Part shown: piece after piece, positions 1 through 64,000 of the stretch | How positions within the stretch are numbered: position 1 is the first letter of the stretch | How the letters are laid out: each line of letters starts with the position of its first letter | Assembly (NCBI GenBank): GCA_007571305.1 | Contig: RKRR01000119.1 | Coordinates: forward strand, 21,954 to 85,953 | Reading direction: 5' to 3' | Length of the DNA stretch: 64,000 bases | From: Candidatus Poribacteria bacterium | GTDB taxonomy: Bacteria; Poribacteria; WGA-4E; WGA-3G | The notes under the pieces: generated by a model | What the model was told of the DNA's origin: nothing | What the model saw: the letters and a program-made list of their open reading frames with translations, nothing else | Database searches by the model: none | Translations under genes and position numbers: made by a program

Positions 1-24
1 ATCACTTACCTTTGCTTGAGCATA

Positions 25-846
25 CTAACTTGCATATACTCTAATCACTGTACCTAAATGGAACCGAACTAAGGCAGCAGTCGCGACCTGACGAAGTGCG
101 AAACTGACCCCAGCTATCGGGCTAACGCGCTTCGGTTTCCCTAACGTGATGTTCTGAAAACCGTGCTTCCGAAGTAAATTTGGTAAGGAACGCGCAGAAA
201 AATAGTAGAGATGATCGCGTGGGTGGACATAGGGCCAATTCGCTTTCTGGACACGACTCTGCAAACTCTCACCGTTCGGGACTTCAATGACAAGGGTCCC
301 TGTCTGAGGCTTCAGAACCCGGCGTAACTCGCTGAGGAGTGGATTTAATTCCGAGATATGCTCCAACACATGGTAGAGTGTAATCGCATCGAAGTGGGCA
401 GATGGAAACTCCGCCTCAAATATGTCTCCGCACTTTACATCTAATTTATACATTTCCTGTGCAAAAGCACTACCACTCTTGGATGGCTCAACGCCGTGTG
501 ATTCCCAATTCTGCTCGCGCGCGAGGCGGAGGAACGTCCCGATACCACATCCGACATCTAAGAGCCGTCCCTTACGTTGATGCTGTTTCTCCAACTCGGT
601 CAAACGTTCCGCCATCTGCAACCACTCCATGTTGTCAGTATGGATACGTTCTACTTTATCCGGCGGATAGTAAGTCTCAACATACTCATCTTCAAGCATC
701 TGACGATTTATCCTCGGATTCACATAGCGCAACTGACATCGCTTACAGACTACCACCGATAAGGCATCCTTACTGAAAAGTTGAGATGTATCATCTCGCT
801 CACAAATTGGGCAGTTGATCCGTTCGAGATTGTCTGTTTTCATCAT
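25..846 (-). CDS. class I SAM-dependent methyltransferase with N-terminal Cys4 zinc ribbon
   Basis: ORF 25..903. It has CPIC...CKRC cysteine pairs, then LLDVGCGIGTF (motif I, GxGxG). Start placed at the internal MM (846), leaving a 25-bp gap to the upstream gene; 903 remains possible. Confidence 0.75.
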   Translation of the reverse strand: MMKTDNLERINCPICERDDTSQLFSKDALSVVVCKRCQLRYVNPRINRQMLEDEYVETYYPPDKVERIHTDNMEWLQMAERLTELEKQHQRKGRLLDVGCGIGTFLRLAREQNWESHGVEPSKSGSAFAQEMYKLDVKCGDIFEAEFPSAHFDAITLYHVLEHISELNPLLSELRRVLKPQTGTLVIEVPNGESLQSRVQKANWPYVHPRDHLYYFSARSLPNLLRKHGFQNITLGKPKRVSPIAGVSFALRQVATAALVRFHLGTVIRVYAS

Positions 847-871
847 TCTATAGGAGGGGTTGTAATCCCCA

Positions 872-1846
872 TTAGAAAAGGGGGACCCCTTGTGCTTCCA
901 CATAAACTGCGTAGAGAGACTGACTACCCATCATAAACAACCTATTTCTTTTCGTACCACCGAAACAGAGGTTTGCACAAATTTCTGGAAGATGAATCTG
1001 CCCGATACGTGTCCCGTCCGGTGCGAAGACATGCACCCCATCGTACCCGTCACCAACCCAGCCTGCACTCGCCCACAAGTTTCCATCGACATCACACCGA
1101 ATACCGTCGGCAATACCGGGAGCCATATCACAGAAAACCTCTTGCTCGCCTAACCTCTCGCCATCTATCACGTCATAGACGAAGAGGTGCCGCGGGGTCC
1201 CCTCTTTATGCGTAACCCCAGTATCCACGAGATAAAGTTTCTTATAATCGGGCGAAAAACAGATGCCATTCGGTTTTTCAAGCTCATCCGTTACAACACT
1301 TGCTTCTCCCGTATCAGGATTCAGGCGATAAACGCAGGTAGGTAATTCAAAGTCGGCTATATGCCCTTCATAGTTGAGCATAATACCGTATCCAGGATCG
1401 GTGAACCAGACATGCCCATCCGGGTGAACAGCGACATCGTTCGGTGCGTTGAGCGGTTTCCCGTTAAAGTTGTCCATCAGCACAGTAATCGTTCCGTCAT
1501 ATTCAGTTCGTGTGACGCGCCGTGCTCCGTGCTCGCAACTGATGAGCCTTCCTTGACGATCGCGGGTGTGTCCGTTGCTATAGTTGGAGGGTTTTCGGTA
1601 GACGTTTACTTCACCGGTGGATTCCTCCCATTTCAGTATCCGATTGTTCGGAATATCGCTCCAGAGCAGATACCCGCCGTCACCAAACCAGACGGGGCCT
1701 TCTGCCCAACGCGATCCTGTCCATAACCGTTCGACAACAGAATTGCCGATCTTATACTTTCCAAAACGAGGGTCTAACACCTCAATTGCAGGGTCTGGAT
1801 AGCGGACAATAGAATCATCCCATTTTCTTTCTGGTGGTGTCTGCAT
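872..1846 (-). CDS. SMP-30/gluconolactonase/LRE family protein
   Basis: ORF 872..1909. Sequence resembles beta-propeller lactonases (EGPVW, WSDIP, PNGI, DG.R.D). Start set at MQTPPERKW (1846), which has GGAGGA 8 nt upstream on the minus strand. Confidence 0.8.
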   Translation of the reverse strand: MQTPPERKWDDSIVRYPDPAIEVLDPRFGKYKIGNSVVERLWTGSRWAEGPVWFGDGGYLLWSDIPNNRILKWEESTGEVNVYRKPSNYSNGHTRDRQGRLISCEHGARRVTRTEYDGTITVLMDNFNGKPLNAPNDVAVHPDGHVWFTDPGYGIMLNYEGHIADFELPTCVYRLNPDTGEASVVTDELEKPNGICFSPDYKKLYLVDTGVTHKEGTPRHLFVYDVIDGERLGEQEVFCDMAPGIADGIRCDVDGNLWASAGWVGDGYDGVHVFAPDGTRIGQIHLPEICANLCFGGTKRNRLFMMGSQSLYAVYVEAQGVPLF

Positions 1847-2116
1847 GCAATTTTCCTCCAAGTTGGGTTGCAAATGGTAGAATGTTTCGGTCAGGTAATA
1901 GTATATCACAAATCCGGGTTTTACGCAAAAACTGGGAGCCTCGTATTAGGGTATTTATGGTAACTTGTAAAAACAAATAGACACTCCCCCTTCCAGTAGG
2001 CGAGGTTAGGAAACCTCGCCAGTGAACAGTGTTCAGTTAATTCTAAAATCCACTATAAATGCCTAAATTTTTGATAAGGTATTGTTTTTTTCATAAGTCA
2101 ATGATAGAATATAAAT

Positions 2117-4780
2117 ATGCAACATCTCTTTGAAAAACTACGCGAAGACACCCAAAACTGGCGCGACGAAGGGTACTCTTCCCCAGATTATCCACTCATC
2201 GGAGAAATACTACGCTACCAATTTGAAGGTGAAACAGATAATCGTGTCCATCTTAAATACCTCCGCGAACCGCAATTCCAATCGCTGGAGCTCTATTGGT
2301 ACCTGAGATTAGTACTAAAAACTCCACATATTGCTGAACTTTACAGACACTACTACGATACCGGCGATATACGCGATTTTTGCGAAGCATTCGGGATCCC
2401 GATTTCCGCTAACGAACTGATATTGATTAGGGATGTTGACACGATTATTGACTTGGTAAAAAACAACCCCGAATTCGTCAAACAGAAGCAAATTGATCCG
2501 GTTCACGAGGCTGTGACGCTTCCGTATCCGAGTTACATCTTCGCGCTTGCGATGGGCACCGGTAAGACGGTTCTTATTGGCACTATTATCGCAACCGAAT
2601 TCGCGATGGCACTTCGTTATCCCGAAGGCGAGTTTATGAAAAATGCCCTCGTCTTTGCCCCCGGCACAACCATTATTGAGAGTCTACGTGAAATCAGCGA
2701 TATTCCCTTCGATCATATCCTACCGTCCAGTCTACACAGCGATTTTCTTGCCAACCTCAAAATCACCTATGCACAGCCCGGGGCAAAAGAAATTCAAGTC
2801 CAAACCGGCAGTACTTACAACGTCATTGTCGCAAACACCGAAAAAATCGCGCTGCGGGCGAACGTAAAAAAACGGAGCAATCAGACAGAAATTGCGTTTG
2901 AGGAAAAGAAGGAACAAGCAGAATTAGTGGCAAACCTCCGCCTTCAAAAAATAACAAGTCTACCTAATTTAGGGATATTTTCAGATGAAGCACACCATAC
3001 TTACGGAAACAAAATAGACGCGGAACTTAAGCGGGTACGTGAAACGGTTAATTACATAGACGGGAAAACTAAACTCGTCGCTGTGATTAATACCACTGGC
3101 ACACCTTACGCCAAGCGGCAGATGCTCAGAGAGGTCGTTGCATGGTATAGTCTCGGTGAAGGAATCAGGGACAACATCCTTAAAAGTCTTCACAACGGCA
3201 TTGTTCAGTACCCTATCGGAACTATTCCTGACCAAGACGTGATCCGTAACGTTATCAGCGACTTTTTTGATAGCTATCGTGATGTATCATTACCCGATGG
3301 TGCGAAAGCGAAAATCGCCTTTTACTTCAGAACGCAAGAGCACTTAAACGCCTCCCTTGCGCACATTCAAAACGCGCTCACAGAAATCGGAGAAAGTACC
3401 ACACAAATACTTGTCAATACCCAAAAATCAAGTCCGCAGGAAATTAATGAGTTCAACCGACTCAACAATCCTGACAGCCAGAAACGTATCATTCTCCTTA
3501 TCGGCAAAGGGACAGAGGGGTGGAATTGTCCCAGTCTATTCGCTTGCGCACTTATCAAGGAACAAACGGCCAGTAGTAACTTCATCTTGCAAGCCTCAAC
3601 GCGATGCCTCCGCCAAGTGAAAGGTAATACACAGACAGCAAAAATCTTTTTGGATACCAAAAACAGTGCGATTTTAGACAAAGAATTGCAGGCGAACTTT
3701 GGAACGACACTCGGCGAGCTCCGCACGCAAGACGTGGAAACGGAAGAGGTCGCGCTCCGCATTCGTAAAACCGATTTGCCGAAATTACAAATCATGCAAT
3801 TGGTGCGCCGCGTTGTTCCGCTGGAAAATACGCCTAAAGCGATTCAGTTGCATAAGCCAGCAGACGTTGAGAAGACTCCGCCTGCTTTTCGCAGCATTCT
3901 GACTCCCGATTTCACACAGCGAACTACTTCGCCGCTAACAGCGTTGGGCGCACAAGATGAGGTGGAAATTGCTAATCAGACAACAGATTGCTACACACTG
4001 ACAAGACGACTTGCAACAAACTATCATCTTTCTGTTATAGAGACCCTCAAAAACCTCAAAAACCTCTATCCAGAGGGACAGGTCCCTTATGAACACTTCG
4101 ATGCGCTATGTAGACAGGTGGAAGACCAGCAGCAAAATTACGAAGTGATTGAGGAACAAATTGCAGAGCATCTCGCGCTTATCCGTATCCACGATGACGA
4201 CGGCAACCTACTTTTTGAAAAAGATGATACCGACGGTTCCTATGTTCACAAGGTGCGTCTGCGTAAGCGTAAGGCTGACCTCCTCCTCAGTGAAGACGAC
4301 TTAGATGACAACCACGATGTGAGTTTTCATTATATGCCCTACGACTTCGATAGTGCCCCCGAACAGCACTTCTTTAAAACGATTTTAGCAACCTTGAACC
4401 AATCCGTTGCAGATGTTGAAGTATTTCTGTTTACCGGTAGTTTGGCAAATACCAAGAAAACCGATTTTCATTTTGAATACAAAGGCACTGATAACAATTA
4501 TCATCGCTATTTTCCTGATTTCGTTATCGTCAGGAACACAGGGGAGTTCTACATCGTTGAGATTAAGTCTGAAAGTGAACGCGGCGACCCTACTGTCGTT
4601 GCAAAAAAGAAAGCAGTGAAACGTCTGGCAAGATTGCAACCCGATGCTCACTTTGAATATAAAGTCATTTATACAAGGGATGCCTCTCTCCAAGAGAATT
4701 TAGACGAAATGCAAACTATCCACGAATGGATTAATAGGAACGAAACCATGCAGAACGATGGCGAAAATAATTTAGCGTGA
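2117..4780 (+). CDS. res: Type III restriction enzyme Res subunit (SF2 helicase plus C-terminal PD-(D/E)xK nuclease)
   Basis: Walker A is ALAMGTGKT and the DEAH box is FSDEAHH. TTGTPY, GTEGWNCPSLF and QASTRCLRQV match Res motifs III, V and VI. C-terminal FPDFVIV...YIVEIKSE is a PD..ExK nuclease motif. Confidence 0.85.
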   Translation: MQHLFEKLREDTQNWRDEGYSSPDYPLIGEILRYQFEGETDNRVHLKYLREPQFQSLELYWYLRLVLKTPHIAELYRHYYDTGDIRDFCEAFGIPISANELILIRDVDTIIDLVKNNPEFVKQKQIDPVHEAVTLPYPSYIFALAMGTGKTVLIGTIIATEFAMALRYPEGEFMKNALVFAPGTTIIESLREISDIPFDHILPSSLHSDFLANLKITYAQPGAKEIQVQTGSTYNVIVANTEKIALRANVKKRSNQTEIAFEEKKEQAELVANLRLQKITSLPNLGIFSDEAHHTYGNKIDAELKRVRETVNYIDGKTKLVAVINTTGTPYAKRQMLREVVAWYSLGEGIRDNILKSLHNGIVQYPIGTIPDQDVIRNVISDFFDSYRDVSLPDGAKAKIAFYFRTQEHLNASLAHIQNALTEIGESTTQILVNTQKSSPQEINEFNRLNNPDSQKRIILLIGKGTEGWNCPSLFACALIKEQTASSNFILQASTRCLRQVKGNTQTAKIFLDTKNSAILDKELQANFGTTLGELRTQDVETEEVALRIRKTDLPKLQIMQLVRRVVPLENTPKAIQLHKPADVEKTPPAFRSILTPDFTQRTTSPLTALGAQDEVEIANQTTDCYTLTRRLATNYHLSVIETLKNLKNLYPEGQVPYEHFDALCRQVEDQQQNYEVIEEQIAEHLALIRIHDDDGNLLFEKDDTDGSYVHKVRLRKRKADLLLSEDDLDDNHDVSFHYMPYDFDSAPEQHFFKTILATLNQSVADVEVFLFTGSLANTKKTDFHFEYKGTDNNYHRYFPDFVIVRNTGEFYIVEIKSESERGDPTVVAKKKAVKRLARLQPDAHFEYKVIYTRDASLQENLDEMQTIHEWINRNETMQNDGENNLA

Positions 4781-4869
4781 GTTTGGTATAAGTGGTAGTT
4801 CTCATACTGTTTGGATGAAAAAGAAAAGGTTGAAAACTTGCTAAAAATGCCTTACACTTAATCAGACTT

Positions 4870-4885
4870 GCAATCAGATGATTGC
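4870..4885. promoter_or_regulatory. candidate operator palindrome upstream of the toxin-antitoxin pair
   Basis: gcaatcaGAtgattgc has 7-bp perfect inverted arms about 50 bp upstream of the antitoxin ATG. AATCAGA occurs twice, at 4860 and 4872. Confidence 0.3.
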
Positions 4886-4936
4886 ACTGTACCACAGCAT
4901 TGGCATCACTAACCACTTTTTGTATGGAGGCCCTCA

Positions 4937-5155
4937 ATGACAAAGCGACTTGAACTAGCTTTTACAGAAGCATCAAAGCTCTCACCGAAGGAACAAGATG
5001 CCCTGGCAGATTGGTTACTTGCTGAACTTCACTCTGAGAGAAAATGGGATAGATTATTCGCAGATTCTCAAGAGTTATTATCTAAACTGGCTTCTGAAGC
5101 ACTCGCAGAATATCATAGTAGTCAAACACAGGAATTCGATCCAGACCAACTATGA
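4937..5155 (+). CDS. type II antitoxin (small acidic addiction-module component)
   Basis: 72 aa, with GGAGG 8 nt upstream. Its stop overlaps the toxin start (ATGA). Helical acidic sequence (LSPKEQDALADWLLAEL) is typical of antitoxins paired with RelE/ParE toxins. Confidence 0.65.
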   Translation: MTKRLELAFTEASKLSPKEQDALADWLLAELHSERKWDRLFADSQELLSKLASEALAEYHSSQTQEFDPDQL

Positions 5156-5421
5156 ATTCAAAAACGACAAAACGCTTCCGTCAGATGCTGGCGAAATTAC
5201 CAGGTAACATCCGACAACAAACTAAAGGGGCCTACAGACTATTCACGGAAAACCCACACCATCCAAGCCTGCAATTCAAGAAAATACACAACACTGAGGC
5301 AATTTACTCCGTTCGTATCAACATCAACTATCGAGCGGTTGGTGTTGTCAGGAACGGAGTAATCGTTTGGTTCTGGATCGGTCCACATACAGAATATGAG
5401 AAGTTGCTTGATCAACTTTGA
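5152..5421 (+). CDS. RelE/ParE-family type II toxin
   Basis: 89 aa. The pattern F...L..LP......A...L..NP.HPSL.FKKI...IYSVRIN.NYRAVG.....VIVWFWIGPH.EY matches the RelE/ParE superfamily. It overlaps the antitoxin by 4 bp. Confidence 0.75.
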   Translation: MNSKTTKRFRQMLAKLPGNIRQQTKGAYRLFTENPHHPSLQFKKIHNTEAIYSVRININYRAVGVVRNGVIVWFWIGPHTEYEKLLDQL

Positions 5422-5821
5422 GATTTAGGACTTATGAAATAATTGGGCTTGTGGGATAATATTGTATTATGGCAACTGAAAGAATAATCACAATGAATAC
5501 AGACATTGGACTTCAGCAATGCACAATCCCTTTTAAAGATTATCTTTTTAAATATCTGAGGGTGGTTCATAAATGATTTATTGATGCAAATACAATTCCT
5601 TCCTTTTCCAAATATCCTACTGCGGAGAAAATACAAAAAACAATGGAACTTTTAATCCGGAGACTGAAACACACGGAAGATGCTCCAAAACCCAAAAAAG
5701 CATCTATTCGATGCTATACATCTTGGGATAGTTTTGTGCAACAAAAATGTCTAAACTTAAGATACTTGGCCGAACAGGAAAAAAAATGGCACTCCAACCT
5801 ACAACATAGGAAGAACACACA

Positions 5822-7498
5822 ATGAAAATCAAGCCAGTTAAAGGCAGACCGATGCTGCACTGGGTTGGCAAACGCCCAATTGACATAATAAGCAATTATC
5901 CTGCCCAATTGGTGGATACATATAACGTTGAAAACCCAGAGAAAGAACCGACCTATGACAAATTTAAAGACGGTCCTAATCTCCTTTTTCACGGTGATAA
6001 CAAGGAGATTCTTTCCACGCTGCTGGTGCAAGGTTTTCGTGGCAAAATAGACCTCATCTACATTGATCCGCCTTTTGACAGCGGTGCAGATTATGTACGG
6101 AAGGTAGCACTACGCGGTGAACAGAATAACTTGGAGGCTGAAGGACATTCTGTTATTGAACAGACACAATACACAGACATTTGGGCAAACGATAACTACC
6201 TCCAATTCATGTATGCACGACTCATTTTGATGTACGAATTGCTATCAGATAAAGGTTCAATTTACCTACATTGCAACCATGAGAAGAGTCACTATTTGAA
6301 AGTCCTCATGGATGAGGTATTTGAAAAAGACTTATTTCAAAATGAAATTATTTGGTACTACAAAAACGCCTCTCGTGGAAAAAAGCGATTAGCTCATGCA
6401 CATGAGACTATTTTCTGGTACACCAAATCGCCGGACAAATATATTTTTAACCGAGATGAAATTCTGGTTCCTTTCGAAAGTAGAATGACGGAGTGGCGAT
6501 ACAATAAAGGAGGACAAGCAGGAAACGATATGCCTAAAGGTAAAACCCCTGACGACGTTATTATTCTCCCTTCTCTTAACACCATGGATGGGGAACGTTC
6601 TGACTTTCCTACCCAAAAACCTGAAACTCTGGTAGAACGCATCATCAAAGCCTCAAGCAACGAAGATTCCATTATCCTCGATTACTTTGCAGGAAGTGGT
6701 ACCACTGCCGCCGTTGCTGAAAAACTCGGCAGGCGTTGGATTGCTGCAGATATCAACAAAGGTGCAATCCAAACAACAATAAAAAGACTTCAAAAACTAC
6801 CTGACATGCAGCACGGTATTGCCCACTATCGTGTTAATAACTACGATGCCAGTACACATTTAGAACGAAGAGATATTGTGATAAAGAAATATGGCGTGCA
6901 AACGGAGAGACAAGAGGCGTTCTTTGATGGTACGCTGGATGGCACACTCGTCAAAATTATTGACTTGACGAAACCGCTCGCCCCGTTAGATATTCAAGTG
7001 ATTAAAGACGAACTTGAGAATCGTCCAGAAGAGTCACGCAACATCACGGTATTTTGTTACGGTATCAATAGAAGCATTCAAGCAGAACTCAAGGCGGAAA
7101 ACAGACGGCGCGCAGTCAACAAAATCTTTGTGCGTGACATCGGGAGCGAAGGCATCACGACTTTTGAACCTGCAGCAGCGGATGTTAATTTCGAGAGAAA
7201 AGGAAATAGTGTCAAAATTACCATCGCAGATTATATAAGTCCAACTATCTTAGCACGGATGGATATTGACCGCACAATTTTCGACGAGCAAATCGCCGAC
7301 TTCCGTTCACAGATTGATTGCGTCCTGATTGATACCGACTATACAGGTGAACATTTCAAAATAGTTGAGAGCGACGTACCGAAGAAAAAGGAAGATTTTG
7401 TTGACGGGGAATACATGGTATCGTTACCACGTCCAGATGCCCGCGTCGCCATAAAAATCATCGACATGCTTGGTGAGGAAACTGTTGTTACGGGATGA
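5822..7498 (+). CDS. mod: Type III-like DNA methyltransferase Mod (beta-class N6A/N4C)
   Basis: N-terminal LHWVGK. Motif IV is DLIYIDPPFDSGADY, followed by FPTQKPETLVERII and motif I, ILDYFAGSGTTAAVAEKLGRRWIAADI. About 230 aa follow motif I. Confidence 0.88.
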   Translation: MKIKPVKGRPMLHWVGKRPIDIISNYPAQLVDTYNVENPEKEPTYDKFKDGPNLLFHGDNKEILSTLLVQGFRGKIDLIYIDPPFDSGADYVRKVALRGEQNNLEAEGHSVIEQTQYTDIWANDNYLQFMYARLILMYELLSDKGSIYLHCNHEKSHYLKVLMDEVFEKDLFQNEIIWYYKNASRGKKRLAHAHETIFWYTKSPDKYIFNRDEILVPFESRMTEWRYNKGGQAGNDMPKGKTPDDVIILPSLNTMDGERSDFPTQKPETLVERIIKASSNEDSIILDYFAGSGTTAAVAEKLGRRWIAADINKGAIQTTIKRLQKLPDMQHGIAHYRVNNYDASTHLERRDIVIKKYGVQTERQEAFFDGTLDGTLVKIIDLTKPLAPLDIQVIKDELENRPEESRNITVFCYGINRSIQAELKAENRRRAVNKIFVRDIGSEGITTFEPAAADVNFERKGNSVKITIADYISPTILARMDIDRTIFDEQIADFRSQIDCVLIDTDYTGEHFKIVESDVPKKKEDFVDGEYMVSLPRPDARVAIKIIDMLGEETVVTG

Positions 7499-7608
7499 TG
7501 CTAAATTTGTCCTGCTAAATCAGGTTATAGGGTAGCCTTCCCGTATCTGTCCGTTTTACTAGACAATTCAATACCGACTGAGTGCAAAATAGTCGAAAGG
7601 ATTTAAAA

Positions 7609-8742
7609 ATGTCTGACGAAATGAAACCGGATCTGCCGGCAACTACCGAAGATGAAACTAATTCTACACTTGGCGTTGTCACTGATCTTATATTGGATTC
7701 AACTATTCCCGTTTCAATCAGGCGCAACATGTTTAAAGTTGCTGATCGACTATGCTCCGCTTTAATTAAAGTACCTGTTGAAGCTCTTGAGCGGAGAACC
7801 GCCGAAAAACGGGCAGAATCAGAAGCACGAATTAAAATTGGACAAGAGGTTACTGACCAAATTATCCAACAAATAAAGGTCGATCCGGAATTCCCACAGA
7901 GAGCAGGAACCTCATTTGCCAAAAAAATACTGCGGGAACAGTTCAATTGTGAAAAAATCCTGTCTATTGCTGCAAACCAACTTAAGAAAGTGAAATACAA
8001 TAGTTCGACAGATCAAAACATTGAGAGTGAAGTAGAAAAGTTGATTGACGACGATTGGTTTAACGCTTTTGAGAAAGAGGCAAATCAAAAAAGTGACAAA
8101 GACATGCAGCATCGTTTCGGTCGCGTCTTAGCTGGTGAGGTTGCAAACCCCGGGTCGTATTCAATAAGGGCTGTGAAAACCTTAGGGGAGCTAGACCTAA
8201 AGGCTGCTCGTTTGTTCGAAACATTATGTTCCTTATGTATAGTTTTAGGAGATCCAATGCAAGGACAAGTTATTGATGCCAGAGTTTCTTCTCTAGGCGG
8301 AGACGCGAATGCAAATACCCTGCGAGGATATGGCTTGGCTTTTTGTGATCTTAATATATTAAACGAGTATGGGCTCATTACCTCGGAATACCACTCCTCA
8401 CATGGATACTATGAAGTTGTACAAAATGAGAATACCCAACGTTGTTTTCCATTCTGGTATCAAGGAAATTATTGGGGTTTATGTCCTTTACCAGGGTGGA
8501 GAAAAGAAGATCGGTTTAATCTTAGATTGTCGGGAGTTGCTCTTTCTCAGGTTAGCCGCGAACTATTACGCGTAGTTGATCTGGATCCAGCGGATGAGCC
8601 CCTGAAGACCGCGAGGCAGGAATATACTACAGATCTAAAAAAATACTTTGAAGATCAGAGATTAAGAATGGCTGAAGCCCAACTCAAACTGGAATACTTT
8701 GATGGTCATCCAATTCCCTCCGCCCATTATTATGTCCGGTAA
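7609..8742 (+). CDS. hypothetical protein, DUF2806-like
   Basis: ORF 7582..8742 starts on GTG; an ATG at 7609 is preceded by AAAGGA. The DDDWFNAFEKEA..KSDKDMQHRFGRVLAGEVANPGSYSIRAVKTLGELDLKAARLFE block resembles my recollection of the DUF2806 signature. Family call made from memory only. Confidence 0.5.
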   Translation: MSDEMKPDLPATTEDETNSTLGVVTDLILDSTIPVSIRRNMFKVADRLCSALIKVPVEALERRTAEKRAESEARIKIGQEVTDQIIQQIKVDPEFPQRAGTSFAKKILREQFNCEKILSIAANQLKKVKYNSSTDQNIESEVEKLIDDDWFNAFEKEANQKSDKDMQHRFGRVLAGEVANPGSYSIRAVKTLGELDLKAARLFETLCSLCIVLGDPMQGQVIDARVSSLGGDANANTLRGYGLAFCDLNILNEYGLITSEYHSSHGYYEVVQNENTQRCFPFWYQGNYWGLCPLPGWRKEDRFNLRLSGVALSQVSRELLRVVDLDPADEPLKTARQEYTTDLKKYFEDQRLRMAEAQLKLEYFDGHPIPSAHYYVR

Positions 8743-8925
8743 TGTTGAATGATGTAATGGTCAATCGTAGGATTGTCTTTTGTAAAGTTTGCGATGTAAT
8801 ACCATTCCTATATGGATAGTTTTCATAACAGGTATTCTTCAGAAATTCCCTGATAAGAGGGATTTAGGTGGTTTCTGACAGGGATAGCACCTTATTGGGA
8901 AAGTATATTTCGCGAATGAATATAG

Positions 8926-9253
8926 TAACGTGAGTTTGATAAATATTTGTCTATTTTTTCAAGAAAGAGACCTCTTTTGGTATAATGAAGTAAAACCCTT
9001 TCATTGTTCGATACGGTGTTCCTGAAAAAGCGGATACTGATTGAAGCAGTGATCCGGAAACTCAAAACACAGACACAGGTGGAATACACCCGGCAGAGAA
9101 GTTTTGAAAACTTTCAAGTCAATGTATTCTCGGAAACCTTGATTGCATATCAGTTGTTGGAGAACAAACCCTCGCTGAAGGGCACTGAACTGCAGCAAAG
9201 CAAGGATTCACACAAACTTTCTAAAACATAAACTTTTTTCAAACTCACGTTAT
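8926..9253. mobile_element. miniature, internally deleted IS remnant bounded by 14-bp perfect terminal inverted repeats
   Basis: TAACGTGAGTTTGA at 8926-8939 is the exact reverse complement of TCAAACTCACGTTA at 9240-9253. The element carries only a transposase C-terminal fragment. Confidence 0.6.
9004..9231 (+). pseudogene. DDE transposase C-terminal fragment (IS982/IS4-like)
   Basis: 75-aa ORF. KRILIEAVIRKLKTQTQVEYTRQRSFENFQVNVFSETLIAYQL resembles the conserved IE..F..LK....EH.RHRS..NF..N....L.AY transposase tail. No catalytic core is present. Confidence 0.55.
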
Positions 9254-9398
9254 AATTACATTAGGTTGTGATTAATATAGACAGACGTAGCATTCAATAA
9301 GTATGCCCATCCTGACTTCAACTTTAGCATAGGATAATCACCATACCAAACGGTCGATAAAGTCCACCAACATGTGAAAACATAAAGGACAAAAACGC

Positions 9399-10652
9399 AT
9401 GGCACTTCCAAAAATGACACGGATTCAGCAGACGTTTGAAGCACCCGTTCTCACCAACCTCCCCGCGGCGATTCACACGGAATTAGAACGGATTAACGCC
9501 TCTGCTATTATCAAACCCGGCGAGACTGTCGCCGTTACCGCGGGAAGCCGCGGCGTTGCGAATGTCGCGACTGCGGTCAAGGCGACTGTTGATTATCTCA
9601 AGACACTCGGTGCGCACCCCTTTGTCGTTCCAGCAATGGGAAGCCACGGGGGTGCAACGCCTGAAGGACAACGGAGTGTGCTGGAACATTACGGTATCAC
9701 CGAAGAGACTGTCGGCGCCCCCGTGAAAGCGACAATGGAGGTCGTAGAACTCGGAAAGACGGCAGACGGCTTGCCTGTTTTTCTGGATAGGTATGCCGCT
9801 GAGGCGGATCACGTTGTACCCCTCAATCGCATTAAAGCACACACAGATTTCAACGGCTCCATCGAGAGCGGCGTGATGAAGATGATGGTCATCGGGCTTG
9901 GCAAACAAGAGGGTGCGAACTTTTACCATCGAGCATTCTTCCAGTACGGTTTTGAACACGTCATCACGGCTGTCGGTGGTTTCATCCTTGACAGCGGAAA
10001 AATCGCTTTCGGCATCGGGCTCATTGAGAACGCACACGAAGATACTGCGAAAGCTGTCGCCATGCCCGCTGCACAACTCCTCCAAACCGAACGTGAACTC
10101 CTCGTCGAAGCGAAATCGCTGATGGGACGACTGCCCTTTGATGAACTCGATCTGCTCATCGTGGATTGGACAGGTAAAAATATCAGCGGCACAGGTATGG
10201 ACACGAATGTCATCGGCAGGATGATGCAAAATTTTGAGCCGGAACCCGCAAAACCTGCAATCCTCCGTATATTTGTCCGAAATCTCACCGAAGAAAGCGA
10301 CGGGAACGCCACTGGCATCGGACTCGCCGATTTCACGACGACCCGTCTCGTGGACCAGATTGATAGACACTCTACCTATATGAACGGTATCACCGCGCTT
10401 GGACCACAGAAGTCGAAAATCCCGTTCTACTATGACACCGATCGGGAAGCGATTGAAGTGGCACTCGATACCATCGGTCTCACCGAGCCGGAGGATGCGC
10501 GCGTTATCCGTATTGAGAGCACACTGAGATTAACGGAACTCGACATCTCTGAGGTGTTGCTTGAAGATGCGAAACTGCATTCGAGGTTAGAGGTCATCAG
10601 CGAAACGAAACCGTTTGCATTTGACGCAGCGGGCAACCTGTTACCGTTTTAG
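9399..10652 (+). CDS. LarA-like (DUF2088, lactate racemase N-terminal domain) protein
   Basis: 417 aa. PAMGSHGGATPEGQ parallels the LarA GTHR loop, and the overall layout is LarA-like. AAGGA sits upstream of the start. Confidence 0.5.
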   Translation: MALPKMTRIQQTFEAPVLTNLPAAIHTELERINASAIIKPGETVAVTAGSRGVANVATAVKATVDYLKTLGAHPFVVPAMGSHGGATPEGQRSVLEHYGITEETVGAPVKATMEVVELGKTADGLPVFLDRYAAEADHVVPLNRIKAHTDFNGSIESGVMKMMVIGLGKQEGANFYHRAFFQYGFEHVITAVGGFILDSGKIAFGIGLIENAHEDTAKAVAMPAAQLLQTERELLVEAKSLMGRLPFDELDLLIVDWTGKNISGTGMDTNVIGRMMQNFEPEPAKPAILRIFVRNLTEESDGNATGIGLADFTTTRLVDQIDRHSTYMNGITALGPQKSKIPFYYDTDREAIEVALDTIGLTEPEDARVIRIESTLRLTELDISEVLLEDAKLHSRLEVISETKPFAFDAAGNLLPF

Positions 10653-10877
10653 ATAGCCATCAGTTATCAGCCGTCAACAGGTCAGTGAACGCCGCGAGCA
10701 CGGCTCGCTCCTACAAGAATAGAACTATCAGCAGTTGGCAGTCGGCTAAAAGATTATCAGCCCCACAAAGGTTTCCCTTTCGGATTGATGGAAACCAACG
10801 GTTTTCGCATTAAGATAGCCTCAAAACCAAGAGCCCGTAATGAAATGGAAGGGCGGATCTAAGGGAAGCCCGTGGTA

Positions 10878-11025
10878 GTTTATAGTAGATTCCGTAATTA
10901 CTCAGGACTTACGCAATTTTGACTATAGAATGCCTTGTGAGAAGGAGAACCCCAAAAAAACACAGATGTTCTCGTGGCACAACCTAACAGGTTATGCTAC
11001 AAAAGAGCAGCATGCGTAAGTCCTG
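10878..11025 (-). repeat. dispersed intergenic repeat, family R2, copy A
   Basis: Read on the minus strand: GTAGCATAACCTGTTAGGTTGTGC (10977-11000), the 21-mer GTCAAAATTGCGTAAGTCCTG (10903-10923) and the tail TAATTACGGAATCTACTATAAAC (10878-10900). An inverted partial 13-mer lies at 11013-11025. Confidence 0.7.
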
Positions 11026-11075
11026 TTACTTATACATTTCGTCGTGTGAACTCTGAAGTTATATGTTTCTAATGA

Positions 11076-11141
11076 CACAGGAAACTAACGGTCTCCTATG
11101 CTACAAGTGTGAACCTGTTTTCGGATTTCACTATAAATGCC
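11076..11141 (+). repeat. dispersed intergenic repeat, family R1, partial copy A
   Basis: CACAGGAAACTAACGGTCTCCTATGCTAC (11076-11104) nearly matches copies at 51610, 57158 and 60680. It ends in the 13-mer CACTATAAATGCC. Confidence 0.65.
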
Positions 11142-11169
11142 GGTTGTTCCTCCGCAAGGGAAAATTAAC

Positions 11170-12021
11170 ATGCGGAAACTTAAGATTATCTTGGAGATGA
11201 TTAAATTTGAACACACGATCTTCGCGCTTCCGTTTGCTGTCATGAGTGCCTTCATCGCTGCAGATGGACTCCCTTCGCTGGCGAAGTTTGGCTGGATTCT
11301 CGTGGCGATGGTAGGAGCGCGCAGCTGCGCGATGGCGTTTAACCGACTCGCCGATGCCGAATTTGATGCGAAGAACCCACGGACCGCCATGCGTGCGATC
11401 CCCGCGGGTTTGATTACCAAGGGCACCGTGTGGTGTTTTACCCTTATCTCTGCTGGACTGCTGGTCTTTGCGGCGTGGCGACTGAATCCACTCGCTTTTG
11501 CACTGTCCCCAGTAGCACTTGTTGTCGTTATGGGGTATTCCTATACGAAACGTTTTACTGCACTTTCGCACTTTTGGCTCGGACTTTCCCTCTCCATCTC
11601 ACCTGTCGGCGCGTGGATCGCGATTCAGGGCAGTTTTGCGTTGCCACCGATAATTCTCTGCCTCGTGGTGCTGCTCTGGACAGCAGGGTTTGACATTATC
11701 TATGCGTGTCAAGATGTTAATTTTGACAAAAAGCATGGGCTGCACTCGATACCCGCGAAAATCGGAATCCGGTGGTCGTTGTGGCTGTCGTCTGCTCTGC
11801 ACGTTATCGCGGTGTTGCTACTTCTCGGTATTCCATCCCTTGTCGAGTTAGGGCTTTTTTATTATATCGGTGTTGGGATTGTTGTACTAATCTTTATCTA
11901 CGAACACGCCATCGTCAAACCGACGGATCTGTCCCGTGTCAATCTTGCTTTTTTCACACTCAACGGCACGATTAGCTTGGTCCTGATGGCACTTTCAATT
12001 GCCGATATTTTGTTTTTTTAA
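11170..12021 (+). CDS. UbiA-family aromatic polyprenyltransferase (4-hydroxybenzoate polyprenyltransferase/MqnP-like)
   Basis: Carries FNRLADAEFDAKNPRT (NxxxDxxxD), a second Asp-rich motif (YACQDVNFD) and multiple TM segments. Start moved to MRKLKIILEMIKFEHT because the 11137 ATG lies inside a repeat motif. Confidence 0.85.
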   Translation: MRKLKIILEMIKFEHTIFALPFAVMSAFIAADGLPSLAKFGWILVAMVGARSCAMAFNRLADAEFDAKNPRTAMRAIPAGLITKGTVWCFTLISAGLLVFAAWRLNPLAFALSPVALVVVMGYSYTKRFTALSHFWLGLSLSISPVGAWIAIQGSFALPPIILCLVVLLWTAGFDIIYACQDVNFDKKHGLHSIPAKIGIRWSLWLSSALHVIAVLLLLGIPSLVELGLFYYIGVGIVVLIFIYEHAIVKPTDLSRVNLAFFTLNGTISLVLMALSIADILFF

Positions 12022-12152
12022 GGATTGGGTTAAGGCACTCCGATCCCCGGCTAAACCCAAACGGTACCACATAGCGAAGTAGAATGCGGACCAACGGAAA
12101 GGCACATCAATATACAAACTCGCCTCACCGAACCGCAAGGTAAAATTAAAAT

Positions 12153-12974
12153 ATGAAACTTTCACTTTCCGTACGCGTCGCAGAAACGGCATCGAAAAGA
12201 GACGCTACGCATAATTTTGAACAATTGACTGAACTGGCATCAGGACTCGGCTACGAGGCGGTCTGTATGCGTGCCTCTCAAGTCGGTATCCAATCGCCTT
12301 TGGAACACATTACCGCCGCGAGCAAACAGGCAGCGTTGCTTAACCTGAAGGTCTCGATGGTCACCGGTGATTTTCCAGTCCCTCTCAACAACGAACAGGG
12401 ACCAGATGGACTCCGCAACATAACCCCCTATTTGGATCTAACGGAACTCCTTGGCGCGGATCTCATCCGCATTGCAATGAAGGTTGAGGCCGATATTCCA
12501 TGGGCACAACGGGCTTCCGATGAAGCCGCTGAGCGCGGTATTCGTCTCGCGCATCAATCGCACACACAGAGTTTGTTTGAAACGGTAGAGGGTTCTGTTG
12601 ATGTGTTAAAACGGGTCGGTAGAAAAAATTTCGGAATTATCTATGAACCCGCCAACCTTGACCTCTGTGCTCAGGATTACGGTGTTGAGACACTCAAACG
12701 GTTCTCGCCGTATCTCTTTAACGTGTACCTGCAGAATCACATCCGCAGACCAGAGGGGAAGACGCGGCTCTTGACATGGATTCAGGGTGAAGTCCCGCAC
12801 GATCCGATCCGTTTGCAGGACGAAGGTGGCATCGATTTTCCGTTAGTGTTTCGTGGATTGGAAGCGATCGACTACGATGGGTATGTGACGGTGCATCAGG
12901 CGTTCCGTGAGATCATGGAGCCTGAAGACGCAGCAGAGCAGAGTTACACCTATCTAAAACCGTTTTGTGGATAG
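12153..12974 (+). CDS. sugar phosphate isomerase/epimerase (xylose isomerase-like TIM barrel)
   Basis: 273 aa with AP-endonuclease-2/xylose-isomerase-like barrel features (IRIAM, YEPANL, VTVHQ). Confidence 0.65.
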   Translation: MKLSLSVRVAETASKRDATHNFEQLTELASGLGYEAVCMRASQVGIQSPLEHITAASKQAALLNLKVSMVTGDFPVPLNNEQGPDGLRNITPYLDLTELLGADLIRIAMKVEADIPWAQRASDEAAERGIRLAHQSHTQSLFETVEGSVDVLKRVGRKNFGIIYEPANLDLCAQDYGVETLKRFSPYLFNVYLQNHIRRPEGKTRLLTWIQGEVPHDPIRLQDEGGIDFPLVFRGLEAIDYDGYVTVHQAFREIMEPEDAAEQSYTYLKPFCG

Positions 12975-12997
12975 GAAGAGGTAGCGTCTTTCGCATC

Positions 12998-14512
12998 ATG
13001 AGCACACAGCAACCCAATATCCTGATTATCACGACCGATCAGCAACGGACAGATAGTTTGAGCTGCTATGGGTCAACGTTCACAGATACACCACATCTGG
13101 ACAAGCTCGCCTCCGAAGGTGTCTGTTTCGAACGGGCATACTGTGCGAATCCGGTCTGTACGCCTGCCCGTGCCTCTATTTTTTCGGGACGATATGTGAG
13201 TCGGCACGGCGCGTGGAACGTCGGTATGAACGTCCCTGAAGACGAAACCCTGTTGTCACACCGGCTTGCTGAGGTCGGCTATCGCACACATTATATCGGC
13301 AAAGCACACTTCCAACCTTTCGGCGCATCTCCCACACAGTCAGTCGAAACCCTCGCCGATACGACACGCTATCCGGATTTCCACGGTCCCTACTACGGAT
13401 TTGAAACAGTGGAAATGGCACTCGGTCATGCGACTTACGGTGTTGCAGGGCATTACGGTGAGTGGGTGCGTTCGTGTGTCTCTGAGGAAACTTTCGCGAG
13501 TTATAGCAAAGCGACATCTCTTAGTGAACGGGGTTTCGGTGGCGAGGCGTACGACTGGGATATACCTCTGAAATACCATAATAGCGTCTGGACAGCGGAT
13601 AGAACGATAGATTTCCTATCGAACCGAGATACCTCCCAGCCCTTCCTATTGGCAGTCGGTTTCCAAGATCCACATCATCCCCACTGTGTCCCAACTGAAT
13701 TTGAAGAACGTGTTGATCCCTCCCAAGTCCTGCTACCGGACTTTGTTGAGGGCGAGTTGGACGACAAACCGCCCCACTTTTTAGAAGCGCGATACGGACA
13801 ATTGGAAACGTCTGAGATCCGTGGAACATTTGCCATCGCGGGACAGGGCGGTGGTGCCGATTACCGCAAGGTCTCTGAAACCGAGGCACGACTGGGGAGA
13901 GCATACTACTACAACATGGTGAAGATGATAGATCAACAGATGGGACGCATTCTGGAGTGTTTGGATACATACGGATTAACAGAGAACACGTTAGTGCTTT
14001 TCATGACCGATCACGGTGAACTTCTCGGTGATCACGGTCTCTGGATGAAGGGACCCTTCCATTACGAGCAGCTCATCCGCGTGCCAACGTTGCTGCGGTT
14101 TCCCAGAACGATTCCCGCTGGGCAGCGGACACAGGCGCTGTTTAGCCATGTAGATATTGTTCCGACGGTTCTTTCGGCAATCGGTATGCCGATCCCGTCA
14201 GATACCGACGGTGTGGATGCGATGCCTATGCTTACAGGTGAGACAGCATCCATTCGTGATTCCGTGTTAGTTGAGTGTGTAGACGACCCGCGTGGCTTGC
14301 GGCTCAAAACGATCGTGACCGATACACGGAAACTGACATGGTATTGTGGGCACGCTTATGGCGAACTCTACGATTTGAAGAAGGATCCGGGTGAACGCGT
14401 CAACCAGTGGGAGAACGCCGCCTACGCCACAGATAGGATGTCCCTTATGGGTCGCATTCTTGAGACGATGGAATCTTTGGAGAGAAGAGTTGAACGAGTA
14501 TCGTATGCATAA
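12998..14512 (+). CDS. sulfatase (formylglycine-dependent arylsulfatase family)
   Basis: PNILIITTDQQR, the CTPARASIFSGR sulfatase signature (CxPxR), and TDHGE. Start set at MSTQQPN. Confidence 0.9.
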   Translation: MSTQQPNILIITTDQQRTDSLSCYGSTFTDTPHLDKLASEGVCFERAYCANPVCTPARASIFSGRYVSRHGAWNVGMNVPEDETLLSHRLAEVGYRTHYIGKAHFQPFGASPTQSVETLADTTRYPDFHGPYYGFETVEMALGHATYGVAGHYGEWVRSCVSEETFASYSKATSLSERGFGGEAYDWDIPLKYHNSVWTADRTIDFLSNRDTSQPFLLAVGFQDPHHPHCVPTEFEERVDPSQVLLPDFVEGELDDKPPHFLEARYGQLETSEIRGTFAIAGQGGGADYRKVSETEARLGRAYYYNMVKMIDQQMGRILECLDTYGLTENTLVLFMTDHGELLGDHGLWMKGPFHYEQLIRVPTLLRFPRTIPAGQRTQALFSHVDIVPTVLSAIGMPIPSDTDGVDAMPMLTGETASIRDSVLVECVDDPRGLRLKTIVTDTRKLTWYCGHAYGELYDLKKDPGERVNQWENAAYATDRMSLMGRILETMESLERRVERVSYA

Positions 14513-14647
14513 GATTCGGTTTTTAAACTTGCATTAAAAAAAAGGATTGGGTATCATTTAGGGAGAAGAAATTGATTGTGTCCAGCCTCACTTCGATTAG
14601 ATCACATCCTACGTGAAAGTAGTGGGAAAAACATTGGGGGCATCCAG

Positions 14648-15460
14648 ATGGAGCCTACGCTATCCATTGTGATTCCGATTTACAACGAGGTTGCAAGCCT
14701 AAAAGAGCTTCTGCAACAGGTCGCCAACGTTGAAATCGGTATGAAAAAAGAGTTGATTCTCGTCGATGATTTTTCAACAGATGGTACACGCGATATTTTA
14801 AAGGAAATTGAAACTATTCAAGCGGATTCAGGCGAGATACATAGGTACATCTCAACACCCCAGATGCCTCCAAACGAAAATGCCGCTTCTGATAGCGACG
14901 CTCCAACCGCCAATAGCCCCGCAGAAAACACCTCTGAGATTTCTGCTAAAGTCCTTTATCACGAGGTGAATAAGGGTAAAGGGGCAACGCTCCGAACCGG
15001 ATTTCAACACATTACCGGTGAAATTACCCTCATTCAAGATGCCGACTTGGAGTATGATCCAAAAGACTATCCTAAATTGCTTCAGCCTATCCTCACCGGA
15101 GAAGCCGATGTTGTCTACGGCTCTCGGTTTATGGAGGGGAGACAAATCGGGTTATTGCGGAGTTATCTCGCAAATCAATTTCTGACGACCCTTGCAAACA
15201 TCGTCAATGGTACAAAACTCACCGATATGGAGACCTGCTATAAGGTGATTCGGACATCGATTCTGAAGGAAATTTCGCTTTACTCCGATAGGTTTGGCTT
15301 CGAGCCTGAAATTACGGCGAAACTTGCCAGACGAAAGTGCAAAATCGTTGAAGTGCCTATCTCCTACCGCGGCAGAGACTATCATGAAGGGAAAACTGTG
15401 AGTTGGAAGGATGGTGTCGCCGCAATTTTCCACATTCTCCGCTTCCGATTTTTTTCATAG
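14648..15460 (+). CDS. family 2 glycosyltransferase (polyprenol-phosphate sugar transferase-like)
   Basis: LSIVIPIYNE, LILVDDFSTDGT, NKGKGATLRTG and QDADLEYDP. Start set at MEPTLS. Confidence 0.85.
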   Translation: MEPTLSIVIPIYNEVASLKELLQQVANVEIGMKKELILVDDFSTDGTRDILKEIETIQADSGEIHRYISTPQMPPNENAASDSDAPTANSPAENTSEISAKVLYHEVNKGKGATLRTGFQHITGEITLIQDADLEYDPKDYPKLLQPILTGEADVVYGSRFMEGRQIGLLRSYLANQFLTTLANIVNGTKLTDMETCYKVIRTSILKEISLYSDRFGFEPEITAKLARRKCKIVEVPISYRGRDYHEGKTVSWKDGVAAIFHILRFRFFS

Positions 15461-15467
15461 AAAAAAT

Positions 15468-17318
15468 ATGTCTAATTTGCGAGATTTGCTGAAAGAGGTA
15501 GACGCAATCCTCGATTCGGCAAGTGTGTCAAAGCCAGCACACGATTGCGAGCCGCCAACAGACCCCCTTTTGGTAGCACTCGATACCTACTTCGGTTATG
15601 CCCATTTTCGCACCGGACAACGCGAGATCGTCGAGGCGATATTAGATGGCGAAAATGTATTTGCTGTGTTCCCAACGGGACACGGAAAGTCGTTGTGTTA
15701 CCAACTCCCGGCACTGATGCTCGACGGCGTAACAATCGTGATCTCGCCTCTTATTTCATTGATGAAGGACCAGGTCGATGCCTTACGAGAACAAGGGATT
15801 CATTCGGTTGCACTCATAAACAGCACACAGACATGGGAAGAATACCAGAGTGAATTGGCGCGCCTGAGACAAGACGAAATAAAACTCCTCTATATCTCAC
15901 CAGAACGCCTTCGGAGTCGAAGGTTCTTGGACATCTTGAATGCGTTCCCTATCTCACTATTCGTCATCGATGAGGCCCACTGTATCTCACAATGGGGACG
16001 TGATTTCCGTCCTGCTTATCTGTCGCTCAAAGATACAGTTGATGTGCTCCAACCGCGCGTTATCGCACTTTTCACCGCAACTGCCCCCCCAGAGATCCAA
16101 GAGGATATTCTCAGCGTGCTGAACATACCAACACCTCGCACTCTCACGCAAGGGATTGAGCGTCCCAATTTGAAATTGGCAGTCCAACAGATGAGCCCAC
16201 AGGTTTCCTCTATCGGCCTACGCGATGACGATGAAAAGTATCAGCACCTCGAAAGATTTCTCACCGATCAAGCCCCAAATCTTCTACCCGTTCGTCTGGG
16301 AGATCTGAAGACCTCGCCGAAAAATGGGATTATCTACGCGGGACGACGGCGAGAGACCGAAGAGATCGCAGACTTTCTCCAAAAGCGCGGATTCCGAGCA
16401 GATTTTTATCACGCCGGGCTTGAATCCCACGAGCGTACACGCGTGCAAGAAGCCTTTTTCGACAATAGTGGGAACGGATTAGACATCGTTGTTGCCACAA
16501 ACGCCTTCGGTATGGGGATTGACAAGCCAGATATCCGATACATCGTCCATTGGACGCTGACGGGTACCCTTGAAGAGTATTGCCAAGAAGTCGGTAGGGC
16601 AGGGAGAGATGGAGAGGATGCACTCTGTATCCTACTTTTTTCTAACGATGACCGTGGATTACACGAATGGTTTATCAAAGAGAACGCGCCTGATAAACAG
16701 TCGCTACTTAAACTCCTAAAAGTCGTAGAAAATTTCAAAGGGAACGACAGGTACCGCGCAATTTCTAACGATGAATTGGAATGGATGAGCGGTGCGAAAG
16801 GGACAAAAATCCACGCTTGTCTCACTTATCTGGAAAAACTCGGATTTCTAAAGCGGTGGTATAATGTGCCATCCCAACTTTCTGTGAGGTTTCGCGGATC
16901 TTGGATTGAAAAAGCAGAACCAGCAGAGGCTACGCAGCGTGAACTCCTCCACCAATTGCGAGGTGGGAAATTAAAAACAATTTTAGAACTCTGTGAGACT
17001 GTTGGACAAAACCCAAAAGTGATAATGGAAGCCCTCGCCGAGTTGCAAAGCGATGGTTACATTCAGTATTGGGGACAGGAGGACTTGCTCCTCATTGAAC
17101 TGCTTGAGGACAGTCAAATGCTTAGCACACTGACAGATGAGCAGATTGAGGCAGGTGATTATGTCCGCCGCAAACAGAGTCAACTCGATCAGATGGTCTT
17201 TTATGCCCTGGACACCACTTGCCGAATGCGCGTGATTCGAGACTACTTTGGTGAACCTATTGACGAAAATTACCGGTGTGGGACATGTGATTTGTGTCAA
17301 ACGCAAATTGATGGTTGA
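15468..17318 (+). CDS. recQ: ATP-dependent DNA helicase RecQ
   Basis: FRTGQREIVEA, PTGHGKSLCYQLPA, DEAHCISQWGRDFRPAY and VATNAFGMGIDKPDIRYIVH, plus a C-terminal CGTCDLC zinc motif. Confidence 0.93.
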   Translation: MSNLRDLLKEVDAILDSASVSKPAHDCEPPTDPLLVALDTYFGYAHFRTGQREIVEAILDGENVFAVFPTGHGKSLCYQLPALMLDGVTIVISPLISLMKDQVDALREQGIHSVALINSTQTWEEYQSELARLRQDEIKLLYISPERLRSRRFLDILNAFPISLFVIDEAHCISQWGRDFRPAYLSLKDTVDVLQPRVIALFTATAPPEIQEDILSVLNIPTPRTLTQGIERPNLKLAVQQMSPQVSSIGLRDDDEKYQHLERFLTDQAPNLLPVRLGDLKTSPKNGIIYAGRRRETEEIADFLQKRGFRADFYHAGLESHERTRVQEAFFDNSGNGLDIVVATNAFGMGIDKPDIRYIVHWTLTGTLEEYCQEVGRAGRDGEDALCILLFSNDDRGLHEWFIKENAPDKQSLLKLLKVVENFKGNDRYRAISNDELEWMSGAKGTKIHACLTYLEKLGFLKRWYNVPSQLSVRFRGSWIEKAEPAEATQRELLHQLRGGKLKTILELCETVGQNPKVIMEALAELQSDGYIQYWGQEDLLLIELLEDSQMLSTLTDEQIEAGDYVRRKQSQLDQMVFYALDTTCRMRVIRDYFGEPIDENYRCGTCDLCQTQIDG

Positions 17319-17328
17319 TTGCCGATTG

Positions 17329-18594
17329 CTAATTCTCCGTGCGGATCGCTTCAATAGGCGAAAGTTGAGCCGCGAGCACTGCTGGATAGACTCCGAAAGT
17401 GATGCCCATGAAAATCGAAAAGATAACGGAAGTCAATATCCATGGTAAAGAGAGGACAACGGGCCACTCTGGCACAACCTGTACAATACGGACAGCAAGC
17501 TGCGCCATACCGTGTGCTGCCAGCCAACCTCCGGCAATGCCGCTCACTGCACCACACAGACAGAGGCAGATCGATTCTGTCAAGAATTGACAGAAAATGT
17601 GAATCTGTTTCGCACCTACCGATTTCCGCAAGCCTATCTCCCGCGTCTTCTCACCAACGGAAACGAGACATATATTCATGATACCGATGCCGCTGACAAG
17701 GAGCGAAAATCCAGCAATACTCCCTAAGGTGATTTTAATCACTTTTTCAATGTGTTCAAGCCGCCTTGCTGTCCGTTTTGGTATCCAATATCCGATAAAG
17801 TCATCTTTTCCCCGGTGTCTCTTACGTAAGATATGTTTAACCGAATCCACGATACTATCAATATCCGCACCTTTTTCAAAAAAGACGACCATGTCTTCAA
17901 GGTACCGGGTGCCTGTGATCCGCTGTTGGTATGTTGTTAAAGGCACACAAAGAGCATCATCCAAAGAATACCAGAGGCTGAGGCTGCGGCCCTTCGATTT
18001 CATCACACCCACGACCCGTAGCCTGACCGTTGCTCCACGCCAATAATACCGAACCTTGACCTCTTGTCCAATTGGGGATTCCTCTCCAAATAGTTCAGTC
18101 GCAGTGTCGGCACCCAAAACACACACCTGCTTTGCGTTTTCAATATCGCCCTCGGAAAGGAATCTGCCCGCCTGAAGTTCCCATCTCATGCCGTGTCCGT
18201 AGTCTGCAGTAACACCTTCTAAAAGGGGTCTGGCTTGGTTCCCGTTTCGGGCGGTAACGAAAGTTTCGTAGCCTTCATATTTGGGTAAGACATAGAGAAT
18301 ATCCGGACATTCTGCCTCAATCGCAAGAGCCTCCTCGAGGGTATATCGCTCAGTGGTCCGCCGAACAAACCTTCGCTTTTTCCAAATAGAGGTCCGGGTC
18401 CAGAATTGGACTTGGTTTGCGCCGCCAAGGGTATCAATGTCTTGGGCGATAAGCAGTTTCGCCCCATCGCCGATTGCGATCATGCACAGGACACTGGCTA
18501 TCCCGATGAAGATACCGAGAATGGACAAACCGGCACGGAGTTTATTCTGAGCGAGGTGTGTGATACCTATGGTGATAGCGTCGCGAAATTTCAT
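17329..18594 (-). CDS. ABC transporter permease, MacB/FtsX family
   Basis: N-terminal TM helix, a large periplasmic MacB-like domain, and a C-terminal FtsX module (REIGLRKSVGA). No ATPase gene is adjacent. Confidence 0.85.
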   Translation of the reverse strand: MKFRDAITIGITHLAQNKLRAGLSILGIFIGIASVLCMIAIGDGAKLLIAQDIDTLGGANQVQFWTRTSIWKKRRFVRRTTERYTLEEALAIEAECPDILYVLPKYEGYETFVTARNGNQARPLLEGVTADYGHGMRWELQAGRFLSEGDIENAKQVCVLGADTATELFGEESPIGQEVKVRYYWRGATVRLRVVGVMKSKGRSLSLWYSLDDALCVPLTTYQQRITGTRYLEDMVVFFEKGADIDSIVDSVKHILRKRHRGKDDFIGYWIPKRTARRLEHIEKVIKITLGSIAGFSLLVSGIGIMNICLVSVGEKTREIGLRKSVGAKQIHIFCQFLTESICLCLCGAVSGIAGGWLAAHGMAQLAVRIVQVVPEWPVVLSLPWILTSVIFSIFMGITFGVYPAVLAAQLSPIEAIRTEN

Positions 18595-18933
18595 CTTTTA
18601 CTGAGGAACAGCGCGAAAGATAGGATTGTATTGATTAGGGCGGATCTCTGAAACAATCTCCCACTTATACAGACATTTGGATGCACTTTCAACGGGTTCA
18701 ACCCGTTTCACTTAAGCGAGTTTTAAGAACTATAGGTGTTTAAACCTTGTTTTTACTTGAAAATTCATCTCTTCGGACGTTGCTATGGTTATAAAGAGGC
18801 GGATTTTCGGTAAAACGGCTTAAAAAAAGACAACTATCCGGGCTTCTGAAGACCTGCTTCATGGAATAGCAGCAATTTTCGGTGTTTGGGGTGCGGATAT
18901 GTGGGGACCGGAAGAAACAGTGGAGGGGCGTGT

Positions 18934-20214
18934 TTAGGTTTCAGAGCCTTCTACAGTGACAATAGAATTGAGGGTATTGAGTGCCTCTGCATAGATATGT
19001 CGGAGCGGGACATTGTTCTGCTCCGCAAGCTGTCTACAATCCTCATATTCAGGAACGGCTTTAATAAGAGTGTCGTTGAGATATCCACGTTTCGCTTGAA
19101 TTGTTCCCCACTGCGTCTCGACTTGAGTGAAGTCGCGCCGGAGTTTGACCCGATTGGCGGAAGAGAATCTGACACCAAAAGTCATGGTTTCAGTAAGGAG
19201 GAGTTCGATGAGCTTATCGCGGCGTGGCGTAGGACAGAGAACAGTTATCTGTGTGGCAGGTCTGTTCTTTTTCATAAAAATCGGCGTAAGAAAGACATCA
19301 AGCGCGCCGTGCTCAAAGAGTTGGGCAGTAACATACCCCGTAATCTCTGGCGACATATCGTCTATATTGGTCTCAATAATGTCCACGGTGTCTGTTTCGG
19401 CGTGATGGTGAGTTGTTTGCGAATTGCTACTTGAGACCTTTTCACCGAGACAGAGCCGAAGGAGGTTGGGGCGCTGTTGGAGATCGCGGGTGCCAGCACC
19501 GTATCCGACACGATCCAATCGCATTTGCGGCATAACACCGAATTCCTGTGATAACGTCGTAATGAGTGCGGCTCCAGTCGGTGTCACCAGTTCCTTGGGT
19601 ATATCGGTTTGATGAATCGGAACACCTTTTAGGAGTTCCATTGTGCCAGGGACAGGGACAGGCATGAGACCGTGAGCACATCGGACGAAACCCCTACCGA
19701 GTGAGAGCGGTGATGCGTAGACCGCGTCGACATCCAGATATACCAAACCGATGACAGAACCTACGATGTCCACAATTGAATCAATCCCGCTCACCTCGTG
19801 GAGATGAACGTTGGCTTTGCTCATATTGTGAACTTTCGCCTCTGCTTCAGCGAGTCGGTCAAAGACGCGCTTTGCGGTTCCTCGAATTTCTGGGTCTAAA
19901 TCGCTCTCATCAAGCAACTTGAAAATATCGGAGAGATGACGAGTCGGGCCGTGATCGTGGGCATGCCCATGATCGTGATGGTCGTGATGTGAATCCGCAT
20001 CAGTGGTGTGTACCGGGTGCACCTCTACAATTGCGCGGGTACCGGTAATGCCGTGTTTCGTGGCTTTTTCGAAGTGTAGACTGAATTCAGCTTCGAGTTT
20101 GAGAGCAGATAATCCCTCTGTAAGTATTTCTGGGGGCACACCAACATCGACAAGGGCACCAAGCGTCATGTCGCCGCTAATGCCTGAAAAGCAGTCGAAA
20201 TACGCGATTTTCAC
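18934..20214 (-). CDS. larC: nickel insertion protein LarC (pyridinium-3,5-bisthiocarboxylic acid mononucleotide nickel chelatase)
   Basis: MKIAYFDCFSGISGDMTLGALVDVGV N-terminus of the DUF111 family, plus a His-rich stretch HHDHHDHGHAHDHG. Confidence 0.9.
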   Translation of the reverse strand: MKIAYFDCFSGISGDMTLGALVDVGVPPEILTEGLSALKLEAEFSLHFEKATKHGITGTRAIVEVHPVHTTDADSHHDHHDHGHAHDHGPTRHLSDIFKLLDESDLDPEIRGTAKRVFDRLAEAEAKVHNMSKANVHLHEVSGIDSIVDIVGSVIGLVYLDVDAVYASPLSLGRGFVRCAHGLMPVPVPGTMELLKGVPIHQTDIPKELVTPTGAALITTLSQEFGVMPQMRLDRVGYGAGTRDLQQRPNLLRLCLGEKVSSSNSQTTHHHAETDTVDIIETNIDDMSPEITGYVTAQLFEHGALDVFLTPIFMKKNRPATQITVLCPTPRRDKLIELLLTETMTFGVRFSSANRVKLRRDFTQVETQWGTIQAKRGYLNDTLIKAVPEYEDCRQLAEQNNVPLRHIYAEALNTLNSIVTVEGSET

Positions 20215-20397
20215 GATACTTACGCTCCTTTAGATCCTCTATGGAGATTCAGTGAAGTCCGAGACGCATAGACTGGGTGTGCTGGGCTCGCCAGTGAAGG
20301 GCACCCCTACAAAAAAAAGAGTGGTTATCAATTATCAGCCGTCAGTTAAAAGTGGAAACCCTTGGTTATAGTAAAATCCGAAAATAGGTTCACACGT

Positions 20398-20486
20398 GTA
20401 GCATAGACTGTTAGCCTGTGGACATATAATTTCATAGTTCACAAGGCGATACGAGTGTATAGGTAATTACGGAATTTACTATAAAC
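20398..20486 (+). repeat. dispersed intergenic repeat, family R2, copy B
   Basis: GTAGCATAGACTGTTAGCCTGTG ... CACAAGGCGATA ... TAATTACGGAATTTACTATAAAC is collinear with the minus-strand reading of copy A. Confidence 0.65.
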
Positions 20487-20538
20487 AAAGCCCTCTTTAA
20501 CGAATAACCGTTAACTGAAAACTGGTAACCATTTCGGT

Positions 20539-22173
20539 TCAGAAATCTTGAAGTAAGTCTTGGAGCAGTGTCTTAGAGTCGTGGCACTTGAGTTTAGCAA
20601 GAGCTTCGAGCTCTATCTGTCGGACACGTTCGCGACTCACCCGAAGTTTATCCCCGATGGCCGCTAAGGTGTACTCGGTGCCGTCCATTAAGCCGTATCG
20701 CAGAATGATCACCTGTGTTTCACGAGGATTGAGTGTTCGATTGAGGACCTCTGTGATAACCTCGACTTTAGCATAATCGATCAGAGAGTTTTCAGGCGTA
20801 ATTTGGGATTGATCCGGAATAAGATCGGAAAACGAGCCGTCCGGAGAGTCTTCATTGATCGGCGCATCGAGCGGAACAACATCTTTTGTCGCGTTGAAAA
20901 TTTGGGAAACCTTTTTCTCTGTAAGTTCGACCTTCTCCGCAATTTCAGTTATAGTGGGTTCGCGTCCGAGTTGGGCCGTCAGATCTAATTGTGCCTGCTT
21001 AATGGCGCGACGAGCTTCGCTGATATAGCATGGAACACGGATCATTTGTCCTTGCTGATCGAGAGCTCGTCTGATGGATTGCATAATCCACCAAGTCGCG
21101 TAAGTGCTGAATCGGAATCGGAGGGTGTGATCGAACTTATCCACGGCTCGCATCAATCCGAGGCTGCCTTCCTGCATCAAATCAAGGAACGTTAAGGATG
21201 TTTTACTGAAATGATGTTTTTTCGCAATACTGGCGACAAGGCGAAGATTCGCTTCGACAATTTTCAGTTTTGTTCCATGTGTAACTTGGTCTGCTGCTTC
21301 CAATTGTTCCGCTAACCACTTGACATACGCAAATTCTCGTCGCACGTCTTCAAGCACGAACCGAAATGTATATGGCTTGCAGGTAGTTCTCCGATCTACC
21401 AACATACCGGCAGGTAACTCCTCCAAGAGCATTTCAATTTCATAGCGGATGACATCGAAGTCCTGAAAAGCCGAGGATTCCTGTTCTTCGTCAAAACACG
21501 GTGTTGTGATGTGAGAGAGTTCAGGGATCGGACGTGCTTCTACCATAGGGAAATCAACTTGTCGTTGCTGTGCTTTCACCGTTTTCTTCTTAAAGGTATT
21601 GATGCTGCTGCGAATTGCCTTACGGGCGTATGCCCGAAATTCCGCGCCACGCTTTGTATCACTATTGTCTATAGCTTTCAAGAGTCCGAGGATTCCGACC
21701 TGCTTCAATTCGGGCGACGCAGTCGTGTCAATATACCTTTTTAAGAGATGTAAGTTCCCTTCAAAGATTTTCCAACGCGTCTGTTCCCATACGTTAACCT
21801 TCGCTTCTAATTTTTTCAATAGACTACCAAGTGCCTGAATTTCGGCGCGGACCTGGTCTATAATTAATCCGTGTTCCGGTTGCGCAGGCTCTAATTTTTC
21901 GCCTCCATTTGAAGTATCGTTTTTAGTAATGTTAAGCGAGGCTATCATCCAATCAGGAAATTGGTTCAACAGGTCGGTAAAAGCTTCTAAACCTTCTTGG
22001 TATTTTTTGAAGAGGGTAACTTCTTGTTCACGTTCCAACAAAGGGGTCTTCGCAATCCTCTGTAAGTACGCAAAAGTCTCATCTCTTGATGCCTCTGTGC
22101 GGCTTTCTTCCCTCTCTTCATCCACTACAAAAAGTTCGGATTCTACCGGGTACGCCGGGTAATAGTCTCTCAT
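20539..22173 (-). CDS. RNA polymerase sigma-70 family factor, RpoD-like, with a long insert between regions 1.2 and 2
   Basis: Region 1.2 is [17 protein letters not shown]. Region 2 is [15 protein letters not shown]...[18 protein letters not shown]...[16 protein letters not shown]. Region 4.2 is [17 protein letters not shown]. Confidence 0.9.
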
Positions 22174-22484
22174 GTCTCCACCTCACTGTTTATTTAATTT
22201 ACGGATCCCTGGACTGCGTTCGATTTCATCTTTTGCAGGTCCCCAATGCGTTTCAAGGCTATTTTTTTAAAATGCTCCCAATTTACGGATCTGGGAACTA
22301 TCCCGTTTCTCTTTTTCCTTACGACGCATTCTAAGTACCATCCCAATTAAGAAAAAAAGTTTAACTTTTTATTATCTATATGGTATGCTATTATGCATAA
22401 TCTATTCGTCCATCTACTGACTAACACGATTGGCTTGCAAGCGGCCCCCTAAAACACCGTATAACATTTGGAGGCAGTTAATTA

Positions 22485-23060
22485 ATGGCTCAACTCACAG
22501 AAAATGAAATCATTAAAAAGTTTCAAGCCGGTGAATCTCTTTCTGGTGAAAATCTTGCAAACTTAGATTTAGCGGATCAGCAACTCATAGGTATTGATTT
22601 GTCGGAAGCGAATTTGAACGGTACTGATCTACGGAACGCGGATTTAACAGACGCTAATCTGAACGATGCGAATCTCACCGGTGCGAACCTTTCTGGTGCA
22701 ACTTTACATCGGACGTATCTGGTCGGCTCTAATCTAACGGATACCAACCTCCAGGAAGCGAATCTATGCGGCGCGTTCCTGAGCGGAAGTCTGCTCTGCG
22801 GCACTAACTTCCGACACGCCGATTTACGTCGTGCTACCCTCGGTTGTCCAAAATGCAAGGTGCCGGGACCTTTCGGCTCACTCACCAGTTTTGAGAACGC
22901 AGACCTCGGAGAGGCGATTTTCGGTGAAATCAAACTGATAGGCGTTGTCTTACTCGGTGCCAATTTCAAAGACGCATATCTATATGAAGTTGACCTCTCT
23001 GAAGCCGTCTATCGCGAAGCCGATCTTGAAGGTGCTATCACCAAAAAGGGGCGAAATTAG
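22485..23060 (+). CDS. pentapeptide repeat protein
   Basis: Tandem A(D/N)LxX pentapeptides (ANLNGTDLRNADLTDANLNDANLTGANLSGATL...). Confidence 0.9.
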   Translation: MAQLTENEIIKKFQAGESLSGENLANLDLADQQLIGIDLSEANLNGTDLRNADLTDANLNDANLTGANLSGATLHRTYLVGSNLTDTNLQEANLCGAFLSGSLLCGTNFRHADLRRATLGCPKCKVPGPFGSLTSFENADLGEAIFGEIKLIGVVLLGANFKDAYLYEVDLSEAVYREADLEGAITKKGRN

Positions 23061-23410
23061 GCAAGAGACATTTTTGTTTTTTTCAACGTCTTTTACCAAT
23101 TCCATCCACGTAGTTTCGACCTACCAGTTTTCTCCATTACTTCGGAGTTGAGATTGCAAAAATCGGTCTTAGGAGTCTTTCTTCACAGCAAAGAGATATA
23201 AGTCCACACCAACGGTGCAGGGTTTTGCTTAGATGTTTCTTCAATTTTCTCAACTCCAACACGGAAAACGCCAATATCCAAGAAACGCATACTTGCCCGC
23301 AAGAAATAATTAAAAAAACCGCGCCTCTCTAATATATGTGACGTTAACAAGTGGTAAGAGGTTTACCCAAATTGCATTTTTTTAATAGGATTTATGCAGT
23401 CTGCGCTTCT

Positions 23411-23506
23411 GTAGCATAACCTATTAGGGTGTGTTAGGGAACCGCGTGTTTTTTATCGGTTCGCCCTCTCAGAAATCATGTTATTGTCAAAATTGCGTAA
23501 GTCCTG
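23411..23506 (+). repeat. dispersed intergenic repeat, family R2, copy C
   Basis: GTAGCATAACCTATTAGGGTGTG at 23411-23433. The 21-mer GTCAAAATTGCGTAAGTCCTG at 23486-23506 matches the reverse complement of 10903-10923 exactly. Confidence 0.7.
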
Positions 23507-23589
23507 TTTCAGTTTCGACGCTTTACTCCTGATTCTCCATAGACGCGCAACCCCCACGTAAGAGCAGCTCTGCTGTTACACGCCTCAGG

Positions 23590-25509
23590 TCAACTGAGCT
23601 GCATTTCGCAGAGTTTTTGATATAATCCTCCCTTTGCTAACAACGTTTCATGTGTTCCAGTCTCCAGTATTTCCCCATCCTTGATAACGAGAATCTTGTC
23701 AGCTCGGATAACAGTTGAAAGTCGGTGAGCAATGATAAAACTGGTTCTCCCTTCCATCAAGTTCACCAGCGATTCTTGGATAAGTGCTTCAGACTGTGTA
23801 TCCAATGAAGATGTGGCTTCATCCAAGACGAGAATCGGTGCATCTTTTAAGAGAGCGCGGGCAATAGATAAGCGCTGCTGTTCACCACCGGAAAGTTTCA
23901 TACCCGCCTCACCAATTGGGGTCATATAACCTTGCGGGGTTTTCGTAATGAACTCGTGTGCGTTTGCACCTTTCGCTGCTGTGATAACCGCTTCATCAGT
24001 GGCACCCGGGCACCCATAGCCGATGTTTTCCATAATGGTGCCGTCAAAGAGGAATGTGTCCTGTGGGACAAGTGCAATACTTTGTCGCAATGACTCCAAA
24101 TTTGCTTCAGAAATAGCGACATCGTCAATTAAGATGTTTCCTGAACTTACCTCATAGAAACGCAACAGCAGGTTGAGGAGGGTTGTCTTTCCACTGCCAC
24201 TCGGCCCGACGAGTGCCACAACTTCCCCGGGCTTCGCTTCGAAGGTTACATTATCAATGACAGGTTTTAACCTTGTCGGCTGATTATCTGAATTTGTTGC
24301 TAAAGGTTGCGAGTAGAAAAAAGAGACATTCTGAAATGTGACGGTGCCGTGTATATTTTGCAGTTGAATCCCGCCCGCCGCGTCTTCAGACTTCCTATAG
24401 CGATTAGGTTGACGTTCATTGTTCTCTTCACCTCTCTCTCGTCTGAAGTCAAGGAGATAAAAGATCCGTTCCGCAGAAACGAGACATTGTTGTAAGGCAC
24501 TATTGACGCTACCAATCGTTTTAATCGGCTTGAACATCCAACTTACCATCGTAACATAACCGATAAACCATCCCGTGGAGAGTTGTCCGATAATGACCTG
24601 CCAGCAGCCTAACGCGAAAACGGTTGCAACTCCCAGAGCTCCCAACCATTCGATCGTTGGAGGGAGAAGTGCAGCGAAACGAGCACGTCGGATTGCCGAG
24701 CAGTACTGATTCCAGTTTGTGGCTCGGAAACGTTCGGTTTCAGTTCGTTCAGTGGTAAAACTTTTGATGATTTTGATACCAGTAAGTGTCTCTTTGAGTT
24801 GTGAATAGATATTCACACTCTGCTGCTGAATTTCTACGCTGGCACCACGAATTCGTGTGCCGATAGACGTAATGAAATAAGCAAGAAATGGGAGAATAAG
24901 CAGGACGAACAAGGTGAGCTTGAAACTCGTGACCAGCATTACAGACACAAAGACCCCCACGAGAACCACAGCGCGGACAATATTCGCCATCGCGGCGACG
25001 AGGTTTTGCCACACCCGGACATCGTCTGTGATGCGCACCATCAGGTCGCCGGTGCGTTCTTCGCGCAAGGCCCTTAAGGGGGCAGATACGATGCAGTCAT
25101 AAAGGGCGTTCCGCAGCCGGAAAGACAGTTTGTGTCCGACACGCGCCATCACGTAATCGTTACCATAAACGAAGAAACCTTTGATGAATACAAGGATGAG
25201 TAATCCACCGAGCAGCCATAGAAAGGCTTTGAGTGCATCACCTGCATCTATCAAGGACATCTCGAATCCATCGAAAGCAAACAGGCCTTCACGCTGGAAG
25301 TACCGGATGGATACAGTTTCGTCAAATGGGTTTCCGCCGACAATCTCAAGCGTATTAATCGTATCTGCTAAAATCTGAATAGCCCCTAAGTCGCACACAG
25401 CAACGACTAAGGCAAAAACCATTGCTAACAAAAAGGATCCGATGTAGGGCGCGTGATACCCTACAAATCGAGTAAAGGTTGCGTTTTTTCTGAAAATTTT
25501 CTTATCCAT
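23590..25509 (-). CDS. ABC transporter, fused permease/ATP-binding protein (MsbA/exporter type)
   Basis: Six-TM ABC_membrane domain followed by GPSGSGKTT (Walker A), LSGGEQQRLSIARAL and ILVLDEATSSLD. Start set at MDKKIFRK. Confidence 0.9.
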   Translation of the reverse strand: MDKKIFRKNATFTRFVGYHAPYIGSFLLAMVFALVVAVCDLGAIQILADTINTLEIVGGNPFDETVSIRYFQREGLFAFDGFEMSLIDAGDALKAFLWLLGGLLILVFIKGFFVYGNDYVMARVGHKLSFRLRNALYDCIVSAPLRALREERTGDLMVRITDDVRVWQNLVAAMANIVRAVVLVGVFVSVMLVTSFKLTLFVLLILPFLAYFITSIGTRIRGASVEIQQQSVNIYSQLKETLTGIKIIKSFTTERTETERFRATNWNQYCSAIRRARFAALLPPTIEWLGALGVATVFALGCWQVIIGQLSTGWFIGYVTMVSWMFKPIKTIGSVNSALQQCLVSAERIFYLLDFRRERGEENNERQPNRYRKSEDAAGGIQLQNIHGTVTFQNVSFFYSQPLATNSDNQPTRLKPVIDNVTFEAKPGEVVALVGPSGSGKTTLLNLLLRFYEVSSGNILIDDVAISEANLESLRQSIALVPQDTFLFDGTIMENIGYGCPGATDEAVITAAKGANAHEFITKTPQGYMTPIGEAGMKLSGGEQQRLSIARALLKDAPILVLDEATSSLDTQSEALIQESLVNLMEGRTSFIIAHRLSTVIRADKILVIKDGEILETGTHETLLAKGGLYQKLCEMQLS

Positions 25510-25577
25510 GCTGAGTCTGTCCGTTGGACTGAACCGAAGGTGAAACTCAGGAACACCCAATCAAAACACCTACTTGC

Positions 25578-26705
25578 TTATTTCAGTTGATAATCACCCA
25601 ATTGGATAGCACATGCCTTTTTCGCGGTATCGTTCCCTTTTGAAAATGGACAACGGATACTGAATTCTCGCTTTTGGAAATCGACAGCTTCAATGATCCC
25701 GATGGCATAGGTATTACCGGCAGCGTCTATTAATCCGACCAAACGGCGTGTAAAATAAGCGCGGACTTCTGCTGTGATACGCGTTAAGCTTAAATAATCT
25801 TTGATGCGGGTGATAACTGTCTTGGAAAGTGATTTTGACCCAATGAGACACAAGGTCCGATGTCCCCATTCAGCGTAGTGAACTTGTGTCTCAGCGAGCC
25901 GAGAGAGGATTTCTAATTCCTTCTCATTTGCGACGCGCCCAATAAAGAAAGGGGTACGCCAACTCCGAATTTGTTCAAATGGTAGATGTTGGATGTTACT
26001 CCCGAACCCTTGTAGAGCAGGTGCTGAAGACTCGCCAGTCTCACCACTTTCAAGAGCGAGTTTTGGTTCGCAAGCTTCACCAAAATAGGCATCAAATTGG
26101 GCTCTTCGGTATCGACTGCGCGCCTTGCTACCTTTAGATCTAACATTCTTGTGTGGAAGAAGGTAATGAATATTCAGCCAGTCCTGCTGGCTATAACCTG
26201 CGGTTATCTGTCTCAATTCGCCGGAATGCCCCATGCATACCACGTGGTTCGGTCTGATGAGTTCAATCTTGTGCTGTTTAAGAGTAACAGCGGGGGCATC
26301 GTGGATGTAACCGGTCGTATCAATGATAATGAAATCAGCCTCGGTTTCACGCGCGCGATCTACCATCAGCCGTGTTCCCGTGAGCACTTCAAGACAGTGT
26401 CCACGGGGCGAGAGATCGCCTACAAAATATAGATAGTCGGCGATGCCGTTGAACTGGACAGGGGAACTTTCCGGGGTAAGAGACTTCATACCGATTGTCG
26501 TGGGGGGACCGATCTGAGATTGTCCGACATCTGCATCCACAACAACCGTTTTCAATCCCTGACCAATGGCAGAATCAGCCAAAAAACGGCAGAAGGTTGT
26601 TTTTCCAACATCGGTTGAACCTATCACAAGTACAACCTGTTGGGACTTGACAATTCGACTCGCAAGTTTTTCCCAGTGTTGGTTAACTTGATACGCGTCA
26701 TTCAT
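25578..26705 (-). CDS. Clp1/Grc3-family P-loop polynucleotide 5-prime kinase homologue
   Basis: VVLVIGSTDVGKTTFCRFLADSAIGQGLKTVVVDADVGQSQIGPPTTIG closely parallels the Clp1 P-loop region (VGPTDVGKST...DVGQ...PG). ADFIIIDTTGYI resembles the Clp1 Walker B/clasp. Start set at MNDAYQ. Confidence 0.7.
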   Translation of the reverse strand: MNDAYQVNQHWEKLASRIVKSQQVVLVIGSTDVGKTTFCRFLADSAIGQGLKTVVVDADVGQSQIGPPTTIGMKSLTPESSPVQFNGIADYLYFVGDLSPRGHCLEVLTGTRLMVDRARETEADFIIIDTTGYIHDAPAVTLKQHKIELIRPNHVVCMGHSGELRQITAGYSQQDWLNIHYLLPHKNVRSKGSKARSRYRRAQFDAYFGEACEPKLALESGETGESSAPALQGFGSNIQHLPFEQIRSWRTPFFIGRVANEKELEILSRLAETQVHYAEWGHRTLCLIGSKSLSKTVITRIKDYLSLTRITAEVRAYFTRRLVGLIDAAGNTYAIGIIEAVDFQKREFSIRCPFSKGNDTAKKACAIQLGDYQLK

Positions 26706-26784
26706 TTTGATTGACAATCGGGTGTCAACAGTAAAACACGAGTTGAGGGTTCAAACCGATACCCTTCTTTACTGATTGCTACAG

Positions 26785-27651
26785 CTATTTGCCAAGGTCC
26801 ATTTCATAACGAAAGGTGACACCGGGCGGACTGAACATCTCATCCAAAGGAGGTATCTGCCGAACACCGACAAATTGTTCGAGCAGTGATGTCTTTTTCT
26901 CCTTCCGCACTACTTTGGGCTTGCCTTCAATACCTGCTAACGCTGCAGCGGTTTCGATCGCATCTGAGAGATTGCCGAGTTCGTCCAGCAGTTTTGAATC
27001 CAGGGCTTGCTTTCCAGAGTAAATCCGTCCATCAGCCCGTTCAACAATTTCGGCACGCGTTAAGAGATGTCCCCGCGCCTCGAAGATTGTATCCACAAAT
27101 TGGTTGTAGACATCGTCCACGGTGGATTGGAGAACCGCCCGCTCCTGTTCTGTCAACTCACGGAAGGGTGAACTTGTATCTTTAAAGTCGCCGCTTTTAA
27201 TGACCTGATGCCCTAAGCCGACTTTGTCATACAAGCCTTTGAGTTGTGTGAATTGCATAATAACGCCGATGCTACCCGTCAAGGTGCCGGGGTTCGCGAA
27301 GATCGTATCAGCAGCGCACGCGACATAGTAACCACCAGATGCCGCACTGCCTCCCATTGAGGCGACTATCGGTTTCTCTATCTTTTCCAATTCGCTGTAA
27401 ATCTCTTGGACCGGGGCGACACTACCACCAGGAGAATCTATTCTAATTACAATCGCTTTGATATTCGGATCATCCCGGTAGGTGTGAATCAGCTTAATCG
27501 TAGCATCTGAGCGAGAAATAACACCCATAATGTCTACCACTGCGACCTTCTGTCCGATTGATACGTTGCTGCCTATCGAACGTAAAATCAACAGCAAGAA
27601 GAACAACACGATGATAATTCCCAAGATAATGTAGACACGTCTCTTTTTCAT
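26785..27651 (-). CDS. sppA: signal peptide peptidase SppA, 36K type
   Basis: N-terminal TM anchor, IRIDSPGGSV, SAASGGYYVACAAD and GSIGV. Start set at MKKRRVYIILG. Confidence 0.9.
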   Translation of the reverse strand: MKKRRVYIILGIIIVLFFLLLILRSIGSNVSIGQKVAVVDIMGVISRSDATIKLIHTYRDDPNIKAIVIRIDSPGGSVAPVQEIYSELEKIEKPIVASMGGSAASGGYYVACAADTIFANPGTLTGSIGVIMQFTQLKGLYDKVGLGHQVIKSGDFKDTSSPFRELTEQERAVLQSTVDDVYNQFVDTIFEARGHLLTRAEIVERADGRIYSGKQALDSKLLDELGNLSDAIETAAALAGIEGKPKVVRKEKKTSLLEQFVGVRQIPPLDEMFSPPGVTFRYEMDLGK

Positions 27652-27816
27652 ATTTTTAGTTATTGGGTTTTTGTACCCATTGGTCTTACAACCCAATCCG
27701 GTTTTCGATGCGTTCTCGCGAAAATTCGCACAGATTCCTATTTGCATCGGAATCAACCCAAAATCGTCGCCGAACATAGTAGAACGATGGGCAGAAACCT
27801 CATCGTTGGAAATTCC

Positions 27817-28485
27817 TCACTTCGAGCGATGCGGCGCGAAGATGACTACCCAAAAGGTTTTTAGCAACCATCCTATATCAGTAACGATGCTCTGTGTCGC
27901 AACATAGTGGAGATCCAATGCAAGTTTCTTTGGCATTAATTCTGTGATGTAGTAATGCTCCGCGTCGAGATGTCCTTTCAGTTTCTCCTCTTCATCGCGG
28001 TTCGCGAGTTGCGATGGACCGGTCATCCCCGGTTTTACTTGTAAGACATGTTTTTGCGTTTGTGTGTAGTACTTGACGTAATCGGGTGCCTCCGGACGCG
28101 GTCCAATGAGACTCATTTCACCCTTAACTACGTTAATTAAGTTCGGGAGCTCATCCAACTTTGTCCATCTCAAAAACCTGCCGATAGATGTAATCCGTTC
28201 GTCCCTATAGGTTGTCAAGCTACCGCCGAGTGCATCCGCATTTACTACCATCGTCCTGAATTTGTACATTTCAAAGATGACTTCGCTTCTGCCGACCCGT
28301 TTCGCTTTGTAAAACGTGGGGCCTTTTGATTGTAATTTTGCGAGCAAGATTCCAAGCAAAAAAAGGGGAGACAAAAGCACGAGTCCAATCGTTGCGAATA
28401 GGAGATCGAACGCCCGTTTTGTCCAGTCGCGATTGAACTTTACAACATCTTGAGAGTCTGCCGCTAAACGCTTCGTATGATCCAT
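27817..28485 (-). CDS. undecaprenyl-phosphate sugar phosphotransferase (bacterial sugar transferase family)
   Basis: KRAFDLLFATIGLVLLSPLFL, YKFRTM and DELPNLINVVKGEMSLIGPRP. Confidence 0.9.
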   Translation of the reverse strand: MDHTKRLAADSQDVVKFNRDWTKRAFDLLFATIGLVLLSPLFLLGILLAKLQSKGPTFYKAKRVGRSEVIFEMYKFRTMVVNADALGGSLTTYRDERITSIGRFLRWTKLDELPNLINVVKGEMSLIGPRPEAPDYVKYYTQTQKHVLQVKPGMTGPSQLANRDEEEKLKGHLDAEHYYITELMPKKLALDLHYVATQSIVTDIGWLLKTFWVVIFAPHRSK

Positions 28486-28739
28486 ACAATTTTCCTAGTT
28501 CCGGATTCGACATTCGCTATAAACATACCCTCTTACAGGGCTGAATCGGTGCTGCGTGCTTTTGACGACACGTTTCAGGGCAGATTTTGTGCAATTCACA
28601 CGGGCAGGTTCGCTGAAACCCTTGCGCACTTCGCCAGACACCGAGGTTCCGCCCTTTACTGGGAGGGCGCGAAACATTGTCCTGCAAGCCGCTATAGGCC
28701 TGGCCAGGGAGTAATGCCCAGAATTTAAGAGTTAAAAAA

Positions 28740-30767
28740 CTAACGGCGATTCGCAATAGTCCCCTCTGTCTCCGTAGGAAACTGGATAATATCAGACGCG
28801 CTATCCATATCGCTTTCTGTTAGGAAGGAGCGATTCGGCTGATATGTTGGGACCAATTCTTGGAATTTTGAAACAATGCCTTCTGAATCCAGAGCGTCTG
28901 CGAACTGTGAAAGTTCCTCTATCTGGGAAAGGAGTTGACGTTCCTCTATCTGCTCCAACTGGGCAACGAAAATACGTTGGTGTTTTGTGGCTGTAACACC
29001 CTCTTGAGGAGTCAGGAGTTCCTCGTACAACTTCTCGCCTGGTTCCAACCCTGTAAATTCAATCTTGATGTCCCTATCAACTTCAAGTCCAGAGAGACGG
29101 ATAAGGTCCTGAGCGAGGTCAAGAATTTTAATCGGTTCTCCCATGTCTAACATCAGAATTTCGCCATCATTTCCCATAGTCCCCGCTTGGATGAGGAGCT
29201 GCACAGCTTCCGGAATCGTCATGAAGTAGCGTGTCGCTTCGCGATGTGTGACGGTGACGGGGCCACCTTTGGCGATCTGCCGCTTGAAATTAGGGAGTAC
29301 ACTCGCACGACTTCCGATAACGTTCCCGAAACGGACCGCGATAAACCGGGTGCTGTTCTGCTTTGCTTTGCACTGAACCAATTTCTCTGTTACACGTTTG
29401 GATGCCCCGTAGACGCTCGTTGGGTTCACCGCTTTATCTGATGAGACGAGTATGAAAGCCCCTACCTCATGTTTGATTGCGGCATTGATGAGGTTTTGCG
29501 TGCCAAGTATGTTGTTTTTCACAGCTTCATCGGGATGGTTCTCCATGAATTTAACATGCTTGTGGGCAGCAGCGTGGAAAATAATATCAGGACGATATTT
29601 GCGTGTAACTTGTGAAACTTTAGCATTATCTCGAATGTCGCCAATAACTAAAGCCCGATTGAGTTGGGGCTCGGACTCCCGGAGTTCTATATCTGTGTGG
29701 TAGAGACTGTTTTCACCGCGTCCGAAGAGGATAAGGAGTTCTGGATTCAGTTTCGCCACTTGGCGACAGAGTTCAGAACCGATTGACCCCCCCGCTCCGG
29801 TCACCATGACGCGTTTACCAGAGAGATATTTAGAGACCTCAGCGAGGTCCATTTGCGAGGTAGACCGATTCAAGAGATCTTCAAATCGGACTTCTCGGAT
29901 CTGACTGACACTGGCGCGCCCTTCAAGAATAGCATGAATGTTCGGGACGATCTTAAACTGACAGCCCCGGTACTCGCACTGTCGGATAATATCACGAATT
30001 TTACCGCCTGGTGCTGAAGGGATAGCGATGACAACTTCATCAATTTCGCGCTTGCGTGCAATATAGGTTAAGTCGCGCGTCGTCCCTAATACTTCAAGCC
30101 CTGCGACGCTTCTGCCCACTTTGTGCGGTGCATCGTCAATAAAGCCGACTGGCACATATCCTTTTTCAGGGTGGTTTCTCAGGGCACGGAGGACACCGAT
30201 ACCTGTTTCACCTGCACCAACGATAAGAACTTTTGTTGATAATCTTTGTATGGGCAACAACGGTTCAGAGTTCTGTACGATTGCCCCTACGTTCCTCTGA
30301 TGTTTTCTACGTCCTGACCGTTTATCTTGCTGGAGAATTTGCACAGAGAATTTGGTGAACCCGATGAGTGCGAAGTTATAAAATCCATCAATTAAGAAAA
30401 GAACCCAAGCAATTTTCAATATTATGGAAAGCCCGATGAGTCCCACAGTAGCAAATATAATCGCGGTTGCCAACGCTCGGAATTCCTGAGCAGCAGCATA
30501 TTGCCATATAGGTTTGTAAAGATTGAAAACTAACAGTAGCCCAATACGAACTATGGTGACGACAGCGGCGGTACCAAACCCAATGACATACTGTGGTTGG
30601 AGGGGAGACATGTCTGCACTCTGTAGTATAGCGAAAAGTGGTGCAGGTTGTTCTAAAAAATCAAAACCGAGCTGCCTACTGGTTAGGTAAGCGAATAGAA
30701 ACGCGAAATTAACGAGAAATATATCAACAACAATTGTAAAACTCCACTTTATTTTCGGTCTATCCAT
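28740..30767 (-). CDS. polysaccharide biosynthesis protein CapD/WbpM/PglF-like (membrane-anchored NDP-sugar 4,6-dehydratase)
   Basis: N-terminal TM helices, VLIVGAGETG, and an SDR domain with VMVTGAGGSIGSEL and YGASK. Confidence 0.9.
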   Translation of the reverse strand: MDRPKIKWSFTIVVDIFLVNFAFLFAYLTSRQLGFDFLEQPAPLFAILQSADMSPLQPQYVIGFGTAAVVTIVRIGLLLVFNLYKPIWQYAAAQEFRALATAIIFATVGLIGLSIILKIAWVLFLIDGFYNFALIGFTKFSVQILQQDKRSGRRKHQRNVGAIVQNSEPLLPIQRLSTKVLIVGAGETGIGVLRALRNHPEKGYVPVGFIDDAPHKVGRSVAGLEVLGTTRDLTYIARKREIDEVVIAIPSAPGGKIRDIIRQCEYRGCQFKIVPNIHAILEGRASVSQIREVRFEDLLNRSTSQMDLAEVSKYLSGKRVMVTGAGGSIGSELCRQVAKLNPELLILFGRGENSLYHTDIELRESEPQLNRALVIGDIRDNAKVSQVTRKYRPDIIFHAAAHKHVKFMENHPDEAVKNNILGTQNLINAAIKHEVGAFILVSSDKAVNPTSVYGASKRVTEKLVQCKAKQNSTRFIAVRFGNVIGSRASVLPNFKRQIAKGGPVTVTHREATRYFMTIPEAVQLLIQAGTMGNDGEILMLDMGEPIKILDLAQDLIRLSGLEVDRDIKIEFTGLEPGEKLYEELLTPQEGVTATKHQRIFVAQLEQIEERQLLSQIEELSQFADALDSEGIVSKFQELVPTYQPNRSFLTESDMDSASDIIQFPTETEGTIANRR

Positions 30768-30942
30768 ATTCCCTCCTCAAGGGCACTTAACGAGCGGGTT
30801 GCCGCTTTTTTAATAATTCGAGTTTCTGCTCCGATGGGTCTTACAGTCCAATCGGGGTTTCTATGCATCGACAGTAATGAAGGAGTCCAAAGGCATATCG
30901 TCTATAAGATATGAAAGTCGGTTTATAGTTGCATTAATGACT

Positions 30943-32193
30943 TTACGGAACAGATTGCGGATTTGTTTCAAATTTCGATATATGCCCTGCCTGTGCATAG
31001 ACGTGCTTTAGACGTTCTCCGATAGCCTCCCAACTATAATTAGTTTCGACACACGTTCTGGCGGTTTGCGCAAGGGTTCCTCTCGAACGCTCATCGTTGA
31101 GTAAATGAACGACCTGTTTTGCAAAGTCAGCAGGTGTATCGGCAACGAGTAACTCTTTCCCATTGTCTGCCTCCAATCCCATCGCGCCAACAGAGGTAGT
31201 GACAACAGGGACACCCATTGCCATTGCCTCCAGGTTTTTAGTTTGTATGCCCGACCCGGCACGTAAAGGGGCAACAAAAACAGATGCCTTTTCAAAATAG
31301 GGACGGACATCAGGGACGTAACCGGTGACAACCACACCTTCCTGTGTTTCGAGCTGCTTTACCTGATCCGATGGATGGTTGCCTACTATATAAAATTGCG
31401 CGCTCGGATGGCTTTCTCGGATACGGGGAAAAATCTCATGAGAAAAATAAATCGCGGCATCCGTATTCGGAAAATAGTTCATCGTTCCGGTAAAGAGCAG
31501 CAGTGGTACAGATTGTGCCGTTGGTTTTGGTTGAAAGTATTCGAGGTCAACCCCCATCGGAACTATTGACAAATTCAGACCAGGGTCCTGCTTCAAGAGA
31601 TAGTCGCGATCAAAACGTGCGACAACGGTGCCGCAGTCGAAAGCTTTCATAATGTCGACTTCGTAACGCCGGACCCGCTTCTCCTCCAATGTTACCAAAA
31701 AACGCTTTGGAGTGCAATCTAATTTAATTTTCGCGAGCCACGGATGACTTTCAAGTTCAGCGCGTCTCCTGAGATTGAGTGCCAACGAATCGCACAAATC
31801 TAAGACTTTGATGGGACCTTGGACTCCCGTTACATATTGTCCCATCCGAAATAGTTGCGCGTGGATCAACTCGAAGTCCATCTGTTCGAGGAGTTGGTTA
31901 ATCTTCCGTTGCATCCCGGGCGCGTACCAGTAATGCAGCTGAAGCGGCCGACGCGATAAGCAGTGGATCCCTGTATTCATGAAGGCAAAAGAACGACGGA
32001 AACGGACCCACTCGACGCGCTCACAAAAAGGCTCTAAATGTTTCGCGGATTCAATATCGCTTTCAGATTCAGCAAAGTAGACCAGGGTTACGGCATGTTG
32101 TTTCGAGAGCTGTTTAATGAAATTGTAAGACCGGATCCGATCGCCCCGGTGCGGTGGATACGGACACCGTAGGCTTAAAAATAAAATCTTCAT
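30943..32193 (-). CDS. GT4-family (GT-B) glycosyltransferase
   Basis: MKILFLSLRCPYPPHRGDRIRSYNF N-terminus, as in exopolysaccharide-associated sugar transferases. C-terminal E...G..LEAMAMGVPVV motif. Confidence 0.85.
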   Translation of the reverse strand: MKILFLSLRCPYPPHRGDRIRSYNFIKQLSKQHAVTLVYFAESESDIESAKHLEPFCERVEWVRFRRSFAFMNTGIHCLSRRPLQLHYWYAPGMQRKINQLLEQMDFELIHAQLFRMGQYVTGVQGPIKVLDLCDSLALNLRRRAELESHPWLAKIKLDCTPKRFLVTLEEKRVRRYEVDIMKAFDCGTVVARFDRDYLLKQDPGLNLSIVPMGVDLEYFQPKPTAQSVPLLLFTGTMNYFPNTDAAIYFSHEIFPRIRESHPSAQFYIVGNHPSDQVKQLETQEGVVVTGYVPDVRPYFEKASVFVAPLRAGSGIQTKNLEAMAMGVPVVTTSVGAMGLEADNGKELLVADTPADFAKQVVHLLNDERSRGTLAQTARTCVETNYSWEAIGERLKHVYAQAGHISKFETNPQSVP

Positions 32194-32207
32194 GGTGGCG
32201 ATCGCCG

Positions 32208-32402
32208 TTATTCACCCGGCATTTCTGCCTCATCGATGAGCATCACAGGAATGCCTTCACGGATCGGGTAGCGACGCTGACACTCGCCGACGCACACCAA
32301 CTTCTGGGCTGCTTCATCGTGCTGTATCTCACCTTTACATGCTGGACATGCGAGGATATCAAGTAGCGTTTTTGAAAGTGTATATGCGTTTTCCGAACTC
32401 AT
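32208..32402 (-). CDS. Trm112/UPF0434 family zinc-ribbon protein
   Basis: 64 aa. LLDILACPACKGEI...CVGECQRRYPIREGIPVMLIDEA is the Trm112/YcaR signature. Confidence 0.85.
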   Translation of the reverse strand: MSSENAYTLSKTLLDILACPACKGEIQHDEAAQKLVCVGECQRRYPIREGIPVMLIDEAEMPGE

Positions 32403-32535
32403 ATTTTAATTCTACCTTAAGGTTATACAACGTGCGTATTATCTTTCACGCGCATTTCTCAAATCCACATGTGCCGTTGTTGCAGGTTTGCGTTTTGGCC
32501 CAAGTGGTCAACGTGGCTGGGTCAAGTGTGAAGTC

Positions 32536-35328
32536 TTAACCACCGTGGCATCTCTTATATTTCTTGCCGCTTCCACAAGGACAGGGTGCGTTTCTACCGA
32601 CCTTCGGCATGTTTCCCATTGCCTGCCGTGAAGCGAATTCGGCATCATCACTACTTGCAGTTGCCCTGCTACCCTGGGGTGCCCTCGGCTGTGGTCTACG
32701 TTGTCTACCTGTCCGTCGACTGGGAACCCGGCGCGGTGCTTCTGTATTGACGCGAGATTTGAAGATGAATTCACTGACCTGTTCTTCAATCTGTTGATAC
32801 ATACTTTCAAAGACAGTGAGTGCTTCGTTTTTGAAAACAACGATTGGGTCTTTGCCGCCATATCCTGCGCCGAACCGAATACCTTCCTCAATATAGTCGA
32901 TGTTATGGAGGTGTTCTTTCCAGTGATCATCAATCCTATCCAAAAGGAGTAGACGTTCAAGAACGCGCATCATCTCTGGCCCCATTTCGGCTTCGCGTTC
33001 CTCATAAGCGGCACGCAGTGTTTCCAGTGCCTGTTCTTGAATCTCTTCTGGACTCGCTTGCGCCAAAGGCATCTTCCACGTTGGCTGGATTGGGAATGTG
33101 GTCGTCAACCACTGTTGGAACCTATCGGGGGTCTCAAGCGGACTTCCCACCTTTTCCCCCATATTGTCCTCTATTCCATCTCTGACGACCCTCTCAATCA
33201 TCCCCCAAATCGTGGTTTTGAGGGAGGTAGGAGTTTTAGCATTCTTTTCAGCGAGCGCGGCGAGTCCTCCATCTTCGGCTGTGCCTTCGTGTTCTGATAA
33301 TTCGGAGACATCTGTAGCGGAAGCCAAGACGGTGTCACGCAAAGTGTAGATGGTATCGCGCTGTGTATCCATAACATCATCGAATTTCAGGAGATTTTTT
33401 CGGATCTCGAAATACATCTGTTCAACACGTGTCTGAGCTTTCTCAATGGACTTCGTAACCCACGGATGCTCTAAGGGAACACCATCATCCATTCCGACAC
33501 GTGTCATCAACCCTTGTAAACGCTCAGATCCGAATTTTCGCATCAATTCGTCTTCAAGGGAAAGGTAGAATCGAGATGAGCCTGGATCTCCCTGTCTACC
33601 GGATCGTCCACGGAGCTGGTTATCAATACGTCGGGACTCGTGGCGTTCGGTGCCGATGATATGTAGACCGCCAGCGGCCAATACCTTTTCTTTCTGTTCG
33701 TCGCAAACGGCTTGTGCTTCTGCAAGTGCTGCTTGGTATTCTTCGGACTCTGGAGAGAGTGCCTCTGTCTTAGTTTTCTGTTTCCGTAGCGTTTCGATTG
33801 CCATACCTTCGGGGTTACCGCCAAGCAGAATGTCCACACCTCGCCCCGCCATATTCGTTGCGATAGTTACAGCACCAGGAACACCAGCCTGTGCGATGAT
33901 ATCGGCTTCGCGTGTGTGTTCCTTAGCGTTCAGAACCTGATGTCGGATTTTCCGATGTTTCGTCCTGAGCATCTTGCTCAATTTCTCGGAATTTTCAATC
34001 GAAACAGTGCCAACAAGGACTGGACGCCCCATTTCGGTCTGCTCGACGATATCTTGTAAGACAGCACTGTATTTTGCGTTCTCGGTACTGTAAATTTGGT
34101 CGGAATGGTCAATTCGGACCATAGGTTCGTTAGTGGGGATGACAGAGACCTCTAATCCGTAGATGTGGGCGAATTCGTTCGCTTCCGTTGCCGCGGTACC
34201 GGTCATACCTGCAAGTTTATCGTACATGCGGAAGTAATTTTGATAGGTAATCTTAGCACCCGTCTCGCTCTCCTCTACGACTTTAACGCGTTCCTTCGCT
34301 TCGATGGCTTGATGGAGTCCTTCGCTGAGCCGCCTCCCAATCTGCTTTCGTCCTGTGAATTCGTCAACGAGGAGGACTTCGCCATTTTCGACGAGATAAT
34401 CGACATCGCGTTTGTAGAGCTGATGCGCAGTGAGTGCTTGATTGACGTGATGCACCATAGCGATGTTCGTGTGTTCGTAAAGGTTGCCTACACCGAGGCG
34501 ACGTTCGACTTCTTCAACGCCTTCATCGGTAAGGGTTACACTGCCTCGCGATTTTCCCTCTTGATCGATTTGGAAGTGTTCGCTCTCCCGGAGTTGAGCC
34601 ACGACGCTGTTAATTTGCCGATAAAGTTCTGGCGGTTTACCGGAGGGTTCTGAGATGATGAGCGGGGTCCGGGATTCATCAATGAGGATGCTGTCAACTT
34701 CGTCAAGGATAGCATAGACGTGTCCGCGCTGTACTTTATCTTCAATCGAGAGTGCTTTGTTGTCCCAGAGATAATCGAATCCAAATTCGCTGTGAACACC
34801 GTAAGTGATGTCTGATTTATATCCCAGCCTTTTCTGCTCCTTCGGCATGAGGCTCAGCGTCAATCCAACGGAGAGTCCGAGGAAGTTGTATATCCTGCCC
34901 ATCCATTCAGCATCCCGGCGTGCCAGATAATCATTGACAGTCGCGAGATGCACACCTTTTCCAGTCAAGGCATTTAAATAAACAGCGAGGGTCGAGGTGA
35001 GTGTTTTGCCTTCACCTGTGCGCATCTCTGCAATAGTGCCTTGGTGGAGCGCGATACCTCCCATAATTTGAACATCATAATGTCGCTGTTTTAAGGTTCG
35101 CACCGCGGCTTCACGGACGACAGCAAAGGCATCTGGTAAGAGGTCATCAAGCGATACACCAGCATCCAACTGTCTGCGAAATTCTGGTGTTTTGGATTGC
35201 AGTTGTGCGTCGGTGAATTTTTTGACTTCAGGTTCGCGCTGGTTGACGGCCTCTACGATGTCTCGAAATTTTCTGACATCGCGATCCTCTTTGCTACCGA
35301 AGACTTTAGTTATCATTTTTTGGAACAT
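32536..35328 (-). CDS. secA: preprotein translocase ATPase SecA
   Basis: [22 protein letters not shown]-terminus, [29 protein letters not shown], and a C-terminal zinc tail [14 protein letters not shown]. Confidence 0.97.
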
Positions 35329-35405
35329 CTTTTTACCTATCTGCTCTTTAGCACCTCTCACATTGTGGAAGGCGATGTATCTTTAAGTCATGATAGACGT
35401 GGTAT

Positions 35406-36533
35406 TCATCCTTCATTCGCTCCAGTTGATTGCGATTCAAAGGGGACTAACAAATTCTGTCCGTCGAACCTCTTTCGCACTATCGTATAAATTATCGTGT
35501 TTCCGGCAGAGGCGATTGAAAACAGGTATGCAATTACTAACCCCGCCCCCATGAGGAACGTGATTGTCAAAAAGAGAGCAGTCACTGGGGTCGTGACCGC
35601 CGCTATTCCTGTCAGTGTAGACGTATGATCGCTTGTACCGATGTTGAAGACTCCGAGACTATTAATATAGGGCAGTGCTGCTATCTTTTCAACAACACCA
35701 CCGAGCCATACGTTTGCGTAGCTCATACATTGCTGCATCACTTCGGTGTGAAAGAGGCGCGTCGGAAGCAGCACGATCGAAAAGCCCGCAAGGCAAAAGA
35801 AAGCCCAAATGGGCACGAAAATAAATTTGATAAGGAGCAACATCGCCTCATAACACACTAACAGCCAAGATTTGTTCCAAACCATTGCGAACTGCTGATA
35901 AATTATCTCAAAGGCATCAGCACCTGTCGTAGCGGCAACTGCTGGCACAAAGAGCAGGCTCACACTGAAAACCATTACGATCAATGCCATCAGAAGACCG
36001 AAAAAAAATCCGATAGGCATGAAAAGTGAGGCGAGCATGAGGAAAGGTTTGCCCACTGCCGGTAACTTCGCGATTCCTGCGATACTGAGAGGAACTATCG
36101 CGAGAAATACCTGGATGAGAAGTAAGCCGATGAACGCGCCAAAAACGGATTTCCAATGTCCTTTGAGGAAAGTTAAAGCATCCCCGACCGAAAAAAAGAA
36201 ATCCCCACGGAGTTGTTCGATGGTGATTTTGGAAGCCACGGTGCTTGCTAAGAAGAAGATGCACGCGAAACTCACTATCCCTATCCACATTGCGATTTCA
36301 GTTGTCTGTGTAAGTTCTGCATCACCGAACGGAGGTAGAGGTAAGAGTGCATACTTGTTCCAGAAGTCCTGCGCGGCACTACCTCCTACAAAGACGAGGC
36401 TGAGATACACCAAAGTTTCGTAAATTAGATATGCGAGAACGAGCCCGATGAGATGGACTGCGATCTTTCGCCCACTGAATCCGTAGCGGATAACTTGGAA
36501 AATATCCCTGAAATCGAAGTAACGTTTTTCCAT
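35406..36533 (-). CDS. polytopic integral membrane protein of unknown function
   Basis: 375 aa with about 8 hydrophobic segments and no motif I recognise. It ends 44 bp upstream of secA on the same strand. Confidence 0.6.
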   Translation of the reverse strand: MEKRYFDFRDIFQVIRYGFSGRKIAVHLIGLVLAYLIYETLVYLSLVFVGGSAAQDFWNKYALLPLPPFGDAELTQTTEIAMWIGIVSFACIFFLASTVASKITIEQLRGDFFFSVGDALTFLKGHWKSVFGAFIGLLLIQVFLAIVPLSIAGIAKLPAVGKPFLMLASLFMPIGFFFGLLMALIVMVFSVSLLFVPAVAATTGADAFEIIYQQFAMVWNKSWLLVCYEAMLLLIKFIFVPIWAFFCLAGFSIVLLPTRLFHTEVMQQCMSYANVWLGGVVEKIAALPYINSLGVFNIGTSDHTSTLTGIAAVTTPVTALFLTITFLMGAGLVIAYLFSIASAGNTIIYTIVRKRFDGQNLLVPFESQSTGANEG

Positions 36534-36701
36534 AAAAGGGTCTTCTGCTTTTTTGCGTGTTCTTATATTTAATGATACGACAATTGGGGTATTTTGTCAA
36601 GTAGTTATTCGTTGTCAGTCATCGGTTACCGGTTTCAGTACCACCCCTAATTTCCTTTATTAGGAGGCAGAAAGTATGCCATCAGGATATCCGTTCTACC
36701 G

Positions 36702-37418
36702 TTACCGGTCAGTGGGGACTACTTTGGCGGTGACGGGGAGGGTCAATGTTCGTTGATTTGAGAAGTGGACTGTGAGGAGTGATGAGAAGGTGCCTTTGTC
36801 TTTCAGAGGACCGAGTCGGACTGTGACAAGAGAGGTATCTGCACCCGGATTGGGTGTTATCTCCCACGTGAGTGTTTCCTGTCCCGACGGTAGAAGGCGA
36901 GTATTCGATGTGATGAGCGGGGCGTTCACAGTGAGTTTGAAGGTCTTATGATGTCTCGTTTCAGGGCGGATGTTCCCAAACTTGCAAACATTGGGAGTGA
37001 GCGTTGCAAATCGTTTTGCTGTAGCGACAATTGTCAGATGGACAATCGGAGTTTTGGGGCTGTCTGTGAAGAGGGTCGCGGTAGCTGAGGTCTCGTGATC
37101 GGGCAGCGTTTCTGGGTTGAGGACTATCTGGAACGTGCCATCTGTATCCGGTTGGATTATCTCCGGTCCTGTGATTTCGGCATAACTGCACCCTGTGTGA
37201 ACGTTTTGGATGTCGAGAGGGAATTTACCTATGTTTCGTGCTGTCACGTATCGTGTTACCGGTCCTTCCCATTCTGGGATCACTCCGAAGTGGACCTGTT
37301 GAGGCATCAGAACGAGTTCGGCTGCGGGGCCTTGTCGATTGTTGATGAGGAAGACGGCAAGCCCAGAAATCAGCAGTGCGGGGATGATGATGATTGTGAG
37401 GATTCTGCGTTTGGACAT
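36702..37418 (-). CDS. DUF1573 domain protein (membrane-anchored, two Ig-like/PapD-like modules)
   Basis: N-terminal TM anchor. FGVIPEWEGPVTRYVTARNIGKFPLDIQNVHTGCSYAEI matches the DUF1573 pattern (F.FG.v......f...N.G..pL.I..v...C.C). Confidence 0.7.
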   Translation of the reverse strand: MSKRRILTIIIIPALLISGLAVFLINNRQGPAAELVLMPQQVHFGVIPEWEGPVTRYVTARNIGKFPLDIQNVHTGCSYAEITGPEIIQPDTDGTFQIVLNPETLPDHETSATATLFTDSPKTPIVHLTIVATAKRFATLTPNVCKFGNIRPETRHHKTFKLTVNAPLITSNTRLLPSGQETLTWEITPNPGADTSLVTVRLGPLKDKGTFSSLLTVHFSNQRTLTLPVTAKVVPTDR

Positions 37419-37535
37419 AACTCGGTATTTTGTGAGTGAGGACTTCCCACTTGGAAGGTCACACACCTAAAAGCGATTCGTAGAACGACTGCTTCCCTCA
37501 TGAATCGCCTATGCCGTTCCTGAATTGGATGTTTT

Positions 37536-38237
37536 CTATCTCTGCTTGAGTCGTCCCCATATTAGCGTTAATCTTATCTCCGGGGAAACGTTCAGTCCGG
37601 AAATGGTGAAGGAATCCGCCCATGCCGCTCCGACCCACTCATTTGCGATGTTAATGCCTTCCATGACAAAGCCGAGAATTTCGACCTTATCGAAGTTTGC
37701 ATCTTGAAACACTGTACGGAGCGTGCCATCTGCGAATAGTACAAAATGTCCGGCATTAAATTCGAGTTCCATCTTTTCAAGGGTATCCGTTTCCCAGCGG
37801 GTGCGTGGTTCCCTGGAGAGCCGAATTCGGAAGGGATGGCTACTTCCTCTACCGTCGAATCGCCTCGCTCTGATTTCATCTGGGAAAAATACATAGAAGA
37901 ACGGATCCTCTTGCGGAGTATCAGGAAAACGTCGTCCTACACAAAAACCGAAACGCGTTTTGTCACCACCGAAGTCGTTTATCGTGATTATGAAGTTTCT
38001 ATAGGGCGGTGGGAGTGCGATAAATTGATAGAGCTCGTATTGCACATCCCATTCCCGATTGACTTCTGCGTGTAAGAATCCGTCCTCGATTTTCCAGAGA
38101 GAATCGTTCCCGACGACTCGCCATGCTTCAGGATTTTCGGCATCAAAATCGTCGTGCCAAGTCTGGGCGGAGGCGGAAAAAGCACAGTTCATAAGCGTAT
38201 AAAGAAATATGAGGATTGTTGCGTTTATGTTTGACAT
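37536..38237 (-). CDS. secreted DUF1080/LamG-like jelly-roll protein, paralogue B2, with C-terminal VSP..RLT..WG.LK tag
   Basis: Signal peptide ending ...SASA-QTW. W..VGNDSLWKIEDGFLHAE follows the DUF1080-like pattern. Same length (233 aa) and roughly 40% identity by eye to 39237..39938. Confidence 0.6.
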   Translation of the reverse strand: MSNINATILIFLYTLMNCAFSASAQTWHDDFDAENPEAWRVVGNDSLWKIEDGFLHAEVNREWDVQYELYQFIALPPPYRNFIITINDFGGDKTRFGFCVGRRFPDTPQEDPFFYVFFPDEIRARRFDGRGSSHPFRIRLSREPRTRWETDTLEKMELEFNAGHFVLFADGTLRTVFQDANFDKVEILGFVMEGINIANEWVGAAWADSFTISGLNVSPEIRLTLIWGRLKQR

Positions 38238-38376
38238 CGGATGATTTTTAGTTCACATCGCAGTGAGATTTATCAGTTGTCAGTAACCCTTCAACCCCAT
38301 TATCACAGAAACACGTCAGAAGAGTCGGGATCCGGTGCTATTAGAACAGCACCTACAATTCCTGGGGATGCAGAGA

Positions 38377-39117
38377 CTAATTGATTTTTATACAGTCGTA
38401 CCACTGTTGCGTTTTCTTTCCTTTCCGACTCAGGACCCCGGGTTTGCGTTCGACTGGGGGATCGAAGTCTCCATCTTTTTGTTTTAGGACGTTCCAGTCG
38501 GGAGGGAACCATGTTCTGAGGGTTTTGCAGTTGACTTCAACGGTCTCGCCCTCCCATCCACCGATTTTGTAGTACATCGGGCAGACCCATCGTTCCGCGC
38601 CACGGGCATACCGCCGCCAACCGATGACAGAGGCTTGTGCTCGGATAATGTTTCCGTCCCTCCAGTGTCGTTCCACCCCGCTCCACGGATAGCCTGTTGT
38701 TCCGCTCCCTATACTAATTTCATCCCATCCTAAATCGTCTCGGAGCGTAATATAAGAGAAGTTTGTGCCCCACGGTGTGTCGTCTGTGCTGAAATACCAC
38801 CGTTGACCACGATACCACCGGAGAGCGCCTCGAATACTCGAACGGGAAACCGCTGCGCTTTCGATGGTTTCCACAATGTCAAACCGCCCCCTATTGTTAT
38901 AGGGGTTGTGAACACCAGGACAGAGCGTAAGCGAGTTGAGTTCAGGTCCGAACCACGTGCCGTTCACACCGGGCGTTCTATAATAGAAGCCTGAATTCGC
39001 GGGTTGAGCACGCTCCCCGGGGTTCAACCTCGCTCTGGCGTAGGTGCTCCAAAACGCGACGACAAGAACCACCACGAGTAGGCAGGCATCGAAAATCAAA
39101 TCCAAATTTTTTCGCAT
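38377..39117 (-). CDS. membrane-anchored conserved hypothetical protein, paralogue A2
   Basis: N-terminal TM helix. Shares the blocks YYR.PG, WFGPE, TDDTPWGT, GYPWSG.E.HWRDG and C-terminal WYDC with 39975..40763. No family recognised. Confidence 0.6.
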   Translation of the reverse strand: MRKNLDLIFDACLLVVVLVVAFWSTYARARLNPGERAQPANSGFYYRTPGVNGTWFGPELNSLTLCPGVHNPYNNRGRFDIVETIESAAVSRSSIRGALRWYRGQRWYFSTDDTPWGTNFSYITLRDDLGWDEISIGSGTTGYPWSGVERHWRDGNIIRAQASVIGWRRYARGAERWVCPMYYKIGGWEGETVEVNCKTLRTWFPPDWNVLKQKDGDFDPPVERKPGVLSRKGKKTQQWYDCIKIN

Positions 39118-39236
39118 TTTTTCATCTTACCTTGCGGATGATGAGAAGGTCGGTGCGGTTTCCGAACCGCACCGATTCCGAGGTGTCCACTCAATTCTCA
39201 TATCTATCATAGCTGCTAATCGCCGACCAACAAGCA

Positions 39237-39938
39237 TCAAGGCTGCCGCTTCAAGTCTGCCCATGCCGTTGTTAATTTTCGTTTCGGTGAGACTGCAAGT
39301 CCATCAATGGTAAAGGTATCTACCCACGCGCTCCCCGTGTTAACGTCCTCTGTGACAAATCCAGCGAGTACGAAGGCTATCGTATCAATGTGATCGAAGT
39401 TTGCATCCCTGAAGTCGAGACGCGCCTCGCCATTCGCACTCAATTGAAATCTGCCGTTCTTGAAGTGGAGTTCCATCTGTTGAAGTTCGTCGGTGTCCCA
39501 GCGTCTTTGGGGGCCCACAAATACGCCGCCGTCTCTTGAGGCTTGCATATCGTTCGTGAAAAAGAGATAGTAGCCATCCTCCTCCATCTCGGTCACGGGA
39601 TTTTGGAAATGCTTTGCGAGTGCGATACCGAATCGAGCGCGCGCTGCGCCGGCGGTTTCAAGGGTGATCGTAAAGTCATTATAGGGACCGGGATAGGCGA
39701 TGAATTGGTAGCGTTCAAATATGACACTCCATTGATTTTGTGCCTGAATTTCTGCCCTTAAAAATCCATCTCCGACCCTCCAGACAGAATCGTTTCCGAC
39801 GTGTTGCCAGTCATCTACTGCCTCTTGTTCAAAGTGGTCTTCCCAAAAAGCGGCATTCACACTCCCTTGTAAAAGGAGGAACGTATAAACGATAATGAGA
39901 GTGTTTAGCAGATGTGCGACGTTTTTCATTTCGTTCAA
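39237..39938 (-). CDS. secreted DUF1080/LamG-like jelly-roll protein, paralogue B1, with C-terminal VSP..KLTT.W..LK tag
   Basis: Signal peptide present. W.HVGNDSVWRVGDGFLRAE. Paralogue of 37536..38237. Confidence 0.6.
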   Translation of the reverse strand: MNEMKNVAHLLNTLIIVYTFLLLQGSVNAAFWEDHFEQEAVDDWQHVGNDSVWRVGDGFLRAEIQAQNQWSVIFERYQFIAYPGPYNDFTITLETAGAARARFGIALAKHFQNPVTEMEEDGYYLFFTNDMQASRDGGVFVGPQRRWDTDELQQMELHFKNGRFQLSANGEARLDFRDANFDHIDTIAFVLAGFVTEDVNTGSAWVDTFTIDGLAVSPKRKLTTAWADLKRQP

Positions 39939-39974
39939 CGGAGCAAGTTTAGAAACCTCACCAATGAAGAATAA

Positions 39975-40763
39975 CTATTTTAGCGGCAAGCAGTCGTACC
40001 AATTACCTGTCCCTTTTTCGCGGCGGCTGAGTTGGTTGGAATCGGGGCGGAATGTCGGATCCGTCAAGTGCCCCTCGGTGTGACTTAGGACTTTCAAGTT
40101 AAGCTGTCCCGTTCCAGTCGTACAGGTGTAGTTCAGCGTCCCTACTTTGATGTATTTCGGCGCGAGGTATTTTTTGCCAGTGTTCTCACATGGATAGTAA
40201 CCGACTATATCTGACTTAGATTTTACGGAGTCTCCGTCACGCCAGTGTTCCTCGAACCCACTCCAAGGGAATCCGGTGGTACTGTTCCCAGAGTCAATAT
40301 CCGTCCAACCGATCTCGGATGCAAGGGTAATGCGGACGGTATCTGTGCCCCAAGGCGTGTCATCAGTTGCGAAACGCCATTCCTGTTTCCGATACCACCA
40401 CACCTTTCCGGGTCTTGAGGAGGGCCAGACTTGGGCATCTTCTCTGGTATAGATGATGTCAAAGAATCCTGCGTCGTTAAATGGGTGTGCTATCATCTGA
40501 CAAAGCACTCGACTATCGATTTCTGGTCCGAACCAGCGATTTTCGTTTTCGGATGCAATGAATTTGCCTGGGTTTCGGTAGTAATCGCCAGCGGCTTTCG
40601 GAACAGCAATCTCCTGAGTGATGATCCTTTCCCCATCATTATACGCGCCGTGCAAACCAGCATTTGCGGGGATCAAAAAAAATAGCATAGTGACGATTGT
40701 CGTTAGCGTCAGTGTGAAGGAGTATTTATGTGTCATACGGAACGTGTTTGTTAAAAGTTTCAT
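39975..40763 (-). CDS. membrane-anchored or secreted conserved hypothetical protein, paralogue A1
   Basis: ORF 39975..40811. Start set at MKLLTNTF (40763), leaving a 37-bp gap to the upstream gene. Shares conserved blocks with 38377..39117. Confidence 0.6.
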   Translation of the reverse strand: MKLLTNTFRMTHKYSFTLTLTTIVTMLFFLIPANAGLHGAYNDGERIITQEIAVPKAAGDYYRNPGKFIASENENRWFGPEIDSRVLCQMIAHPFNDAGFFDIIYTREDAQVWPSSRPGKVWWYRKQEWRFATDDTPWGTDTVRITLASEIGWTDIDSGNSTTGFPWSGFEEHWRDGDSVKSKSDIVGYYPCENTGKKYLAPKYIKVGTLNYTCTTGTGQLNLKVLSHTEGHLTDPTFRPDSNQLSRREKGTGNWYDCLPLK

Positions 40764-40800
40764 GCCGCCTTTATGGTGGACAGCACGCGGATCATACCTA

Positions 40801-42345
40801 CTACTCTGCAAAGGGTGTGCCGTCTCGCCTCCCTATGTAGATGCGATATGTGGTGCCAGCAACAGGAATATCAATCTGTTTGTGAACAAGCGTCCGTTGA
40901 TAGCGGCCTGTCACCCCGTCTAATACAACGTGAACCGCACGGATATGGAGTTGATAGTGAGTCTCTGTTAGATTGTGGAATTCAAATTTTCCCTGCGCGT
41001 CTGTTTCCACCTCAAACCGATCCAGTGTCATTGACATGTCATAGGGCTGTAATTCCCACGGGTACCATGAACGCGAAACGATAGCATTGTGGACAGGTTC
41101 ACCTGTATCTGCCCAGAAAACTTGCCCTTGAAGTGTTATTGTGGGTTGATCCGCTACAATAAGCACTTGTTCAGGATTCATTGACGCGTCCACGTCAATC
41201 CGGGCCGCCGAGATGTCGTCTCCGACAGTATAGAGAATATATTTTTCCGCAAAAAGTCCATCAATGACAAAAGTAGATGCTGTCACAGGAAAGTGTTTTG
41301 ACAAAATTGGTCTTCGCAATACTAATGGATTCAGGCTTGGCTCCATCTGTCCATCTATGGGGAACACCTTCACAGTATACTGTCCATCAGAGGATATATT
41401 CTGTGGGAGGATTACACGCCCTTTAACGCTCGCCCCTTTCTTGAGTGGTAGAATTGACGGCATCTTGTCAATGTCTACGTTCTCGTAGACTCTCGTAAAG
41501 TACCCCCTTTTGCTGACCTCAAGTGAAAGCAATCGTGGCTCAGTCTCTAATATCTCCATCCGGAAGTTGCCTGCCTCGTTTGTTTCTGTTGATGACAGAA
41601 GTGCGCTGTGCCCCTGGGATGTCGCTGTGTGTCGAGTTGCGTGGATATGGGCATCTGCTATTGGTCGTTTCTGCGCATCGACAACCGTGCCGCTTAACGT
41701 TTTCAACTTCGGTAGATTGATGGAAATCCGCTCCTGTTTTTGTGGGTTCATCGACTCTATAAACGCTATGATAAAACCATTCCGAGAAATTGTCAAGGTG
41801 TATTCGATGGGGTAGAGTTCAGTAAAATGGAAATTGCCTGTGGTATCGGTCTTCACAACGTGTTCAATCGGTGCGGCGGCGCGAAAGAAGTCTGCCGACT
41901 TGTTGTGCATCTTCAGCTCCACAATAAGCCCAGCGACATTTTTCCTCCCAGAAATATTGCCTTGCAGAGGTAGAGTCCGCCTCAACGCAACTATCCTTAA
42001 ATCATAATTATTTTTTCCGGAAATCATCTCCTGTTGTAAACGTTTCGCTTGATATTGCGGATGAAGTGCCATGAGTGCGAAAGCGTAGTAGGTTTGATTC
42101 GCTTTGGGAATGGTCAGCGAAAAAGCACCTTTGATATCTGTTGCCATTGCGTGCGCGAACTCTTGATCGGGATAGACACGGTCAATTTTTTCAGCAGCGA
42201 TGCGTACGAGCACTTCTGGAATCGGCTGTCCATCTTGGGCATCAACGATCCTGCCGTGGAAGGTGATGTTGTCTGGGGTTTGGCAGATACCAGAGGCGGT
42301 ATAGAGAAAAAGAAACAAAATTGAACGACTGATATAATTCTGCAT
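40801..42345 (-). CDS. secreted multi-repeat carboxypeptidase-regulatory-like (CarboxypepD_reg/Ig-like) domain protein
   Basis: The tracked ORF 40801..42561 runs over two tRNA genes. Start set at MQNYISRSILFLFL (42345), which begins a signal peptide. Repeated G.V.D....PI..A.V modules. Confidence 0.6.
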   Translation of the reverse strand: MQNYISRSILFLFLYTASGICQTPDNITFHGRIVDAQDGQPIPEVLVRIAAEKIDRVYPDQEFAHAMATDIKGAFSLTIPKANQTYYAFALMALHPQYQAKRLQQEMISGKNNYDLRIVALRRTLPLQGNISGRKNVAGLIVELKMHNKSADFFRAAAPIEHVVKTDTTGNFHFTELYPIEYTLTISRNGFIIAFIESMNPQKQERISINLPKLKTLSGTVVDAQKRPIADAHIHATRHTATSQGHSALLSSTETNEAGNFRMEILETEPRLLSLEVSKRGYFTRVYENVDIDKMPSILPLKKGASVKGRVILPQNISSDGQYTVKVFPIDGQMEPSLNPLVLRRPILSKHFPVTASTFVIDGLFAEKYILYTVGDDISAARIDVDASMNPEQVLIVADQPTITLQGQVFWADTGEPVHNAIVSRSWYPWELQPYDMSMTLDRFEVETDAQGKFEFHNLTETHYQLHIRAVHVVLDGVTGRYQRTLVHKQIDIPVAGTTYRIYIGRRDGTPFAE

Positions 42346-42445
42346 GAGAATTCTGATTGGGAGGTAGTTCCTACAAAAAGAAAAGCCCCTTAGCAGGAGA
42401 GGCTTGTCTTCTAAAAGAACTATTTTGCGTTTGATTTGAGTGAGA

Positions 42446-42520
42446 TACCCCCGACGAGATTTGAACTCGTGTCGCCGCCGTGAAAGGGCGGTGTCCTTGG
42501 CCAGGCTAGACGACGGGGGC
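42446..42520 (-). tRNA. tRNA-Glu (anticodon UUC)
   Basis: Minus-strand read GCCCCCGTCGTCTAGCCTGGCCAAGGACACCGCCCTTTCACGGCGGCGACACGAGTTCAAATCTCGTCGGGGGTA. It folds as a cloverleaf with anticodon loop CTTTCAC. No CCA is encoded. Confidence 0.9.
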
Positions 42521-42530
42521 AGAAAAAATG

Positions 42531-42603
42531 TGAGCCGTACAGGGATCGAACCTGTGACCACCTGATTAAAAGTCAGATGCTCTACCAGCTGAGCTAACGG
42601 CTC
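42531..42603 (-). tRNA. tRNA-Lys (anticodon UUU)
   Basis: Minus-strand read GAGCCGTTAGCTCAGCTGGTAGAGCATCTGACTTTTAATCAGGTGGTCACAGGTTCGATCCCTGTACGGCTCA. Anticodon loop is CTTTTAA and the T-loop is GGTTCGATCC. Confidence 0.92.
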
Positions 42604-42670
42604 AAGTTAACAACATTTAATAATACCATACTTTAAGACTGATGTCAAATTAAAATTCGAACAGTTTGAC

Positions 42671-43951
42671 TTACCAGAGGGGTTCTCCGAGTTGCACGAT
42701 CTGATCTCTGTCTGGTCCGACCGAGATGATCGGAATAGGCACATCAAGATAATCCTCGACATACGCGATGTAGTCTTTGGTCGATTGCGGAATATCCGCC
42801 GCAGTGCGTGCTTCGGTCAAGGATTGCTGCCATCCGGGTAGTGTTTCATAAACGGGTTCGCATTCCTCTAAGACCTGTAGACTACTCGGAAAAGTCGTTG
42901 TCTGTTTCCCCTTGTAGCGGTAGGCGACACAGACCTGTAGATCGGCAAGCGTGTCAAACACATCCAATTTTGTCATTGCAATAGCGGTAAGCCCATTAAT
43001 TTGTGTGGCATATCGTAGTGCGACGAGGTCTAACCAGCCGCAGCGCCTTGGGCGTTGTGTTGTGGCACCATATTCTTTGCCGATTTCCCGGATTTCCTTA
43101 TCCAAATCGGGTGGCATCTCTGTAGGAAATGGACCACCACCGACGCGCGTGACATAGGCCTTGGAAACACCGAGTATCTCTTCAATTGCTTTGGGGCCCA
43201 TACCGAGCCCGGTGCAGACGGCACCTGCGGTGCAATTAGAAGAGGTAACGTAGGGATATGTTCCGAAATCTATATCGAGCATAGTCCCTTGCGCGCCTTC
43301 AAAGAGGATCCGTTTTCCAGAAGCGAGTGCGTCGTGCATGAAAGCGACGGTATCCGTTACATAGGGTGCGATCCGCTGTGCGTAACTGTGATAAGTTTCG
43401 AGAAGGACGTGTCGTTCGGGTCCACCTATTTGGAGAGCGTCTGCTTTGGTTTCGAGGTTGTAATCCAACTTCTTTTGGAAGTGATCAAACTCAAGGAGGT
43501 CGCCAACGCGAATGCCGGCGTGTCGGTTCATCTTGTCAGAGTAAGTCGGACCGATCCCGCGGGAAGTGGTGCCGATTTTGGTAGCACTCCCCATCTGTTC
43601 CCACTGTTCGACAGTCTTATGATATGGCATGATGAGATGCGCTCGATCGCTGATCTTCAGATTATCGCTGCTGACTTCAATGTTCTGCGCTTGTAGCCGA
43701 TCGATTTCACCGAAAAGCGTCTCCAAATTAATGACGACCCCGTTGCCGATAACGTTCAAGGTATCGGATCGTAAAATACCAGATGGAATCAAGTGGAGAA
43801 TAAACGTCTCTTCTCCGAGAACGATGGTATGCCCTGCGTTATCGCCGCCTTGATACCGAGCGACAATATCCGCATCTGCGGCGAAGACATCCGTCAGTTT
43901 CCCTTTACTTTCATCACCCCACTGTGCGCCTAAGATGACAATGTTTGACAT
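42671..43951 (-). CDS. purA: adenylosuccinate synthase
   Basis: MSNIVILGAQWGDESKGK, GNGVV, TTSRGIGPTY and KLDVFD motifs. Start set at 43951. Confidence 0.96.
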   Translation of the reverse strand: MSNIVILGAQWGDESKGKLTDVFAADADIVARYQGGDNAGHTIVLGEETFILHLIPSGILRSDTLNVIGNGVVINLETLFGEIDRLQAQNIEVSSDNLKISDRAHLIMPYHKTVEQWEQMGSATKIGTTSRGIGPTYSDKMNRHAGIRVGDLLEFDHFQKKLDYNLETKADALQIGGPERHVLLETYHSYAQRIAPYVTDTVAFMHDALASGKRILFEGAQGTMLDIDFGTYPYVTSSNCTAGAVCTGLGMGPKAIEEILGVSKAYVTRVGGGPFPTEMPPDLDKEIREIGKEYGATTQRPRRCGWLDLVALRYATQINGLTAIAMTKLDVFDTLADLQVCVAYRYKGKQTTTFPSSLQVLEECEPVYETLPGWQQSLTEARTAADIPQSTKDYIAYVEDYLDVPIPIISVGPDRDQIVQLGEPLW

Positions 43952-44191
43952 ACGAGACCTCTTCCTACTCACAAAAACTGATAAGCGCGGTGCCTGCCCG
44001 CGCATGATTTATAGCCCACGCGTCCTTCTGGAACTATAATAAAACTGGTAATTTGACGGTACGCTGTTGCTGGCGGAGAAGAAATGCGCGTATGGCATTC
44101 CAGGAGGGGCTTCCAAAGAGGATTGAAACCCTGCCAGCGAGAGATGGAGACGTGCGTTAAATTTTGTAAACGTCCGAAGAACTCGGCAATT

Positions 44192-44587
44192 CTAACGCTT
44201 GGAGAATTGGAAACGTGCCCGTGCGCCTTTTTGTCCGTACTTCTTCCTCTCGACCATTCTCGGATCTCGCGTTAAAAATCCTGCCTTTTTCAATGAAGGT
44301 TTCAAGGATTCATCGGCTTTGACAAGTGCCCGTGCAAGTCCATGTGAGATTGCCCCAGCCTGTCCAGTCTTGCCGCCCCCCTTTACGTTGACATGGACAG
44401 CATATTCGCCGACCTTCTCAACATGCTCAATGGGACGTTGTGCTGACTGCCAGTGGTCTGCTCGTTCAAAGTACTCTTGAACCGGTTTTTTGTTAACAGT
44501 AATCCCGGCTTCACCACCAGGAATGATTCGGACACGCGCGACTGAGGTTTTGCGTCTGCCGGTTCCCCAGAATTGTTCAATAGCCAT
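44192..44587 (-). CDS. rpsI: 30S ribosomal protein S9
   Basis: GTGRRKTSVARVRI near the N-terminus and a KKYGQKGARARFQFSKR C-terminus. Confidence 0.97.
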   Translation of the reverse strand: MAIEQFWGTGRRKTSVARVRIIPGGEAGITVNKKPVQEYFERADHWQSAQRPIEHVEKVGEYAVHVNVKGGGKTGQAGAISHGLARALVKADESLKPSLKKAGFLTRDPRMVERKKYGQKGARARFQFSKR

Positions 44588-44645
44588 ACTATTCGTACTC
44601 TCCGTAGTTGTAGGAGCACATCTGTGAACGGCCCCTCAACTTAAC

Positions 44646-45083
44646 TTAAAGTGTTAAGACTTCCGGTTTCTGTGCTTGGTGCGGGTGCGTCGGTCCAGTG
44701 TAAACCTTGAGCCCCTTCATGAGTTGCCGACCGAGGTGATTCTTTGGCAGCATCCCCTTAACGGCATTTGTGATAATCACCTCTGGTTTGCGATTCATCT
44801 GTTCCTCAAAAGTTCGGTATTTATCACCGCCGGGGTAGCCACTATGCCTAAAGTAGGTTTTTTGTTCCCTCTTACTGCCTGTGACAACTACTTTCTCCGC
44901 ATTCACAACAGCAACGCGAAAACCTAAATCGGCATGAGGTGTAAACCGAGGATCATTTTTTCCACGCAGTACCTGTGCGATACCGGATGCTAAACGTCCG
45001 AGCACTTGTCCATCCGCGTCTACCACATACCATTTAATGTCTTTTTCCGTTTTCGGGAAATAGGTTTTCGTTTTCAGTATCAT
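44646..45083 (-). CDS. rplM: 50S ribosomal protein L13
   Basis: [30 protein letters not shown] and HSGYPGG. Start set at MILKTKTY. Confidence 0.97.
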
Positions 45084-45168
45084 GATTTTCTGTCCCTTCA
45101 ACCGAATTTAGCCTGTGCAAGGTCAAATGTGGTTTTGCTGTACGCCGCTTATTGTAGTTTGTTGTCCG

Positions 45169-45200
45169 AGTGTGCCTTTCCTAGAGTGTGCCTTTCCTAG
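45169..45200. repeat. perfect 16-bp tandem duplication (AGTGTGCCTTTCCTAG x2)
   Basis: Read directly: 45169-45184 equals 45185-45200. It lies about 90-120 bp upstream of rplM on the opposite-strand coordinate. Confidence 0.9.
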
Positions 45201-45316
45201 AAAGGTATCTTCACAATCGCGAACCCAACTGAATAATATTATACTATAAAAGAGAGCGTTTGTCAAATTCTGCGCAACTCTCCACCGGAGAATATAGGCA
45301 ATTGAGCAAAATTTAT

Positions 45317-45496
45317 GGGATACACACCAACACAATGGAAGGTTTCTGGTCTTTCGTCAAGCGGGCGTAGTATGGATCGTATCACCAGTATTCACCACGA
45401 TACACGTCCCTGTATCTCACAGAGATGTGCTATAAGTATAATTACCGCAATGAGAATATCTTTGCGAAACTTCTCTCAGAAACGGTAGTGGGATAA
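45317..45496 (+). pseudogene. IS1595-family (ISXO2-like) transposase C-terminal remnant with an in-frame stop
   Basis: Translates as GIHTNTMEGFWSFVKRA*YGSYHQYSPRYTSLYLTEMCYKYNYRNENIF. This matches the conserved NT.EGFWS..KR...G.YH.VS.K.L..YL.EF.FRYN.R tail. There is an internal TAG and no upstream catalytic domain. Confidence 0.7.
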
Positions 45497-45852
45497 ACAT
45501 CACAGAGCTGCTTCTTAAGTCCAAAATGACTAAGTCCGAACATTTTATCAAAGACACGCCTGCGTCTATTGGTGTGCCGAGTTTCCAGATTAGTAAGTTA
45601 TTCTCGTTTCGTGCAGTGAGAAAAGGAAGTTCTGACGCTTTTGAGACTTTTGGGGGCTACCCCTACGAAATGTGACACACATCAAAGCTGTCTTTCGATA
45701 CAAATTAACCATTTATGAAATACCCTCAGATTAACTATGTAGTCTGAAAAAAGCGGATCTCCTTGCAAGTCGTGCTAAGACTATGTTAAAATGCAGAACT
45801 GATGCGAAATGCACTCTGAATTACAGTTTTATGTCCTTTGGGAGGTAGTTTA

Positions 45853-46617
45853 ATGAAGGTAGGTATTCGGGACGGGATGTTGCCCGTTTCTTTTGAGGAA
45901 TCGTTTCAGAAAGCCAAAGAGATCGGGTTTGATGGTGTTGAGATTTGCATGGGAGTCGACTACCGTGAACATCTGCTCTGGCAGGCCGGCGGGATTGATA
46001 AGGTGAACAGTTTGGTAGAAGCCTCTGGCATTGAGGTATCTTCGCTGTCTCCAGGTGGCTTCACTGCATATTCGTTTATGCATCCGACCGATAGCACGCG
46101 GACCGAGGGAATCGCAAAATTGCAGTACCTGGCAGAGACGTGTCCACAACTCGGTGCGAAGGTGATTCTGGTCCCGTTTTTTGGGAATGGTAAGATTGAG
46201 GATGAGCATATCAACGCGCGACGATTCATTGATGGATTGAAAGAGGCTGCTGAAACCGCTGAGAAACATGATGTTTTTCTAGCTATTGAATCGACCCTAA
46301 GCGCGGCGCAACATCAACAGATTATTGATAACGTGGGTTCGTCAGCCGTTGGGGTTTATTACGATATGGGAAACGCCACAGGATTCGGTTACGATTCACC
46401 GTCTGAAATTCGGAGCTTGGGCAGTGCAATCACGCAGATGCACATCAAGGACACCGGCGGCAATCACGCAGGTGAAGGCGATGTTGACTTCCCCGCAGTC
46501 TTTGATGCTGCCCATGCCGTTGGATACGATAGTTGGTTTGTTTTGGAAACACCCGGTAAAGATGATCCAGTTGCGTCGGCAGCAAAGAATCTCGATTTTG
46601 TAAGAAAGAATTTTTGA
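45853..46617 (+). CDS. sugar phosphate isomerase/epimerase (xylose isomerase-like TIM barrel)
   Basis: 254 aa with GFDGVEI, LAIES and HIKD motifs. GGGAGG sits upstream of ATG 45853. Confidence 0.7.
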   Translation: MKVGIRDGMLPVSFEESFQKAKEIGFDGVEICMGVDYREHLLWQAGGIDKVNSLVEASGIEVSSLSPGGFTAYSFMHPTDSTRTEGIAKLQYLAETCPQLGAKVILVPFFGNGKIEDEHINARRFIDGLKEAAETAEKHDVFLAIESTLSAAQHQQIIDNVGSSAVGVYYDMGNATGFGYDSPSEIRSLGSAITQMHIKDTGGNHAGEGDVDFPAVFDAAHAVGYDSWFVLETPGKDDPVASAAKNLDFVRKNF

Positions 46618-46697
46618 GGCAGTGATAGAAGTGGCATTTGTTATCAGAAATTTATGCGCTTCAATATTGAAACCCGTCTCATGATGGAGGAGTCTGC

Positions 46698-47504
46698 ATG
46701 AACAGCCCAAAAACGATAGCCCCGCACTCCGAAAGTAAGAAGTTACTTTCCCTACCGACGCGGCAAGCGGAGCAACTCTTTCAAAGTTACGAGAAGCAAC
46801 AACAACTGGAAGTTCTGAGTGCAACTCGGAACCCGAAATCTCGAGAGAAACTCTATTATCTCGTGCCAGATTGCACCGAGCTCATCCAAGAAAGTCCTAC
46901 CGAGGACGTACTCCAAGTCTTGGATACTATGCTTGGCACGGGACTTGCTTCTGCCCTATTGCCATGTCTCTCAAATGAGCAATTTGAGGAGTTATTGGAC
47001 ATTGCTGTCTGGTGCGATGGCAAACTTGATGAAGAGTCGTTAGACCTCTGGCTTTTTGAACTTTCTGAGTGTGAACGAGACGATCTTGGAAGGTTGCTCA
47101 GGGAACTTGACATCCGTTTACTGGCATCCCTTCTCCACGGTCGAGTTAAACTTCAAGATCTCCACAGCGGTATGCTTCTTGAAGCTGGGTATCTTGATCC
47201 GAGTTCACCAGCGATTGATTACGTAGACGAGCGTTCTCGGGCGATTTGTAATGCTATTTGGGAGGCAGATGATGAGATCTTTAGAACGTTGATCAGGGAA
47301 CTCTTTGCAATTGATACAGAAGGTGATGTTGAGGCTGAACTCGCTGCCTCCTCTGATGCTGTACAGGCTGATCGGGCTGCCCGCGTCGAAGCACGCGATA
47401 AGGAAGCTGGTATTGATGTCACTGAAGCTGACCTCATAGAGAAGGTCGACTTAGAGTCGCTTACGCTTGATGACGATGAGGACGACAATGGCACAGACGA
47501 ATAG
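46698..47504 (+). CDS. acidic hypothetical protein
   Basis: 268 aa, Asp/Glu-rich, with C-terminal tail DDDEDDNGTDE. No motif recognised. It overlaps the next ORF. Confidence 0.5.
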   Translation: MNSPKTIAPHSESKKLLSLPTRQAEQLFQSYEKQQQLEVLSATRNPKSREKLYYLVPDCTELIQESPTEDVLQVLDTMLGTGLASALLPCLSNEQFEELLDIAVWCDGKLDEESLDLWLFELSECERDDLGRLLRELDIRLLASLLHGRVKLQDLHSGMLLEAGYLDPSSPAIDYVDERSRAICNAIWEADDEIFRTLIRELFAIDTEGDVEAELAASSDAVQADRAARVEARDKEAGIDVTEADLIEKVDLESLTLDDDEDDNGTDE

Positions 47505-48450
47505 GTTTTCTCTCGTCACCGAGGCACAACTTGATGGACGACTCTACCTCGCGCAAGTCTTAGCGCATGGAGACACGTTCGGCGGCATCCCTCGTGAACA
47601 AGCGGATACGCTCTATCAGAATATAGCCGCTATCGCCCACAAACTCATTACGATGAAGACGACAGATCTTTCCGATCAATCTGGGCTACGGACACAGATT
47701 CGGACTGCTTTTACGCTCACCAGTCTTGGATTGGAGTATGGCAGTAAGGGTGATTTTGACAAAGCGGTTCGACTCCTCTGTAAAAACCGAGTCGTCAAAT
47801 TTTTCCAAATCGGGAACACGTTGACAGAAAAGTTATTAGACAGGGCGCGCCATCTTTTGGAACACGGTGTGATTCTACCTCCTGAGAGGGATGAGGAAGA
47901 TGCTCTTGGTGCCACCTATACTGATTTGGAAACAGAAGGTATCCAGATTTGGACACAATCGGAATTTGAATTCTTAAAGGCACTGTTGACTTACAGAACC
48001 ACTATCCGGTCCCATCAAATAACTATCAGAGATACGGAGGTCCCAAGAGCACTTATCCATTTGGCTGAAGTCAATATCATCGACCACCAGTTGGCATGTA
48101 TCGAGAATCGCTGTGACTACGTAAAAGCCTTGCCACTGGATGACTTGTTCGCATTGGATCCACCACTCAGTATCTTCCCTAACCCTATTGAACACCTCAC
48201 ACTCGGACTGATGGTCAATCTGGTACTCTATCGACAAGTAGATTTTCAGTTGGATGCCGACACACTGCAAGATTTCTATAAATTGGCTTATGTGGATGGC
48301 GAGATTCGGCAATCACTCCGGCAACAGTTACTCGATTGGATAGCGCAATATCTCGAACAGGCGCACCAACCTGAACCTGTGAAAACTTATGCTGTCTCGT
48401 ACTGGGATGATTGTCTCCGGATGGCAGGAAAGAAAATTTCTACTGAATAG
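47467..48450 (+). CDS. hypothetical protein
   Basis: 327 aa with no motif recognised. Alternative start MAQTNRF at 47488. It overlaps the upstream ORF by 17-38 nt, which suggests translational coupling. Confidence 0.5.
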   Translation: MMTMRTTMAQTNRFSLVTEAQLDGRLYLAQVLAHGDTFGGIPREQADTLYQNIAAIAHKLITMKTTDLSDQSGLRTQIRTAFTLTSLGLEYGSKGDFDKAVRLLCKNRVVKFFQIGNTLTEKLLDRARHLLEHGVILPPERDEEDALGATYTDLETEGIQIWTQSEFEFLKALLTYRTTIRSHQITIRDTEVPRALIHLAEVNIIDHQLACIENRCDYVKALPLDDLFALDPPLSIFPNPIEHLTLGLMVNLVLYRQVDFQLDADTLQDFYKLAYVDGEIRQSLRQQLLDWIAQYLEQAHQPEPVKTYAVSYWDDCLRMAGKKISTE

Positions 48451-48452
48451 TC

Positions 48453-49124
48453 TCAGCGATCTGCCAATCCTTTCTTTGCGTCCGCAATTGCCTTGCGGGC
48501 TTGTCGGGTGCCAATATCGTTCAAAGCCCGTTCTGCCATACGTCGGAGATCGGAATTAGGTGCATGCAGTGCCACAATGAGCGAATCAACCGCAGGGGTA
48601 CCGATTGTAGCTAAGGCGCGCACAACAAGACGACGGACGTTCCATTCGGGATCTGTAAGGGTGTTGATGAGGGCGGGCAAAATTGTATCAAGTGGTGTGC
48701 CGATTTCACCCAAGGCATAAGCGGCGTTCAACCGAATCTCCGCCGCGTCTGCTGTTAAAGCATCAATGAGATACGGCACGGCAGGTGCACCTACATTTTG
48801 AAGAGCAACCGAGCCAACGACGCGGATGTTTTCATCGGGGTCCGTGAGCACGGAAATGAGGGCAGGCACGATACGGACAGCAGGGGTTTTGATTTCGCTG
48901 AGTGTCCACGCCGACATCTCACGAATCTGTGGATTGTCATGGGATAGCCCGTGGATGAGTGCATCTACCGCCCCAGGTCCTATCTTGACTAAGGTGTCGG
49001 CGGCTTCGGTGCGACGCACAGCCGCTCTGTCACCAAGTTGGTTGACAAGTGTTTTTATGTGTTGTTCCTGGGACTGACATGCTATCAGACACAGGAAAAT
49101 GAGAAAACAAAAGAAACGTTTCAT
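48453..49124 (-). CDS. HEAT-repeat lipoprotein
   Basis: Lipobox-like LCLIAC after MKRFFCFLIF. Tandem HEAT/PBS-lyase-like repeats (R..A..AL..IG...AVP.LI..L.D). Confidence 0.8.
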   Translation of the reverse strand: MKRFFCFLIFLCLIACQSQEQHIKTLVNQLGDRAAVRRTEAADTLVKIGPGAVDALIHGLSHDNPQIREMSAWTLSEIKTPAVRIVPALISVLTDPDENIRVVGSVALQNVGAPAVPYLIDALTADAAEIRLNAAYALGEIGTPLDTILPALINTLTDPEWNVRRLVVRALATIGTPAVDSLIVALHAPNSDLRRMAERALNDIGTRQARKAIADAKKGLADR

Positions 49125-49385
49125 GGCGTATGAGTGTAGCATAGTTTTCGGCTTTTTACAAGTTACCGTTCTTGGAAACGTGAGGCGTTCAGTTCTTCTG
49201 TAGGAACGGTCCGTGCCCCTCTATACATCCTTTTTTTATCAGGGAACCCTAATTTCTGAACTCATTACTTGAAAAGTGGACACGAAATTTGAAACTTCAC
49301 CAGCGAATTTAGGTTACGTTATTGCAAATTACATCACTAAAGGAGAGCACGGGGTTCGCTTCATGGCGGAAACCGTCAGTAAAAA

Positions 49386-49925
49386 ATGAAATTAGAGACA
49401 GCGACGTTTGGGGCAGGTTGTTTTTGGTGTGTTGAGGCAGTCTTTCTGGAAGTGGAAGGTGTGCACACGGTCGTATCAGGGTACACCGGCGGGACCACCG
49501 TCAATCCAACGTATCAAGCGGTGTGTATGGGAATGACAGGCCACGCCGAAGTGGCTCAGATCCAGTTCGATCCAGACGTTATCTCTTACGAGGAATTATT
49601 GGAAGTTTTTTGGCACACGCACGATCCAACAACCTTAAATCGGCAGGGTGCTGATGTCGGTACCCAGTACCGTTCAGTGATTTTCTATCACACGGAAGTT
49701 CAACAACACATAGCAGAAAAATCTAAAGTCGAGATGGACGCATCCGATATATGGGATGCTTCTATTGTCACGGAAATCACCCCGATTGATGTCTTTTATC
49801 CTGCCGAGGATTACCACCAAAACTATTTTCAACTGAACCCAAATCAACCGTATTGCCAGTTTGTGATTCACCCAAAGATGCGAAAATTCACAAAAGATTT
49901 TAAGGACAAACTTAAAAATGGTTAA
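49386..49925 (+). CDS. msrA: peptide-methionine (S)-S-oxide reductase MsrA
   Basis: ATFGAGCFWCVEAVF active-site motif, GHAEVAQIQFDP and QGADVGTQYRS. Confidence 0.95.
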   Translation: MKLETATFGAGCFWCVEAVFLEVEGVHTVVSGYTGGTTVNPTYQAVCMGMTGHAEVAQIQFDPDVISYEELLEVFWHTHDPTTLNRQGADVGTQYRSVIFYHTEVQQHIAEKSKVEMDASDIWDASIVTEITPIDVFYPAEDYHQNYFQLNPNQPYCQFVIHPKMRKFTKDFKDKLKNG

Positions 49926-51555
49926 TAGATATGTTTTAAAAGCGTACACTGCAATTTACGCAAAAATCCCAATAATTAAACTTACGAACACCCCACGACA
50001 ACCACTTCTGCTGAGTGTTATCGCTATTATTTTTTCTTTCAGTACTGGGAGTGTTATCGCTCAAGAGATAGCATCGCCGATTGCTGTGCCAGTTGTGACA
50101 GCGAGGCGTGGAAGGATTGTTTCCACAAAGCAGTACACTGGGCATTTAGAGCCATACGCTGAGGTGAAGGTGTTTGCCAATGCTCCGGGGAAGATTATTT
50201 CCTTGAACGCGGTCGTTGGGCAAAACGTGGCGAAAGATGATGTAGTTGCCGAGACGGATTCGAGAGAAGCCGCACTTGCCGTGATACGGGCAGAATCGGC
50301 ATTAAGCAGTGCGAAATCCCGATTCACGTCAACAGAAGCAAACGCCCAAGCGGATGTTGAATCCCAGTTGGCAGTTGCACAAGAGACCTTAATGATAGCG
50401 CAGGCGAACCTCGTAGAGACACAATCACTCGCTGAGATGCGTGTCCGTAACCGACTCGTGCAGGCAGAAGCGGCGTACCAAGCAGCCATGGAGACAATTG
50501 AGAAATCGAAAACAAATGCAGAGCAGGGATTGGAACGAGCGAGGGTGGAGCGTGATGACGCTAAAGCGGATTATGAACGAAACAAATCGCTTCATGAGAA
50601 ACAACTTATCAGTGATAGCAATTTTGAATCGGTAGATAAGCGCTTGAGATTGGCAGAAACCCGTTTAGAGGAAGCTCAGGTTACAGCAAGACAGTTTGAG
50701 GAAGGTTCTACACACCCTTCCGTAGAGAAGGCGAAGGCAGAATTAGGCGTTGCTCGGAAGTTGGTGGAGATCCGCAGTTGGGAACGCGAGATCGCTTTGG
50801 TAGAATCAAAGGTTACCCAGGCACAAGCCGACCTTACCGCGGCGCAGAAAATGGTGGAAGCCAAGTCTTGGGAGCAAGGGATTGAAATTGCGAGATCGGC
50901 AGTGAGTCAAGCGGAAGAACAACTCAAACTCGCGCAAGAACAGGTAAGTGCCGCGACTATTAAATCTCCAATTGATGGCGTTATTGCCACGCGTCACTTA
51001 AGCATCGGAGATTATGCAGGATCCGCCTCCTCACCTACAGGGAAACCAATATTTACAGCCATCGGAGTTAAGGTTCTCAAAGCTATTTGGAGCATGCCTG
51101 TCCCCGATACGCGTCGCATTCACAGCGGTGAGCTCGTTCTGATCTCTACGGATGCCGGCATTCGAAATATCGTCGGCACAGTTGATTTTATCAGTCCCAC
51201 GGTCAACCGTGAAAACAATACGGTGCTTGTCCATGCCAGCGTGCCGAATTCTGTCGGGACACTCGCTTATAATGACGGTCTGAGGCCGGGTGGTACAATC
51301 ACGGTTTCTATAAAGACAGGCGAGCGGAAGAACGTCCAACTCCTTCCGTTGCATTCAGTTTTGCACATCCAGAATGGGAGTGGAATTATCTTTAAGGTTG
51401 AAGGGAACACTACACGCCGAGAACAGGTAAGCGTTGGTGCCGTTTACGGTGGTGAGATAGAAGTTACCTCGAAATTTGCGAGAGAAACCCTAGTAATTTC
51501 TGATAAACAACACCTATTACAGGATGGAACACCGGTGTCTGTAGTTCGCGATTAG
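49918..51555 (+). CDS. HlyD/MFP-family periplasmic adaptor subunit with a very long coiled-coil hairpin
   Basis: N-terminal TM anchor and a barrel-sandwich lipoyl-like segment (V.A...G.I..L.V..G..V.KDDVV). Then a heptad-rich stretch of about 250 aa and a C-terminal beta-barrel. No pump gene is adjacent. Confidence 0.75.
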   Translation: MVNRYVLKAYTAIYAKIPIIKLTNTPRQPLLLSVIAIIFSFSTGSVIAQEIASPIAVPVVTARRGRIVSTKQYTGHLEPYAEVKVFANAPGKIISLNAVVGQNVAKDDVVAETDSREAALAVIRAESALSSAKSRFTSTEANAQADVESQLAVAQETLMIAQANLVETQSLAEMRVRNRLVQAEAAYQAAMETIEKSKTNAEQGLERARVERDDAKADYERNKSLHEKQLISDSNFESVDKRLRLAETRLEEAQVTARQFEEGSTHPSVEKAKAELGVARKLVEIRSWEREIALVESKVTQAQADLTAAQKMVEAKSWEQGIEIARSAVSQAEEQLKLAQEQVSAATIKSPIDGVIATRHLSIGDYAGSASSPTGKPIFTAIGVKVLKAIWSMPVPDTRRIHSGELVLISTDAGIRNIVGTVDFISPTVNRENNTVLVHASVPNSVGTLAYNDGLRPGGTITVSIKTGERKNVQLLPLHSVLHIQNGSGIIFKVEGNTTRREQVSVGAVYGGEIEVTSKFARETLVISDKQHLLQDGTPVSVVRD

Positions 51556-51556
51556 A

Positions 51557-51718
51557 TAATCCAAGTTGTCAGTTTGTAGCAGAACCTGTTAGGGTGTGCA
51601 TCTTAAACACACAGGAAACCAACGGTCTCCTATGCTACGAAATGCCTCCGAATCATGAACCGTTTCAGTGAAAAATGGGACGGTATGGCTAAAGTTTTGT
51701 GAGTAGCAACTTGGGTTA
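51557..51718 (+). repeat. MITE-like structured repeat, family R1, full-length copy D
   Basis: Left end is TAATCCAAGTTG. Right end GTAGCAACTTGGGTTA is the reverse complement, with one mismatch, of the left end of copy F. Internal arms are GTAGCAGAACCTGTTAGGGTGTGC and CACAGGAAACCAACGGTCTCCTATGCTAC. Confidence 0.7.
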
Positions 51719-51865
51719 GATACATAGAAACGGAAGCAATTTCCTTATGGCTACTTTATGCAAACCTAATTGGAGTAGACAATTAAAAGGGTTTCCGATA
51801 GTTCCCACTCCATTATTTGACCGAAACCCTCATCTGCTTGTTACCCGTGTGGTAAGGAGATACCT

Positions 51866-52942
51866 ATGTTTATGCTGAACCGCCGAAACGCCTACTCTCT
51901 TTTTGTTATGCTGTTGGTTGCTATCACTGTAGAGCGTAGTGATGCTAACGCTTGGGTGCTGCAGACCGAAGTGCCAACATCCAGAAATGGGACCTCGACG
52001 GCTGTCGTTAACGGCAAAATTTATATCATCGGTGGTGTGCCTTATAGTAACAAGGCAGGACCGGGTTGGTCTGCCCTTCCAACGGTAGAAGTTTATGACA
52101 CGCGTATCGGTGCGTGGGGAAAAGCCGCGGATATGCCAACACCCCGAATCGCTGCGCAGGCTGCGGTTTTTGCTCGTGAAATCTATGTGTTCGGTGGATA
52201 CAGTCGGGGAAAGATTCGCGGTGAAAAAGACCATAAAACCGTTGAAGCCTACAACACACGAACCAATACCTGGTCAAAAACGCGAGACATGCCAACGCTT
52301 CGCCGTGGATTTAGAACAGCCGTTGTTGATGGAAAAATATACGTCATCGGTGGCGCGATTTTCGATAGAGAACGCGATGTTAGAGTCGCCACTGATCTCG
52401 TTGAAGCCTATGACCCGTTGACAGAGCGGTGGAAAAAGCGCGCCAGCATGCCAACCAAACGCATGTGGGTTGATACAGCGGTTGTGAATCATAAAATTTA
52501 TGCAATTGGCGGTGAAGTTTCACCTCGGCATGGTGTCCCGCCTGATGACCAGTTTTTTGCAAGAATTGAGGAATACAATCCAAAAACTGACCGTTGGCGA
52601 AAACACCCTGATATGCCACTATTGCGGTTTTCCTTTTCTACTGTTGCCATCGATAAGAAAATTTATCTGATTGGTGGGTACACTCGGGAGAATGGATTTA
52701 AAACTCTCACCTCAATAGATGTCTATGAACCGAGCTTCAATAGATGGGGGGCAATACCGCCCCTACCAGTGCCCAGAATCGCTCCAGCAGTCGCTGTCAA
52801 TGGTGTCATTTATGTGCTTGGCGGTTTCGTAAGAGGACAGAGGTTCTCGCACGCCGTTGAAGCATTCGATACCGGATTTCGGGCGGTTAACCCAAAAGAC
52901 AAACTTTCAACACTCTGGGGTGAATTCAAGAAAGCCAATTAA
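51866..52942 (+). CDS. secreted Kelch-repeat beta-propeller protein with C-terminal AVNP.DKLSTLWG.FK tag
   Basis: Signal peptide present. Six or more repeats of the ..GKIY(V/I)IGG.. motif. Confidence 0.85.
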   Translation: MFMLNRRNAYSLFVMLLVAITVERSDANAWVLQTEVPTSRNGTSTAVVNGKIYIIGGVPYSNKAGPGWSALPTVEVYDTRIGAWGKAADMPTPRIAAQAAVFAREIYVFGGYSRGKIRGEKDHKTVEAYNTRTNTWSKTRDMPTLRRGFRTAVVDGKIYVIGGAIFDRERDVRVATDLVEAYDPLTERWKKRASMPTKRMWVDTAVVNHKIYAIGGEVSPRHGVPPDDQFFARIEEYNPKTDRWRKHPDMPLLRFSFSTVAIDKKIYLIGGYTRENGFKTLTSIDVYEPSFNRWGAIPPLPVPRIAPAVAVNGVIYVLGGFVRGQRFSHAVEAFDTGFRAVNPKDKLSTLWGEFKKAN

Positions 52943-52947
52943 TGCAT

Positions 52948-54075
52948 CTACTCCCGGTGCAACACATAGACCCGAATCTGTTCCCATTTCCGTTTGGAGC
53001 GATGCGTAGCAACCCGCCTTTTAAAGAGCATCTCTTCTTTAAATCCGGATTCAGCAATCATTGTTTCTAAATTCTCTATCGCCTTAGGTCCTGAGGCATC
53101 CGCATAGCCCAACAAAATCGTACCATCAGGTTTCAGGAAATTTGAGACCTGAGCAAAAAAACGTTTCACCGTTTCCTGCTTTTCGTCGTGAATAGCGAGT
53201 TCCGCACGATTGCGCACACGGGCAACGACCCACGGTGCATTGAATATAATCACGTCAAATTGATGTGAAGGAAATGGATCAAACAAGTCACCAGCGGGCA
53301 TGACGTGGACAGCATCTGAATCTGGGAGAAGTCGTTGGAGGTTAAGTTTCGTGGTCGCGACCGCTTCAGGAAGCAGATCGGAGGCGTACAGTTCTATCTG
53401 CGCGCCTAATTCCTGCCGTGCCAGCAAGGTCAAACACCCACTTCCACATCCGATGTCAGCAACGGTAGTAGGAACAGATTGACAGACATGTTGGAGTGCT
53501 TCCTGAAAGCACTCAATCGTCTCTTGCGAGCGCGGCCCAAGGACATTTTCAGAGGCAACAAGGGAGGCGTTGAGGGCACGGATTGGATAGGTGCCCGTTA
53601 AAGCGTCTTGAATTTGTTGGATCTTTGTGAGTGAGAGAAGAAAGGGTTTCCCTTGATTCGCTTCTGCGGGTTCGCCAGCGAGTTCCAACAAATACGGTAG
53701 AGCAGGCGCGGATTCAGCCTGTAAAATTCCATCGGCATCTGCCCAACACATCAGTCTTGCTAAGGCTTCTTTCAGCACATTTCTTGTAGATCTTCCATGT
53801 GAATCTCTCCGACTTCGGGTTCTGGTATCCCGCTGGGGTTGTTGGATCAAATCTTGTTTATGACGTTGGATGTAATCCATCAGTGCCGTAATCTGTTCCC
53901 ACTTTCCCTCCACAATAGCAGCACCCCCGTGACGGATGTGCGTGAATATCCGATTGAGGTGTCCTAATTCTTGATGCACGAACAGTTTGGCGCGTGCGCG
54001 CGCGAAAACTGCATTCCGGCATTCAATAGGGACGTAGAGTTCTCCGAGGTTGCTAACGGAATAAAAGGAAGTCAT
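52948..54075 (-). CDS. class I SAM-dependent methyltransferase (HemK/RsmC-like small-domain type) with a long N-terminal extension
   Basis: VADIGCGSGCLTLLA (motif I) and IIFNAPWV (NPPY-like motif IV). The N-terminal region of about 190 aa is unrecognised. Confidence 0.7.
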   Translation of the reverse strand: MTSFYSVSNLGELYVPIECRNAVFARARAKLFVHQELGHLNRIFTHIRHGGAAIVEGKWEQITALMDYIQRHKQDLIQQPQRDTRTRSRRDSHGRSTRNVLKEALARLMCWADADGILQAESAPALPYLLELAGEPAEANQGKPFLLSLTKIQQIQDALTGTYPIRALNASLVASENVLGPRSQETIECFQEALQHVCQSVPTTVADIGCGSGCLTLLARQELGAQIELYASDLLPEAVATTKLNLQRLLPDSDAVHVMPAGDLFDPFPSHQFDVIIFNAPWVVARVRNRAELAIHDEKQETVKRFFAQVSNFLKPDGTILLGYADASGPKAIENLETMIAESGFKEEMLFKRRVATHRSKRKWEQIRVYVLHRE

Positions 54076-54105
54076 TGTTTAGGAAGATCGTCAAGCACTA
54101 TGGGA

Positions 54106-55185
54106 CTAAGAAATCGGGACAATCTCACCGGTTTTGACAGATTCTGCTTCCTTATAGCAGAGCAGCAACGCATCCCTCGCTCCGACACCGGACAGTGCCG
54201 TGGGTTCGTTTTCCCAGTCGATCGCGTCAACAGCGTATTGCAGTTCATCGGCGAAGGCATCAATCGGGTCGACCTCCCCTAAATCGACGCGTTCAACTTC
54301 ACCTTCATCGTTCAGAAGTGTCAGTGGCACTGCGGTAGAGGCTTCACCTGCTAATGTTGAAAAGTCGTAAAGTAGGGTGGCTTTTTCAAGGTAGATTTCA
54401 AATCCGTGTGAGAAAGCGCGTCCACGTTGCGAGACAGCACCCGACGAACAACTGACGGAAAGGTCTTTATCATTATAGATGTATTGGGTCGTCAGGTAAT
54501 CTACATAATTGCCGCTGGCGATTTTGCCTTGTGAGAAGACTGCATCGGGGGCACCGCAGAGCAGTTGGATGAAATGGGTGTCGTGGATGTGTAAATCGAT
54601 ACCGGGACCACCAATTTTTGCGATGTCGCCGACATGTCGTGACCAACTCGGTTTAGAAATAATTCGCTTGAAATGGGCACCGAGGAGCTGACCGTATTTT
54701 CCCTCTTCTACCACCCGTTTTGCATAGGCATATTCAGCAAAGAAGGGCAGTACGTGTGCGACCATCAGGAAACATGGGCTTTCATTAGCTGCTTTCCGCG
54801 CTGTGCCTATCTTTTCCGCGAGTTCAACGAGTTCATTGGCATCGTCAATAGAGATAGAAATCGGTTTTTCAACAAGCGTGTGTTTTCCGGCTTCGAGGGA
54901 TGCCATACTAACGGGTTTGTGCAGATGTGTCGGCAGGCAAATATCAACTAGTTCAACCTCTTCATCGGCGAGAAGTTCGTCAATCTCGCTATATTTTCGG
55001 ACGTTTGCGAGGTCTTCCATGCCCCCTCGGGGTCCGAAATTACCTTGAATGCCGGTCCAATCACCCGCGAGTTTTTTTGGATCTCGTGTGCAAATGGCAA
55101 CTACTTGGGCACCGGTAATGCGCTGAATGGCATAGTAATGAATCATGCCCATAAATCCGATACCAACGATTCCGATTTTTGTCAT
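54106..55185 (-). CDS. Gfo/Idh/MocA family oxidoreductase
   Basis: MTKIGIVGIGFMGMIHY Rossmann N-terminus and the EKP motif (LVEKPIS). Confidence 0.88.
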   Translation of the reverse strand: MTKIGIVGIGFMGMIHYYAIQRITGAQVVAICTRDPKKLAGDWTGIQGNFGPRGGMEDLANVRKYSEIDELLADEEVELVDICLPTHLHKPVSMASLEAGKHTLVEKPISISIDDANELVELAEKIGTARKAANESPCFLMVAHVLPFFAEYAYAKRVVEEGKYGQLLGAHFKRIISKPSWSRHVGDIAKIGGPGIDLHIHDTHFIQLLCGAPDAVFSQGKIASGNYVDYLTTQYIYNDKDLSVSCSSGAVSQRGRAFSHGFEIYLEKATLLYDFSTLAGEASTAVPLTLLNDEGEVERVDLGEVDPIDAFADELQYAVDAIDWENEPTALSGVGARDALLLCYKEAESVKTGEIVPIS

Positions 55186-55281
55186 TTTCTCGATTTCCCC
55201 TATTTTATAGCAGAAAGCACAGGTACCGGTCCCTTATTAAGGGTGATATCTGTGCCGTTGAGCGTTTGTGCGAGACCACAC

Positions 55282-56073
55282 TTAGTATGTGCCGGTTCTT
55301 GACTTAATGCTGCCCCATGTCGTTGTTGCTTTATCACGAGGTGAAACTGCGAGGAATCCTTCGTTCATTATCTCGTTGATTTCGTCCTCACTGAGCGCAC
55401 GCCGCCAGACTGCTGCTTCGTCAATAGAACCGTTCTCAAAGGTATAATTCGGACGATCTTTAGAGCATCCGATCCGCAAGTCCTGATCGTTAGTGCCTTT
55501 GAAATCAAACTTTTCTTCTTTCTCTGCGGCGACTTCGCCATCAACGTAGACCTTCATGGTTGACCCATCATAGGTTCCAACGACATGCTGCCATTTCTTG
55601 GTATCCAGGGCATGTGGCTGGCTCAACGTGGGTCTACTGTTGCCTGTCCCTAAGAACATATTAAAATTCGCACCTCCGTTGAAAGCACCGATGCCGTAGG
55701 AGGAATGCTCACCTCCGTTATGACAGTTTTTGTCGAACCACTGGCCATCAGTTGCCCAAGAGTCCTGATTGATCCAAGCCGCCATCGTGATTTCACCCGT
55801 GATTTTCAGGTCGTCGGAGGCTGGTACATTCACACAATCCGGTCCTACATTTGTAATACGAATCGCATCCCCGTACTTGCCCTTCACAATATCAGTATTG
55901 GCGATGATATCTGCGTCCAGCCCGTTGCCGGAATCGTCAACAATCACCTTACCTTTGACATTATCAAACGTGAAGTAGACGACGAGTCCTTCAGCGAGAT
56001 CTGCCGTGGCGTATCCTGCTGCCATAAGCATCAACGCGCTGAGTAGTACGGCATAACCAAATAGCTTTTTCAC
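55282..56073 (-). CDS. secreted LamG (concanavalin A-like lectin/glucanase) domain protein with C-terminal AVSP.DKATTTWG.IK tag
   Basis: Signal peptide present. Laminin_G_3-like pattern (L..YF.FD......DSSGNG.DA, W.HV..TYDG....VYVDG, IDE..VW.RALS..EI). Confidence 0.8.
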   Translation of the reverse strand: MKKLFGYAVLLSALMLMAAGYATADLAEGLVVYFTFDNVKGKVIVDDSGNGLDADIIANTDIVKGKYGDAIRITNVGPDCVNVPASDDLKITGEITMAAWINQDSWATDGQWFDKNCHNGGEHSSYGIGAFNGGANFNMFLGTGNSRPTLSQPHALDTKKWQHVVGTYDGSTMKVYVDGEVAAEKEEKFDFKGTNDQDLRIGCSKDRPNYTFENGSIDEAAVWRRALSEDEINEIMNEGFLAVSPRDKATTTWGSIKSRTGTY

Positions 56074-56195
56074 TCTGTTTCCCTCCTGTGGAGTCTGCCT
56101 ACATCAAAAATATGAATCTGCTGTCTGAAATTGATTAGAGTATATCACGACATTAGGGAGAATGCAATGTGTTTTTATTTTCCTATCAGGAGTTT

Positions 56196-57026
56196 CTACG
56201 CTTCCAAGACGAGCACGGCGTTCATGAGTTCTTCCCATCTGCCCTCAAATTTCTCGCCGAATTCGGTTTCTCCGCCGGTTGCGAGGGGACCCCGCAGCAT
56301 GGGTTTGGTTGTGTTGTTATTTTCCCAAAGTTCCTTACCGCCGAAGTCGTTGTGGAGGAAGTGAAGTGCCACGCCTGCGCGTTCCTTATCGGAAAGGTTA
56401 GATTTTGTGCAATGTGCCACGCCGTAGCAGAAGAAGAGCACGCCCCCTGCTTTCAGTTCGATCGGGACAGCGCGTTCTTCGGGCGGATCGCACCGGATAT
56501 GGTGGTCGCTCAACGGGTCGCGATAGTGCTCGTAACTCTCCCGATGGCTACCGGGGATCACGTGCATGCAACCGTTCTTGACGCTTGAGTCATGGATAGC
56601 GATCCACATTGCTGTCCCCCGCAACGGGTCCGCAATTTTGAAATAGGCGTTGTCTTGATGCCAACTCGTACCGATACCAACCTTGGGGGGTTTCCAGAAT
56701 GCCTGATCCAGTTCTAACATGAATTCATCTCCGATCAATTGTTGAACGGCGGAGATGACTTTTGGATGGAAGGGTAAAGCTTTGTGCAAGTCGCTACGGT
56801 TGTTGAGCGGAATTACCTGAAGGTTTTGACGTTCACCCGCATTGTCGCGCTTGGTTCCGTCTGATTGCACGGCGCAATTGATACCGGTTCCGTTTTTGAG
56901 TTCAGTATCGTAAATCCGTTCTAATTCCAGCCGGAGTGCCTTTGCTTCAACGGGATCGAAAAACCCTTCGATGACAATATACCCATTATTTCGGAATTCC
57001 GCGAGTTGCTTCTCACTTAATTTCAT
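56196..57026 (-). CDS. phytanoyl-CoA dioxygenase (PhyH) family Fe(II)/2-oxoglutarate oxygenase
   Basis: FRNNGYIVIEGF, TSWHQDNAYF and HVIPGSH facial-triad context. Confidence 0.85.
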   Translation of the reverse strand: MKLSEKQLAEFRNNGYIVIEGFFDPVEAKALRLELERIYDTELKNGTGINCAVQSDGTKRDNAGERQNLQVIPLNNRSDLHKALPFHPKVISAVQQLIGDEFMLELDQAFWKPPKVGIGTSWHQDNAYFKIADPLRGTAMWIAIHDSSVKNGCMHVIPGSHRESYEHYRDPLSDHHIRCDPPEERAVPIELKAGGVLFFCYGVAHCTKSNLSDKERAGVALHFLHNDFGGKELWENNNTTKPMLRGPLATGGETEFGEKFEGRWEELMNAVLVLEA

Positions 57027-57111
57027 TTTTCGTTCACCTTCTTTATTTTTTCGATATGGGTGCGGTTAGGAAGCACACCTACCAGAACTAAGGTCAAGCC
57101 TTCTCTCTATG

Positions 57112-57264
57112 TAATACCTCTTGTAGCATAACCTGTTAGGTTGTGCCTCTTCAGACGCAGGAAACCCACGGTCTCCTACGCTCCGAACTGATGCAGGTCT
57201 TGAGCGTTTTTCAATGAAAGTAGCAGATGCATCTCTAAAATTGTGTCCGTAGCAACTTCGGTTA
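57112..57264 (+). repeat. MITE-like structured repeat, family R1, copy E
   Basis: GTAGCATAACCTGTTAGGTTGTGC (57123-57146), CAGGAAACCCACGGTCTCCTACGCT (57158-57183) and GTAGCAACTTCGGTTA (57249-57264). Confidence 0.7.
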
Positions 57265-57290
57265 TAGTAGCAGGACGTGTGCATATTATC

Positions 57291-58697
57291 TTACTGTCTT
57301 TCTGCGCACGGCACGATAATAGAATCCACCATGCCGTGTAGAATTTTCTTGTCCGCTGGGCAGACTGCGGCTTGCATTCCCCCAAGTTTAACGGTGTCTC
57401 CGACGACGAAATAATATGGGCGAAGAAGTGGACGGCACGCCATCTCTTGAATATCACCAGCATCGAAATCGTAATACTGCATTCGGACCCGTTCGGCAGT
57501 ATGGAATTTCTGGAGGACATAGGGATTTTTCCCGAAATTCTCAAGACTGTTTTCAATGACAGCTTCCCACTCCTCCGTAGGAAGATCGTGTCCGATTGCT
57601 ACACCACGACTCCCCCACGCGAGTTCTGAGAAGCCTGAGGGTTTGATAACCAATTCCCGTTGACGTTGCGTCACGGAGCTGAGTTGCCGCCAATCTGTTA
57701 CGGCATTTCCTTCCACCTCCAAACTGGGAATCACAGCATGTGGTGGTAGGGGACGGGCATCGATGATCCATGTCTCTGGAATTGCCTGTTGCAGGAACGG
57801 ATACGTTTTTTTGCCGAGATGCCGTTTCCAAAACGGTTGGAGCGTAGGGTGATGGAAGAGCGCGAGACATAATTTTTCTTCCAAGTAGGATTTAGGCGGG
57901 GGGGTCATCACAACGGTGCGTTTCTTTGCACTATAGAACATTAACTCGGCTTTCGGGATATTGGGGAGATCAAACAGTTCATAGAAGCGATACAGTACGT
58001 CAACTTCCATCTTGCCTTCTGTGGTTTCAACGAGTAACCCGTCTTCAGTAAAAATTACCTCGTGAGGTTTGACGGTACGGGTCTCCACTCCAGCCTCACA
58101 AAGTGCTGCGGCAAGCCACACCATCTCCGCCCAATAATCTTCCGATTCGTCTGACACGACGATTGCGAGTGTGGGATTATCTTTCTTTGCGAGAGCTTGG
58201 ATCATTTCGGCATATCCGTTCACCATCCCGTCACTGCCGCCGATGATGTGATAGCCGAGTTGTGCGTAGAGCCTCGCTAAGCAACCTGTCGCCCCGATAA
58301 ACCCTGGAATCGAGTCGAGTTCGGTGATCGCCATGCCATCGGTAGTGGGGAGAATATCCGGACGGAGTACGCCGGGCAATTGACTCTTAAAACGGTTCAT
58401 CCGTCCATATTGGATAACCGGTTCCGGTTTGCCGATCTCCAGATACTCGGCTACCCAAGTGGGTTGAATACCTCGAACGCTTTGGGAATAGAGTAAATTG
58501 CAGGCGCGATAGAAATTTAAAAGATGCGTTCCGAGTTCCTCAAACCATCTCAAATCCGATTCAGGAATCCAGAATGGCTCCGGTGAAATACGCCAAGAGG
58601 TATTGCAATCGGGATGGATTTCCCGCTTTTCTGCTTCAAATAGTTTCGCCTTCGGAATTTCGTCGTTAATGAATAGACATTTCTGTTTGGCATCCAA
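57291..58697 (-). CDS. conserved hypothetical protein, possibly an ATP-grasp-like ligase
   Basis: 468 aa. RPDILPTTDGMAITELDSIPGFIG resembles the R.D....G...E.N.d.PgG segment of glutathionylspermidine-synthase-like or circularly permuted ATP-grasp proteins. Assignment is weak. Confidence 0.35.
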   Translation of the reverse strand: MDAKQKCLFINDEIPKAKLFEAEKREIHPDCNTSWRISPEPFWIPESDLRWFEELGTHLLNFYRACNLLYSQSVRGIQPTWVAEYLEIGKPEPVIQYGRMNRFKSQLPGVLRPDILPTTDGMAITELDSIPGFIGATGCLARLYAQLGYHIIGGSDGMVNGYAEMIQALAKKDNPTLAIVVSDESEDYWAEMVWLAAALCEAGVETRTVKPHEVIFTEDGLLVETTEGKMEVDVLYRFYELFDLPNIPKAELMFYSAKKRTVVMTPPPKSYLEEKLCLALFHHPTLQPFWKRHLGKKTYPFLQQAIPETWIIDARPLPPHAVIPSLEVEGNAVTDWRQLSSVTQRQRELVIKPSGFSELAWGSRGVAIGHDLPTEEWEAVIENSLENFGKNPYVLQKFHTAERVRMQYYDFDAGDIQEMACRPLLRPYYFVVGDTVKLGGMQAAVCPADKKILHGMVDSIIVPCAERQ

Positions 58698-58721
58698 TTT
58701 TAATTATTCCTTGCGGTTGGG

Positions 58722-60308
58722 TTATGCCAGGAAGACCTGTTTAACGAAGTCGATCTTCTTCTGTTCAGCGATGGTTTGCAAGACGTGCCGAGGCACAGCC
58801 GTATCCACGTTGATGAGTGTTACGGCGAGTTCCGATAAACGTGAACGTCCGACAGTCATATCCGCGATGTTGATACCGTGTTCCCCCAGAATTGTTCCCA
58901 TTAATCCTATCATTCCTGGCTGGTCACTATTATAGATGAGGAGGATATATCCTGTCGGTCTCACGTTTATATGCAGTTGATTTATGCGGACGATGCGGAT
59001 GTCCTTTTTACCGAAAGCCGTGCCTTCGATGACTGCCTCGCCTTTATCGGTTGTAACTGTAATCGCAATGGAGTTCGCAAAATCTGCTTCTGCCTCGCTT
59101 TTCGTTTCTGTAAGGGCAATTCCGCGTTGCTTAATCAGGAAAGGTGCGTTTACATAGTTCACGTCCGTTAGTACAGGGGTCAAAAGCCCTTTCTGTAGTG
59201 CCACAGTTATCGGTGTAACATCTTCTTTCTGGAAGAGGTTGCCGTTGTAGTGGATCTTGATCGCGGAGATTTGTCCCTCGACAATTTGTGCATGAAAACT
59301 GCCAATCTTTTCGGCAAGTTCCAGATAGGGACCGAAAAGATCAAGCGTCCTCGGGTCAATTTTAGGTTGATTTACGGCATTCGAGACGGGTTGTCCGCGG
59401 AGGGCATTTATTACCTGCTGTGCCACCTCGACAGCAACATGCTCCTGCGCTTCTGATGTAGATGCACCGAGGTGTGGGAGTGCCAGAACGTTCTCTAAGT
59501 CCAGCAGTGGGGTTTCCGTTGCCGGTTCGCTTTCAAAAACGTCAAGGGCGGCCCCGGCGATTTGTCCTGTTTTCAAGGCGTGATAGAGGGTGTCTTCGTC
59601 GATAATACCCCCACGGGCGCAGTTAATCAGACGACAACTTGGCTTCATCAATGCGAACTCTGACTCACCTACACTGTGATACGTTTCGGCGTTGAGATGT
59701 GTGTGGACGGAGATGTAATCGGCTTCTTGAAAAAGTGTTTCCCGCTCGACGAGTCGGATGCCGATCTTCTCTGCCGCACTTGCTGAGACATACGGATCAT
59801 AGGCAATAATTTGCATCCCGAAAGCTTGTGCGCGCCGGGCAACCTCTCGTCCGATCCGTCCGAGACCAATCGTGCCAAAAATCTTCCCGTATAACTCAAC
59901 TCCGATGAAGTTATTGCGTTGCCATGTTCTGTTTCGGAGTGATATCCCGGCAGGCACGATGTTTCGCGCCAATGCCAGCAGCATTGCTATGGTATGTTCC
60001 GCTGCCGCGATCGTATTTCCGGTTGGTGTATTGACAACTAAGATGCCGTTTCGTGTTGCGGCTTGCACATCAATATTATCCACACCGACACCGGCGCGTC
60101 CGACGACCTTTAGCTGCTTCGCGTTGTCAATGACATCGGCAGTTACCTTCGTTGCGCTTCTGATCAGTAGGGCATGATAGTCAGCAATCCGGTCCAGCAG
60201 TTCTTCATGAGAGAGGTTGAGGTTAACGTCTACCTCAAAATCACCACTCTCCTTTAAAACATCTAAACCTCGCTGTGACAGCAGGTCGCTGACCAGCACT
60301 TTGTTCAT
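58722..60308 (-). CDS. serA: D-3-phosphoglycerate dehydrogenase (long form with ASB and ACT domains)
   Basis: MNKVLVSD start, GLGRIGREVARRAQAFGM NAD-binding site, a 2-hydroxyacid dehydrogenase catalytic region, and a C-terminal ACT domain (YILLIYNSDQPGMIG). Confidence 0.93.
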   Translation of the reverse strand: MNKVLVSDLLSQRGLDVLKESGDFEVDVNLNLSHEELLDRIADYHALLIRSATKVTADVIDNAKQLKVVGRAGVGVDNIDVQAATRNGILVVNTPTGNTIAAAEHTIAMLLALARNIVPAGISLRNRTWQRNNFIGVELYGKIFGTIGLGRIGREVARRAQAFGMQIIAYDPYVSASAAEKIGIRLVERETLFQEADYISVHTHLNAETYHSVGESEFALMKPSCRLINCARGGIIDEDTLYHALKTGQIAGAALDVFESEPATETPLLDLENVLALPHLGASTSEAQEHVAVEVAQQVINALRGQPVSNAVNQPKIDPRTLDLFGPYLELAEKIGSFHAQIVEGQISAIKIHYNGNLFQKEDVTPITVALQKGLLTPVLTDVNYVNAPFLIKQRGIALTETKSEAEADFANSIAITVTTDKGEAVIEGTAFGKKDIRIVRINQLHINVRPTGYILLIYNSDQPGMIGLMGTILGEHGINIADMTVGRSRLSELAVTLINVDTAVPRHVLQTIAEQKKIDFVKQVFLA

Positions 60309-60638
60309 AAACCTAAAATCCTCCACCGTTATCGCGTTAAAACGGCTACCTGCAGCATTCCACCTGCAGAATATCTTTAAATTATAGCATGTCCGAGACT
60401 CTCTGTCAATTACATTTTGTTTTCGTGCATAAGGAACATATATTTTCACGGAGGCTGCGCGGAAGTTTTTATGGACGTAGGTGTGACGTGGGTTGCCAAA
60501 ACACAGTATGCCGTTTCTTCGTAAAAAAACGAATGTGATAATAGAATTAACTTATCGTATAAATGAAAATTGACCGCTGACCGCTGACAACCGATAACTC
60601 AACACTATTGGACATATTTTTTCTTGTATGGTAATATA

Positions 60639-60728
60639 TAATCCAAGTTGCTACTTACAAGTTTTTAGGCAGATTTATGCACAGGAGACCAACGGTTTCC
60701 TATGCTACATAACTGGCAGCTTGGGTTA
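60639..60728 (+). repeat. MITE-like structured repeat, family R1, short copy F
   Basis: TAATCCAAGTTGCTAC (60639-60654), CACAGGAGACCAACGGTTTCCTATGCTAC (60680-60708) and a degraded right end CAGCTTGGGTTA (60717-60728). Confidence 0.65.
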
Positions 60729-60790
60729 ATATATACGCTAATATTCATCGTGCATCTTCACAGGCACGAACTCTGAAAAAACATGGAGGC

Positions 60791-61003
60791 ATGAATATGT
60801 TAGGCCTTGGTCCGTGGGAATTATTGATTGTGTTAGCTGTTGTGTTACTCATATTTGGCGGGAAACGTCTTCCCGAGTTGGCGCGTGGATTGGGTAAGAG
60901 CGTTACAAACTTTAAAGCGGGTCTCAATGAGGAACAGACGGAACAGACCGACGCATCAGCACAGCAGGAAAAAGAAACACCCCGAAATGAGAAGACCGGG
61001 TAA
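60791..61003 (+). CDS. tatA: twin-arginine translocase TatA/E family protein
   Basis: GPWELLIVLAVVLLIFGGKRLPELARGLGKSVTNFK is the canonical TatA TM helix plus amphipathic helix. The start may be the third codon (ATG 60797). Confidence 0.88.
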   Translation: MNMLGLGPWELLIVLAVVLLIFGGKRLPELARGLGKSVTNFKAGLNEEQTEQTDASAQQEKETPRNEKTG

Positions 61004-61082
61004 TCAGACGATAGGAACGTTCTCTAAATTCGTGGGTATCGAATTTCAGAGACCGATCCGAAAAGGAACAGGAGATTTTTTG

Positions 61083-61403
61083 ATGCAGGATAAATTACCT
61101 GATTTTCTTCAGAATGTAATTGAAGAATACCCGGATGTTTGGAAAGCGTATCAGGCATTGGGTGAAGCGTGCGGTACTGCAGGTCCTCTTGAACAGAAAA
61201 CCGTAAGATTTGTTAAGCTCGCATTGGCTATAGGTGCGAAGTCTGAAGGCGCAGTGCATTCGCATACGCGGCGCGCGCTCCGAGAAGGCATTGCACCCGA
61301 GGCGTTACAACAGGTAGCACTGCTCGCCGTGACTTCTATCGGCTGGTCTTCGAGTATGGCAGCATTGTCCTGGATTCAAGATGTCGTGGACAAACAATCG
61401 TAA
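61083..61403 (+). CDS. carboxymuconolactone decarboxylase (AhpD-like) family protein
   Basis: The tracked ORF 60840..61403 overlaps tatA in another frame. Start set at MQDKLPDF. LEQKTVRFVKLALAIGAKSEGAVHSHTRRALREGIAPEAL fits the CMD fold pattern. Confidence 0.65.
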   Translation: MQDKLPDFLQNVIEEYPDVWKAYQALGEACGTAGPLEQKTVRFVKLALAIGAKSEGAVHSHTRRALREGIAPEALQQVALLAVTSIGWSSSMAALSWIQDVVDKQS

Positions 61404-61525
61404 CTTAAAGATTTTTTAATTATCGATTAAATACCGTTCTGCTCCGCTCACGTTATTGTTTTTCATCGGACAAACCGCAAGCCTGCGACACTGGCACAGG
61501 CGAATAGGTGGGAAGCACTTTAAGT

Positions 61526-62818
61526 ATGAAACCTGCGTTATTACTCCGCAAGGTAAAATTAAAAACCTATCGGGTTTTAATCCTCACTGCTATCCTCTTA
61601 TACCTCATTCCATCTGTTAGCAGAGCCGAAACGAGAACAGCGTTTCAGCAGGGCGTTGAATATGTCAAACTTCGGCTCTATCCACAGGCAGTAGATACCT
61701 TTAAATCGATATTATCACGCGATCCGACAGATGTGAACGCGCTTTTCCAACTGGCGAATGTCTATAAATTGCAAGATGAATTGGCATTAGCGATTCAGAC
61801 TTTTAATGCCCTTTTGACGCAACAGACAGATTTCCAAAACTCCACAGTTACAGATTCCGAGAAAGCCCTGACAGGAGATCGCATTCAGGGGTTAACTCAC
61901 CTCGCTTTATCAGAAATTTATTGCAAGCAGAGTCAATTGGACATCGCAGAGCAGCACGCCAAAGAAGCCGTTGAGAGGTATCCCACGGATGCGAATACAC
62001 ATTATCGGTTGGGTTATATCTACACACATCAGGCGAAGTTTGACGCTGCACTCGCTTCGTTCAAACACACCCTCGCACGCAACCCTGACTTTGCCGAAGT
62101 TTATGAATGGCTCGGTTTGATAGCGCTCATGCAACAGAAACCACAGCAAGCGGTGGAGCATTATCAGAAGGCGATAGCGAGAAAGCCTTATGTCCAGAGT
62201 GCCTATTACAATTTGGCAAAGGCTTACCGACTCCTTGATGATACTGCAGCGGCAACGGAACAACTCAAGTTATTCCAGCAAATGAAAGTCTATTACGATC
62301 GGACCTATGCCATTGAAGGTGCTTTGGCGGAAGATCCTCTGAACACGACGCTTCGGCTTGAATTGGCGGAAGTCCATCTGGCGCACAAACACATCTCCGC
62401 CGCGATTACGACGTATAAAAGTTTGATTCGGCTGCATCCAGAGTTGGTGACCGGATATGATAAGATGGGTCGGCTTTACATGGATCTTAACATGTCCCAA
62501 CGTGCCATCCCATTCTTTTTGAAAATCCTTGAATTAAATCCAGACGCTGTGGAAGCACACGTCCGATTGGGTTGGCTCTATACCACGTTAAAGGCGTTTG
62601 ATAAGGCGGAATCGCATCTGCAAGCCGCTATAGAGAAGATGCCCGGACTTACCTTGGCGTATCACGGATTAGCCGAAATTTACACGGAACAGGGGCATCT
62701 TCAGAAAGCGATAGATGTCTACCGACACATCACAGAAATCGCGCCTGACGATCATGAGGCTTGGCAAGCTGGACAGAACTTAGAGCGTTTGAAAAAGAGT
62801 CCACAAACGACGCGGTAA
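61526..62818 (+). CDS. tetratricopeptide repeat (TPR) protein with N-terminal membrane anchor
   Basis: Multiple 34-aa TPR units (A...Y..AL...P....A...LG..Y). Start set at MKPALLL. Confidence 0.85.
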   Translation: MKPALLLRKVKLKTYRVLILTAILLYLIPSVSRAETRTAFQQGVEYVKLRLYPQAVDTFKSILSRDPTDVNALFQLANVYKLQDELALAIQTFNALLTQQTDFQNSTVTDSEKALTGDRIQGLTHLALSEIYCKQSQLDIAEQHAKEAVERYPTDANTHYRLGYIYTHQAKFDAALASFKHTLARNPDFAEVYEWLGLIALMQQKPQQAVEHYQKAIARKPYVQSAYYNLAKAYRLLDDTAAATEQLKLFQQMKVYYDRTYAIEGALAEDPLNTTLRLELAEVHLAHKHISAAITTYKSLIRLHPELVTGYDKMGRLYMDLNMSQRAIPFFLKILELNPDAVEAHVRLGWLYTTLKAFDKAESHLQAAIEKMPGLTLAYHGLAEIYTEQGHLQKAIDVYRHITEIAPDDHEAWQAGQNLERLKKSPQTTR

Positions 62819-62918
62819 TTTTCTCATCGAAATAAGTAGTTTCGGGCGGACATTATAGCAATTTATGCGTCTTTTTCAAACTCCCGTTAAACCACATCTA
62901 CCATAAATCGTGGAAGAA

Positions 62919-64000
62919 TTATGGATAGGCATCTAAAGCCGATTGCCATTTGGTGAGTTGCGAGACTCGCTGACGCGCATCCGCTGGCATTTCAAGAGGT
63001 CTGCCGCGAGTATCAACGACCAACCCAACGACACCCCCCATCACCTCTGCTTCAACGGGATGTCCATTCCCGGCACCGATATCGAACCTCCGTGATGGCT
63101 GGAGTTTTAGGGTTGCTTTTTCGCCCAATGGAAGCGGATAGAGCTGGAGTTCGCCGTAGGGAACATCTTCAGTGATAGGTGCGTTATTCGGGGTACTCAC
63201 TTCTATCGAAAGGCACGTTTCACCTACCTTTGCAACACCGACCGGGGAGATAACGGTGCCCAAATGGATAAGACAATCCTGCTCAAAAACATGCGTCGCT
63301 GCTTCGGGATTGACCTGGGCCAAAACACCGAGCTGTGGCATCATAAAGATGCTATCAACAGCGAGACGGGTGATGCCTTCAGGTTGAAACGCGTCTATCA
63401 TCATGATCATAGCTTGCTGTCGCCGCGGCGCATGCGATAAAACACCACCACTTCCGACAAGCATATCCAAAGAAAGCATGTCTACAAGGGTTTGACCGCT
63501 TTCCGCTTGATCGAAGGCTTCAGAGATCGTCCGCTGTTGCTGAACCCCGCGCAATTCCACAGCGAGTTGTTTGTGCTGTTCAAAAGCGAGTCGGAGTGCC
63601 TCACGGGCAATTGCTTGTTCAAGAATGAGTTCTTGCAAGGTTTGAGGAATTGTGGTCGGACGAATCATTTTGTTTTTAATTCGGTTGCGAAGGTCGCCGA
63701 CTTCAATGTCAAACGGCACCCAACGAAGGACGTTCTCTAAACCGGCTTCAGCGAGGACATTGGAGACACTATAACTCATGCCGAGATTGGCACTCACAGT
63801 GCGGTTAAAGATAGATTCCCTTTCTCTGTTCTTAAAGACAGAAAACACATCTGTCGTTGCTCCGCCGATGTCCACACCGACGACTTCAATATCTTGTTGT
63901 GCGGAGACTGTTTGAATGATCTCACCGACTGCACCGGGGGTCGGCATAATAGGTGCGTCTGTCCAGTCGATGAGTTTTCTGTAACCTGGAGCATGTGCCA
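62919..64000 (-). CDS. glutamate mutase L (GlmL)-family protein, 5-prime end beyond the window
   Basis: VVGVDIGGATTDVFSV matches the GlmL-family DIGGATTDV motif. The reading frame stays open from 63947 to the window edge, so the gene is partial. Confidence 0.7.
   Translation of the reverse strand, partial: AHAPGYRKLIDWTDAPIMPTPGAVGEIIQTVSAQQDIEVVGVDIGGATTDVFSVFKNRERESIFNRTVSANLGMSYSVSNVLAEAGLENVLRWVPFDIEVGDLRNRIKNKMIRPTTIPQTLQELILEQAIAREALRLAFEQHKQLAVELRGVQQQRTISEAFDQAESGQTLVDMLSLDMLVGSGGVLSHAPRRQQAMIMMIDAFQPEGITRLAVDSIFMMPQLGVLAQVNPEAATHVFEQDCLIHLGTVISPVGVAKVGETCLSIEVSTPNNAPITEDVPYGELQLYPLPLGEKATLKLQPSRRFDIGAGNGHPVEAEVMGGVVGLVVDTRGRPLEMPADARQRVSQLTKWQSALDAYP

Follow-up and report, generated by a model that had tools for sequence, protein, structure and literature searches.

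INTRODUCTION

Type III restriction–modification (R-M) systems such as EcoP1I and EcoP15I comprise two subunits. Mod, a beta-class N6-adenine methyltransferase, carries a DPPF motif, and its variable centre lies between conserved ends. Res joins an SF2 ATPase to a PD-(D/E)xK nuclease at its C-terminus, and lacks a recognition domain of its own. The site recognized is asymmetric and becomes hemimethylated, and ATP-dependent cleavage takes place ~25 bp away and requires two sites in inverse orientation. In the phage P1 record mod precedes res. R-M operons can also carry passengers. The embedding of defence genes in multi-gene systems has been documented (bioRxiv 10.1101/2024.01.29.577857; PMC11411939), and PrrC is embedded in a Type Ic R-M system (PMC12707154). 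In such cases of guilt-by-embedding (Payne et al. 2024; PrrC; TgvAB in a V. cholerae Type I R-M system) co-oriented toxin–antitoxin (TA) or defence genes are nested in the operon. Published surveys cover Hma, BREX, DISARM and Type I R-M, and only in these hosts has embedding led to new anti-phage systems. One further relative is Belisama, a DUF2806 protein with a reported anti-phage phenotype that acts as a single-gene abortive-infection system in the chromosomal integron of Vibrio cholerae (bioRxiv 10.1101/2024.07.02.601686).

We have analysed a 64-kb stretch of DNA (the window) from Candidatus Poribacteria, a sponge symbiont, in which a chromosomal island carries genes of all these types. 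It is probably a modular defence island, the scaffold of which is a two-gene Type III-like R-M system belonging to a distinct and widespread family with res first. It is a new twist on the known theme of embedding, and not a new kind of system.

RESULTS

Organization and base composition of the island

The features of the island are summarized in Table 1. An earlier note on this DNA had proposed five co-oriented genes (res, antitoxin, toxin, mod and a DUF2806 gene) lying between core-like genes, with res before mod, the two split by a TA pair and a 400-bp AT-rich spacer, and a miniature IS remnant at the end of the island. All of this was found. The ORF map and profile searches place the five genes on the + strand, and the flanking genes have profile matches to an SGL-type lactonase on one side and a LarA-like nickel-pincer isomerase on the other. 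The five ORFs are full length relative to their homologues, with every catalytic motif intact. The promoter of res presumably lies in the divergent intergenic region at the left border, and a scan from 1850 to 9450 gave no terminator-like site on the + strand.

Table 1. Features of the island and its borders, in window coordinates
Feature	Position	Strand	Evidence or remarks
SGL-type lactonase	872-1909	minus	left flank
Left border, divergent intergenic region lactonase/res	1910..2116		ORF map and sequence; synteny with L022 ends here
res, 887-aa restriction subunit	2117-4780	+	Pfam ResIII and TnsA-like endonuclease N-terminal matches; motifs
Sigma-70-like promoter module	4822..4862	+	-35 TTGAAA at 4830, -10 TACACT at 4853; scan match 4830-4858
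Antitoxin, 72 aa	4937-5155	+	no Pfam family; overlaps toxin start by 4 bp
ParE-like (RelE/ParE superfamily) toxin, 89 aa	5152-5421	+	PF24732 ParE_like 5.6e-9; PHROG RelE-like 6.9e-6
HigA-like antidote gene remnant, first ~27 codons	5478..5558	+	inside the spacer
mod, 558-aa beta-class N6-adenine DNA methyltransferase	5822-7498	+	Pfam N6_N4_Mtase 1.9e-52
Hypervariable target-recognition region, mod codons 181-260	6362..6601	+	column conservation, tandem paralogues
Short-form DUF2806 gene, 377 aa	7609-8742	+	PF10987 3.3e-22, aa 97-264
Miniature IS remnant, MITE-like, 327 bp	8926-9252		inverted repeats 8926-8955 and 9223-9252
Right border	9253..9383		nucleotide synteny with L083 starts at 9384
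LarA-like nickel-pincer isomerase	9399-10652		right flank

The island had also been described as having a low G+C content, around 35% against 60% outside. It is indeed the lowest 7-kb stretch of the window, but the contrast was overstated. Its G+C content is 42.4%, compared with 48.1% for the remaining window, and when 7.1-kb segments are slid across the 64 kb the island is the minimum (0.422; mean 0.475, sd 0.016). The value of 60% corresponds to a local peak, and nearby 400-nt segments reach 56.5% at most. Taken gene by gene, the G+C fraction is 0.451 for res, 0.427 for mod and 0.421 for DUF2806 (0.490 ± 0.018 for 33 long ORFs outside), and the corresponding GC3 values are 0.472, 0.419 and 0.347 (0.50 ± 0.036 for the same ORFs). 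On these per-gene values the deviation of res is slight and that of mod and DUF2806 clear.

Res and Mod compared with Type III enzymes

Three parts can be told apart in Res: a helical domain at the N-terminus, an SF2 helicase/ATPase and, at the C-terminus, a PD-(D/E)xK nuclease. The last two are features of a Type III Res, and a recognition domain is lacking here too. The SF2 motifs are GTGKT, DEAHH, TGTP, EGWNCPS and QASTRCLRQ (QxxxRxxRQ in the family), and the nuclease motif is P800-D801...E815-x-K817. The ATPase and nuclease motif residues are invariant in alignments of 42 and 25 sequences, the homologues being 42–88% identical. The similarity to EcoP1I Res is marginal, which sets the family apart from classical Type III systems; hhalign gives probabilities of 31% and 12% (E = 5e-4 and 2.5e-3), a weak relationship limited to helicase lobe 2. 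The Pfam ResIII score is likewise marginal (24.1 bits, cut-off 22.5), and Res has no match to the PADLOC restriction-enzyme models, including those for Type III REase, or to PDB sequences. A Foldseek search using an AlphaFold model of pLDDT 64 returned SF2 helicases, with EcoP15I Res (4zcf_C) at rank 7, and the match is generic. NCBI submitters have named the homologues 'restriction endonuclease subunit R'.

Mod matches PADLOC MTase_III (1.3e-68), EcoP15I Mod (4zcf_A; 2.8e-22) and RsrI (2.2e-22). It contains DPPF (motif IV) at aa 82–85, FAGSG (motif I) at aa 288–292 and a conserved C-terminal domain (aa ~335–558). The conservation per column is 0.30–0.39 at aa 181–260 compared with 0.6–0.93 elsewhere; other members of the family are longer by ~31 residues in this recognition region. 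Some relatives depart from the Type III pattern in having two or three tandem mod genes per res. These differ only in the recognition region, where they are 10–27% identical; elsewhere the identity is 64–100% (87–100% in L035 and L022). A simple-sequence tract for phase variation is absent. Across loci, the ~20 nt that precede mod are conserved, and in L004 the stop codon of a PIN cargo gene overlaps the ATG of mod. There is decay in some relatives, where mod is fragmented or res has internal stops (L023, L046 and L066).

The toxin–antitoxin cassette and the spacer

The two small genes after res have the organization of a type II TA module of the ParDE/RelE superfamily. The antitoxin gene is followed by that of an adjacent ParE/RelE-type toxin, the two overlap by 4 bp (ATGA, 5152-5155) with predicted translational coupling, and they have their own promoter-like sequence with inverted repeats nearby. 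The module differs from described examples in being lodged in an R-M operon, and in that its antitoxin belongs to no known family; it has no match in Pfam, NCBIfam, PADLOC or PHROG, even at E <= 10. The antitoxin is 75–81% identical to the gene at the same position of L004, L005, L010 and L062, and the toxin 80–84% identical in L004, L005, L010 and L019. In L004, L005 and L010 the pair comes immediately after res, as does the antitoxin alone in L062. In L019 it is upstream of res, and in L011 the antitoxin is found alone downstream of mod. In nine related loci the same promoter module stands ahead of the TA cassette that comes after res, be it of the ParE or the HigB/Gp49 type.

The spacer (5422-5821) has 34% G+C over its 400 bp. 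Using the antidote-like proteins of L034 and L012 as queries, tblastn detects a segment within it that is 81% identical over 27 aa (E = 4e-12), and blastn gives 83–86% identity to the same gene in L033, L034, L011, L012, L018 and L001. The 'AT-rich spacer' therefore holds a relic of earlier cargo, a HigA-like antidote gene of which the 5' end is left in decayed form.

The DUF2806 gene and the IS remnant

The protein encoded downstream of mod also matches TIGR03899 (1.1e-17), below the curated cut-off, and a protein of 377 aa identical to it has been recorded. It resembles Belisama in its DUF2806 domain and in being a stand-alone gene in a defence context, a kinship by shared domain only, and differs in its attachment to R-M operons. 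In L020, L032 and L061 a homologue comes after mod. Among seven sampled contexts of homologues three were in Type I R-M operons, and four were next to BrnT toxins and not in an R-M locus. Long-form relatives have a BrnA-like N-terminal segment, and their gene follows that of the BrnT toxin. Our search found no solved structural relative. Judged from these sequence relationships, the short-form DUF2806 gene is a candidate abortive-infection-type defence gene.

The IS element at the right edge of the island is a dead, non-autonomous miniature remnant. Its 30-nt terminal inverted repeats are 80% complementary, and its interior (9004-9231) encodes a 75-aa C-terminal transposase fragment corresponding to positions 123–154 of the 155-position DDE_Tnp_1_3 profile. 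An intact IS4/IS5-like element of the DDE_Tnp_1_3 type was rejected; the repeats are there, but only the C-terminal fragment of the transposase. Relatives of the remnant occur in L006 and at other Poribacteria loci. An identical segment running from DUF2806 through the IS remnant to the LarA-like gene is present in an independent JGI metagenome contig.

A widespread family with res first

A census of 185,579 species, each represented by a single genome, gave 244 confirmed loci, and the family comprises more than 3,200 protein clusters. The cargo was surveyed in 80 of the 244 detected, with Pfam run on cluster representatives only. In 74 of the 80, res is followed on its own strand by mod, the reverse of the order in phage P1. 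These 74 loci span Poribacteria, Latescibacterota, Nitrospirales, Desulfobacterota, Planctomycetota, Bacillota and others. The two genes are often non-contiguous, a further difference from Type III systems; in 40 of the 74 they are separated by 440 bp or more (0.44–4.5 kb) with cargo between them, and 34 are without cargo. The res-first, split arrangement that the earlier note had singled out is therefore real in the window but is no local peculiarity.

The longest ORF in the gap is co-oriented with its hosts in 39 of the 40 loci with cargo, compared with 96.7% reported for embedded genes elsewhere. The cluster representatives include Gp49/HigB-type toxins with weakly HI1420/HigA-like antidotes, MazE with PIN, TIR-TPR, ThsB-like TIR with 8xMP, DUF1828/DUF6978, SDH protease, DUF5343 with Hypoth_Ymh, DUF6602, Fic and DUF2971. 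The TIR, PIN, Fic and unknown-function proteins are shared with the published cases, and the families vary widely even among close relatives. Nested genes on the same strand, recurring with variable content, are what guilt-by-embedding looks for, and the res–mod interval is a tolerated and recurrently used slot for co-oriented cargo. What differs from the published cases is the two-gene Type III-like host, the single slot between R and M and the promoter module shared by two types of TA cassette.

The region after mod has a different character. Ten recurrent genes were sampled there, of which three had no Pfam match and seven were ordinary cellular genes (RecQ, FAD oxidase, aminotransferase, chaperonin, polysaccharide synthesis, a lectin-fold protein and a Ser/Thr kinase). 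The identities of Res and Mod are correlated across 52 loci (r = 0.91), and by this sequence comparison only res and mod behave as a co-inherited pair. A single genome may contain up to four diverged copies of the family.

The same chromosomal site in relatives

The closest metagenomic relative, L083, has 88% nucleotide identity with synteny beginning 15 bp before the LarA-like gene, and directly upstream of that gene it carries a Type I R-M/TPR-PIN island. At the same site L082 has transporter genes only, with no defence genes. On the other side, L022, from another Poribacteria genome, is syntenic at the nucleotide level with 23-1912 of the window, and has a diverged res–mod pair of the same family adjoining the same lactonase. 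The proposal of an accessory immunity locus is borne out by the variability of this site between L083 and L082, together with the Res and Mod motifs and the EcoP15I-like Mod. The earlier note had suggested horizontal acquisition. Since L022 carries a diverged res–mod beside the same lactonase, recent acquisition is less clear for res than long residence with turnover of alleles and cargo.

DISCUSSION

By analogy with EcoP15I, a dimer of Mod would recognize a short asymmetric site through aa ~181–260 and methylate adenine. Res, having no recognition domain of its own, would dock on Mod, use ATP for communication along the DNA and cut unmethylated invading DNA. The modules would be independent and layered, with restriction acting first and the TA pair and DUF2806 serving as stabilizing or abortive back-ups. 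Genes lying within an addictive R-M pair, or next to it, would be co-transcribed with it and hard to lose, and so be kept together. Cargo and recognition regions might be exchanged by recombination between the highly conserved 3' flank of res and 5' flank of mod, the partners being paralogous or allelic loci.

A modular island is to be set against the idea, raised in the earlier note, that the locus works as one unit. In its strong form the five genes would be one interdependent immunity machine that requires the split arrangement; the TA pair or DUF2806 might for instance detect that the R-M enzyme has failed or is inhibited and cause cell death, as PrrC does for EcoPrrI. The co-orientation, short gaps and lack of a + strand terminator-like site are consistent with this, as are the precedents of PrrC and TgvAB, the same ParE-like TA right after res in three other loci (and the antitoxin alone in a fourth), and the DUF2806 homologues after mod in three loci and in Type I R-M operons in three of seven contexts. 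Yet close to half of the res–mod loci (34/74) manage without cargo, and where cargo exists its families differ between close relatives. The same TA is upstream of res in L019 and its antitoxin stands alone downstream of mod in L011, four of the seven DUF2806 homologues lie outside R-M beside BrnT toxins, and Belisama works as a single gene. Functional interdependence is thus unsupported, and we regard a single machine as unlikely. It is still more doubtful that the island is an inactive relic whose R-M system no longer functions. The dead IS, the truncated antidote gene in the spacer, the drift to low G+C and the broken res or mod genes of some relatives all speak for decay, but the five ORFs of the window are full length with intact catalytic motifs, and the segment from DUF2806 to the LarA-like gene recurs unchanged in the JGI contig. 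Because the IS and gene remnants show the locus to be decaying in places, the activity of the intact ORFs is something we infer.

Least probable of all is that Res and Mod are not an R-M system, and form instead a helicase–nuclease and methyltransferase acting in epigenetic regulation, repair or Hma- or DISARM-like defence. The marginal ResIII score, the failure of Res to match PADLOC restriction-enzyme models, its weak similarity to EcoP1I Res and the non-canonical gene order would fit. Against this, the nuclease and ATPase motifs are invariant in homologues of 42–88% identity, res and mod are strictly paired in 74 of 80 loci with correlated divergence, and the recognition region of Mod is hypervariable, as an arms race predicts. 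Moreover there are up to four diverged copies per genome, defence and TA genes lie inside the loci, and submitters have named the homologues as restriction subunits. Hma, DISARM and BREX were rejected for the island; PADLOC gave no such match for Res, the TA pair or DUF2806, and the best matches of Mod were MTase_III and MTase_II. The Type III-like scaffold with modular cargo remains our preferred reading.

A bolder extension of it is possible, though we hold it only tentatively. The res-first family might be a dedicated, integron-like 'defence cassette platform' driven by recombination and expanded in sponge microbiomes, in which the slot swaps TA and anti-phage cassettes and tandem mod genes, differing in the recognition region alone, provide one Res with several specificities. 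The slot may be bounded by the conserved 3' end of res with the promoter module and by the conserved ~20-nt leader of mod. Within such a platform, short-form DUF2806 may be a 'guardian' of the R-M system analogous to PrrC.

The res-first family provides a host for embedding beyond those from which new anti-phage systems have come. In annotation by PADLOC, whose models recognize Mod but miss Res, a system of this family would pass for an orphan methyltransferase. The arrays of several mod genes suggest a route, hitherto undescribed, by which a Type III-like enzyme may carry several specificities. R-M and TA genes have long been noted as enriched in sponge symbionts, an observation that the results make concrete. 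Among the uncharacterized cargo of the slot, a 431-aa protein (L001/L002), a 356-aa protein (L019), DUF6602 and DUF5343/Ymh are candidates for novel roles in defence.

Organization and composition of the island

The ORF map and domain matches bear out the five plus-strand genes of the earlier note, lying between lactonase and LarA-like genes. Their coordinates, and those of features in related loci (L numbers, loci fetched for comparison), are summarized in the table. The DUF2806 gene is placed at its ATG because its 377-aa product is identical to a protein already recorded. The great majority of homologues of the five proteins belong to Candidatus Poribacteria or other sponge symbionts. No further copies of res or mod were found in the window.

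Features of the window and of related loci (related loci in their own numbering)
Coordinates	Strand	Feature	G+C; GC3
872-1909	minus	SGL-type lactonase gene, left flank	
2117-4780	+	res, 887 aa	0.451; 0.472
4773-4793		IS-end-like sequence CGTGAGTTTG / TAGCGTGAGTTTGGTATAAGT	
4822-4862		sigma-70-like module AAAAGGTTGAAAACTTGCTAAAAATGCCTTACACTTA	
4937-5155	+	antitoxin gene, 72 aa	
5152-5421	+	ParE-like toxin gene, 89 aa; ATGA overlap with antitoxin	
5401-5800		spacer between toxin gene and mod	34% G+C
5478-5558		HigA-like remnant	
5822-7498	+	mod, 558 aa	0.427; 0.419
7609 (start)	+	DUF2806 gene, 377 aa	0.421; 0.347
8926-9252		miniature IS, 327 bp	
9399-10652		LarA-like nickel-pincer isomerase gene, right flank	
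L001:14404, L011:12706, L012:12714, L014:13984, L033:12708		sigma-70-like module, HigB/Gp49-type loci	
L004:3244, L005:12670, L062:12686		sigma-70-like module	
L035:13104-18443		one res, three tandem mods; on OY282383.1	
L022:12767-17058, L009:12831-19786		one res, two tandem mods	
L083:12-8994		1284-aa TPR-PIN protein (PIN-TPR-GreABC family), DUF5615, half HsdS, HicB-DUF6575-Uma2 fusion, HsdR	
L144:6730-8212, L145:6730-8332, L146:6730-8311		long-form DUF2806	
L147:7001-8329		long-form DUF2806; only a 42-aa ORF upstream	
L142:7045-9134		BrnT, CopG antitoxin, short DUF2806	
L023:10001-12655, L046:10001-12631, L066:3417-6062		res with internal stops	
L006:7926-8949, L008:454-583, L020:4059-6594		inverted-repeat-core pairs	

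The low G+C content previously noted is real in that no 7.1-kb stretch of the 64 kb is lower than the island, but counts of single lines had overstated the contrast, which is 42.4% against 48.1% for the remaining window. Compared with the 33 long ORFs outside the island (mean G+C 0.490 ± 0.018, GC3 0.50 ± 0.036), res deviates mildly, and mod and the DUF2806 gene strongly. Searches at the site revealed no integrase, tRNA or flanking direct repeat, and integration at a tRNA was rejected, the nearest tRNAs being at 42.4 kb. Positions 1-12000 gave no Rfam match to structured RNAs at E ≤ 0.1, and a scan by consensus match found no plus-strand terminator-like site in 1850-9450. That the island works as one unit, as had been proposed, holds only in the weak sense of a shared location and probable co-transcription of its genes, and is unsupported beyond that.

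The Res and Mod proteins

Mod belongs to the beta-class N6-adenine methyltransferases, its motif order being DPPF then FAGSG. It matches Pfam N6_N4_Mtase (1.9e-52) and PADLOC MTase_III (1.3e-68), and also EcoP15I Mod (4zcf_A, 2.8e-22) and RsrI (2.2e-22). Res is full length, sharing the terminal DGENNLA with close homologues. It has all the SF2 motifs (GTGKT, DEAHH, TGTP, EGWNCPS and QASTRCLRQ) and a C-terminal nuclease motif, PD(801)...E(815)xK(817), all invariant in alignments spanning 42-88% identity. Yet Res is remote in sequence from the canonical Type III Res. It matched none of the PADLOC REase models, and three queries of PDB sequences (the single sequence and two profiles) gave no match. 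Comparison with EcoP1I Res using hhalign aligned helicase lobe 2 only, with a probability of 12-31%. The AlphaFold model is mediocre (pLDDT 64), and its neighbours are generic SF2 helicases, among which EcoP15I Res ranks 7th. The architecture and Mod are those of Type III, and membership of the EcoP1I lineage is no more than possible; we therefore term the system Type III-like. No phase-variable simple repeats were found in res or mod.

A res-first family with a cargo slot

The earlier note had regarded the res-first, split order as a departure from classical systems. The order is present in the window, but it is no local peculiarity. A search through one genome for each species yielded 244 loci with a relative of Res, 80 of which were fetched. 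Of these 80, 74 encode a homologue of Mod downstream of res on the same strand; most of the remaining six are truncated contigs. Both res-first order and split characterize the family, and the window is an ordinary member of this pattern. Identities of Res and Mod to the window proteins correlate with r = 0.91 (52 loci), and the two genes have therefore been inherited as a pair.

At 34 of the 74 loci res and mod adjoin (gap < 260 bp), and at 40 they lie 0.44-4.5 kb apart; at 39 of these 40 the longest ORF in the gap is co-oriented. Genes in this gap, here called cargo, are present at 13/14 loci where Res is at least 80% identical to that of the window, and also in distant lineages (4/16 loci at 40-50% identity). 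Pfam scans of representative gap genes gave a Gp49/HigB-type toxin with a weakly HI1420/HigA-like antidote as the largest cluster. The others were MazE with PIN; TIR-TPR proteins of 495-741 aa (seven loci); ThsB-like TIR with 8xMP membrane proteins; DUF6978/DUF1828; an SDH-type protease; DUF5343 with Hypoth_Ymh; DUF6602; HSDR_N-HTH; DUF2971; Fic; and several proteins without a family. Of the recurrent genes lying beyond mod, ten were sampled: three gave no Pfam match, and the annotations of the other seven are ordinary cellular ones (RecQ, FAD oxidase, aminotransferase, chaperonin, polysaccharide synthesis, lectin-fold protein and Ser/Thr kinase).

Hma, BREX, DISARM and Type I R-M systems have been documented to harbour embedded defence genes (10.1101/2024.01.29.577857; PMC11411939; PMC12707154), and these papers do not report such embedding within a Type III-like pair. 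What is new lies at the level of the family: the res-first order, the single cargo slot, a promoter module common to different TA cassettes, and multi-mod arrays.

Poribacteria genomes hold up to four diverged res-mod copies (62-84% Res identity), which provide paralogous templates for recombination. OZ242325.1 has four (L011, L023, L028 and L032), and OZ244563.1, OZ250160.1, VYCT01, VXZK01 and JAJEGI01 have two or three each. Internal stops occur in res at three loci, and mod is fragmented or split in L024, L026, L009 and L071; inactivation is therefore common in the family.

Probable exchange of cargo, and the Mod recognition region

TA pairs of the window type (75-84% identity) directly follow res in L004, L005 and L010, and in L062 the antitoxin alone does so. 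Elsewhere the position differs: in L019 the pair lies upstream of res, and L011 has just the antitoxin, placed downstream of mod. The window TA is preceded by a sigma-70-like module, identified by consensus match only. The same module precedes the unrelated HigB/Gp49-type cassette at five loci. That it is shared by ParE-like and HigB/Gp49-like pairs lying just after res implies replacement of cassettes behind what would be a fixed promoter. Within the spacer are the first ~27 codons of a HigA-like antidote gene (81% amino acid identity, E = 4e-12), the one carried in loci with the HigB-type cassette. The spacer is therefore decayed earlier cargo. A 60-aa C-protein-like ORF at 5643-5825, having an ATGA overlap with the start of mod, was considered as a control gene. 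It is probably not a gene, because tblastn and blastn found no homologue at any related locus.

Loci share a conserved stretch of ~20 nt ahead of the mod ATG (…aggaa.aacacaATG). In L004 the stop codon of a PIN cargo gene (4093-4629) overlaps the mod ATG (ATGA, mod start 4626), and in several loci (L001, L006, L012 and L032) a MazE-like gene ends directly against this leader. Such junctions suggest that cargo may be translationally coupled with mod.

Residues 1-180 and 261-558 show conservation among 70 Mods of the family, and residues 181-260 are hypervariable, this block having ~31 additional residues in other members. Three loci have one res followed by two or three full-length tandem mods. 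Outside the block these paralogues are 87-100% identical (L035 and L022) or 64-86% identical (L009); inside it they are 10-27% identical. This suggests that one Res could serve several specificities. The recognition block of the window Mod is 92% identical to that of the third mod of L009.

The chromosomal site in relatives

On the right side, the closest relative, L083, is syntenic in nucleotide sequence (88%) from 9384 onward. Directly upstream of its LarA-like gene L083 has a different defence island, comprising the TPR-PIN protein and a Type I R-M system with embedded HicB-Uma2. L082 (LarA-like protein 82% identical) has LolA/MacB transporter genes in that place. On the left side, L022 shares the methyltransferase and lactonase genes (lactonase 90% identical in amino acids), followed by a family res (67% identity), mod-DUF6932-mod and a housekeeping oxidoreductase. 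No exact empty site between lactonase and LarA-like genes was found among the relatives recovered, because these differ on the left flank. The site is thus, from these comparisons, a variable defence locus of long standing whose alleles and cargo turn over.

The DUF2806 gene

The arrangement of DUF2806 gene, IS fragment and LarA-like gene recurs on a JGI metagenome contig. Homologues of the DUF2806 gene follow mod in L020, L032 and L061, and in three sampled genomes lie within Type I R-M operons of the order hsdM-[8xMP/SLFN/BrnT-CopG]-DUF2806-hsdS-[PIN TA]-hsdR. At four sampled loci a long form (403-443 aa) has a BrnA/CopG-like N-terminal segment (…EEIGEFWDTHSL…), and at three of the four it overlaps a BrnT toxin gene at the latter's 3' end. 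The short form of L142 follows BrnT and a CopG antitoxin. This suggests that DUF2806 may have a TA-coupled origin or regulation. From its contexts it is therefore a mobile defence- and TA-associated module, not specific to the window R-M. Belisama, a single-gene integron cassette of V. cholerae, has a DUF2806 domain with distant similarity to Abi-alpha; it reportedly causes abortive lysis upon infection and is toxic on over-expression (preprint 10.1101/2024.07.02.601686). The predicted model of the window protein is reasonable (pLDDT 78, pTM 0.73). It has no structural neighbour in the PDB (best E = 0.36) and a single match in BFVD, an unnamed phage protein (E = 2e-9). Inside the Type I R-M operon of L142 a called gene of 1202 aa (9148-12756) joins an HsdS specificity domain to NACHT/NCH2, and is either an HsdS-NLR fusion or a merge in gene calling.

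The miniature IS and the composite transposon

An IS remnant had been placed at the island's end, and we find there an element with 30-nt terminal inverted repeats. Of a DDE_Tnp_1_3 transposase it retains no more than the C-terminal ~30 residues, and is therefore a dead miniature IS. The sequence overlapping the res stop codon resembles both its ends, and pairs with the right end at 9252, as in a composite transposon. We reject that reading because L033, L011 and L012 keep this sequence with one mismatch and have no IS there, so it is the native 3' end of res, and also because res is full length. The likeness to the IS ends is probably chance. In other Poribacteria loci, L001 among them, the inverted-repeat core CGTGAGTTTG occurs as oppositely oriented pairs 0.13-2.5 kb apart, which indicates that the miniature IS belongs to a family of full-length and miniature copies.

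Follow-up and report, generated by a model that had tools for sequence, protein, structure and literature searches.

The window, i.e., the whole 64,000-nucleotide stretch of Candidatus Poribacteria DNA analyzed here, carries a horizontally acquired chromosomal island in which genes for a Res-like protein, a ParE-like toxin with its putative antitoxin, a Mod methyltransferase and a DUF2806-family protein follow one another, the DUF2806 gene being the last cistron (Table 1). The same layout is found in a second locus, L056, which belongs to another genome and served for comparison. The Res protein is 88% identical to an equal-length L056 protein, and gave no match to the REase_III model of PADLOC; the ParE-like toxin is kept in L056 with the same Pfam match, while the putative antitoxin ORF was unmatched in Pfam, PADLOC and NCBIfam. 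By blastn, window positions 5577-5788 correspond to L056 positions 7294-7507, and ~2.6 kb of L056 is missing from the window. The two Mod proteins are 70% identical, with a divergent central block, the central target-recognition region of the window Mod having been swapped. As regards type III restriction-modification (R-M) traits, Mod matches the MTase_III model of PADLOC, Res has only a weak ResIII match and a TnsA-like nuclease match, and res lies before mod. On the 3' side of the DUF2806 gene, the insertion sequence (IS) remnant that had been described in an earlier note was recovered as a DDE_Tnp_1_3-like ORF with flanking inverted repeats. The LarA-like gene beyond it forms the right border of the hotspot; the named members of its cluster, at an identity of at least 90%, are Poribacteria proteins. 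Genomes with a LarA neighbor of at least 90% identity have a different defense island upstream, and no DUF2806 gene. The site is a variable defense hotspot, of which the DUF2806 gene is an accessory component.

Table 1. Features of the R-M island and its right border in the window (nucleotide positions of the window; aa, amino acids)
Feature	Position	Strand	Basis
Res-like helicase-nuclease of 887 aa, opening the island	2117..4780	+	Weak ResIII and C-terminal TnsA-like endonuclease domain
72-aa ORF, putative antitoxin by position only	4937..5155	+	4-nt overlap with start of ParE-like gene
ParE-like toxin, 89 aa, between res and mod	5152..5421	+	PF24732, E=5.6e-9
60-aa ORF, probably what is left of a 234-aa L056 gene (3' end)	5643..5825	+	blastn
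Mod, N6/N4 DNA methyltransferase, 558 aa	5822..7498	+	PF01555, E=1.9e-52; PADLOC MTase_III, 1.3e-68
Shine-Dalgarno-like AAAGGA	7596..7601	+	7 nt 5' of ATG 7609, by sequence inspection
DUF2806-family gene, 377 aa	7609..8742	+	PF10987 match, full-length homologs
N-terminal region, aa 1-54	7609..7770	+	Sequence conserved, pLDDT <50
Two long helices, aa 56-89 and 94-132, basic (pI 9.2)	7774..8004	+	Structure model
Family signature block, aa 147-204 (DDDW-N-FE ... F-x-R-x-LAGE ... PGSYS ... A-x-LF)	8047..8220	+	Conserved columns, core of Pfam match
C-terminal mixed alpha/beta domain, aa 211-376	8239..8736	+	pLDDT mostly >85
IS remnant, 30-nt imperfect terminal inverted repeats (8926-8955, 9223-9252)	8926..9252	.	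Repeats flank 75-aa ORF
75-aa ORF within IS remnant	9004..9231	.	Weak DDE_Tnp_1_3 match
LarA-like nickel-pincer isomerase, conserved core gene	9399..10652	+	NF052515, E=1e-158

The DUF2806 ORF extends from ATG 7609 to the stop codon at 8740-8742, giving 377 amino acids; its longest form would start at GTG 7582, which leaves only nine possible codons 5' of this ATG. A spacer of 110 bp separates it from the end of mod (7498) on the same strand, and its GC content (0.38-0.42) is as low as that of mod (0.38-0.44), compared to 0.53-0.55 in the flank from position 9501; in size, placement and composition, the gene is just as the earlier note had described it. No terminator-like site was found on the plus strand between mod and the DUF2806 ORF in a terminator scan; beyond this, the promoter and terminator scans stayed at background level and were uninformative on co-transcription of the two genes. 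The dN/dS ratio of 0.23-0.34 shows that the DUF2806 gene is under purifying selection, and this ratio, together with hundreds of full-length homologs, ruled out a pseudogene or a chance ORF. The gene is indeed a real and intact member of its family.

Membership in DUF2806, suspected in the earlier note, was borne out by Pfam search, in which PF10987 matched aa 97-264 with E=3.3e-22 and 79.8 bits, against a gathering score of 24.5, i.e., far beyond chance. The match covers profile positions 1-163 of 221, and the homologs P0007 and P0033 reach the end of the profile. The quoted block on which the suspicion was based, DDDWFNAFEKEA...FGRVLAGEVANPGSYS...LFE (aa 147-204, nt 8047-8220), is the DUF2806 signature and the region in which the family is best conserved. 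Three residues in it (L174, E177, A200) are invariant in 73 diverse members, and nine others (W150, F154, F170, R172, A175, G176, P181, S185, F203) are at least 90% conserved; the signature W...F...F-x-R-x-LAGE...PGS(Y/F)S...A-x-LF is complete at aa 150-203 of the window protein, and was aligned to the plasmid short forms by hhalign. The long and short forms aligned over aa 94-363 with 99.8% probability (E=4e-29), the identity to gammaproteobacterial short forms being ~22-25%; judged from these alignments, homology to the short forms of plasmids and phages extends over the whole core. The family is large, comprising 7,348 clusters at 50% identity, and has no conserved partner gene. In the window protein, DUF2806 is the sole recognizable domain: the NCBIfam model TIGR03899 scored 64.5 bits, below its cut-off of 155.65, PADLOC 2023 and PHROGs gave no match, and the Pfam, NCBIfam, PADLOC and PHROGs searches revealed no enzymatic motif or domain, as the earlier note had also concluded from its own reading.

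The AF2 model of the 377-aa protein (pLDDT 78.8, pTM 0.73) predicts a long-form layout, in which the N-terminus is flexible and is followed by a hairpin of basic helices, then by the conserved helical core of DUF2806, and at the C-terminal end by an alpha/beta domain. Relative to the short forms of 280-300 aa, the window protein carries an additional N-terminal region of ~95 aa, of which the first 54 contain the conserved positions L21, P34, P36, N40, K43 and L48. The C-terminal domain is a portion of the family core that lies only partly within the Pfam model, the alignment to the plasmid short forms reaching aa 363. The idea of a membrane protein, which came from the lysis phenotype, was rejected, as the maximum 19-residue Kyte-Doolittle mean was 1.37 and there was no transmembrane segment; the protein is predicted to be soluble, and is non-enzymatic in appearance. 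Sequence searches of PDB chains retrieved nothing, either with the protein or with the family profile. Foldseek search of the PDB with the full model yielded a best E of ~1, all of it helical noise; when aa 143-377 were modeled alone to avoid masking by the long helices (pLDDT 84, pTM 0.80), the PDB was again unmatched (best E=2.6). The Foldseek check proposed in the earlier note thus found no solved structural relative with either model, and the similarity to 3H35 mentioned for Abi-alpha was not recovered with the models of the window protein. The single match in BFVD was an unnamed 229-aa phage protein, itself a DUF2806 member and hence uninformative. Overall, the sequence, profile and structure searches of the PDB produced no fold or motif suggesting a route to cell killing.

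The earlier note knew of no named defense system built on this family, but such a system exists. Belisama is a single-gene anti-phage system in a chromosomal integron cassette of Vibrio cholerae N16961, and its product is a DUF2806 protein (Darracq et al., bioRxiv 10.1101/2024.07.02.601686). At high MOI, it causes unrecoverable lysis of the culture with no phage amplification, i.e., abortive infection; it is toxic when over-expressed, is found in 70 genera, and its family is reported as remote kin of Abi-alpha (bioRxiv 10.1101/2024.07.02.601686). Belisama is now detected by DefenseFinder, for example on a prophage. Since Belisama is a named DUF2806 system, the family is not uncharacterized in the sense that had been claimed. 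Judged by the described domain, the window gene resembles Belisama in encoding DUF2806 as a single gene with no recognizable catalytic domain, and in being accessory and horizontally moving; it differs in being the last cistron of a Poribacteria R-M operon rather than a gammaproteobacterial integron cassette, and in its N-terminal addition. It is to be noted that a search seeded with the short form of plasmid IncX4 gave no named Vibrio protein among the matches listed.

Abi-alpha, the remote relative, is the 272-aa protein EF2833 of Enterococcus faecalis V583 prophage 6 (PF14337, formerly DUF4393), a single protein without known domains that is encoded on mobile elements and, in some cases, within resistance islands; characterized in 2019, it confers abortive infection with premature lysis, and was reported to be similar to PF10987 (PMC6356687). 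In keeping with this similarity, PF10987 and PF14337 are both annotated on several short forms, and among the 73 diverse relatives, all of which matched DUF2806, seven also gave weak Abi_alpha (PF14337) matches, all of them sub-threshold (best E=1.3e-3). The window protein, on the other hand, had no PF14337 match even at E≤10, and the Abi-family search that had been proposed was therefore negative for this model. Abi-alpha also differs in belonging to Gram-positive prophages, and its kinship with the window protein is at the superfamily level only.

The closest relatives of the window gene lie in 20 species-level loci with the order hsdM-DUF2806-hsdS on one strand of a type I R-M operon, with a gap of ≤60 bp between DUF2806 and hsdS in 12 of the 20, although most of these loci occupy orthologous sites within a single phylum and are not independent observations. 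The res-ParE-mod-DUF2806 layout of the window recurs in L056, L050 and L060; moreover, L010 has the order Mod-Dsr1-like-REase_III-DUF2806, L071 has Mod and the same two gene clusters (c59, and c60 ResIII helicase) followed by DUF2806, and in L061 DUF2806 follows ZorA/ZorB-like genes. The same operons also house HEC-01A/AbiL-like ATPases and toxin-antitoxin (TA) pairs. The DUF2806 gene has, in other words, been embedded repeatedly in several different R-M and defense architectures. Its alleles, moreover, differ more than the backbone does: up to position 7485, the R-M backbone has 85% nucleotide identity to L056, whereas the DUF2806 allele in the same slot of L056 is only 35% identical, and window positions 7596-8704, i.e., the DUF2806 gene alone, match the type I-embedded gene of L002. 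In syntenic loci, the median identity is 54% for DUF2806, 79% for HsdM and 69% for HsdR; the divergence of DUF2806 is uncorrelated with that of HsdM and HsdR (r 0.15-0.22, against 0.92 for HsdM versus HsdR), and is only weakly tied to that of HsdS (r=0.32). These comparisons indicate that DUF2806 evolves faster than the R-M backbone and independently of it, with its alleles exchanged in a cassette-like manner.

Given the Belisama precedent and the position in an R-M island, the window gene is likely a phage-defense gene, and not a new kind of system. From homology to Belisama and the genomic context, we infer an anti-phage function; the gene is probably a single-gene abortive-infection module of the Belisama/Abi-alpha type within an R-M operon, the lysis phenotype being extrapolated from Belisama and Abi-alpha, the only proteins for which it is known. 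The earlier note had proposed that the gene closing this R-M/TA island is a candidate accessory gene for defense or abortive infection, and this core reading stands, backed by a validated abortive-infection protein in the family, R-M-embedded relatives near defense genes, and the variable hotspot; the word 'uncharacterized' does not stand, and the association with defense islands is overstated for the wider family. In the mechanism that we propose, the DUF2806 protein would be co-produced with the R-M genes and would do no harm as long as the cell is uninfected. Once a phage has evaded restriction, the protein would kill or lyse the infected cell early, so that no progeny phage would be released. 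On this view, the DUF2806 gene would hitch-hike in the R-M operon as a second line of defense.

Abortive-infection-type genes lodged inside type I R-M loci have a precedent in PrrC/RloC (prrA-prrB-prrC-prrD of E. coli), PrrC being an ABC-ATPase-like anticodon nuclease that is physically associated with its R-M. The DUF2806 protein, encoded directly after mod in the window and between hsdM and hsdS in 20 relatives, could likewise be a guard, bound to and held inactive by the methyltransferase or restriction complex and firing when an anti-restriction protein of a phage disables R-M; alternatively, it could modulate the activity or specificity of R-M. Such coupling would agree with the constancy of the slot in the 20 species, usually ≤60 bp before hsdS, with five further loci (L050, L056, L060, L010, L071) in which the gene comes immediately after mod or res, with retention of the slot after mod in L056 at only 35% DUF2806 identity, and with an N-terminal stretch of 54 aa that is conserved yet poorly modeled, as docking segments often are. 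The DUF2806 protein differs from PrrC/RloC in having neither an ATPase nor a nuclease domain (Pfam, NCBIfam, PADLOC), nor a structural match, and in passing from one R-M backbone to another (type I, type III-like). Its nearest relatives, however, reside in type I operons with a gamma-class HsdM, whereas the window gene lies behind a beta-class Mod, and a specific physical partner is therefore unlikely. The N-terminal region is also common to relatives without nearby R-M, such as those at cyanobacterial and acidobacterial loci, the matches starting at aa 10-24, which leaves an R-M-specific docking domain unsupported. The uncoupled divergence of DUF2806 from HsdM and HsdR, with its weak tie to HsdS, further argues against coupling, as does the fact that Belisama and Abi-alpha act as single genes without R-M; and since TA pairs and other defense genes fill the same operon gaps, the slot looks more like a landing pad than part of a complex. 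Overall, a role as a guard or regulator of R-M is unlikely. An equally doubtful proposal is that DUF2806 is a portable module for phage sensing and abortive infection that is wired to varied partners, has a fold with no solved relative, and acts quite generally as a back-up trigger once first-line immunity has failed: in Poribacteria, it may be a fixed component of the R-M operon and a guard that fires when restriction is neutralized, while elsewhere it may be fused to a BrnA-like toxin-binding peptide and control the BrnT ribonuclease.

The BrnT connection comes from at least five loci in which the toxin gene abuts a DUF2806 ORF with an added N-terminus; in 8 of the 73 members, this addition is similar to the N-terminal portion of CopG/BrnA antitoxins (best E=1.1e-4). 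Together with the toxicity of over-expressed Belisama, the TA pairs that otherwise fill the operon slots of DUF2806, and the ParE-like TA within the window island, it raises the prospect of a TA-like, addiction or sensor module, one that is toxic or toxin-controlling and stabilizes the island, or a sensor that controls a separate toxin, and is not an autonomous abortive-infection effector. The window ORF, however, has no BrnA-like extension and no adjacent BrnT or other small partner gene, and most members of the family are solitary genes. We therefore consider this reading distinctly unlikely; as TA function and abortive-infection defense are compatible, it is partly a sub-case of the abortive-infection reading that we prefer.

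In Poribacteria, DUF2806 is strongly associated with defense islands, but roughly half of the loci sampled across the wider family have no known defense neighbor, and the association is therefore not universal. For ~35 loci in other phyla, the four genes closest to DUF2806 were mostly housekeeping or unannotated ones. Enterobacterial chromosomal copies lie in ORFan islets devoid of known defense genes, and in many cases the ORFan islet around a chromosomal copy contains transposase or resolvase genes but no recognized defense gene. On a cyanobacterial plasmid, DUF2806 is next to HicAB and a NACHT protein; in Paracoccus phage Pkon1, it is in an accessory region. About 300 conjugative plasmids carry the gene, the annotated example being IncX4, where it adjoins partition-type and replication genes and is the target of mcr-1-pap2 insertion (PMC8221240). 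The IncX4 protein belongs to the same Pfam family, with homology over the whole core (24.5% identity by tblastn over aa 97-327; 99.8% probability by hhalign), and differs from the window protein in being a 283-aa short form on a conjugative plasmid. The frequency of such plasmids, the presence of the family in temperate phages and the islets with transposases or resolvases might be taken to mean an accessory role in mobile elements that is unrelated to defense (plasmid or prophage maintenance, exclusion or regulation), the gene being passively carried with the island, but this is very unlikely, since phage blocking was shown directly for a DUF2806 protein, the Poribacteria copies are inside R-M operons and not on recognizable plasmids or prophages, and phage accessory regions and plasmids are typical sites of defense genes as well.

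Defense by Belisama/DUF2806 was already known; what is new here is the Poribacteria host, the embedding in R-M, the divergence of the alleles and the variable hotspot. As a family of 7,348 clusters without a solved structural relative, DUF2806 is well worth studying for its structure and mechanism, and in genome annotation a 'DUF2806 domain-containing protein' can be flagged as a probable defense gene, including the IncX4 copy that is disrupted by mcr-1 insertions. If the abortive-infection reading is true, the Belisama/DUF2806 defense family would reach beyond proteobacterial integrons to uncultured sponge symbionts, in which the module would be systematically lodged in R-M operons and its alleles swapped like cassettes. 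Such operons would offer a natural test bed for layered immunity, with restriction first and suicide second.

The reading frame for the DUF2806 protein is real and, as the earlier note had described, encodes 377 amino acids, starts 110 bp after the end of mod on the same strand and shares its low GC (0.38-0.42 in the gene and 0.38-0.44 in mod; the flank from 9501 has 0.53-0.55). The longest frame opens at GTG 7582, but it is ATG 7609 that has a ribosome-binding site, AAAGGA, 7 nt upstream; the stop codon occupies 8740-8742, and the gap after mod has no terminator-like site on the + strand. The block in which a DUF2806-like signature had been recognized is aa 147-204, and in the Pfam HMM search aa 97-264 matched DUF2806 with 79.8 bits (E=3.3e-22), the gathering score being 24.5; by this criterion, the window protein is a member of the DUF2806 family. 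It scored under the cut-off of the related NCBIfam family TIGR03899 and had no match in PADLOC-DB 2.0 or PHROGs.

The AlphaFold model (pLDDT 78.8, pTM 0.73) has four parts, which are listed in the table together with the features of the island, and no transmembrane segment was found in the protein. Foldseek retrieved no solved relative for the whole model or for a separate model of aa 143-377 (pLDDT 84), and profile searches of PDB sequences matched nothing. The sole structural match came from BFVD, a phage protein of 229 aa without a name that evidently belongs to the family as well. Neither sequence nor fold gave any pointer to enzymatic activity, in agreement with the first reading, in which no enzymatic motif had been recognized.

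Features of the island and parts of the DUF2806 protein model
Feature	Position	Size	Remarks
Helicase-nuclease 'Res'	2117-4780	887 aa	weak ResIII match; C-terminal TnsA-like endonuclease domain, under threshold
72-aa ORF	island, upstream of DUF2806 gene	72 aa	overlaps gene of ParE-like toxin
ParE-like toxin	island, upstream of DUF2806 gene	89 aa	
Remnant ORF	5643-5825	60 aa	probably the leftover 3' end of a 234-aa gene
Mod N6/N4 methyltransferase	5822-7498	558 aa	matches PADLOC type III MTases
DUF2806 gene	7609-8742 (+)	377 aa	
IS remnant	ORF 9004-9231	75 aa	weak DDE_Tnp_1_3 match; inverted repeats 8926-8955 / 9223-9252
LarA-like nickel-pincer isomerase	right flank of island		
DUF2806 protein, N-terminus	aa 1-54		low confidence, sequence conserved
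DUF2806 protein, two long basic helices	aa 56-132		pI 9.2
DUF2806 protein, helical core			signature residues W150, F154, F170, R172, L174-E177, P181, S185, A200, F203
DUF2806 protein, C-terminal domain			mixed alpha/beta, AlphaFold model

The earlier note knew of no named defence system in this family, a statement that is now outdated, since Belisama, one of 16 anti-phage systems named in a test of 88 cassettes from the chromosomal integron of V. cholerae N16961, is a DUF2806 protein (Darracq et al., 10.1101/2024.07.02.601686). At high MOI, Belisama cultures underwent strong, unrecoverable lysis and the phage was not amplified; because of its toxicity the protein was induced at a reduced level, and its homologues occur in 70 genera of Pseudomonadota (Darracq et al., 10.1101/2024.07.02.601686). 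It is also reported in DefenseFinder-based papers, e.g. on a Desulfovibrio piger prophage. The kinship of the window protein with Belisama lies in the family domain. A second relative, Abi-alpha (EF2833 of E. faecalis prophage 6; 272 aa; DUF4393, now Pfam Abi_alpha), causes premature lysis of infected cells, and its similarity to PF10987 has been reported (PMC6356687). Weak Abi_alpha matches were found in 7 of 73 diverse DUF2806 proteins and several short forms (280-300 aa) are annotated with both domains; the window protein had no Abi_alpha match. For the window protein, the data establish family membership, genomic context and mode of evolution. From the two validated relatives we infer an anti-phage role with a lysis-type outcome, and the window protein is probably a single-gene abortive-infection module of the Belisama/Abi-alpha type, expressed alongside R-M to provide a second line of defence.

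The family is large. A word-indexed search retrieved 377 relatives (the best 61% identical, an identical copy aside), and an exhaustive profile search gave 7,348 representatives of 50%-identity clusters at E<=1e-3, 467 of them at E<=1e-30. When the profile of the window clade was compared with that of the short forms, the match (99.8% probability, E=4e-29) covered window aa 94-363; thus, both have the core in its entirety, the C-terminal alpha/beta domain included, and the window protein has about 95 additional N-terminal residues. A scan of species-representative genomes yielded 73 loci, mostly in Poribacteria, the remainder including cyanobacteria, Acidobacteriota, Binatia, Verrucomicrobiales, Thiothrix, Geobacter and alphaproteobacteria. 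About 300 conjugative plasmids of enterobacteria carry relatives too; IncX4 is the annotated one, and its copy is the gene disrupted by the mcr-1-pap2 cassette (PMC8221240). Paracoccus phage Pkon1 and Sinorhizobium phage phi3LM21 also have relatives, as does an Acaryochloris plasmid, where HicAB, transposases and a NACHT protein are the neighbours.

For the neighbourhoods, ORFs were called in all loci and clustered, and the cluster representatives were annotated. Type I operons with DUF2806 inserted between hsdM and hsdS, on their strand, were found in 20 species-level loci, 19 from Poribacteria and one from Binatia; the gap to hsdS is <=60 bp in 12 of them. These operons also house Gp49/HTH_37, DUF433/PIN and BrnT toxin-antitoxin genes, and an AAA_21 ATPase matching PADLOC HEC-01A and AbiL (e.g. 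comparison locus L022, 12790-13989). Among the other comparison loci, L056 has a Res 88% identical to that of the window, a ParE-like toxin, a Mod 70% identical and then the DUF2806 gene; L050 has Mod then DUF2806, and L060 the backbone of the window. In L010 (263-11119), Mod, a Dsr1-like protein and a bona fide type III REase (E=2e-138) precede DUF2806; in L071, Mod is followed by the same pair of gene clusters, c59 and the ResIII helicase c60, and then DUF2806; and in L061 (5397-10603), ZorA/ZorB-like genes are immediately upstream. The R-M operons of Poribacteria are landing pads for other defence modules. By contrast, about 35 loci of other phyla (two neighbours per side) had mostly housekeeping or unannotated genes beside DUF2806, apart from two ThsB-TIR proteins, a type II R-M system and three integrases; enterobacterial chromosomal copies sit within small ORFan islets. 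In Poribacteria, then, the association with defence genes is strong and repeatedly seen, although inherited synteny accounts for much of it; it is not universal.

The window 'Res' is itself atypical, being encoded ahead of mod and having only marginal domain matches, and it had no match to PADLOC REase_III. Res and Mod each form a singleton 90%-identity cluster in a collection of 15 billion proteins, and the system may be an undescribed type III-like variant. The IS remnant seen after the DUF2806 gene on first reading was recovered as a transposase-remnant ORF with 30-nt imperfect inverted repeats, together a MITE-like element about 327 bp long; its end sequence (GCGTGAGTTTGG) occurs a third time at 4773-4793, directly past the res stop codon. 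The LarA-like protein falls in a cluster of at least 90% identity whose named members are Candidatus Poribacteria proteins, which places the window in the genome of a sponge symbiont. Other Poribacteria contigs with the same LarA gene (L085-L089) have a different island upstream, a type I R-M system with embedded genes that lacks DUF2806 (HsdM, a 477-aa unknown, DUF5615, HsdS, HsdR, YgjP-like, an unknown and a SocA/Panacea protein). The site (window about 2000-9400) is therefore a defence hotspot of variable content, and DUF2806 is an accessory gene in it. The 477-aa protein (L085, 2034-3467), without a match in Pfam, fills the hsdM-hsdS slot used by DUF2806 in other Poribacteria and is another candidate embedded defence gene.

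Within its slot, the DUF2806 gene is exchanged like a cassette. The window is homologous to L056 at the nucleotide level from 2117 to 7485, up to the end of mod, and the L056 DUF2806 allele is 35% identical over the C-terminal 235 aa, with a different N-terminus. Conversely, the type I-embedded L002 matches the window only at 7596-8704, i.e., the DUF2806 ORF alone, and a neighbour-joining tree placed the window protein within the type I-embedded clade. Over 15 syntenic type I loci, median pairwise identity was 54% for DUF2806, 79% for HsdM and 69% for HsdR; DUF2806 divergence was uncorrelated with that of HsdM and HsdR (r=0.15-0.22, versus 0.92 between these two) and weakly correlated with that of HsdS (r=0.32). 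The dN/dS of the gene (0.23-0.34) indicates purifying selection, looser than on Res and Mod (0.11-0.15). Evolution of this kind, rapid and uncoupled although the slot is conserved, is consistent with a defence gene swapped by recombination. The centre of Mod (window 6238-6601, aa about 140-260) also lacks nucleotide homology to mod of L056 and L050, the rest being 83-88% identical, and in the window this central part is shorter by about 60 aa. The pattern looks like a swap of the target-recognition domain, which would imply a different methylation specificity. Between the ParE-like gene and mod, the window (5558-5822) lacks about 2.6 kb present in L056 (4651-7294), consisting of four or five small genes of unknown function.

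The constant slot in R-M operons would also suit a PrrC-like guard or regulator physically coupled to the R-M system; this is unlikely, however, as DUF2806 switches between type I and type III-like backbones, diverges independently of them, and has its N-terminus also in relatives without R-M. A toxin-antitoxin-like or toxin-controlling module is a little less likely still. The toxicity of Belisama and the fusion forms beside BrnT speak for it, but the window protein has neither the BrnA-like extension nor a partner gene. In those relatives (L008 9529-11125, L022, L026, L029, L052), a BrnT ribonuclease-toxin gene (about 9529-9855) adjoins or overlaps a long DUF2806 ORF (430-459 aa; start 9764-9839), which begins with some ~50 additional aa (PDATPEEIGEFWDTHSLADYWDET) similar to the N-terminal portion of CopG/BrnA antitoxins; this similarity was detected in 8 of 73 members (best E=1.1e-4). 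DUF2806 seems to take the place of the antitoxin's DNA-binding domain, a hint that it may be a sensor or controller of the toxin in these loci. A non-defence function of the mobile element is the least probable reading.

As a Belisama/Abi-alpha-type module, the DUF2806 protein would be made alongside the R-M system, and abortive infection would back up restriction. A defence role within the family was already known from Belisama; what is new is the systematic embedding of DUF2806 in R-M operons of an uncultured phylum, the swapping of its alleles within a fixed slot, and the occurrence of some relatives as fusions with a BrnA-like peptide, adjoining BrnT.

What the first reader, a model, noticed from the sequence alone, without database searches (positions are those of the whole stretch)
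37536..39938. Shared non-hydrophobic C-terminal tag on secreted proteins of unrelated folds: possible undescribed sorting or anchoring signal
Four signal-peptide proteins end in the same roughly 20-aa motif. B1 ends GLAVSPKRKLTTAWADLKRQP and B2 ends GLNVSPEIRLTLIWGRLKQR. The LamG protein (55282..56073) ends GFLAVSPRDKATTTWGSIKSRTGTY, and the Kelch protein (51866..52942) ends GFRAVNPKDKLSTLWGEFKKAN. The consensus is G[FL]xAV[SN]P-x2,3-K[LA][ST]TxWGx[IL]K, within a few residues of the stop. Jelly-roll and beta-propeller proteins both carry it, so it is not simply the last strand of one domain. It lacks the TM helix and basic tail of PEP-CTERM, LPXTG or GlyGly-CTERM signals and is far shorter than a T9SS CTD. 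I cannot match it to any described sorting signal.
Basis: seen in the sequence. Interest (0 to 1): 0.78.

Follow-up and report, generated by a model that had tools for sequence, protein, structure and literature searches.

The report
Poribacteria-specific C-terminal protein tag
An 18-residue motif ends well over a hundred exported proteins of unrelated folds in the sponge-symbiont phylum Poribacteria, matches no described sorting signal, and in some proteins sits directly before a type IX secretion domain, so it is probably an undescribed cell-envelope sorting or anchoring signal.

Summary
All four window proteins end in G-L-A-V-S-P-x-[GD]-K-L-T-T-T-W-G-x-[LI]-K plus 2-6 variable residues. A six-frame scan of the window finds the motif nowhere else.

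- **Distribution.** A degenerate DNA pattern scanned over 185,579 species' genomes gave 117 hits in Candidatus Poribacteria or unnamed MAGs, all within 14 residues of a stop codon. Ten hits in other taxa were not C-terminal.
- **Carriers.** They fall into at least 17 unrelated families, including LamG, DUF1080-like jelly rolls, PD40, Kelch and BNR propellers, CBM9, cohesin, LTD+FN3 and ankyrin-metalloprotease. About 92% have a signal-peptide-like N-terminus and almost none has a lipobox or extra TM segment.
- **Not a known signal.** No Pfam or NCBIfam model matches the tail.
- **Not part of the fold.** AlphaFold2 leaves it outside two carrier folds.
- **Not a DNA element.** Synonymous codons vary freely.
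- **New lead.** Poribacteria also carry genuine T9SS type A C-terminal domains (TIGR04183). In six proteins the full tag sits exactly three residues before that domain, where the mature C-terminus would lie after its removal.

Best reading: a phylum-specific, trans-recognised C-terminal sorting or anchoring motif. The receptor or enzyme is unknown.

The parts
37539..37601 (-). C-terminal tag of B2: SGLNVSPEIRLTLIWGRLKQR (last 21 aa before the stop at 37536-37538)
   Evidence: kept in 106 of 112 B-family homologues, the exceptions being fragments
37536..38237 (-). B2 carrier, 233 aa: signal-peptide-like N-terminus (MSNINATILIFLYTLMNCAFSASA), then a concanavalin/GH16-like jelly roll, then the tag
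   Evidence: AF2 model has a confident domain to about aa 215 and a tail of pLDDT 58-62. Foldseek matches GH16 glucanases and legume lectins at TM about 0.5
39240..39305 (-). C-terminal tag of B1: DGLAVSPKRKLTTAWADLKRQP
   Evidence: 23.1 bits against the tail HMM, 7 aa from the stop
39237..39938 (-). B1 carrier, 233 aa, paralogue of B2 (43% identity), with a signal-peptide-like N-terminus and a weak DUF1080 (PF06439) match
52874..52939 (+). C-terminal tag of the Kelch protein: GFRAVNPKDKLSTLWGEFKKAN (divergent, with N in place of S/T before the P)
   Evidence: 8.6 bits; orthologue in L032 ends AVNPKDKLSTHWGKLKKSN
51866..52942 (+). Kelch beta-propeller carrier, 358 aa, with a signal-peptide-like N-terminus
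   Evidence: Kelch_1 E = 3.2e-59
55285..55359 (-). C-terminal tag of the LamG protein: GFLAVSPRDKATTTWGSIKSRTGTY
   Evidence: W253 and K257 are invariant, and V243, K248, T251, T252 and G254 are at least 90% conserved, across 50 orthologues. The last ~7 residues vary
55282..56073 (-). LamG (Laminin_G_3) carrier, 263 aa, GTG start, with a signal-peptide-like N-terminus
   Evidence: AF2 gives pLDDT above 90 for the domain to about aa 240 and about 41 for tail residues 243-263

Best explanation
The tail is a Poribacteria-specific linear C-terminal motif. It is recognised in trans in the cell envelope after Sec export, and it sorts or tethers small lectin-like, beta-propeller and repeat proteins. 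The core is (G)-L-A-V-S-P-x-[GD]-K-L-T-T-T-W-G-x-[LI]-K, followed by 1-14 variable polar or basic residues. The proposed sequence of events is as follows. (1) SecA/SecYEG exports the precursor and signal peptidase I removes the N-terminal signal. This is inferred from signal-peptide-like N-termini and the near absence of lipoboxes. (2) The folded passenger domain carries the tag as a flexible tail. This is supported by low AF2 confidence for the tail in two different carriers. (3) A dedicated receptor or enzyme binds the conserved V-S-P...K-L-T-T-T-W-G-x-I-K face. This step is inferred and the partner was not found. (4) The protein is retained at, or attached to, the envelope with the tag as its mature C-terminus. 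In proteins that also carry a T9SS type A C-terminal domain, the tag lies exactly three residues before that domain, where removal of the domain would leave the tag at the new C-terminus. In tag-only proteins a short variable extension, most often 2-3 residues and almost never zero, occupies the same place. My preferred sub-model, which is speculative, is a sortase- or PorU-like transpeptidation or trimming step. That step would use either the extension or the C-terminal domain as leaving group. Non-covalent docking to a common envelope receptor is the alternative.
For: Strict C-terminal position: all 117 genome pattern hits in Poribacteria or unnamed MAG loci lie within 14 aa of a stop. None of the 10 hits in other taxa is a real C-terminal tag. 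All 136 HMM hits of 20 bits or more are C-terminal, as are 57 of 58 hits among 1.84e9 protein representatives.
Fold independence: the carriers form 17 unrelated clusters, including LamG, PD40, DUF1080, Kelch, CBM9, cohesin, BNR and LTD+FN3. An ankyrin+metalloprotease carrier adds another.
Exported, soluble carriers: 135 of 146 have signal-peptide-like N-termini against 187 of 546 controls. Lipobox-like motifs occur in 4 of 135 and extra TM-like segments in 3 of 146.
Selection acts on the peptide, not the DNA: all synonymous codons are used at conserved positions. The tag is kept in 119 of 120 LamG and 106 of 112 B homologues, while the residues after the K drift.
Not part of the fold: tail pLDDT is about 41 in LamG and 58-62 in B2, beside domains with pLDDT above 90.
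Link to T9SS-type cargo: TIGR04183 hits score above the curated cutoff on poribacterial WD40 proteins. A spacing-specific regex, run on contigs selected only for the T9SS domain, matched 13 times: 8 at C-termini, 5 exactly 3 aa before L[YF]QN[YF]PNPF, and 0 elsewhere. One further case is in genome locus L073.
Extension after the invariant K is zero in only 1 of 168 tags, with a mode of 2-3 aa.
Against: No receptor, protease or transpeptidase was identified. No untagged gene family recurs next to different carrier families, and the window neighbours give no candidate. SecA is housekeeping, and the others are DUF1573, CarboxypepD_reg and unknown proteins. T9SS machinery was reported as not found in poribacterial single-cell genomes (PMC3909097), and I could not search whole genomes for it. 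Tag-only proteins have no known way across the outer membrane, so they may simply be periplasmic. AF2 draws the tail as a weak helix, so its bound conformation is unknown. The fixed tag-to-domain spacing in six proteins could reflect one ancestral fusion rather than a functional requirement. Signal peptides were called with a home-made heuristic, not SignalP. No expression, proteomic or localisation data exist.
Confidence: 0.55

Rival explanations
1. Self-association motif. The tags bind each other, or a tagged scaffold, as a short amphipathic helix or beta-hairpin zipper. This would assemble different exported modules into a heteromeric periplasmic or surface layer without a dedicated sorting machine.
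For: L(-4), W(0) and I/L(+3) fall on one helical face flanked by K(-5) and K(+4), and AF2 draws a low-confidence helix in both models. Many carriers are tandem paralogue arrays. Most carriers are small single-domain binders, median 273 aa.
Against: The hydrophobic face has only three residues. Thr-rich, Gly-containing sequence is a poor coiled-coil or zipper former. Self-association does not explain the strict C-terminal position or the fixed position before the T9SS domain.
Confidence: 0.12
2. C-terminal degron or quality-control tag. A periplasmic tail-specific or C-terminal processing protease reads it and sets the turnover of a regulon of exported proteins.
For: The motif is strictly C-terminal, disordered and conserved. 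C-terminal recognition by PDZ-proteases such as Prc and CtpA is established biology (my knowledge).
Against: Those proteases prefer apolar C-termini. Here the terminal residues are variable and mostly R, Q or K, so the free end is not what is conserved. Keeping a degron on 119 of 120 orthologues of many families is hard to rationalise. It does not explain the position before a T9SS domain.
Confidence: 0.07
3. Post-translational modification site, for example O-glycosylation of the T-T-T run or acylation of a conserved Lys. In this reading the modification, not a receptor, confers the property such as membrane or LPS association.
For: The T-T-T and two Lys positions are conserved. T9SS cargo in Bacteroidota is covalently joined to anionic LPS at the new C-terminus (PMC4804311 abstract, seen; my knowledge).
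Against: W, G, V and P are conserved as strongly as T and K, which suggests recognition of a whole peptide surface. No glycosyl- or acyl-transferase is consistently nearby. This overlaps with the best explanation rather than excluding it.
Confidence: 0.15
4. Autonomous outer-membrane export signal: a minimal functional equivalent of a T9SS C-terminal domain, read by an unknown translocon. Tag-only proteins would then be surface-exposed or released.
For: The tag occupies the same architectural slot, on the same kinds of passenger domains, as T9SS C-terminal domains and PEP-CTERM in other phyla (my knowledge). Paralogous PD40/WD40 proteins carry either the tag or a TIGR04183 domain.
Against: When both are present the tag is upstream of the T9SS domain, not replacing it. 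That fits a mature-end motif better than a second export signal. No translocon candidate was found.
Confidence: 0.2
5. Artefact: chance similarity, a repeated DNA element at gene 3' ends, or the last strand of a shared domain.
For: None after testing.
Against: Only four hits in the window, all C-terminal. Free synonymous codon use. Unrelated folds. Low AF2 confidence for the tail. Phylum-wide recurrence.
Confidence: 0.01

Closest known systems
T9SS type A C-terminal domain (TIGR04183, Por_Secre_tail) of Bacteroidota/FCB bacteria
   Same: Found at the C-terminus of Sec-exported proteins. Fold-independent and carried by the same kinds of passenger domains (propellers, lectin-like modules). Occurs in the same genomes, and in six proteins directly follows the tag.
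   Different: The T9SS domain is a 70-100 aa beta-sandwich, whereas the tag is about 18 aa and predicted unstructured. The TIGR04183 model does not cover the tag. The tag lies upstream of the T9SS domain, so it would remain on the mature protein rather than be removed.
PEP-CTERM/exosortase, LPXTG/sortase, GlyGly-CTERM/rhombosortase and related tripartite sorting signals
   Same: Short, lineage-restricted C-terminal signals on signal-peptide proteins of many families. The conserved motif is followed by a dispensable stretch.
   Different: All of those have a hydrophobic TM helix and a basic cluster after the motif. Here there is no hydrophobic segment and no model match.
Dockerin-cohesin and other non-covalent docking modules
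   Same: A modular C-terminal appendage that could tether diverse domains to one receptor. Cohesin and weak dockerin hits occur in Poribacteria.
   Different: Dockerins are about 60-70 aa Ca-binding duplicated repeats and are not restricted to the extreme C-terminus. No Pfam dockerin match to the tag.
Short transpeptidase or ligase recognition tails with small leaving groups (butelase/asparaginyl endopeptidase N-HV, D-Ala-D-Ala for penicillin-binding proteins, PorU cleavage before the T9SS domain)
   Same: A conserved motif followed by a few dispensable residues. At least one residue after the invariant K is nearly obligatory.
   Different: This is purely an analogy from my own knowledge. No such enzyme was identified here, and the motif sequence is unrelated.
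Braun lipoprotein Lpp C-terminal Lys linked to peptidoglycan
   Same: A conserved Lys near the C-terminus of an exported envelope protein.
   Different: In Lpp the Lys is the terminal residue. Here only 19 of 168 proteins end in K, and the invariant K is followed by 1-14 residues. The carriers are not lipoproteins.

Membership tests
T9SS type A CTD (TIGR04183) | Match to the TIGR04183 / Por_Secre_tail profile above the curated cutoff | tested here: not met
   No TIGR04183 hit on the four window proteins at E<=1, on six tails alone at E<=10, or on six further carrier sequences at E<=10. Genuine poribacterial T9SS domains score 29-38 bits against a cutoff of 23.
T9SS type A CTD (TIGR04183) | 70-100 aa beta-sandwich domain at the C-terminus | tested here: not met
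   The tail is 18-25 aa, with AF2 pLDDT of 41-62 and no sandwich.
T9SS type A CTD (TIGR04183) | T9SS machinery (SprA/Sov, PorU/V, PorK-N) in the genome | not testable with these tools
   Whole poribacterial genomes could not be scanned. Kamke et al. 2014 reported no Por structural genes in single-cell genomes (PMC3909097).
PEP-CTERM / exosortase | PEP motif followed by a TM helix and an Arg-rich cluster | tested here: not met
   No PEP motif. Maximum 15-aa Kyte-Doolittle mean in the last 30 aa is 1.3, median 0.45. No NCBIfam hit.
LPXTG / sortase | LPXTG-like motif, hydrophobic segment and basic tail | tested here: not met
   No LPXTG and no hydrophobic segment. No NCBIfam hit.
GlyGly-CTERM / rhombosortase and other -CTERM TM signals | Signature motif followed by a TM helix at the extreme C-terminus | tested here: not met
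   No TM helix. No NCBIfam hit at E<=10.
Dockerin type I | Two ~22-aa Ca-binding repeats; Pfam PF00404 match | tested here: not met
   No Pfam hit on tails at E<=10. The length is incompatible.
Outer-membrane protein beta-signal | Terminal aromatic residue (F/W/Y) ending an amphipathic beta-strand of a beta-barrel | tested here: not met
   Terminal residues are R 53, Q 24, K 19, F 14, P 14 and others out of 168. The carriers are soluble domains.
Encapsulin / microcompartment cargo-targeting peptide | Cytoplasmic cargo without a signal peptide | tested here: not met
   135 of 146 carriers have signal-peptide-like N-termini.
Generic C-terminal protein-sorting signal (functional class) | Restricted to extreme C-termini, on signal-peptide proteins, independent of passenger fold, and lineage-restricted | tested here: met
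Generic C-terminal protein-sorting signal (functional class) | A cognate processing or anchoring factor whose distribution matches that of the signal | not testable with these tools
   The neighbourhood analysis found no shared partner. Phylogenetic profiling over whole genomes was not possible.

The most novel reading that the evidence does not exclude
The tag defines a new protein-sorting or attachment system confined to Poribacteria. An unidentified envelope enzyme or receptor would recognise V-S-P-x-x-K-L-T-T-T-W-G-x-I-K as the mature C-terminus. It would tether proteins there, covalently or not, after removing either a 1-14 aa extension or a whole T9SS-type C-terminal domain. That would make it the first sorting signal of this class with no TM helix and no folded domain. 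It would also couple a T9SS-like cargo pathway, in a phylum where no T9SS machinery has been reported, to the display of the eukaryote-like proteins thought to mediate sponge symbiosis.
Probability: 0.35. Interest if true: 0.85.

Novelty: new variant of a known kind. Interest (0 to 1): 0.72.

Why it matters
Poribacteria are dominant, uncultivated sponge symbionts. Their exported Kelch, WD40/PD40, LamG, FN3, cohesin and ankyrin proteins are the main candidates for host interaction, yet where these proteins end up has been an open question. Kamke et al. 2014 noted T9SS-like tails without a secretion system.

A phylum-wide tag on these proteins gives three things. It provides a sequence handle for listing the envelope or surface proteome from any MAG. 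It provides a peptide bait for fishing out the receptor or enzyme from sponge-symbiont lysates. It also provides a testable link between tag-only proteins and T9SS-type cargo.

More generally, it would add a C-terminal sorting signal with no TM helix and no folded domain to the catalogue. A curated HMM for it would improve annotation of many proteins now labelled 'hypothetical' or 'LamG domain-containing'.

Tried and rejected
With 45-aa ends it returned only ten fragmentary B and LamG ORFs, because the word index needs several shared 5-mers. This helped with tail diversity but not with finding new architectures.
2. The idea that the tag is a piece of the T9SS domain model, or of any -CTERM model, was rejected.
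3. A DNA-level repeat or 3' element was rejected by the codon analysis.
4. The tail as last strand of the domain was rejected by Pfam domain limits and by two AF2 models.
5. Gene-neighbourhood mining of about 0.96 Mb around tagged genes found no untagged family shared between carrier families. It found only family-specific partners: Gfo/Idh/MocA and PhyH next to LamG, and the 'A' protein next to B.
6. Window neighbours were annotated and give no candidate sorting enzyme: SecA, an unknown membrane protein, DUF1573, CarboxypepD_reg and PurA.
7. Literature searches found no description of the tag. They covered Poribacteria with C-terminal, signal peptide or sorting; the motif strings; Poribacteria with LamG or Kelch; and Poribacteria with T9SS or gld genes. 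Only Kamke 2014's remark on TIGR04183-like tails was relevant. A 2026 paper on LPS-dependent anchoring of T9SS cargo concerns the T9SS domain itself, not an upstream motif.
8. The apparently untagged paralogues in the PD40 and LamG clusters mostly carry divergent tags below my HMM threshold, such as ...AVNPNGKLPISWGVLKR and ...VEARGKLATTWGKLK. The family is therefore broader than the strict pattern.
9. I did not scan held loci for T9SS components, because they cover under 1% of any genome and a negative result would mean nothing.
Full report

Yes. Four regular expressions of decreasing stringency were run over the six-frame translation of the whole 64-kb window (47.5% G+C). They hit only these four places, each 2-6 residues before the stop of a long ORF. 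A looser look at the last 32 residues of 207 window ORFs added no further tag.

All four proteins start with a basic n-region and a hydrophobic stretch typical of Sec signal peptides, as read from the sequence. Pfam places the LamG domain at aa 81-233 of 263. The best-scoring Kelch-family stretches listed end by aa 342 of 358. B1 gives a weak sub-threshold DUF1080 (PF06439) match at aa 32-180. Nothing covers the tails, and NCBIfam likewise finds nothing there.

**2. How far does it extend?**

*Genome scan.* I back-translated the core V-[ST]-P-x-x-[KR]-x-T-x-x-W-G-x-[LIVFM]-K into a degenerate DNA pattern. By my own calculation this pattern should give about 35 chance matches in 596 Gb. I scanned one genome for each of 185,579 species with it.
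- 117 matches lie in MAGs labelled Candidatus or uncultured Poribacteria, or in unnamed 'uncultured bacterium' MAGs. Where I compared their proteins, these are close to poribacterial ones. Every one of the 117 is in frame and at most 14 residues from a stop.
- The 10 matches from other taxa are not C-terminal tags. These are Devosia (three), Lysobacter, Lysobacterales, Cellvibrionales, Nitrospirae, Aggregatilineales, an alphaproteobacterium and Spongiisociaceae. They have a stop inside the motif, a 17-aa ORF upstream, or 28-423 residues downstream.

*Tail HMM.* A 19-column HMM built from these tails was run on all six-frame ORFs of the loci plus the window.
- It found 172 tagged ORFs.
- All 136 hits of 20 bits or more are C-terminal, as are 27 of 29 hits between 10 and 20 bits.

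*Protein-level search.* This independent search used a 22-column profile of window and database tails against 1.84 billion protein representatives, with no word index.
- It gave 58 hits at E <= 0.001.
- 57 of them end within 10 residues of the C-terminus.
- The short profile tops out near 46 bits, so 58 is a lower bound.

*Identity of the window.* The window itself is poribacterial. The 120 closest LamG homologues listed (of 505) and the 112 B2 homologues carry, wherever a source gives a name, the label 'LamG domain-containing protein' or 'hypothetical protein' of Candidatus Poribacteria.

*Lineages beyond sponges.* Tags also occur in hot-spring MAGs (KatS3mg115, SpSt-970). They also occur on environmental metagenome contigs whose proteins NCBI assigns to Poribacteria, namely HHZ89537.1 and MBM3235610.1. 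The tag therefore looks like a phylum trait and is not confined to sponge-associated MAGs.

**3. Anatomy of the tag**

I anchored 168 distinct tags on the invariant Trp. The seeding pattern inflates positions -10, -8, -3, 0, +1 and +4. Positions -12, -11, -4, -2 and -1 were unconstrained and are still conserved.

| Position | Residues |
|---|---|
| -13 | G/A |
| -12 | L 68% |
| -11 | A/S |
| -10 | V 98% |
| -9 | S/T 86% |
| -8 | P 93% |
| -6 | G/D/S |
| -5 | K/R 95% |
| -4 | L 59% |
| -3 | T 82% |
| -2 | T 79% |
| -1 | T 54% |
| 0 | W 100% |
| +1 | G 91% |
| +3 | L/I 94% |
| +4 | K 99% |

- After K(+4) come 1-14 variable residues rich in R, Q and K. The mode is 2-3 residues, and zero extension occurs once in 168.
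- The terminal residue is not conserved.
- The last 22 residues carry a net charge of +2 to +4 and contain no hydrophobic segment.

Conservation acts on the peptide, not the DNA. Every synonymous codon is used at V, S, P, K, L, T and G positions.

Within orthologous families the tag is as conserved as the domain core. In 50 LamG orthologues W253 and K257 are invariant, and V243, K248, T251, T252 and G254 are at least 90% conserved, while the residues after the K drift. The tag is present in 119 of 120 LamG and 106 of 112 B-family homologues, and the exceptions are truncated fragments.

**4. Who carries it?**

After removing the last 32 residues, 146 complete carriers fall into 17 clusters by BLAST. 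Pfam on the representatives gives the following families:
- Laminin_G_3
- PD40/TolB-like propellers
- DUF1080/3-keto-disaccharide hydrolase-like jelly rolls
- Kelch
- CBM9
- cohesin
- BNR/Ycf48-like propeller
- a 1325-aa LTD+FN3 protein
- several with no Pfam match

The representative search added a zinc-metalloprotease+ankyrin protein and an ECF-sigma/TM/DUF1080 fusion.

The B2 model is a GH16/legume-lectin-like jelly roll. B and LamG therefore share a superfold, but the other carriers do not.

Of the 146 carriers, 135 have a signal-peptide-like N-terminus by my heuristic, against 187 of 546 control ORFs. Most of the 11 exceptions use GTG/TTG starts or are truncated. Only 4 of 135 have a lipobox-like motif and 3 of 146 have another TM-like segment. 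The median length is 273 aa.

AlphaFold2 with 47-50-sequence alignments gives confident domains with pLDDT above 90. The tails score pLDDT about 41 in LamG (aa 243-263) and 58-62 in B2 (aa 216-233), drawn as a weak helix that does not pack on the domain.

**5. Is it a known signal?**

None that I could find.
- The tails alone give no Pfam or NCBIfam hit at E <= 10.
- The four window proteins and six further carrier sequences give no hit to any sorting-domain model.
- The tag has no TM helix, unlike PEP-CTERM, LPXTG and GlyGly-CTERM.
- It is not a folded 70-100-aa domain, unlike the T9SS C-terminal domain.
- It is not a Ca-binding repeat, unlike dockerin.
- It does not end in an aromatic residue, unlike the outer-membrane protein beta-signal.
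- It sits on signal-peptide proteins, unlike encapsulin or microcompartment cargo peptides.

Six literature searches found no description of it. The nearest statement is from Kamke et al. 2014. They reported that many poribacterial eukaryote-like proteins, especially WD40 proteins, have a possible TIGR04183 domain although no Por secretion genes were found (PMC3909097).

**6. A new lead: the tag and genuine T9SS C-terminal domains**

Some PD40/WD40 paralogues in the fetched loci end not in the tag but in ...LLPNYPNPFNPETWIPYQL...GVYFYTL...RKMLLGK. These score 29-38 bits on TIGR04183 against a curated cutoff of 23. Poribacteria therefore do encode bona fide T9SS type A domains.

In locus L073 a divergent but correctly spaced tag directly precedes such a domain: ALSVEPFEQQVILWGQIRK-NA-LYQNFPNPF.

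To test this without bias, I scanned metagenome contigs for the domain start Y-P-N-P-F-N-P-E-T-W-I-P alone (123 T9SS domains). I then applied a spacing-specific tag regex, P..[KRQ]....W[GAS].[LIVMF][KR].
- There were 13 matches in 295,000 residues.
- Eight lie at C-termini of neighbouring genes.
- Five lie exactly three residues before L-[YF]-Q-N-[YF]-P-N-P-F.
- None lies elsewhere.

In the genome loci plus window the same regex gives 161 C-terminal matches, one pre-domain match and six others. All six others are in the non-poribacterial chance loci.

Within this phylum the motif therefore has only two positions. One is the end of the protein plus a few residues. The other is the junction where removal of a T9SS domain would leave it as the end of the protein. 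In Bacteroidota, PorU cleaves the T9SS domain and the new C-terminus is joined to anionic LPS (PMC4804311 abstract, seen; my knowledge). The three-residue spacer before the domain matches the 2-3-residue mode of the extension in tag-only proteins.

**7. Mechanism**

*Shown:*
- strict C-terminal position
- independence from the passenger fold
- association with signal peptides
- selection at the peptide level
- restriction to one phylum
- the tail not being part of the carrier fold
- co-occurrence with, and fixed juxtaposition to, T9SS type A domains

*Inferred:*
- After Sec export the tag is recognised in trans, and it marks the mature C-terminus at which the protein is retained or attached in the envelope.
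- My preferred sub-model is a transpeptidation or trimming step that uses the short extension, or the T9SS domain, as leaving group. The near-absence of tags that end at the K fits this, but it is speculative.
- Non-covalent docking of an induced helix or strand into a receptor is equally compatible. The helix reading rests on S-P as N-cap, L(-4), W(0) and I(+3) on one face, and flanking Lys residues.

*Not found:*
- any partner
- Neighbourhood analysis shows only family-specific neighbours.
- The window offers SecA, an unknown polytopic membrane protein, a DUF1573 protein and a CarboxypepD_reg protein beside the two A-B gene pairs.

How tag-only proteins would cross the outer membrane is unknown. 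They may act in the periplasm.

**8. Rivals**

| Rival | Confidence | Main weakness or status |
|---|---|---|
| Autonomous outer-membrane export signal | 0.20 | The tag lies upstream of the T9SS domain rather than replacing it. |
| Modification site | 0.15 | Overlaps with the main model rather than excluding it. |
| Self-association | 0.12 | Does not explain the strict C-terminal position. |
| Degron | 0.07 | C-termini are polar and variable; retained across whole families. |
| Artefact | 0.01 | Refuted. |

**9. Verdict**

The feature is a previously undescribed, Poribacteria-wide C-terminal tag. It is best classed as a new variant of bacterial C-terminal sorting or anchoring signals, with an unexpected link to T9SS-type cargo. 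I score interest at 0.72. This is a concrete, testable handle on the surface or envelope proteome of a major uncultivated symbiont phylum, but its function is still inferred.

Noticed in passing
L095 (ORFs ending near 2880 and 1 on the - strand), L073:1-675, L047:1-2238; metagenome loci L120-L239: Poribacteria encode genuine T9SS type A C-terminal domains (TIGR04183, 29-38 bits against a cutoff of 23) on WD40 and other proteins. Kamke 2014 reported that no Por secretion genes were found. In six proteins the short tag sits exactly 3 aa before this domain.
   Followed up: partly
window 38377-39117(-) and 39975-40811(-): Two paralogous 'A' proteins (246 and 278 aa) alternate with B2 and B1 as a tandemly duplicated A-B pair. 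They have an N-terminal hydrophobic segment, no Pfam or NCBIfam match, and a conserved ...W-Y-D-C-x-x-x-x end. The A family is the constant neighbour of the B family in other Poribacteria (15 members, adjacent to B 26 times).
   Followed up: partly
window 54106-57026(-) and related loci: The tagged LamG gene has recurrent untagged neighbour families in other Poribacteria genomes (~372 aa and ~285 aa). In the window it is flanked by a 359-aa ORF that looks Gfo/Idh/MocA-like and a 276-aa ORF that looks PhyH-like. Both assignments are by eye and untested, as is their equivalence to those two families. A shared pathway is a guess.
   Followed up: no
window 32536-37466(-): SecA (941 aa), an unannotatable polytopic membrane protein (375 aa, no Pfam or NCBIfam hit) and a DUF1573/choice-of-anchor-D-like protein lie directly next to the B2/A2/B1/A1 cluster on the same strand.
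   Followed up: partly
L101:3486-7464(+) and L011: A 1325-aa LTD+FN3 protein carries the tag after a ~100-aa unassigned C-terminal module (...FRPERQADGSIVVRWITESELDNAGFNILRSE...YYYQIQDVSLDGKVQTL...). That module had no NCBIfam hit.
   Followed up: partly
P0163, P0168 (protein representatives): Two unusual carriers. One is an ECF sigma-factor domain fused through a TM segment to a tagged DUF1080-like domain, which may be a real fusion or a merged gene call. The other is a HExxH metalloprotease+ankyrin protein ending in the tag.
   Followed up: no
P0001-P0010; L004, L038, L054, L071, L082, L093, L103: Tagged PD40 genes form tandem arrays of 3-8 paralogues. Many database entries for tagged proteins are short, N-terminally truncated ORF calls of 30-120 aa, suggesting frequent frameshifts, pseudogenes or assembly breaks in these arrays.
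   Followed up: no
window 40801-42561(-): A 586-aa protein with repeated CarboxypepD_reg / transthyretin-like domains and a DUF6795 match lies next to A1. It is untagged, and its ORF overlaps A1 by 11 nt.
   Followed up: no
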